From: Eledone cirrhosa
Lineage: Eukaryota
Direction of reading: 5' to 3'
Assembly: GCA_964016885.1 (NCBI GenBank)
Contig: OZ024747.1
Location: 50,530,001-50,594,000 of the forward strand
Length of the DNA: 64,000 nucleotides
Part shown: positions 1 to 64,000 of the stretch, one piece after another
How positions within the stretch are numbered: the stretch's first letter is position 1
Layout of the letters: the number at the start of each line of letters is the position of its first letter
Made by a program: the position numbers and the translations under genes
Notes under the pieces: generated by a model
Seen by the model: only the letters and a program-made list of their open reading frames with translations
The model's database searches: none
What the model was told of the DNA's origin: nothing

Positions 1-26700: not shown

Positions 26701-27635
26701 TCACTTAGGATTAGGAAAGCAAGTGATGCTTTCGGAAAGCTAGAAAGGCGACTCTGGGGTCGGCGAGACATATGCAGGAGGACAAAGGTAAGGGTGTACA
26801 GGGCATGTGTACTCTCTTGTCTTCTTTATGCCTGCGAGACCTGGGTCACATATCGACGCCACCTTAAGCAATTGGAGCTTTTCCATCAGATGTGTCTCAG
26901 ACGGATACATGGCGTTCACTGGAGGGACCACATCAGTGATGTCGAGATTTTGGAAAGCTCTATGTGTGACAGTATAGAAGCTCTTGTGCTTAAGCAGCGA
27001 CTCCGTTGGAGTGGTCACCTTGCCAGGATGAAGGATTCTAGAATACCAAAACAACTCTTCTATGGAGAGTTGGTTAAAGGAAAACGACCGCCACATAAAC
27101 CAAAAAAGAGGTATAAGGATTCCTTGAAGGCCTCTCTGAAAGACGCTAACATCTCTGCTGATACATGGGAAAATATTGCTGCTGATCGTAATAAATGGAG
27201 AAAGACTGTATATGAGGGAAAAGTTGCCTTTGAGGCATCTCGAATCGCACACGAGAAAGTAAAGCGGGACGTGAGGAAGCGTATTGCTGTTGCACTTCCA
27301 GACGGCGAGGGTCCTCCTATGTTTCTGACATGCAGCGTCTGTGCGAGACTCTGCCTAAGCAAAGCTGGACTCGAAAGTCATCTTCGCAGTCATAAAGTAA
27401 GACCAGTGGTTGACTACCAGGCTGTTGTTGGAGATGCTACTCATCATGCTTGCCAAACATGTGGTAGAGAATGTAAATCAGCAGGAGGACTCAAGCGACA
27501 TGCAAAAGTACACGAACTCCAACCACAGCCGACTATTCCCAGTAAATGTTTTGGTTGCCGACTCTGTGCAAGACATTTTAGATCATTGGCTGGGCTAAAA
27601 AGCCACATTCGATCGCAGCACTGTTAGTTGCTATC

Positions 27636-27673
<38 letters not shown>

Positions 27674-27754
27674 GCTTATGTGCGTGCGTGTGTGTGTATA
27701 TATATATGAATATGTATATTATTATTGTTGTTGTCGTTATTATTATTATTGCTA

Positions 27755-27807
<53 letters not shown>

Positions 27808-27929
27808 GTTATTAATGTATGTGTGTATATATGTGTGAGTGTATGTGTATGTATGTGTGTGTGTATATATGTATGTATGTGTATGTATGTGTGTGTGTAT
27901 ATATATGTGTATGTATATATATATGTATA

Positions 27930-27966
<37 letters not shown>

Positions 27967-27988
27967 TTTCCCTTTTTTTTATTTTTTT

Positions 27989-28054
<66 letters not shown>

Positions 28055-28113
28055 TTTTTTTTTTTTTTTTTTATTGTGCAATGGCCATACTCGATAACGA
28101 GGGGGCAGCCATC
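23705..28113 (+). mobile_element. Near full-length RTE-clade LINE
   Basis: 5' UTR, single ORF, 3' end GGCCATACTCGATAACGAGGGGGCAGCCATC followed by (ATGT)n. Confidence 0.95.
24082..27627 (+). pseudogene. RTE polyprotein: APE endonuclease, RT and three C2H2 zinc fingers, one in-frame TGA at 24919-24921
   Basis: GCWNVRTL, ALSETR, LGDFNARVG, WTDH, YRGISLL, DLTKAFD, GVKQG, LLYADD. The two track ORFs are in the same frame. Confidence 0.95.
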
Positions 28114-28158
28114 ATGTATGTATGTATGTATGTATGTATGTATGTATGTATGTATGTA

Positions 28159-28560
28159 TGACCCCTTAGCCTTTGTCAAGGCAGAATTCTAGGAGAAGGA
28201 AAACTCTGATATAACACCTGCAACCCTGATGGTATCCAATGATGTTGACCTGTTCTTCTTTTTGGTAAATATCATCTTGGTTAAGAGAGTGGGACTGGCT
28301 TTGTGCAGTGCCTTTGCTCACTATAAAAGCTTCACGGCACAGGCATTGCTTTATATCTGGAGATCTCTCTGCACTTGTCGTCACATAGTACCATGGGCCC
28401 AGCACTATGTGTCAGTAATTGTCACAAGTGTAGTGTTTGTACCAGAGATTTTAAGTTGCTGGCTGGACTGAAAAGTCACACTCATTCAGCGCATCGGTAG
28501 GGGTTCTCCTACATGGATATAAAGTAGTGGCCGTACTCGAAAACGAGTTGGCAGCCACCA
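28159..28560 (+). mobile_element. RTE-derived bipartite short element type B, 5'-truncated
   Basis: Near-identical to 31334-31731; retains CSVCTRDFKLLAGLKSHTHSAH coding. Confidence 0.85.
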
Positions 28561-28619
28561 TGTATGTATGCGATATTCCACTATGTATGTATGCGATACA
28601 GCCACTATGTATGTATGCG

Positions 28620-29912
28620 ATATTCCTTCTTTGCTGCCTTGCTCTCACATGCTTTCCATGATTGTGAAAGACGCATTCTTTACGGTACAGAACCACTGGA
28701 AAGGTTTTCAACTTAAGAAGGTTTAATGCCAAGACAAAACATTTTGAAGCTTTGATCAGAGACCTTTACGCCGACGACGCTGACTTCCTAGCATACACAG
28801 AAGCTGATATGCAACACATTATGTTTTTCATCCTCGTGTACAGCATTTGGGCTTACAATCAGCCTTAAAAATACAAAAGTAATGTTTACCCCTGCTCCCT
28901 AGAGAACCACATACTGAACCCAATATCATGGTTGATGGAACCAGGTTGGGAGTAGTAGATAGCTTCTTGGATGCTGAAATACATCTGCGCATCCAGAAGG
29001 CTTCTGTTGCCTTCTGAAAAGTGGAAAAGGGAGTTTGGGTAAATCGCAACATTACCAACAATACCAAGGTGTGTGTGTGTGTGTATAGATCATGTGTTCT
29101 CTTTACTCTTTTATACTCCGCCGAAATCTGGACACTATTCCGCAAGCACACCAAATTGCTTGAGCGTTTTCATCAGAAATGTTTAAGGCGCATATACAAC
29201 ATCAAGTGGCAAGACAGAACTCCTGACATCCATGTTCTTATCAAAGCAGAATGTCCAAGCGTTGAGTCCCAAGTAACATCTCAAATGCGCTGGACAGGGT
29301 TTATCGTCCGCATGAAAGAAAACAGGATCCCGAAGAAACTGTTTTACGGTGTAAAACAGTTTTTCCATCTTGGAAAAAGACCTCAACACAAACCGAAAAT
29401 GAGGTTCAGGGACAGCATCAAGAACAATCTCAATCTCAGCTGGCATTTGATATAGACAACTGGGAGGAGATAGCTCTAAATAGGGCTGAGTACGGAAAGT
29501 GCATAAAGGGCAGTTGCAAAACCTTTGAGGAATCTCGACTAGAACATAAACAACTGAAGTGTCAGCACTCGAAGGGTTGTGCTCACAGTCTTGATGAAGT
29601 CATCAGTAGTTGGATATGAAAGTTCTGTCAGCGTGTGTACTCCTCTCAAAGGATGGTTATGTTAATCACCTGAAGTCACATGCAAGGATACCCCCCCCCC
29701 CTGCAACACCACTCAACAAAGACCTGGCGAAACAACGTAGAACTAGTTCCGTACTAAAAAGACACATGGTGGTAAAGCACAACTCTCGTTTGTCACCTGT
29801 GTCATAAACCAAAGTCATCTACGAAGTCATCTACGAAGTCATGGACGCAGATGGGACGATAACGAAGATTCAATAAGAGACGGCAATCGTCTGTGAAGAC
29901 GATGCAATCTTA
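28620..29912 (+). mobile_element. Second RTE LINE, 5'-truncated and decayed
   Basis: YADD remnant, LLYSAEIW..RIPKKLFYG..KRPQHKPK, zinc-finger remnant, (TATG)n tail. Confidence 0.85.
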
Positions 29913-30011
29913 ATGTATGCCTGTATGTATGTATGTATGTATGTATGTATGTATGTATGTATGTATGTATGTGTGTATGTATGTATGTGTGTGTGTATGT
30001 ATGTATGTATG

Positions 30012-30540
30012 TTTTCTCTTTCTCTTAATTTCGAGTATATTTTTTTGACCGGCCACCTTCCTGGTGGCAAGGTTGTAAAAGAAAAGAAATTGTCATCCCT
30101 TGAATCGCAAGAATGTTTTGCATATTTTGAAGGTGCCAGCTATCGCAGCCATTTGTAGACTATGAATTAGGGAGCTGCGCTTTTTGTCCGCAAATCCAAG
30201 TTCGGTCATACTTTGGTCCAAGCGGGTTGGTATATAACCCGTAGCACCAATAATGATGGGTATGAAGCTAAAGGTGTATCTTGGATACTGGATTTGTAAG
30301 CTCCTCATCAATGGTCCGTAGATGTCCTCCTTCTCCTGTATTTTTCTGACAACGTTTACATCAAGTGGGCAGCTGATCTCCACAACAGAACACGTTTTCA
30401 ATGTGTGGTCCCAAACTACAATATCAGGCCGGTTGTGCTTTATTTTGGTGGCAGTTTTTATTTTCAGGTTCCACCAGTATTCCTTAGTGCCATCTGTCTC
30501 AATATATTCTTCCTCGTTTGTTGTTAATTTTGTAATTATG
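30012..30540 (-). mobile_element. R4-like LINE 3' end (restriction-like endonuclease)
   Basis: KHNRPDIVVWD..VVEISCP..EKEDIYGPL..IPIIIGATG. Confidence 0.85.
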
Positions 30541-30659
30541 TATGTATGTATGTATGTATGTATGTATGTATGTATGTATGTATGTATGTATGTATGTATG
30601 TATGTATGTATGTATGTATATGTATATGTGTATATACATGGGTGCATGTGTATGTATAT

Positions 30660-31009
30660 GCGCGGGGACATAGAAATAGTTGGGCTGGACACCCGATCGC
30701 GCGGTTAAACCACCGGGAGTGAAGACCCCTAGTCTTTATCAGGACATTCTTCTAGGAGAAGGCAACTCAGGAAACTGGGATAACTCCGACATAAAACCTG
30801 CGGCTCAGTAGTTACCGATGATGTTGATCTTTTCTTCTTTTCGGATTATAGCTACTGTCGCTCAGAGAGTGGGATTGGCTCAGTGCACAGTCTCTCCTCA
30901 CTTTAACAAATATCTTCACGCACAGGCATTGCACAATAGAATTAATTAATAATTATTAATAGTGGTATATCGTGTAATGGCCATACTCGATAATGAGGGG
31001 GCAGCCATC
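30660..31009 (+). mobile_element. RTE-derived bipartite short element type A
   Basis: Matches the RTE 5' UTR 23705-24005 joined directly to the RTE 3' terminus 28075-28113. Confidence 0.9.
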
Positions 31010-31125
31010 ATGTATGTATGTATGTATGTATGTATGTATGTATGTATGTATGTATGTATGTATGCATGTATGTATGTATGTATGTAAGTATGTATGTATA
31101 TATGTATGTATGTATGTATGTATGT

Positions 31126-31731
31126 GTCAGGTCACCAGTTGGTGCTACTGGTAACATGTATCCCAGTACAACCTGTCTCATGGTTGGGTCGTTGGCGACT
31201 AAACTGGCAACCCCACCAAGGTTTCTTGGTGAGGAGGGTGACTTTGGACATCCTGCAGGACTAAAAACAAAAGCTGTCAAAGGGCAAATGAGCTCTTAAG
31301 AGTCAATGGCCATCCGAAATCACCGGGAGAGATGACCCCTTAGCCTTTGTCAAGGCAGAATTCTAGGAGAAGGAAAACTCTGATATAACACCTGCAACCC
31401 TGATGGTATCCAATGATGTTGACTTGTTCTTTTTGGTAAATATCATCTTGGTTAAGAGAGTGGGACTGGCTTTGTGCAGTGCCTTTGCTCACTATAAAAG
31501 CTTCACGGCACAGGCATTGCTTTATATCTGGAGATCTCTCTGCACTTGTCGTCACATGGTACCTTGGGCCCAGCACTATGTGACAATAATTGTCACAGGT
31601 GTAGTGTTTGTACCAGAGTTTACAAGTCGCTGGCTGGACTAAAAAGTCACACTCATTCAGCGCATCGGTAGGGGTTCTCCTACATGGATATAAAGTAGTG
31701 GCCGTACTCGAAAACGCGTTGGCAGCCACCA
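31126..31731 (+). mobile_element. RTE-derived bipartite short element type B
   Basis: RTE-like 5' UTR, last C2H2 finger (31600-31665), 3' end and (TATG)n. Confidence 0.85.
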
Positions 31732-31854
31732 TGTATGTATGTATGTATGTATGTATGTATGTATGTATGTATGTATGTATGTATGTGTACATGCATGTAT
31801 GTAAGTATGTATGCATGTATGTATATATGTGGCGGTGGTGATATTTATAGTGAT

Positions 31855-32450
31855 TGTTGTTGGTGAAGGTGGTGATGGTGGTGATGGTGGTGGCGGTAGT
31901 GTTGGTGGTGCTGGTAGTGGTGGTGGTGGTAGTGTTGGTGGTAGTGGTGCTATGGTGGTAGTGGTGGTAGTAGTGGTGGTGGTGGTGGTGGCGGTAGTGT
32001 TGGTGGTAGTGGTGGTAGTGGTGGTAGTAGTGGTGGTGGTGGTGGCGGTGGTGGCGGTAGTGTTGGTGGTCGTGGTGGTAGTGGTGGTAGTGGTGGTAGT
32101 AGTGGTGGTGGCGGTAGTGTTGGCGGTAGTGTTGGTGGTCGTGGTGGTAGTGGTGGTAGTGGTGGTAGTGGTGGTAGTAGTGGTGGTGGCCGTAGTGTTG
32201 GTGGTAGTGGTGGTAGTGGTGGTAGTGGTGGTAGTAGTGGTGGCGGTAGTGTTGGTGGTAGTGGTGGTAGTGGTAGTAGTTGTGGTGATGGTAGGTATAT
32301 TGGTAGCGATGAAGGTGATGGTAATAATTTTTTTGATAGTGATAGTGGCAGTTGTAGTGGTAGTGGTGGTGATAATGTTAAAGGTAGTAGTAGTGGTGGT
32401 AGTGATTGAGGTAATACCTGGTCTAGTGGTTGGTGGTGGTGTGAGGGCGA
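31855..32450. repeat. (GGT/AGT)n low complexity
   Basis: Direct reading. Confidence 0.95.
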
Positions 32451-33059
32451 GGCGGTGGAAAGAGAGGAGGAGGGGGAGGCGGATTATCTCTATTATATTC
32501 TCTTACATTCTCTTCCCTCATCATTTAGTCATTCCCAAACAAGAACATCAGAATTCCACCTCCCACAGACACTGTTGTTGTCACTTGCACCTTCTTACTC
32601 ATCTCTCATGGAGAGTAGAGGGGGGAAGGTAAGAGAGGGTGAGTGTGTGTGTGGGAGGGGGGGAGATATAGGAATGAAGAGTGGGAGGGATGGAGAGAGA
32701 GAGAAGGTGTGAGAGAAGAGAGGGGAGAGTGGGGAAGAGTAAAGATACAGGTATGGAGAGGGAAAGAAGAAGAGAAGGAGAGAAAGGAGGGAAGAAGGGA
32801 GAGATAGAGAGAGAGGTAGGAGAGAGAGAGAGAGGTAGGAGAGAGAGAGGGGTAGGATGAGAGGTAGGGAGAGGGAGAGAGAGTGGGAGAGAGAGAGAGG
32901 GGTAGAGAGAGAGATCGGGTGAGAAGTCGATAAAAAGAGAGAGAAGGGAGAGAGAGAGGGAAAGAGAGAGTGTGTGGGACAGTTAGGTTATATTTTATGC
33001 TTTTCTCAAATTTTCTTACCTTTTTCTGTGTAGTCTTGTTGTTGTTGTTGTTGTTCTTA

Positions 33060-34697
33060 TTGTGATATATGCTGTTGTTGTCGTTCATGATGTTGTTTTT
33101 GACACTGTTATTATTGTTGTTGTTGGTGTTGTTGGTGTTGGTGTTGTTGGTGGTGGTGTTGTTGTTGTTGTTGGTGTTGGTGTTGTTGTTGGTGTTTTGG
33201 TGTTGGTGTTGTTGGTGGTGTTGTTGTTGTTGGTGTTGTTGGTGTTGGTGTTCTTGGTGGTGGTGTTGTTGTTGTTGGTGTTGGTGTTGTTGTTGGTGTT
33301 GGTGTTTTGGTGTTGGTGTTGTTGGTGGTGTTGTTGTTGTTGGTGTTGTTGGTGGTGGTGTTGTTGTTGGTGTTGGTGTTGTTGGTAGTGTTGGTGTTGT
33401 TGGTGTTGGTGTTGTTGTTGTTGTTGGTGTTGTTGTTGGTGTTGGTGTTGTTGGTGTTGTTGGTGTTGTTGGTGTTGGTGTTGGTGTTGTTGGTGTTGGT
33501 GTTGTTGTTGTTGGTGTTGGTGTTGGTGTTGGTGTTGTTGTTGTTGTTGGTGTTGTTGGTGTTGGTGTTGGTGTTGTTGGTGTTGTTGTTGTTGGTGGTG
33601 GTGTTGGTGGTGGTGTTGTTGTTGGTGTTGGTGTTGTTGGTGGTGGTGTTGTTGGTGGTGGTGTTGTTGTTGGTGTTGGTGTTGTTGGTGGTGGTGTTGT
33701 TGGTGGTGGTGTTGTTGTTGGTGTTGTTGTTGGTGTTGGTGTTGTTGGTGTTGGTGTTGTTGGTGGTGGTGTTGTTGTTGGTGTTGGTGTTGTTGGTGGT
33801 GGTGTTGTTGTTGGTGTTGTTGGTGGTGTTGTTGTTGTTGGTGTTGGTGTTGTTGGTGGTGTTGGTGTTGTTGGTGTTGTTGGTGGTGGTGTTGTTGTTG
33901 GTGTTGGTGTTGTTGGTGTTGGTGTTGTTGTTGGTGTTGGTGTTTTGGTGTTGTTGGTGGTGTTGTTGTTGTTGGTGTTGTTGTTGGTGTTGGTGTTGTT
34001 GTTGGTGGTGTTGTTGTTGGTGTTGGTGTTGTTGGTGGTGTTGGTGTTGTTGGTGTTGGTGTTGTTGGTGGTGTTGGTGTTGGTGTTGGTGTTGTTGTTG
34101 GTGGTGTTGTTGTTGGTGTTGGTGTTGTTGGTGGTGTTGGTGTTGTTGGTGTTGGTGTTGTTGGTGGTGTTGGTGTTGGTGTTGTTGTTGTTGTTGGTGT
34201 TGTTGGTGTTGTTGTTGTTGGTGGTGGTGGTGTTGGTGTTGGTGTTGTTGTTGTTGTTGGTGTTGTTGGTGTTGGTGTTGGTGTTATTGGTGTTGTTGTT
34301 GTTGGTGGTGGTGTTGGTGGTGGTGTTGTTGTTGGTGTTGGTGTTGTTGGTGGTGGTGTTGTTGGTGGTGGTGTTGTTGTTGGTGTTGGTGTTGTTGGTG
34401 GTGGTGTTGTTGGTGGTGGTGTTGTTGTTGGTGTTGTTGTTGGTGTTGGTGTTGTTGGTGTTGGTGTTGTTGGTGGTGGTGTTGTTGTTGGTGTTGGTGT
34501 TGTTGGTGGTGTTGGTGTTGTTGGTGTTGTTGGTGGTGGTGTTGTTGTTGGTGTTGGTGTTGTTGGTGTTGGTGTTGTTGTTGGTGTTGGTGTTTTGGTG
34601 TTGTTGGTGGTGTTGTTGTTGTTGGTGTTGTTGTTGGTGTTGGTGCTGGTGTTGGTGTTGGTGTTGTTGTTGTTGGTGTTGTTGGTGTTGTTGGCTG

Positions 34698-34731
<34 letters not shown>

Positions 34732-35335
34732 GGTGTTGTTGTTGGTGTTGGTGTTGTTGGTGTTGGTGTTGGTGTTGTTGGTGGTGGTGTTGTTGTTGTT
34801 GGTGTTGTTGGTGGTGTTGGTGTTGTTGGTGTTGGTGTTGTTGGTGTTGGTGTTGGTGTTGGTGTTGTTGGTGGTGTTGTTGTTGTTGGTGTTGTTGTTG
34901 TTGGTGTTGGTGTTGTTGGTGTTGTTGGTGGTGGTGTTGTTGTTGGTGGTGTTGTTGTTGGTGTTGGTGTTGTTGGTGGTGGTGTTGTTGTTGGTGTTGT
35001 TGTTGGTGTTGTTGGTGTTGGTGTTGGTGTTGTTGGTGTTGGTGGTGTTTGTGTTGTTGTTGTTGGTGGTGGTGTTGGTGGTGGTGTTGTTGTTGGTGTT
35101 GGTGTTGTTGGTGGTGGTGTTGTTGTTGGTGTTGGTGTTGTTGGTGGTGTTGGTGTTGTTGGTGTTGTTGGTGGTGGTGTTGTTGTTGGTGTTGGTGTTG
35201 TTGGTGTTGGTGTTGTTGTTGGTGTTGGTGTTTTGGTGTTGTTGGTGGTGTTGTTGTTGTTGGTGTTGTTGTTGGTGTTGGTGCTGGTGTTGGTGTTGGT
35301 GTTGTTGTTGTTGGTGTTGTTGGTGTTGTTGGCTG

Positions 35336-35381
<46 letters not shown>

Positions 35382-37628
35382 GGTGTTGTTGTTGGTGTTG
35401 GTGTTGTTGGTGTTGGTGTTGGTGTTGTTGGTGGTGGTGTTGTTGTTGTTGGTGTTGTTGGTGGTGTTGGTGTTGTTGGTGTTGGTGTTGTTGGTGTTGG
35501 TGTTGGTGTTGGTGTTGTTGGTGGTGTTGTTGTTGTTGGTGTTGTTGTTGTTGGTGTTGGTGTTGTTGGTGTTGTTGGTGTTGTTGGTGGTGGTGTTGTT
35601 GTTGGTGTTGGTGTTGTTGTTGGTGGTGTTGTTGTTGGTGTTGGTGTTGTTGGTGGTGGTGTTGTTGTTGGTGTTGTTGTTGGTGTTGTTGGTGTTGGTG
35701 TTGGTGTTGTTGGTGTTGGTGGTGTTTGTGTTGTTGTTGTTGGTGGTGGTGTTGGTGGTGGTGTTGTTGTTGGTGTTGGTGTTGTTGGTGGTGGTGTTGT
35801 TGTTGGTGTTGTTGGTGGTGGTGTTGTTGTTGGTGTTGGTGTTGTTGTTGGTGTTGGTGTTGTTGGTGTTGTTGTTGGTGTTGGTGTTGTTGGTGGTGGT
35901 GTTGTTGTTGGTGTTGGTGTTGTTGGTGTTGGTGTTGTTGGTGGTGGTGTTGTTGTTGGTGTTGTTGGTGGTGGTGTTGTTGTTGGTGTTGGTGTTGTTG
36001 TTGGTGTTGGTGTTGTTGGTGTTGTTGTTGGTGTTGGTGTTGTTGGTGGTGGTGTTGTTGTTGGTGTTGGTGTTGTTGGTGTTGGTGTTGTTGTTGGTGT
36101 TGGTGTTTTGGTGTTGTTGGTGTTGTTGGTGTTGGTGTTTTGGTGTTGTTGGTGGTGTTGTTGTTGTTGGTGTTGGTGTTGTTGGTGGTGTTGGTGTTGT
36201 TGGTGTTGTTGGTGGTGGTGTTGTTGTTGGTGTTGGTGTTGTTGGTGGTGTTGGTGTTGTTGGTGTTGTTGGTGTTGGTGGTGTTGTTGTTGTTGGTGTT
36301 GTTGTTGGTGTTGGTGTTGTTGTTGGTGTTGGTGTTTTGGTGTTGTTGGTGGTGTTGTTGTTGTTGGTGTTGTTGGTGGTGTTGGTGTTGTTAGTGTTGT
36401 TGGTGGTGGTGTTGTTGTTGGTGTTGGTGTTGTTGGTGGTGTTGTTGTTGTTGTTGGTGTTGTTGTTGTTGGTGTTGGTGTTGTTGGTGTTGGTGTTGTT
36501 GTTGTTGGTGTTGTTGGTGGTGGTGTTGGTGTTTGTGTTGGTGTTGTTGTTGTTGGTGTTGTTGGTGTTGTTGGCTGTGTTGTTGTTGTTGTTGTTGTTG
36601 TTGTTGGTGTTGTTGTTGTTGGTGTTGGTGTTGTTGGTGTTGGTGTTGGTGTTGTTGGTGGTGGTGTTGTTGTTGTTGGTGTTGTTGGTGGTGGTGTTGT
36701 TGTTGGTGTTGGTGTTGTTGGTGGTGGTGTTGTTGTTGGTGTTGTTGTTGTTGGTGTTGGTGTTGTTGGTGTTGGTGTTGGTGTTGTTGGTGGTGTTGTT
36801 GTTGTTGGTGGTGGTGTTGTTGTTGGTGTTGGTGTTGTTGGTGGTGGTGTTCTGGTTGGTGTTGTTGTTGTTGGTGTTGGTGTTGTTGGTGTTGGTGTTG
36901 GTGTTGTTGGTGGTGTTGTTGTTGTTGGTGTTGTTGTTGTTGGTGTTGGTGTTGTTGGTGTTGTTGGTGGTGGTGTTGTTGTTGGTGGTGTTGTTGTTGG
37001 TGTTGGTGTTGTTGTTGGTGTTGTTGGTGTTGGTGTTGTTGGTGTTGGTGGTGTTGGTGTTGTTGTTGTTGGTGGTGGTGTTGTTGTTGGTGGTGGTGTT
37101 GGTGGTGGTGTTGTTGTTGGTGTTGGTGTTGTTGGTGGTGGTGTTGTTGGTGGTGGTGTTGTTGTTGGTGTTGGTGTTGTTGGTGGTGGTGTTGTTGTTG
37201 GTGTTGTTGGTGGTGGTGTTGTTGTTGGTGTTGGTGTTGTTGATGTTGGTGTTGTTGTTGTTGGTGGTGTTGTTGTTGTTGGTGTTGTTGGTGGTGGTGT
37301 TGTTGTTGGTGGTGGTGTTGGTGGTGGTGTTGTTGTTGGTGTTGGTGTTGTTGGTGTTGGTGTTGTTGGTGGTGGTGTTGTTGTTGGTGTTGGTGTTGGT
37401 GGTGGTGTTGTTGTTGGTGTTGTTGTTGGTGGTGTTGTTGTTGGTGGTGGTGTTGTTGGTGTTGGTGTTGTTGTTGTTGTTGGTGGTGTTGTTGTTGTTG
37501 GTGTTGTTGGTGGTGGTGTTGTTGTTGGTGGTGTTGTTGGTGTTGTTGGTGTTGGTGTTGGTGTTGGTGTTGGTGTTGTTGTTGGTGTTGGTGTTATTCG
37601 TGTTCTGGCTGCTGTTTAACGTTGAGTT

Positions 37629-37705
<77 letters not shown>

Positions 37706-37760
37706 GGTGGTGGTGGTGGTGGTGTAGGTGTTCGTGGTGGTGGTGTTGTTGTCAGTAATG
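33060..37760. repeat. About 4.7-kb (GTT/GGT)n array
   Basis: Almost purely G/T on the + strand. Confidence 0.97.
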
Positions 37761-38152
37761 TTGTTGTTGTCATTGCGAGTGAATATTTCTTTGTTGATGT
37801 TGTTTTTGTTATTGTTAGAAGAAATATTTCTTTTGTTTTGTTTTTACTTTATTATTATTGTAGTTGTCATATTCTCTCCATGTTGGCTTTTATTTCTATA
37901 TTTCTTTGAAATGGTGCCTCTCTTTATTTACGTCCCTAACTGTGTGTCAGCGCCTGCATGTGTGTTTGTGTATGTGTGAGTACGAGCTTATATCTGCCTG
38001 CGTAATTTTGTGCGTGTGTGTGTGTGTGTGTGTGTGTTTGCTTATATATCTGTGTATGTGTTGTTAATGTGTGTGCGTGTGTGTATGAGTGTGCATGTGA
38101 TTGTGAATCTATGTGTATGTTGTACATGTGTGCGTGCGTGTTGGTTTACTTG

Positions 38153-38185
<33 letters not shown>

Positions 38186-38318
38186 TCGTATATTCTCAAG
38201 ACTTTACATTATTGTCTCCCTTTCTTTCTACACTTTACTTGTTCTTTGTGTCACAAACACACACACACAAACACACAACACACATATATATGCATATATA
38301 TATGTGTACATATATATG

Positions 38319-38366
<48 letters not shown>

Positions 38367-38420
38367 TATATATATATATATGCATATATATATATTTATA
38401 TATATATATATATATATATA

Positions 38421-38509
<89 letters not shown>

Positions 38510-38530
38510 ATATATATATAAAATATATAA

Positions 38531-38565
<35 letters not shown>

Positions 38566-38624
38566 AATATATATATAAAATAGATAATTATATATATATA
38601 TAGTTTTATATACATATATATTTA

Positions 38625-38701
<77 letters not shown>

Positions 38702-38720
38702 TTATATACATATATATTTA

Positions 38721-38752
<32 letters not shown>

Positions 38753-38780
38753 GTTTTATATACATATATATTTATATATG

Positions 38781-38909
<129 letters not shown>

Positions 38910-38917
38910 GTATATAA

Positions 38918-38987
<70 letters not shown>

Positions 38988-39409
38988 TTGTTTATGTATG
39001 TGGTGGGGACGTAATATGCGTGTGTGTTTGTATTTGTGTGATGTACTTTATCGTTATGACATCTCTGCGGCAGACAATCGGACCCGGCATGGAATGCTAT
39101 GCTGGTATGTAATTTTCTATTCCAACTAATCTATCGCAATAGGATAAGTAAACAATATAGTAACAGCGTGTCTATCTATTTGTATGTTTGAATATATATA
39201 CCCCCCCCCCCCTCTCCTACACATACACACACACATCTATCTATCTATATATATATCCATATATGTATATACATATATATATACACACACATGCTGGATT
39301 TACTACAATCGTACTTTCACATCTAAGTTGTCTGTTAATCTCTCTACAATTATTAATGGCAATCGACAGCTAACTTGGCAGAGCGAATGGGCAGTGATAT
39401 GACGTGGCA

Positions 39410-40400
39410 AATATGGTGGTCGTGTTGTGATGTTGTGGTGTTGTGGTGTTAATGGTGGTTTTGTGGTGTTGTGTTGTTAATGGTGGCGTTGTGGTATTGT
39501 GGTGTTAATGGTGGCGTTGTGGTGTTGCGGTGTTAATGGTGGTGTTGTGGTGTTGCGGTGTTAATGGTGGTGTTGTAGTGTTGTGGTGGTAATGGTGGTG
39601 TTGTAGTGTTGTGGTGGTAATGGTGGTGTTGTGGTGTTGTGGTGTTAATGGTGGTGTTGTGGTGTTAATGGTGGTGTTGTGGTGTTGTGTTGTTAATGGT
39701 GGCGTTGTGGTATTGTGGTGTTAATGGTGGTGCTGTGGTGTTGCGGTGTTAATGGTGGTGTTGTGGTGTTGTGGTGTTGTGGTGTTAATGGTGGTGTTGT
39801 AGTGTTGTGGTGGTAATGGTGGTGGTGTAGTGTTGTGGTGGTAATGGTGGTGTTGCGGTGTTGTGGTGTTAATGGTGGTGTTGTGGTGTTGTGTTGTTAA
39901 TGGTGGCGTTGTGGTATTGTGGTGTTAATGGTGGTGCTGTTGTGTTGCGGTGTTAATGGTGGTGTTGTGGTGTTGTGGTGTTAATGGTGGTGTTGTAGTG
40001 TTGTGGTGGTAATGGTGGTGGTGTAGTGTTGTGGTGGTAATGGTGGTGTTGTGGTGTTGTGGTGTTAATGGTGGTGTTGTGGCGTTGTGGTGTTGTGGTA
40101 TTCTGGTGTTGTGGTGTTGTGGTGTTGTGGTATTGTGGTATTCAGGTGTTGTGGTGTTGTATTGTTAAAGGTGGTGTTGTGGTGTTGTGGTGTTGTGGTG
40201 GTAATGGTGGTGTTGTGTGTTGTGGTGTTAATGGTGTTGTTGTGGTGTTGTGGTGTTAATGGTGGTGTTGTGGTGTTGTTTGTTGTATTGTTGTGTTGTG
40301 GTGTTAATGGTAGTATTATGGTGTTGGTATTATGGTAAGGTGGTGTTGTGATGTTGTGTTGTTAATGGTGATATTGTGATGCTGTGGTTTTAATGGCGGT
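39410..40400. repeat. GTGGTGTT / GTTAATG degenerate minisatellite
   Basis: Direct reading. Confidence 0.9.
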
Positions 40401-40924
40401 ATTGTGTGTTGGTGGTATTGTAGTTTTATTGGTGGTATTATGGATTGCAAATTGTGTTGTTGGGGTTTGATGTTGTTGTTGGTGTCGGTGTTTGCAATGG
40501 TTGTGGTGCTGTTGGTTACGGTTGTGATCTTTGTGCTGATGATGGTAGAACTAATTGTTGTGTTTGTGTTTGAAGATCGAATGGGAGTTATGGATTATAT
40601 TTTATACCACGGAGGATGAGAAATATATATGAGTGAATAGTTGAAAGTGCAAGTATGTGTGTGTAAGTGTGAGTGTGAGAGTGAGAATAGGTAGGGTGAG
40701 AGTATGTGTCACGGCATGTGTATATTAGGTTATATATGTATCTAGGTTATGTCTAAGCCCTTTATGTCAAAATACTCTGGTTTCAATGATTCCAACTTTC
40801 CAACACAAAGAATCTCCAGCAGTTGTCTAACGAGACAAATATTTCTCCTAGCTTTCCCGTTGTCCTTTATGTGTGTTGTTTTTGAATTCTATACATACAT
40901 ATGTACACACACACACACACACAC

Positions 40925-41033
<109 letters not shown>

Positions 41034-41070
41034 CGTGTATATAAATGTATATATAAATATATTTATACAC

Positions 41071-41142
<72 letters not shown>

Positions 41143-41149
41143 ATATATA

Positions 41150-41530
41150 TCATCATTTTACGACGTCCGCTTTTCCCTGCTTGCAAGGGTGGGACGGGAA
41201 CTGATTCTGGCTTGATTTCTACAGCTGGATGCCCTTCCTAACACCAACCTCATTTACAGTGAGTACTGGGTGCTTTTTTTCCGTGGCACCTCCACGACCA
41301 CTTTACAGTGTGGGCTGGGTGCTTTTTTTGCCGTGGCATCTCCACGATCACTTTGCAGTGGAATGATATGGACCCCAGTCCTATCATCTCATTTCTACAG
41401 GTGAGTAAACTGGAGCAATGTGAAATAAAGTGTCTTGTTCAAGGAAACAACACATCACCCGGTCTGAGAATTGAACTCACAACCTCTCGATTGCAAGACC
41501 AATGCTCTAACCACTAAGCCATGTGCCTCC
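41150..41530 (-). mobile_element. tRNA-head SINE with RTE-related tail
   Basis: Head GGAGGCACATGGCTTAGTGGTTAGA..GAGTTCAATTC; tail GGTTGGTGTTAGGAAGGGCATCCAGC. Confidence 0.7.
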
Positions 41531-41579
41531 ATATATATATATATATGGAGGCACATGACTTAGTGGTTAGATATACATA

Positions 41580-41678
<99 letters not shown>

Positions 41679-41699
41679 ATATATATATATATATATGCA

Positions 41700-42472
41700 A
41701 ACCGACGATCTCTTGTTTGTGTAACTCTCGTTATCAGTAACCATACAACCTCGACTTCCTCAATCCATATTTTTGTATTTCTGTTGTGACCTCCGCTGTA
41801 TCCTCTCTACCTTTCCCGCTCGATATGTTGTTCCTGATCGGGCTTATATCTTGCCACTCTTGTGGATCAACTCCTCCGCCCCTGTCTCCCTCTCTCCCCT
41901 TTCCCTCTATCGATCTCGCTTGTTTGTCGGTCCAGGTTGCACGTTCGTCGTACACCCTTTTGGATTAACTCCATTTCCCTGCTCCCCTCTCTCTCTCTGT
42001 CCGTCCTACTCAACCCTCTGCATTCTACCTCCTCTCACTTCCGGTTACTCCGCCTTTCTCTCTCTCTCTCTGTGATCACTTTCACTGAGAATAGACGTGA
42101 ATTTACCCAGCTCCTCTGTTATTATGGCCCCCGGTCCATAACTTGATCTATTTTCTCTTCGGTTACTCAGTTACATTGTCATGTGTTCCCCCTTCTATCG
42201 ATATGTTTACTTCTTTTTTTCTTCCTTTTATTCCTCTCTCTTTTTTTCCTTTCTTTTCTCTCTCTTCGCTATCACTTCTTTCCCTCGTGGATTTTTGATA
42301 AATAAAGGCTTTGGGCGCGCTACGGATAGATGCACTATTTATAATGCGCCGAAACACCCGTAACCTGTACTACACAGCTGACGAAGGGAAACTGTCCATC
42401 TCTTGTTTGTGTTGCTTTACGTTCTGACACTCGTTAACAGTAACCACACAGCCTCGCCTTCCTCAATTCATA
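41700..42472 (+). mobile_element. PLE-like remnant with terminal direct repeats
   Basis: 41708-41770 matches 42398-42472; CTGACGAAGGG at 42378; (TA)n flanks. Confidence 0.55.
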
Positions 42473-42479
42473 TATATAT

Positions 42480-42673
42480 CAGATAGGGTCTGATAAAAAC
42501 CAGCTCGACCATAACCCACCAAAGTACTCGATACTTGGGGTAGTACAGAGGGTGATATGAAAAGATTCAGTACCCCGACGGCTGAGCTCCGGTCGTTGCG
42601 ACAGGTAGATCCAAACTCTGTGTTTGGATCTAGCTGTCGAAACAGCCGGAGCTCAGCCGTCGGGGTCCTGAAT

Positions 42674-42708
<35 letters not shown>

Positions 42709-42931
42709 ACGAAGGAAATGTGGTAAGGAACCAGGTGGACCATAACGCACCAAAGTACTCAATACTTAGGGTAGTAGAGTGGGTAATAGGAACGAGTAGG
42801 ACCCCGACGGCTGAGCTCAAGCCGTTTCGACGGCTAATTCTGGACTAAAAAAAAAAATTTTTTTTTTTTTTAAAGTCCAGAATTAGCCGTCGAAACGGCT
42901 TGAGCTCAGCCGTCGGGGTCCTACTCGTTCC

Positions 42932-42936
<5 letters not shown>
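42480..42936 (-). mobile_element. Two tandem fold-back elements from different subfamilies
   Basis: 42480-42677 and 42708-42936, each a unique tail plus hairpin. Confidence 0.9.
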
Positions 42937-42979
<43 letters not shown>

Positions 42980-43404
42980 TTGTGTGTTTGTGGCTTACTG
43001 GGGTATTTGCAGAATGTGCGGGGTGGTTGAATGATCAACAAGCTGAAGGGTGGCTAACAACTGTAAAATAGGAGTTCCCAGTAATAAAGTGGTTTGCTGG
43101 GATATAAGCAGGTGAAGGGTCGGAATGGTGTACTAGTGAGGGGAAGGGGATGAAAGAGAGTTGCATGTGTGTGCGAGTGGTGGTAAGAGGGGGGGGGTCG
43201 ATACAGATAAAGAAAGGGGAGAAAGAAGGATGAAAATGGATGAAGTGATGCAAGGAAAATTGTGAAAGAATTAATTGGGGTATGAATGTATCTATGCGCA
43301 TGCATATGTACATACATGTGTGCATACACACACCCCCTACCCTCACATACACAAACACATAATGATTTCTAATTAATCGCAAGGGAGAGGATATCGATTG
43401 CATA

Positions 43405-43560
43405 AATACCAGTGCGTTATTGGTAATTTATTTTGTTGAACCTGGAAGGACAAGAGGCAAAGTTGACCACGGCGGGATTTGAACTCAGAACGAAAAGTGC
43501 CATATGTAAACACTCCAAATTATTTTGTCCGAGGCTGTAATGATGTCACCAATTCACAAC
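43405..43560 (-). mobile_element. Diverged SINE (3882 family)
   Basis: AGGCAAAGTTGACCACGGCGGGATTTGAACTCAG. Confidence 0.7.
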
Positions 43561-44103
43561 CCTAAGAAGTTAAAATAACAAAAACTAGAAGAAAAGGAGA
43601 TGATCCTCAAATTGTATGAAGACGGGACGCTGTGTTCTGGAGGAAGATGCTTCATTTTATGTTGTTTTTCATGACCAGATTGCTGACTATATCGGTTAAA
43701 ATCTAGAGAAACCTCCTATAAAAAACAATCTCACAGAGACCAACAAAATATATATACGAGTGAGCAGTAAAATTCATTTCCTTATTCTTTTTTCAAAAGA
43801 GAATTCATTTAATTTTTTAAGTTGCTGCTTTTTTTCTTTTTAATCTAGCGTTCAACCCATTTGAGGGTCTTAAACCTTGACAAAGTGGCGCATCTATTTG
43901 AGTAACCTCTCATCTAGCATTAGAAGTCTTGTCACCGTGGGCTAATAGCAAAAAAACGAGTCTCATTCTTCGATGAGTTACCCAAATCGCTCTACGGCCG
44001 TGGAGCGAAATCCAACCAACCTTATGGTGGTAAATAGGCAGATTTACTGAGTTGCCGGACAAAATGATTTGTTCCAGCTCTGATGATTTGTTCCATATAT
44101 ATA

Positions 44104-44562
44104 TATGTATAAATATTTCGTATCTCCAAAGAAATACGGTTTTAGGAAGCCGTAGCTATGAAAACACCGGGGGGTTAACGCCCTCTGGTGATGTCCAGCA
44201 GAAGCAAGAGGGACAACCGTCTATGCATTTCAGGCTTAACTGGCCATCGTCAGGACGGTCCCTCCCACCGCTTGTGACTGCTGGACTAGAAGACAGGCGA
44301 GAATATATAGTTTTCTCGTCTGTGTAAATGAGGAGATTAATCTCATTTGCATATGAAGCTGCATAAGTTGGCTCAACTTATAATAGAAAAGAAATAGGAT
44401 AGACGGTTGTCCCCCTTGCTTCTGCTGGACATCACCAGAGGGCGTTAGCTCCCCGGTGTTTGCATAGCTACGGCTTCCTAAAACCGTATTTCTTTGGAGA
44501 TACGAAATATTTATACATATTGTATAAAGCTATGCTTGAAGCGAAATCCTATTTCTTTTATA
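44104..44562. mobile_element. PLE pLTR inverted-repeat insertion
   Basis: 44104-44224 is the reverse complement of 44399-44520; contains an HHR. Confidence 0.85.
44216..44259 (-). ncRNA. Intact minimal type I hammerhead motif
   Basis: ACCGUC-CUGACGA-UGGC(CAGUUAA)GCCU-GAAA-UGCA-UA-GACGGU; palindromic stem III. Confidence 0.85.
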
Positions 44563-44585
44563 TATATATATATATATATATGCTG

Positions 44586-44904
<319 letters not shown>

Positions 44905-45245
44905 TATATATATATATGCAAATTAGGCTGCTCAGCCGTTAATATGCATAAGGAAAGTATATACTTTCAGACGTTCAATCATCTGACAGGAAGGTATACG
45001 TTGCTGATGATAGCTAATAAGCTTGAAACTAGTACAGCGTTCCTTTGTCAGTGTTGTACAAATGAGCAACGATGGTTGCTAGACACTGTATGGCTTAATT
45101 CGGGCTGTTTGTTTACAAACACACCGAGCATTATAATAAATGTTCGGTGAATCCATACGTACATATATATATGTGTGCATGTATGTATATATATATATAC
45201 ATACTACTGTACGTCTGTATACATATATGTATGTACATATACATA

Positions 45246-45282
<37 letters not shown>

Positions 45283-45286
<4 letters not shown>

Positions 45287-45920
45287 CAAATTTAAATAAT
45301 TTGAAAACCAAACAACGCATTAGAAAGACAATTAAATCGCTAAGATAACAAAAGAATCTATCCTGAGCAAATTTAATTGTTTCTACTATTGGCACAAGGC
45401 CAGAAATTACCCAGTACATTACTGGTACTTTATTTTATCGACCCCGTAAGGATGAAAGGCAAAGTTAACCTCGGCGGGATTTGAACTCAGTATGGCAAGG
45501 GCCGTAACTTTATGCTTCAAAGCATGGCGTCCGACCCTCTACCGATACTGACAATCCACCGCCCATATCCTTAGCAAATTTAATGATCCCAAATATTTTC
45601 AGGTTTAATAACTCATTATCAAGGGAGTATCCCTAGGAGAGGCTTAAAGGGCTGTTTGGTTTTGATTTGTTTGGAAGGCAGATTTAAGTTAATTGAAATG
45701 AAAAGACGTCAACATTTCGAACGTGCGCGTTGTGAAATGTCTGCAGAAAAGTGTTTGATATATGCATGTGTGGGCGTGAATGAGTTTCTAAACCCATATT
45801 TGGGATCATCAAAATATTTGGGATCATCAAATTTGCTAAGGTAAGATTCTTTTGTTATCTCAGCGATTTAATTTTCTTTCTAATGCATTGTTTGGTTTTC
45901 AAAATTATTTAAATTTGTGT
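45283..45920. mobile_element. Inverted-repeat element interrupted by a SINE with a 19-bp TSD
   Basis: 45283-45375 matches the reverse complement of 45830-45917. The SINE (-) at 45379-45565 is flanked by TATCCT(G/T)AGCAAATTTAAT. Confidence 0.75.
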
Positions 45921-45960
45921 TTCCTATTCAACAATGCTTTAAACAAGCTACAAAACTCCG

Positions 45961-45996
<36 letters not shown>

Positions 45997-46194
45997 CGAA
46001 GGAAATGTGGTAAGGAACCAGATGGACCATAACGCACCAGAGTACTCAATACTTAGGGTAGTAGAGTGGGTAATAGGAAAAAGTATGACCCCGACGGCAG
46101 AGCTCAAGCCATTTCGACGGCTATTTCTAGACTGAGTCCAGAAATGGCCGTCGAAACGGCTTGAGCTTTGCCGTCGGGGTCATACTTTTTCCTA
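45997..46194 (-). mobile_element. Fold-back element (HHR-derived family)
   Basis: Same tail plus hairpin structure. Confidence 0.9.
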
Positions 46195-46261
46195 TATATA
46201 TATATATATATAGATAGATAGATAGATAGATAGATAGTAAGATAGATAGATAGATAGATAG

Positions 46262-47085
46262 GTAAAATCAAATAGCCATTCTCTTCGAGAGAACTTTCGG
46301 GCCGGGGCCCATGGACAACTTCCAGAAACCCCTGGCCTGGCAGTGCTACCGAGGAGATTTGTGAGTTCGGGATAAATTCTACAGGCATGGAAGTGCCGTC
46401 AGCCGGGCTTGTCCGAGTTGCGCGCAGGGTGAAGAAACCGCCCTGTACTCACTGTATGAGTGCTCATACAGTGTCCGAGCATTGCTGACTTGTCGGTTTA
46501 TGTCGAATACCTATGTCGCGTGTAGAACGGATCCGGCTATCAGCTGAGTCCATCATGAGGATAGCCCCGACGTCTTCCTTTAGCCGGGAAGGGCAGGCAA
46601 TTTTTATCTGTCTGGTGGCCATGGCGAAAGAGATCGTGTGGTGGACACGTTTGAAAGGACTGAAGACGAGTACTTACCTCTTCGGTGATGCCCTGATTAA
46701 CTTTTCCAAATTTAATTTGAAAAGGAAAATCACGCTGGAGAGGGAAGTGCTCTCTTCCCAACATTTTGTTGAAAGATGTGTGAGAGAGGCAAGCATGTGA
46801 ATGGGCCTGCTCCAAGTATGCGCCTGTAAATCTAAGGTGGAAAACTGGGAGAGGGCACTTGCACTGGTGTTGAGGGTCGCCGTGGCTTTTTTAATGAGCT
46901 TTCTCCATGATTGTCCCTCAGAAGTCTCCCCCCCTACTGGGGAATTTTCCTTTGTTTCTTTTTTGTCATTTTCTTTGTGATTTTTTTCTTTTCACGCAGA
47001 AGTTCCCACTTGTACCGCCCTGTACCGTCTTGTGTTGTCCTTAATGTTATACGTTATGTCAACCCTTGTGGTTAATAAAGAAAAC
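46262..47085 (+). mobile_element. Tx1/L1-like LINE 3' end
   Basis: AMAKEIVWWTRLKGL; ends GGTTAATAAAGAAA. Confidence 0.75.
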
Positions 47086-47378
47086 ATTATTATTATTATA
47101 GTTATATATTTAGAAAATATTACTATTTTTTCACTATTGACTTTAGCGATCGAAATAATATTCCATGAGCAATATCAGCCGATTACCGAAGCATAATATC
47201 GGGGTAAAGGATGGCATGGAATCAATTGATGATTTTATATATATATATATATATATAAACAAACACACTCACACACATATATATATACATACAAACATAT
47301 ATACATAAATATGTACGTACATAATACATATATATACATACATACACAAACACATATATATAAATATAATTATATATG

Positions 47379-47421
<43 letters not shown>

Positions 47422-47443
47422 TTACATATATATATTTTTATAA

Positions 47444-47474
<31 letters not shown>

Positions 47475-47886
47475 AGGAAATGAAAAGATATATATGATAA
47501 TAATATTATTAATAATAACAATATATATATATCGTAGTAATCAATAAATATAAAAAATATTTCAGGGGTTCAGCATGAATATCGGGTAGGTGAGGTATTG
47601 GAGCTCAAACAAGCAATAGGCTTCCTAAACGAAATAAAAACTCTATTGAAAACGCATCAAAAATGACAAACAAGCATATTACATACATACATATATATAT
47701 TCTTATATACACATACTTAGGTATAAATATACATATACATATGAGCGCACATAGACACATACACATATATATATATATATATACGCAGACACGCCATATG
47801 TATATATATATATATATATATATACACCTTCCATATACTGTACCGATTGTGTTCTTATTTCTCTTTACCTTTTACAAACATATATA

Positions 47887-47987
<101 letters not shown>

Positions 47988-47988
47988 T

Positions 47989-48081
<93 letters not shown>

Positions 48082-48094
48082 ATATATATGTATG

Positions 48095-48127
<33 letters not shown>

Positions 48128-48500
48128 GTATGTATATATACATGCATTATATGGGTGTATATATGCATGCATTGTATGTTAGTGTGTTGGTGGTGTGAAA
48201 ATTAGTTGTCACATTGTAGTTGCATAGGCAACAAGTATGTATGTATATATATACATACGCATACACACATAAGTACACAAACACACACACACATACACAC
48301 ACACACACACACACAGGCACACACACGCACACACACACACATATATATATCTATGTGTGGGGCGGGTGTGTACGTGCGCCTGTGTAAGCATGTATGTATA
48401 TGTGATTATGTATATATATATACAATTATATACGTACATACGTATATATATATATATATGTATATATATATAAATATATATATATATAAATAAATATACG

Positions 48501-48648
<148 letters not shown>

Positions 48649-48675
48649 TACGTATATATATATATATAAATATAC

Positions 48676-48727
<52 letters not shown>

Positions 48728-48749
48728 GTATATATATATATATATATAC

Positions 48750-48811
<62 letters not shown>

Positions 48812-48961
48812 GTGTGTGTGTATGTGTGTGTGTAAATCTAAATCTATTTGTATAAAAATTACTATATTTGGAACACCTGAAATTATTAGTATTTACAGAG
48901 GCACGCATGTACACACGTAGATGGACTTATATATATGTAGATATACTTTTCTAAATCCATT

Positions 48962-49045
<84 letters not shown>

Positions 49046-49105
49046 TATATATATGTATATATATAATATATATATATATATATATGCATATATATGTATA
49101 TATAT

Positions 49106-49188
<83 letters not shown>

Positions 49189-49369
49189 AGTGATCCTGAA
49201 AATAACATGCCTCTTTGGCTCATATATATCGAAAATTCGTTTTGCAGTTCTGTTTCCCCAAGATATTTGATGTTCTATTTGTGCACTGAAATGGAATTTT
49301 ATCACGTACCTTCCATAGAAGGAATGGTCTAACCTTCTTCCTTCCACACACATATTCTCTCTCTCAGTG

Positions 49370-49450
<81 letters not shown>

Positions 49451-49569
49451 GCATATATGCGTCGGTGTGAGGTGCATTGATTATGTACACTTCTTTAATT
49501 CTCTCGAAAGTTTAAACCGTATTAATTTCACTACGGATTTCCTAACAGTATATGTACATGTAACGGTAT

Positions 49570-49940
49570 ATGTCATTTGGATACCCTGCAGTATGAAAAA
49601 CAAGACCCGTCAAAGGGCGGTCGAACTCACCAGAATCAACGGCCATCCAATAAAGTTTTTTTTTGTGTGGAGCTAGAGACTCCAAGTTTTCTTTAAGGCA
49701 TCTCTCTAGGAGAAGGTCACTCTCATATAAAACCTGCGACTTCGTTTGCATCCAACAATGTAGACCGGTTCTTCTTTTTGGACAAATCCATTCGATGTTC
49801 AGAGAGTGGGATTGGCTCTGTGCAAAGCCTATCCTCACTTAAAAAAGGTTCAAGTACAGGTATCGCTTGAGGTGTGACATGTCCCGAGTAGGACTAAAAA
49901 GCCACATCCGTGATGCTCACACTTAAGTATCAAGCAATGG
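49570..49940 (+). mobile_element. RTE-derived short element, third subfamily
   Basis: CTAGGAGAAGG..ATATAAAACCTGCG..AGAGAGTGGGATTGG..CTCACTTAAAA, then a GLKSHIRDAH remnant. Confidence 0.7.
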
Positions 49941-50186
49941 CATACACACACACACACATGCTTACGCACCTGCACAAGTACAGCTCTTTTTACAAAACGT
50001 TTCTTTTTCCGTTTCAGGTAGACGCGCTCCATCATCCACTTTTCTAAAAAATAAATCATACACAAAACGCCAGCACCAACAGTTTTGCAAGGGATGTCAA
50101 CATGAATGGACCTGTTATTTTTATCTAAAGACATTTTTTCCAATTCCATCCCGCTCGTCCCCTCAATCTATCTTATTTCTCATTCT

Positions 50187-50223
50187 TTCTTCTAATGAAG
50201 GAGTTGCATTCGAAACGTTAAGA
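50187..50223 (+). ncRNA. Degenerate hammerhead motif
   Basis: CUAAUGA-AGGAG(UUGCA)UUC-GAAACGUUA. Confidence 0.5.
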
Positions 50224-50307
50224 CCCTCTTTCTGATATATCAAACGTTAACCTAATATATCCCTTCCATATATGTAACGATTGTGTTATTATTTCTGTTT
50301 ACCTTTT

Positions 50308-50341
<34 letters not shown>

Positions 50342-50503
50342 GTAGGAGGTGAGTTTTATTGTAGTACAATAAAGCAATGCAGATATCGGATAAGAAGCAC
50401 TCTACAGTTTGTAGGACTAGAGTATACATAATATATAAGATCATATGTTGATTTAAAACTGCACTATTCACAAGTGTTTTTTAACCTTCATATCATGTCT
50501 TCC

Positions 50504-50574
50504 TATTTTATCTGATGAAAACACAAATTTTATTGCATGATGATATTTGTTTTTGAAATGCGCATAATAAAATA
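50504..50574 (+). ncRNA. Intact-core type I hammerhead motif
   Basis: UAUUUUAU-CUGAUGA-AAACACAAAU..AUUUGUUUUU-GAAA-UGCGCA-UA-AUAAAAUA. Confidence 0.8.
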
Positions 50575-50611
50575 CATGGAACTCTTTTAACCATCTTTTG
50601 ATCTTATATAT

Positions 50612-50643
<32 letters not shown>

Positions 50644-50660
50644 TATATATATATACATAT

Positions 50661-50747
<87 letters not shown>

Positions 50748-51256
50748 TATATATATATGCAGGTTGGGCCTTACGTCGTGCTCCAAAAGCGTGAGCTCTC
50801 GTGTAAAATGTCAATCATTGGACTCAACCAGTGACTTAATGTCACAGATGATAGCATTATGAAAATGATACCTTTGTTATTTCAATATGGTTTTTGTTAT
50901 TAATACAATATAATGTATATGTATACTAAATTGATTATAATGCCCCCACCCTGTATATATATATATCAACTAGAAATCGATTGACATATATATGTATATA
51001 TCTAAAATAAACACATGAAACAATCATAGGGGATAATTTGCAAAGTGTGTAAATCTTTCGGACATGACACCCTTAATTTAATTTTGTATATATATATATA
51101 TATATATCCACACCCTGTATATATATATATATATACAGGGTGTGGTCGATATTTGTTCGCAATTTTCAACTGGTAATTTTATGCGATTTTTTTTTACTTC
51201 CGTTGTCACTCTTGTCTTCATAAAAACACTGACTATAATTCCATATATATATATGT

Positions 51257-51434
<178 letters not shown>

Positions 51435-51586
51435 GCGTGCGTGTGTTTCTGAGGTATTTCATGCATATTAGGGTGTTTCAATTGTACAGAGTTCCAAATC
51501 CAATATAAGTATTCACTTCTTTAACCGAAATTTAAATGCAACCATATAATGTAGGTCCAAATTTAGGCTGGGTAATTAATACTGTG

Positions 51587-51714
<128 letters not shown>

Positions 51715-51772
51715 TATATATATATATTTACATGCCCACACTCTTGCATACACACACAAATATGCATATATT

Positions 51773-51855
<83 letters not shown>

Positions 51856-52000
51856 CACAGTATATATTAATATATATATATATTAAGACAGGGGTGAAGA
51901 AAAAATGGCTTCACTTGTGCTTTCAACAAATTTATTTTCTTCACAAAATCCCAAAAGAATTTTTTTCCGGATTAGAAAAAAATTTTTTTCTTAAAAAAAT

Positions 52001-52063
<63 letters not shown>

Positions 52064-52321
52064 GCGCGTGTGTGTTTTTACATTTTCATATAATCTATAC
52101 AGATTCTACATGTAGGAGTGGTGAAACTACTTGAAGATCGCTTAGGATTAAGTTTATAATTTAATAAGGTAGCATTAAGAAAAAAATATTTAATATAGGG
52201 AAAATATGTCATTAAAATATTTTGTGTGAAATATTGTATTAATTATAAATATTAAAAAGAAATAAAATTGTAAACTGGCCTTATAAAGACACACATACAC
52301 ACGTAAACATACATATATTCT

Positions 52322-52378
<57 letters not shown>

Positions 52379-52432
52379 CATATATTTGCATACACATACA
52401 TTCATGCACGTATATATGTCTTATTCATATCC

Positions 52433-52533
52433 CTCCGAGGTTAACTTTGCCTTTCATCCTTACGGGGTCGGTAAAATAAAGTACCAGTAATACACTGGAG
52501 TAATTGCTGGCCTTGTGCCAAAAGTAGAAACAA
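52433..52533 (+). mobile_element. 5'-truncated SINE (3882 family)
   Basis: Core and tail only. Confidence 0.8.
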
Positions 52534-52643
52534 TTATATATATATATATATGTGTACAGATACATACAGACCTATATTTTTTTAAATATACAATGAGATT
52601 GAGAGAGTGTGTGTTAGACAGATTGGTAGACACACAGACACAC

Positions 52644-52947
52644 ATGGATATATAACATACTGTATATAATCAATGGATATATATAACATACTGTATATAA
52701 TCAATGGATATATATAACATACTGTATATAATCAATGGATATATATAACATACTGTATATAATCAATGGATATATAACATACTGTATATAATCAATGGAT
52801 ATATAACATACTGTATATAATCAATGGATATATATATCATACTGTATATAATCAATGGATATATATAACATACTGTATATAATCAATGGATATATATAAC
52901 ATACTGTATATAATCAATGGATATATATAACATACAGTATATAATCT
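52644..52947. repeat. 29-31 bp minisatellite, about 10 copies
   Basis: ATGGATAT(AT)ATAACATACTGTATATAATCA. Confidence 0.95.
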
Positions 52948-53011
52948 GATATAACTTTATCATATACTTCGGCTGTGTGAAAATTGTAAACTTGTCTACA
53001 CACACTGAGTC

Positions 53012-53100
<89 letters not shown>

Positions 53101-53519
53101 ACACCAGTCCAACCCCTGTTATTTTATAATAATTAACGCCGTACTCGCATCACCAACAACACAAACGAAGACGGGTGAGTTGCATTACGTCGAGTGCTCT
53201 CCCTAATATTACATCGAGGTTGACCACGCGGAATGACCAGTTCTATCCAGTGGTGAATCAACAAACATAAATAAATAAATATATATATATATATATATAT
53301 GTTTTTTTCAATAAACAAATAATATCATTATTTCTGAAGACATCATATATATGTGTAGGTATGTATATTCCCTCTGATAGTTTGTATACATATTGTACAT
53401 AGATCTATAGAATATGCATACCAACTCTAACACATATATATCCTAGAAACGATCGTAAAATGATGATTTTTTTTTAATATAAAGAACTGTTTCTTTGTTT
53501 ATTCATTGTTTTATTAATT

Positions 53520-53582
<63 letters not shown>

Positions 53583-53746
53583 ATATATCCAGGGAGTGTA
53601 ACTTGGATTTTCTGTAGGTTCACCCGAGTGAGCACTCGATGTTTAGGTTCACTTCAGTGTCGAGGTGTAGAGCTACACAGAATGTATTATAGAGTAATAA
53701 GATAACAAGGACGATTGGTTACTCCTTCATTACGTTTATATATATA

Positions 53747-53818
<72 letters not shown>

Positions 53819-53887
53819 AAATAAAGAAAAAATAAACGGAAAAAAAAATGTTTCTTCCTAATAATCGTCTTTTTCTCCCTATTTACA

Positions 53888-53992
<105 letters not shown>

Positions 53993-54014
53993 TCCAACTC
54001 GTGTGCTGCTTCAC

Positions 54015-54088
<74 letters not shown>

Positions 54089-54111
54089 CAACTCGTGTGC
54101 TGCTTCTCCAC

Positions 54112-54180
<69 letters not shown>

Positions 54181-54612
54181 ATATGTGCGTGTGTGTGTAT
54201 AAATATATATATGTATATATATATATATATATATATGGCAAGGCATTGTAACTACATGCTTCTTCGTTCGTCTCTGAGTCAGAAACATAAACACCCTTTT
54301 TTCTTCTGTTTTTTCTTTGCTTGTTTCCTTAAAATTTACCGTCATTCCGTGGGTATACAACTAATACGCACTTTATACCCAAAGACGTAACGTAGTCTCT
54401 GAAATGTAGATAGTGTTGGCAGAAATAACATATTTGGATTCCTGTCATTTCACATTGTCATGCCCTTCCACCACCTGTTTTACTCCATTTTAATTTTATT
54501 TTGATCATGCCTTTATTTTTAATTTCATTTGCACCGTTTCCTCTCACCCCCTTTTTGCTATATGTCTCTCCACCACTCCTCTACACACCCTTTGAACTCT
54601 CTTCCCACACAC

Positions 54613-54683
54613 TTTTCACCTGAAGAAGGGCTTATGCCCGAAACGTCGTTCCCCACAATCACCCCACTCTAAAGAGCGTGAAA
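54613..54683 (+). ncRNA. Hammerhead core in a pLTR-like 3' end
   Basis: CUGAAGA-A-GGGC(UUAU)GCCC-GAAACGUC. Stem I partner GUGAAA is displaced to 54678. AATAAA then (TA)n follow. Confidence 0.65.
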
Positions 54684-54734
54684 CTAATAAACCTTTGTTC
54701 GTACTGCCTCTCTGTTTTGTTCCCGTTCAATTTT

Positions 54735-54818
<84 letters not shown>

Positions 54819-54822
<4 letters not shown>

Positions 54823-55004
54823 AAAAAGTATGACCCCGACGGCAGAGCTCAAGCCGTTTCGACGCTGTTTCCAGAAATAGCCGGCGAAACGGCTTGAGCT
54901 CTGCCGTCGGGGTCATACGTTTTCCTATATTCCCACTCTACTACCCTAAGTATTGAGTACTCTGGTGCGTTATGCTCCATCTGGTTCCTTACCACAATTC
55001 CTTT

Positions 55005-55007
<3 letters not shown>
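54819..55007 (+). mobile_element. Fold-back element (HHR-derived family)
   Basis: Hairpin followed by the unique tail. Confidence 0.9.
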
Positions 55008-55059
<52 letters not shown>

Positions 55060-55063
<4 letters not shown>

Positions 55064-55688
55064 GTTCACTCTTGAGTGCTACTGATAGTATGTAATCCAG
55101 CACAACCTGTTGTATGGTCGGGTCGTCGGTGACTCAACCGGCAAACCCAACAAGTTTACTTGGAGAGGAGGGTGATTTTGGACACCCTGCAAGCCAAAAA
55201 ACAAAACCTGACAAAGGGCGGAAGAACTCATAAGAGTCAACGGCCATCCAAAATGTGTAAATATGTATATACACATGTACATATGTATGTATGTATATGT
55301 GTATATGCATGGGTGCATGTGCATGTATATGCGCGGGGACATAGAAAAGGTCGGGCTGGATACCCGATCGCGCAGTTAAACCACTGGGAGTGAAGGACCC
55401 CCTAGCCTTTGTCAGGGAATTCTTCTAGGAGAAGGCAACTCAGGAAACTGGGATAACTCCGATATAAAACCTACGGCTCAGTAGTTACCGATGATGTTGA
55501 TCTTTTCTTCTTTTCGGGTTATAGCTACTGTCGCTCAGAGAGTGGGATTGGCTCAGTGCACAGTCTTTCCTCACTTAAAAAAAATATCTTCACGCACAGG
55601 CATTGCACGATAGAATTAATTAAGAATTATTAATAATAATAATGGTATATCGTGCAATGGTCATATTCGATAACGAGGGGGCAACCAT

Positions 55689-55689
<1 letters not shown>
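55060..55689 (+). mobile_element. RTE-derived bipartite short element type A with extended 5' part
   Basis: 55060-55255 is homologous to 31126-31320; 55331-55689 matches 30660-31009. Confidence 0.85.
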
Positions 55690-55745
<56 letters not shown>

Positions 55746-55751
<6 letters not shown>

Positions 55752-56146
55752 ATATTAAATAAATGGAAACATTATTTATAAAACCATATTTATTTTATTA
55801 TATATATTTCGAGGGTACCAAGACTTTGGTACGCTATCATCAGATAAAATACAATATGTTTTATAAATATTTGACATAACCAAGGATAATATATATGTAT
55901 GTATATATGTATATATATCCTTTCTAGGGATAACTTGAACTATCAAATATTTATAAAACATTTTGTATTTTATCTGATGATTCCGTACCCTTCAAATATA
56001 TATAATAAAATAAATATGGTTTTATAAATATAGTTTCCATTTATTTAATATCATTGAATATTTACTCCAGAATACTGTCGAGTGCTCTGAATCAGTTTTA
56101 AACATTTATATTTGTTGTATTTCCAACAAATTAAATATCCCTTCTA

Positions 56147-56150
<4 letters not shown>
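55746..56150. mobile_element. PLE pLTR inverted-repeat insertion with HHR (55791-55851, -)
   Basis: 55746-55875 matches the reverse complement of 55943-56057; UAUUUUAU-CUGAUGA..GUACCAA/UUGGUAC..GAAA-UAUAUA-UA-AUAAAAUA. Confidence 0.8.
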
Positions 56151-56200
<50 letters not shown>

Positions 56201-56219
56201 TATATATATATATATATAT

Positions 56220-56295
<76 letters not shown>

Positions 56296-56309
56296 ATATA
56301 TATATATAT

Positions 56310-56413
56310 AACGGAGGAAATGTGGTAAGGAACCAGGTGGACCATAACTCATTAGTCCAGAATTAGCCGTCGAAACGGCTTGAGCTCAGCCGCCGGGGTC
56401 CTACTCGTTCCTA
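56310..56413. mobile_element. Internally deleted fold-back element
   Basis: Start of the tail joined to the short arm. Confidence 0.8.
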
Positions 56414-56692
56414 TATATATATATATATATATATATACGTTCTCAGCAATGAATACACGATCTCCTCATTTGATTTCTACATTGTTTTAAAATGTGTTCT
56501 TTATATCCTGTACTGGAGATCCTGTTGATAGTTGATTCTGAATCAGCAACCTAAATCTGTGTCTAATCCAGATATTGTTACTGTAGATTGTGAGGCAGCT
56601 ACCAAACGCTGCTTGTAATTCCATATTATCTCACAAAGCTTTTACTCCAATTATTGTATTATGTTTTAACTTATTATTTTTCTTTTGTTAAG

Positions 56693-56880
56693 GGCGGTAG
56701 ATTGGCAGTATCGGTAGAGGGTCGGACGCCATGGTTTGCAGCACAGTTACCTCCCTTTACGGTCTGAGTTCAAATCCCGCCGAGGTTAACTTTGCCATTC
56801 ACCCTTACGGGGTCTATAAAATAAAATACCAGTAATACACTGTTATAATTGCTGGCCTTGTGCCAAATGTAGAATCAATT
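56693..56880 (+). mobile_element. SINE (3882 family)
   Basis: Full head, core and tail. Confidence 0.85.
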
Positions 56881-57330
56881 ATTTTTCTTTTGTTATTTGA
56901 ATTTTTCGTAAATCGATTAAGAGTTTATTTGTTTTATTTTAGATCCAGTTCATAAGCGGTATTTTATAGGAAAACAATAATTAACTAATATTCAATTATA
57001 GATTTTAGAAAAAAAAAGGCGAAAAAATATACGAGGGAAATAGATAAAAATAAAAATAACATGGATGAGAAATGGCAAGGAGTCTAATAGTATACTCTTG
57101 TCTTGACGATATATCTCAGTTGCACCTCGTGAACAAGATGGAGATAGTATTTCTGGGGAGAACAACCGGTTTTACCCGCTGCATCAGCAATTTCCTCTCA
57201 AGGTGAGATGTATTCTTCCCAATTTGGCGGAGGAAAACATCAATCTGCGAACGGAGGATACTGGAAATTTTGATGAGTTTAAATACACGAGAGAAGTTAT
57301 TCACGATAAGGCTATCAATTTTATGGGTAT

Positions 57331-57638
57331 CAAATTTATTTTTAAGGCATATATTTTATATTCTATACTAACATCAAATTTATTTTTAAGGCATATATTT
57401 TATATTCTATACTAACATCAAATTTATTTTTAAGGCATATATTTTATATTCTATACTAACATCAAATTTATTTTTAAGGCATATATTTTATATTCTATAC
57501 TAACATCAAATTTATTTTTAAGGCATATATTTTATATTCTATACTAACATCAAATTTATTTTTAAGGCATATATTTTATATTCTATACTAACATCAAATT
57601 TATTTTTAAGGCATATATTTTATATTCTATACTAACAT
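57331..57638. repeat. 44-bp perfect tandem repeat x7
   Basis: CAAATTTATTTTTAAGGCATATATTTTATATTCTATACTAACAT. Confidence 0.97.
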
Positions 57639-58052
57639 CTGCAGTCAGGGCCTTATTTATTGGGGGGCAAAAAGGGAAATTCCGCCGGACCCCCTGCAGT
57701 GGGGAACCCCATTAGTTTGCGGCCGTAGCAATTTATGTGTGTCCTCAGTTGGGATTTTGAGTTTTAGGATGGTTAGAACTTTTAATTTAGTAACTGTATG
57801 TATAACTTTTCGATTCCAATTACATGTGCCAAGCTAACTTTGATATGTAAAATTGGGTTTTTGCTGTGTATTCTAAATGTTGTGTATGAGAGCCTCCCCC
57901 CCATAAAATGTTCTTTCACCCCAGTTCTAAATCCAACTCTGTCTGCAGTACATAGTGAGCTATTTGATTCCCAATCGTTATTGTGTACATGAACCAGACA
58001 ATATTTGAACAAATATCCTTAATTTTTCTTCTGCGCTTATATGTGAATATAA

Positions 58053-58198
58053 TTGTTTCTACGTTAGGCACAAGTGTATTACTGGTACTTTATTTTATCG
58101 ACCCCGTAAGGATGAAAGGCAAAGTCAACCTCGGCGGGATTTGAACTCAGACCGTAAAGCATGGCGTCCGACTCTCTACCGATACTGCCAATCCACCA
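58053..58198 (-). mobile_element. SINE (3882 family)
   Basis: Reverse-complement core and head. Confidence 0.85.
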
Positions 58199-58794
58199 AT
58201 ATGTGACTATAATATTCGTAGATAACAAAATATATTACAGTAGTGAATAACACCTCTCATTATTCAAATATGATAAAGGGGGTGAATTTCCAGTACCGGT
58301 AGAGCGTCGGAAACACTCCTTCACGGCACAGAGCTACGGCCCTTTACGTTTTGAGCTCGATGTAGACGGAAATTGTGAAGCTCTGTCGGATGGATTACAT
58401 CTATAATTCAAAGGTCGAGCCCTGTCTCATTCATTCTATCACGTTGATTCAATCTGGGAATTACGTTCAGGGTGCACGCGTTAATATTAGAGCGTTCAGC
58501 TGGTTGAACGACTCAATGCTCGCTGACAGAACATCCACCAACATCTCATGCCCTTGCTGCCATTTCTTTACCATTTATAATTACTACGTTTCTGTCGCGT
58601 TTTTAACTACCGACGAGATCTTCATAATTTCATGATCATCTAACTGAAACACTCACTCCATAGAACTACCATCATTGTTGGCCTTATTTTCTTTTTCTTT
58701 TACTTTGGAAGGGGGTGGGGTAGCTGAATTGGTAAGAGTCCTTAGAGCGTTAGATTAAAAACCTAATATTTCTACTAGTTTTCTGCGCTTTAAA

Positions 58795-58848
<54 letters not shown>

Positions 58849-59315
58849 CAGTAACTATATATTGCAACTACTACTATCAAAACCAAATCCACTGGAACTA
58901 ATAGAAAAAAAGCAGTGAATTTCCACCTGAAAAAGGATCAATGTAAATAACAGTCCTGACTGCGAATAAGAAGGATATGTCATGGCTGGAACGATTTGGT
59001 AATAGATTTAATCAAACCACGGTTGACTTGGGGTTAAACAACCACAACACGTGGTCAATCGGTCTGTTAGAAACAGCAGTCAAATCCAGTCAAATCACAC
59101 TCTACTATTCTCGAGAAAGGAAAGACATATCATATATATATATATATATACGCCTAAATTGACATGATGGTCATAGTTGGAATGACTATGATCATAGGTC
59201 TGCTAAATCGAGGTTTGACAACATCGATAACACCCCCACCCCCACCTCCACCCCCACCACCTCCACCACTAAAAGCAAGAATAGCTACAAACCACCATCA
59301 CCATCACCCCCACTC

Positions 59316-59346
<31 letters not shown>

Positions 59347-59519
59347 CAACAACGAGGCATCTTCTACATTATCGATGGATTTACTAGAAATAGCAGCCGA
59401 ATGTCACTTAAATTACAGACGATCAACTTAAAAAGGAAGGACACGTTGGATAATGTGGTCATCTCTCCCATGGTGTGGTCACGGATGGAATGTCTTTGAA
59501 CCTGTTGACCTAGGGTTAA

Positions 59520-62370
59520 ACAACAACATTACCACCGACACGACCACCACCAGCAACAACATCGCCGTCAACTCCATCACCATCACCATAATTACCACTA
59601 TTAACACCACTTCCACTACCACCGCCACCATCACCACCACCACCGTCACTAGCAACACCATCAACACCACCACCACCACCACCACCACTACTCCCACCTC
59701 CACCTAGACCACCACCACCACCACTAACTCTACCACTACTCCCACCACTACCACCACCATCACCACCATCACCACCACCACCATCACCACCATCATCACC
59801 ACTACCTCTACCACTACTCCCACCTCCACCTCCACCACCACCACACCACCACCACCACCACACCACCACCACCACCACCACTATCTCTACCACTACTCTC
59901 ACCACCACCACCATCACTACCATCATCACCACTATCTCTACCACTACTCCCACCACTACCACCACGATCACCACCATCACCACCATCATCACCACTACTC
60001 CCACCACTACCACCACCATCACCACCACCACCATCACCACCACCACCACCACCACCATCACCACCACCACCACCATCACCCCTATCTCTACCACTACTCC
60101 CACCACCACCACCGCCACCACTATCTCTACCACTACTCCCACCACTACCACCACGATCACCACCATCACCACCATCATCACCACTACTCCCACCACTACC
60201 ACCACCATCACCACCACCACCATCACCACCACCACCACCACCACCATCACCACCACCACCACCATCACCACTATCTCTACCACTACTCCCACCACCACCA
60301 CCACCACCACCACTACCTCTACCACTACTCCCACCACCACCACCACCACCACCATCACCACCACTATCTCTACCACTACTCCCACCACCACCACCACCAC
60401 CACCACCACCACCACCACAATCACCACCACTATCTCTACCACTACTCCCACCACCACCACCACCACCACCACCACCACCACCACCACCATCACCACCACT
60501 ATCTCTACCACTACTCCCACCACCACCACCACCACCACCACCACCACCACCATCACCACTATCTCTACCACTACTCCCACCACCACCACCACCACCACCA
60601 CCATCATCACCACTATCTCTACCACTACTCCCACCACCACCACCACCACCATATATGAAATCAACAAGAACAACTTCAACAGTATGTAATTGCATGCCAA
60701 GTGAGTGGGTGGAGACCGAACCGCCTACCACCCTCTAGTGAGTGAGGTGGTAGTAGAACAGGGAGAGGGGGTATAGAAAGGGGTGGCTGGTTACATGTAG
60801 TGTATTGGTAGAGAGGGAGTTTAAAGTGGTGTCAGGTAGGAGAGTCAAACGGGTATTAAAGGGGTGGGAGATAGCATGAGAGATACAGTGGCGATGAAGA
60901 GAACCTACCCAGGTGTTACAGTAGCAGCTAGCGGCAAACATGTTACGGGGAGATTGAATGTGGAGGGAAGGTGGTAGTAGCAGCTATCGACTACTAGGAT
61001 GTTATTAAGGGTGGATTGGTGGGGATGGAGTTGACGGTGGTGGTGGTGGTGGTGGTGGTGGTGGTGGTCGTGGTTGTGGTGGTCGTGGTGATGGTGGTCG
61101 TGGTGATGGTCGTGGTGGTTGTGGTGGTGGTGGTGGTGGTGATGGTGGTCGTGGTGATGGTCGTGGTGGTTGTGGTGGTGGTGGTTGTGGTGGTGGTGGT
61201 GATGGTGGTGGTGGTTGTGGTGGTGGTGGTTGTGGTGATGGTGGTCGTGGTTGTGGTGGTGGTGGTGGTGGTCGTGGTTGTGGTGGTGGTGGTTGTGGTG
61301 GTGGTGGTGGTGGTGGTGGTGGTGGTGGTGGTGGTGGTGGTGGTGGTGGTGATGGTGGTCGTGGTGATGGTCGTGGTGGTTGTGGTGGTGGTGGTTGTGG
61401 TGGTGGTGGTTGTGGTGATGGTGGTGGTGGTTGTGGTGGTGGTGGTTGTGGTGGTGGTGGTCGTGGTGATGGTGGGTGTGGTGGTGGTCGTGGTCGTGGT
61501 TGTGGTTGTGGTGGTGGTGGTTGTTGTGGTGATGGAGTTGACGGTGGTGTTGGTGGTGGGGGTTGTGGTGGTGGTTGTGGTGGTAGTGGTGGTTGTAGTG
61601 GTGGTGGTGACGGGGTGTGATGGTGGTCGTGGTGGTGGTTGTGGTGGTGGTGGTGGTTGTGGTGGTGGTGGTTGTGGTGGTGGTGGTGATGGAGTTGACG
61701 GTGGCGTTGGTGGTGGTGGTTGTGCTGGTGGTGACGAGGGGTGATGGTGGTCGTGGTGATGGTTGTGGTGGTTGTGGTGACGGGGGTTTGATGGTGGCGG
61801 TGGTGAGTGGTGATGCGGGAGGTGATTGTGGTGGTGGTGTTGATGGTGATGGTGGTGATGGTGATGCGGGAGGTGATTGTGGTGGTGGTGGTGTTGATGG
61901 TGGTGGTGGTGATGATGATAGCGGTGGTGGTGATAGTGGTGTTGGTGATGGTGGTGTTGGTGATGCTGATAGTGGTGGTGGTGGTTGTGGTGTTGGTGGT
62001 GGTGGTGGTGGTGGTGTTCATGGAGGTCGAGGTGGTGGTGGTGGTGATGGCGATGATGATGATGGTGTTGGTGGTGATGGCGTAGGTGGTAGTGACGGTG
62101 CTGGTGGTGATGGCGGTGGTGGTGGTGGTGATGATGTAGGTGGTGTAGGTGGTAGTGATGGTGATGGGGTGATAATGGAGGGGTGGTGGGGGTGCGAGTG
62201 GTAGCAGTGGTGTTGGTGGTGATGGTGGTAGTAGTGGTGGTTGTGATGGTGATGGTGGGGGTGGTGATGGTGTGATGTGGTGGGGGTGGTGGTGGCGGGT
62301 GATGGCGGGGTGGTGATAGTGGTAGTGATGGTGGTGGTGATGGTGGTGGTGGCGGTGGTGGTGATGGAGA
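59520..62370. repeat. (CAC)n array 59520-60650 and (GGT)n array 61016-62370
   Basis: Direct reading. Confidence 0.95.
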
Positions 62371-63165
62371 AAAACAACAGCTTGTGCAGCAATGGTACCC
62401 AGTCATTTTACTACCAAATCTCCCCCTTTTTTACTTGTATGTATTTTCCCACAAACCCTTTGCTGCTACTACTTCACATCCAGTTTGTTATAAATTGAAT
62501 ATAACGATAAATAACGATCGAAAAAAGTGACATTTTTATACCTGGAGAAGAATGGAGATCCAATAAATATATGAATAGATTACATTCTTAAAGTATTTGA
62601 AAATTAGAAAAATCATTGATTGACACCCAGTAGTACATTTACGGAGAACCCCAGGGACGACAGATTTAAGGTTGGAAACCGCTGAAGTAGTGGCAACTAT
62701 GTGTGAATTTACGGGTGAATTTATGGTGGTAGGGAGGTGGTCTAGATGGTGGAATAGCTGTGAAGAATTACGACAAGGAGAACAGTTTTTTGTGGTAAAA
62801 AAAAAAGGAGAGGGAGAAATGGAGAGAAAGAAGGCGAGGAAGAGGAAGTAGAATGAATGGGAAGAGAGAGAAAGGGAGAGGGGGAGAGAGAGAAAGGGAG
62901 AGAGGGGGAGAGAGGGGAGATGAAGAAAAGAGAATAAGCGGAGAAGGGGTGAAAACGAAAGAGGAGATGAGTGAAAGATGGATAGGATAAAAAGGAGAGG
63001 AAAGGGAAAAGAAGGAAAAGGGATGAAATAAAAAAAAGAAGAGGAGAAAGAGGGAGTTATAGATATCAATTTGGAGACTGAGGGAGAGTGATGATATATA
63101 TAGAGAGAGAGAGAGACAGATAAATACATAGACAGGTAGTTATTTAGATAGATATATTTCTTTAT

Positions 63166-63202
<37 letters not shown>

Positions 63203-63317
63203 AAAGCTATACCCCTATAATGTGAGAAGATGCAAGCAAGTAAGTTAGAGATAGGAATATATTTATTGAAGTGAGAGGGGAATAAAACTATTAGAAAACT
63301 AAAGCGAAGATAGAACA

Positions 63318-63389
<72 letters not shown>

Positions 63390-64000
63390 ATGTGAAAGAG
63401 TGAGAAAGGGAGAGAGGGTGGTAGAGTAAGAAAGGAAGAAAATAAGGGACGAGAGTTAAGAGAAAGGGTATATATATGATAGAGATATAACGAAATCGAA
63501 AAACGGAAGTGATTGAATAGGAGAGAGAGAGTGAGAGAGAGTGAGAGAGAGAGTGAGAGAGAGAAAGAGAGAGAAAGAGAGACAGTTGTAACGTGAAATA
63601 TTACAGAATCTAAAGGAACAAATGATGCGAGATTTTTAAAAAAAATCACGGTTTGGAACAGTAAAATGTTGTGAATATCATAGAAGAGTCAAGCTGACCG
63701 GAACTTGGTGACAAATAGAGATTTTTTTTTACAGTAGTACAGCAATCGAATGTTACCCATGGCAACCCTTAAATCATTTGAGCGTTGGACAAAATACAAT
63801 GTCACCCATACTGTAGATTGCTTCAGGATCAATTCAGATTGAGATGATCTTCCATTATAGACAACCTAGCCGTGGCAATTCCGCAGAATCGCATGAGTGT
63901 TGGATAATATGTCTTTGCAGCATTTATTCCAGTTCTTTACGCACTTAGTTCAAACTCCGTTGAGCTCAATTCATTCAGAGTGGATGAATTAAATTACCAG

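Follow-up and report, generated by a model that had tools for sequence, protein, structure and literature searches.

Head-to-head half-hammerhead hairpins in Eledone cirrhosa as probable 5'-truncated insertions of a Hydra-clade Penelope-like element

Short elements embedded in (TA)n repeats recur in a 64,000-nucleotide stretch of the Eledone cirrhosa genome (hereafter the window, meaning that whole stretch), and most of them fold into near-perfect hairpins whose arms carry half of a hammerhead ribozyme. Judged from their sequences, these elements are probably (at about 0.6) 5'-truncated head-to-head insertions of a Hydra-clade Penelope-like element (PLE), formed by double priming on a capped transcript and not by the fold-back of a cDNA upon itself. 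That they derive from a PLE is close to certain.

According to this reading, a promoter in the pLTR would start a capped RNA at the A of a TTAGT word (+1), 43 nt downstream of the CUGANGA strand of the hammerhead, and the RNA's 5' end would therefore hold only half of the ribozyme. The enzyme would nick both strands of the (TA)n target, after which one reverse transcriptase (RT) would start at +61 and another at +141 of the same RNA, one for each target strand; both cDNAs would run off at the cap, copying it as a C, and their ends would be linked by end-joining, accompanied by trimming and the addition of filler. If priming instead took place in the 3' pLTR of that RNA, the long arms would result. 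Individual steps have precedents in the literature: one PLE protein nicks the two target strands and extends each of them, with RT starting at a pair of internal sites that delimit the tail (PMC11167929); in L1, cap copying is marked by an additional G at the 5' end (PMC11702581); and Penelope carries an internal promoter within its pLTR (PMC2377424).

Copies in the window and across the genome

Nine (TA)n-repeat stretches of the window align mutually and constitute one family (Table 1), as the first-pass annotation of this DNA had claimed, but they represent eight independent insertions: the copies at 9313–9433 and 9825–10024 are mirror images within a larger inverted duplication (about 9300–9950) and are counted as one because they share private changes. 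The further statement that all copies lie in (TA)n does not extend to the 9313 copy, which has a tail remnant of only 13 nt and lacks a clean (TA)n on its left side. Complete copies had been described as a unique tail plus a hairpin; seven of the nine are indeed palindromes (109–153 nt, self-complementarity 84–97%), but the tail is the RNA-sense 3' part of the element and equals the 5' UTR of the parent PLE, rather than being a unique addition, and the copy at 56310–56413 forms no hairpin. The arrangement of the latter cannot be derived from simple self-copying. In the copy at 42708, the predicted fold reaches -151 kcal/mol (z = -19.4, with none of 200 shuffles equally stable), and the arm reads as originally described, with GAAAC at 42892 and GTCGGGGT at 42912. 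CTGANGA, the CUGANGA strand of a hammerhead, is absent from all nine copies, again in line with the annotation.

Table 1. Positions of the family members in the window, with the copy at 42708 divided into its parts
Positions	Strand	Feature
42708..42786	-	Tail of 79 nt between the two insertion end points, corresponding to +62..+140 of the putative transcript; abuts (TA)n
42787..42846	-	Tailed arm: putative +1 A at 42846, 3' strand of stem II, GAAA at 42828, stem III with GAGCTC loop, GUC at 42808-42806, 3' strand of stem I, CCTA
42847..42873	.	Head-to-head junction with A/T filler, which varies between copies
42874..42933	+	Tail-less arm: +1 A at 42874, GAAAC at 42892, GTC at 42912, CCTA end running into (TA)n
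42480..42677	-	Hairpin of the diverged (GATCT) subfamily; palindrome 42561-42677; extra G precedes the +1 of the tailed arm
45997..46194	-	Hairpin; palindrome 46074-46194; centre ACT-G-AGT, extra G on the tail-less arm
17824..18019	-	Hairpin; palindrome 17905-18018; extra G on the tailed arm
9825..10024	+	Hairpin; palindrome 9825-9945; extra G on the tailed arm
9313..9433	-	Mirror-image counterpart of the copy at 9825, within the larger inverted duplication
54819..55007	+	Hairpin; palindrome 54819-54927; tail-less arm shorter at the centre
56310..56413	+	No hairpin: first 45 nt of the tail (opposite strand) and a complete tail-less arm from TTAGTCC
1..68	+	Tail-less arm of the GATCT subfamily, clipped by the window edge

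Poly(A) or poly(T) filler at the head-to-head junction is seen at 42847–42873 of the window and at three loci elsewhere (L180, L184, L031), which suggests that cDNA ends slipped or received untemplated tails.

A half-hammerhead word of 28 letters has 38,884 exact occurrences in the 3.0-Gb assembly, compared with 0 for a control word, and fuzzy arm matches number 9 in 250 kb (25 position-chosen stretches) against 16 in the 64-kb window. The counts from listings that follow rest on the first 100 matches listed for each pattern, mostly from two or three contigs, and were made by hand. Searching the window against Rfam returned only generic miRNA-hairpin scores below gathering, with no hammerhead among the 150 matches listed of 422, and the output of an inverted-repeat scan of the window was dominated by simple repeats. 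An assembly artefact was rejected as the source of the hairpins, given their copy-specific centres, their mismatched arms and a layout that is a known PLE structure. In three sequencing runs, loose ends occur at both insertion end points and depth climbs steeply near +1; these are contigs of one sample, possibly the one behind the assembly itself, and do not count as independent support.

The parent element and its hammerhead

The first-pass annotation had predicted unfolded parents bearing GACCCC-CTGANGA. A search for CTGANGA located 38–68 nt upstream of an arm led to parent loci, in that a recurrent unfolded form appeared in 8 of its 57 rows, with the order ACCCC, core, a long, large-looped stem II, GAAA, stem III, GUC and GGGGU. 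Parents with ACCCC and a core upstream thus exist, but most of them lack the literal CUGANGA (a C3-G8 core is found in only 8 of 58), and the search missed the majority because their cores are not CTGANGA. When CTGANGA was placed 8–38 nt from the arm, the 60 matches were nearly all chance words in junction filler or neighbouring repeats, and a pattern with stem II directly after CTGANGA gave 0 matches.

The DNA upstream of the parent hammerheads led to pieces of PLE open reading frame (ORF) and then to one locus, L234, which comprises an inverted tailed pLTR, a partial (truncated) tandem copy, an open ORF of 719 aa (5079–7235 of the locus) and a tail-less 3' pLTR; two other loci (L163 and L235) show the parent anatomy as well. 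In the parent, the tail continues beyond the upstream hammerhead into the 5' UTR, which is followed by the ATG. With the A of TTAGT as +1, the core strand lies at -43, GAAA at +19, the cut site after +41 and the ATG at +232, while the insertion end points fall at CCTAT (+61) and GTTAT (+141), 80 nt apart and both able to pair with (TA)n. In the short elements, the final 60 and 140 nt of the pLTR region are joined in head-to-head orientation. The annotation's proposal that the cDNA starts in (TA)n, at the tail end, is supported.

The single parent ORF encodes an RT followed by a C-terminal GIY-YIG domain (FDIES at 253, GATDS at 317, YRDD at 348, IY..YIG at 592), and this outcome of the check for a parent ORF upholds the PLE origin put forward in the annotation. 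Its other motifs are RWR at 37 in L234 (SWK in L235), DKT at 117, CNCPDRSIC at 572 (CxCX5C), CNLC at 670 (CxxC) and CKH at 698 (CxH); CX2-5CxxC and CCHH are absent. L234 further combines a hammerhead-bearing pLTR, a tandem and inverted layout and a (TA)n target, all of them features of the Hydra clade. By its predicted protein motifs, and following the available text of PMC8557442, the parent is placed as a new member of the Hydra clade, and a Neptune-type identity was dropped since the protein motifs point to the former. Pfam gave no match for either the ORF fragments or the full 719-aa ORF, and a PDB sequence search with the latter gave 0 matches. More than 2,000 homologues were found, those listed being mostly 38–43% identical; homologues at about 40% carry PF26215, and the best match also carries PF01541 (GIY-YIG). 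Other PLE-like ORFs lie beside copies, namely one of 714 aa with an RVT_1 match (L240, 455–2596, minus strand) and one of 452 aa resembling the Hydra-clade ORF (L237, 3793–5148, minus strand).

The arms had been described as the 3' half of a type I hammerhead, and the parent loci carry the whole motif: an N3-UGA-N-N8-A / GAAA / UH core with its 3-8 pair is found in the parent, and the unconstrained minimum free energy fold of the L234 motif is a three-way junction. Across 19 of the 27 extracted long arms, 93.7% of cells are paired in the named hammerhead structure, compared with 20–47% when it is slid, and covariation is slight. RNAalifold preferred another fold and did not recover the hammerhead, and Rfam returned 0 matches for four parent loci. 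The 3-8 pair of 58 long arms is C-G in 8, U-A in 22, U-G in 2, C-A in 25 (an overestimate, as 30 loci had been selected for their resemblance to one subfamily) and U-C in 1, with position 7 free; many copies therefore have a mismatched core. The U3-A8 core is a known variant of PLE hammerheads (available text of PMC4209133). Among the long arms in L131–L165, one subfamily most often has the C3-A8 core, in which the tertiary pair is mismatched; since this subfamily has nevertheless spread, cleavage may be dispensable for transposition. The hairpins themselves are likely by-products without ribozyme activity of their own.

Arm ends and the origin of the two arms

The 5' ends of the arms pile up at the A of TTAGT inside loop II, frequently with an additional G that is absent from both parent and target. 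In position-chosen sequence totalling 844 kb, the end lies no more than 10 nt from +1 in 20 of 32 tailed and in 21 of 27 tail-less arms (3 tailed arms could not be scored, and tail-less candidates were discarded if they matched over less than 20 nt). The ends do not cluster at the hammerhead cut site at +41: the interval +39..+45 holds the ends of only 2 of the 32 tailed arms. Counted across the genome, +1 is reached by 9,709 tailed and by 9,320 tail-less arms, junctions with a C 17 nt upstream having been excluded in both classes; a point against the double-priming reading is that these classes are not alike in their types of junction.

Head-to-head pairs consist of one tailed and one tail-less arm in 44 of 46 cases at loci that were chosen by position or stood first in a listing (p = 3e-11 compared with a coin toss). 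Of the 59 hairpins examined, 35 could be scored for the subfamily type of both arms, and in 33 of these the two arms agree (chance expectation, 18%); the arms therefore come from one template, while 57 distinct centres in 59 hairpins imply that each hairpin was made anew. The partner stops short of +1 for 36 of 100 tailed and 38 of 100 tail-less arms, and read-through into the parent loop occurs in 31 of 100 and 34 of 100, respectively (hand counts among the matches listed). A self-copied arm cannot carry parent sequence that its template arm lacks, and the tail-less arm behaves like an independent copy of the RNA. Moreover, it ends at a fixed second site, the same at which the 3' pLTR of the full-length element L234 ends. 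This layout recurs in long head-to-head copies, each arm of which contains the complete core; the tail-less arm can extend hundreds of bases past its partner without losing the core, and may be the longer of the two (L151, L075).

The best-surviving alternative, a snap-back at the RNA 5' end, is unlikely. In such a reaction, the tail-primed cDNA would reach the capped end, fold upon itself, prime its own copying and stop at CCTA by pairing with (TA)n, later deletions being responsible for the odd copies. This would suit the common haplotype of the two arms, and the recurrent centre TTCTGGACTCAGAA could form a small loop. It also fits the lean of the local set, where the tailed arm is longer in 27, shorter in 9 and equal in 23 of 59 hairpins by a crude measure disturbed by mutations, the direction that fold-back predicts; in the unselected subset, the tailed arm is longer in 16 cases against 4 (two of them duplicates). 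Later deletions inside the palindromes could blur such lengths, and, given this lean, a share of the hairpins may still be snap-back products. However, tail-less arms exceed their partners by tens to hundreds of bases (L075, L151, L039), occur alone, or are found complete and joined to mere tail remnants (window 56310, L170, L171, L213), and the 1-nt loop of the centre GGACT-G-AGTCC cannot self-prime. Tail-less arms also have a G of their own: in centres of the form GACT-N-AGTC, the middle base is G or C in 85 and A or T in 15 of 100 matches listed (the rows being arms, often two per element), and the extra G lies on the tailed arm in 48 and on the tail-less arm in 37 of these, a small surplus (p = 0.28) in the direction of a snap-back. 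One hairpin (L066, about 7300–7450) has arms of seemingly different subfamilies, and a two-RNA event is possible there from the sequence of its arms.

The nature of the +1 site bears on a second alternative, which retains double priming but supposes that, next to the inner hairpin of loop II, +1 is where the RT is strongly arrested or where a processed RNA ends, and that the G arises from an untemplated C added by the RT. Where arms are joined straight to (TA)n, the base before +1 is G in 57, A in 9, C in 6 and T in 28 of 100 matches listed of 275, a count covering one TA register only, and approximately 420 further arms join (TA)n in phase with no extra base (94 of 100 matches listed, of 446). 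Before the C at +4, G occurs once and A four times among 100 matches listed (p = 0.003 versus +1); this lack of a G excess argues against untemplated addition. Before the A at +6, the counts are G 28, A 8, T 22 and C 33 of 91 (G:A versus +1, p = 0.28), so that either a second minor start or a cause other than the cap is needed, and the specificity of the signal is weaker. An RT stop or processed end is further favoured by the position of TTAGT at the inner hairpin of loop II, by the splice-acceptor-like reading TTTAG of the site and by the one third of arms that read through. On the other hand, all 57 read-through arms have T or C before +1, and the words TTAGT and TCAGT both match the initiator consensus, so the change at -1 keeps an initiator-like word. 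TTAGT with the extra G is also found in a second family of different structure, whose parents read GTTAGT and whose short arms read G-AGT in 6 of about 10 arms ending there. Altogether, this alternative is distinctly unlikely. The second family is abundant, unrelated and likewise built as tail plus hairpin in (TA)n (window 19498–19586; L079, L133, L134, L159, L176, L213), and its hammerhead-like words are unconvincing.

The model offered in the first-pass annotation, in which the cDNA is extended through stem II and turns back on itself at that point, so that an inverted copy replaces the CUGANGA side, is very unlikely and is largely refuted by the break-point map. A short copy does resemble a parent whose core strand has been swapped for the mirror of the other side, and part of the loop is kept in some centres (L173, L209, L178). 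However, the break point lies at TTAGT inside loop II, approximately 25 nt short of the 5' strand of stem II, and most tailed arms stop near it, which leaves that strand uncopied; both arms of long head-to-head copies retain the entire core (L138, L139, L142, L151, L186, L188); and arm lengths are independent, the tail-less arm having its own fixed end, length and extra G. Under double priming, the absence of the core strand would follow from its position upstream of the putative transcript and not from overwriting.

For head-to-head PLE palindromes, the one published proposal found is self-priming on an antisense template (available text of PMC3846280), and it accounts for the shared haplotype of an identical architecture. 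It is highly improbable here, as it leaves unexplained both the extra G at an initiator-like site of the sense strand and the two sense-strand end points, which match the RT start sites determined in vitro on sense RNA (available text of PMC11167929). A MITE or other non-autonomous DNA transposon moving as a unit, the reading by which the annotation would have been overturned, is suggested by the short, palindromic, high-copy form with near-fixed ends and is practically dismissed by a tail at one end only, centres that differ in 57 of 59 copies instead of a constant interior, and arms that are the pLTR of the RT-encoding parent at L234.

Relation to known elements and neighbouring sequences

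Head-to-head pLTRs, with an inverted truncated copy and a tail at one end, are a known PLE layout (PMC8557442, PMC2377424), the origin of which is named as an open question in the available text of PMC8557442. The element from Eledone cirrhosa resembles the Hydra clade as described there in its RWR/SWK and DKT motifs, its CxCX5C linker without CCHH, and the CxxC and CxH that flank E and N, and equally in its single ORF with C-terminal GIY-YIG, pLTR hammerhead, (TA)n target, inverted truncated copy and one-sided tail. It differs in a unit of 3,118 bp (mostly below 3 kb in the clade), in a tail of 80 nt (30–40 in the clade), in the length of both stem II and stem III, which are long, and in the presence of minimal two-arm hairpins, cut at one site and numbering tens of thousands. 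Similarly, Poseidon PAc of Anolis (PMC11167929, available text) uses a pair of internal RT start sites that delimit the tail and lie near the hammerhead and the ORF start, and both strands of an AT-rich target are nicked and extended; its sites, however, lie within the ORF and are not homologous to the target, whereas those described here lie in the 5' UTR, end in TAT and match (TA)n. The available text of that study contains no model for the inverted pLTR and reports no transcription start site.

The PLE hammerheads compiled in PMC4209133 (available text) share the type I motif in the pLTR, the short helix I, the palindromic loop 3, the U3-A8 variant and the occurrence of opposite-strand pairs 100–700 bp apart, whereas the present elements mostly hold the 3' half only, with a helix III of 5–6 bp and a putative start in loop II. 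L1 twin priming (PMC11702581, available text) likewise involves two primers on one RNA, end-joined inverted segments and an extra G at the capped 5' end; the L1 segments derive from different parts of the RNA, whereas both cDNAs here would span the same 60 nt and give a palindrome, with a fixed second site. Non-LTR retrozymes (bioRxiv 10.64898/2026.07.22.740005, available text) are also short, non-coding derivatives of PLE pLTRs with type I hammerhead sequence, but they are head-to-tail tandems of whole ribozymes, whereas the present copies are head-to-head, contain half motifs and are seemingly made anew with each insertion; an identity as non-LTR retrozymes was therefore set aside. Neither double priming nor cap run-off for PLE inverted repeats, nor a start site within the hammerhead, was found in the literature, the coverage of which was thin for subscription papers (older PLE reviews included), figures and bioRxiv supplements.

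A wider proposal is tentative, at slightly less than even odds: PLE integration in general may involve a pair of RTs that share an RNA, each serving one target strand and placed at one of the two tail-bounding sites, which would leave an inverted pLTR and a one-sided tail. In the present family, a promoter inside loop II would give an RNA born with a half-ribozyme 5' end, uncleavable alone and possibly a trans partner of the whole ribozyme at the 3' end, and priming near the 5' end would have strewn the genome with near-perfect 60-bp hairpins, tens of thousands in number, as a record of the cap. Thousands of dated junctions would thereby provide a different and testable answer on PLE inverted repeats, one that fits the 2024 in vitro data (available text of PMC11167929), and the extra G would open a route to PLE start sites from genomes alone. 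A start site within the ribozyme, if true, bears on the role of PLE hammerheads. Copies lying within transcripts are, in addition, predicted to be strong double-stranded RNA substrates.

The tail-plus-hairpin layout is general in the Eledone cirrhosa genome: in 1.46 Mb of loci, 77 oriented segments from many other families consist of a tail and a hairpin between (TA)n runs (e.g., window 44609–44901 and 44107–44558), and in several of them a CTGANGA...GAAA motif is preserved in each arm. At 9300–9950 and 17326–17461 of the window and at L108, a (TA)n run forms the centre of an inverted duplication in which flanking DNA is copied on both sides; these may reflect a separate TA-driven fold-back process. 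The window also contains LINE-like open frames (303 and 901 codons; 24010–27624, plus strand) whose start resembles an endonuclease, further retroelement-like frames at 5043–5531 and 6525–7499, and, at 33106–37751, a 4.6-kb TGT/TGG repeat with a Pro/Thr-rich open frame of 1,669 codons on the minus strand, which may be a simple repeat or a mucin-like exon.
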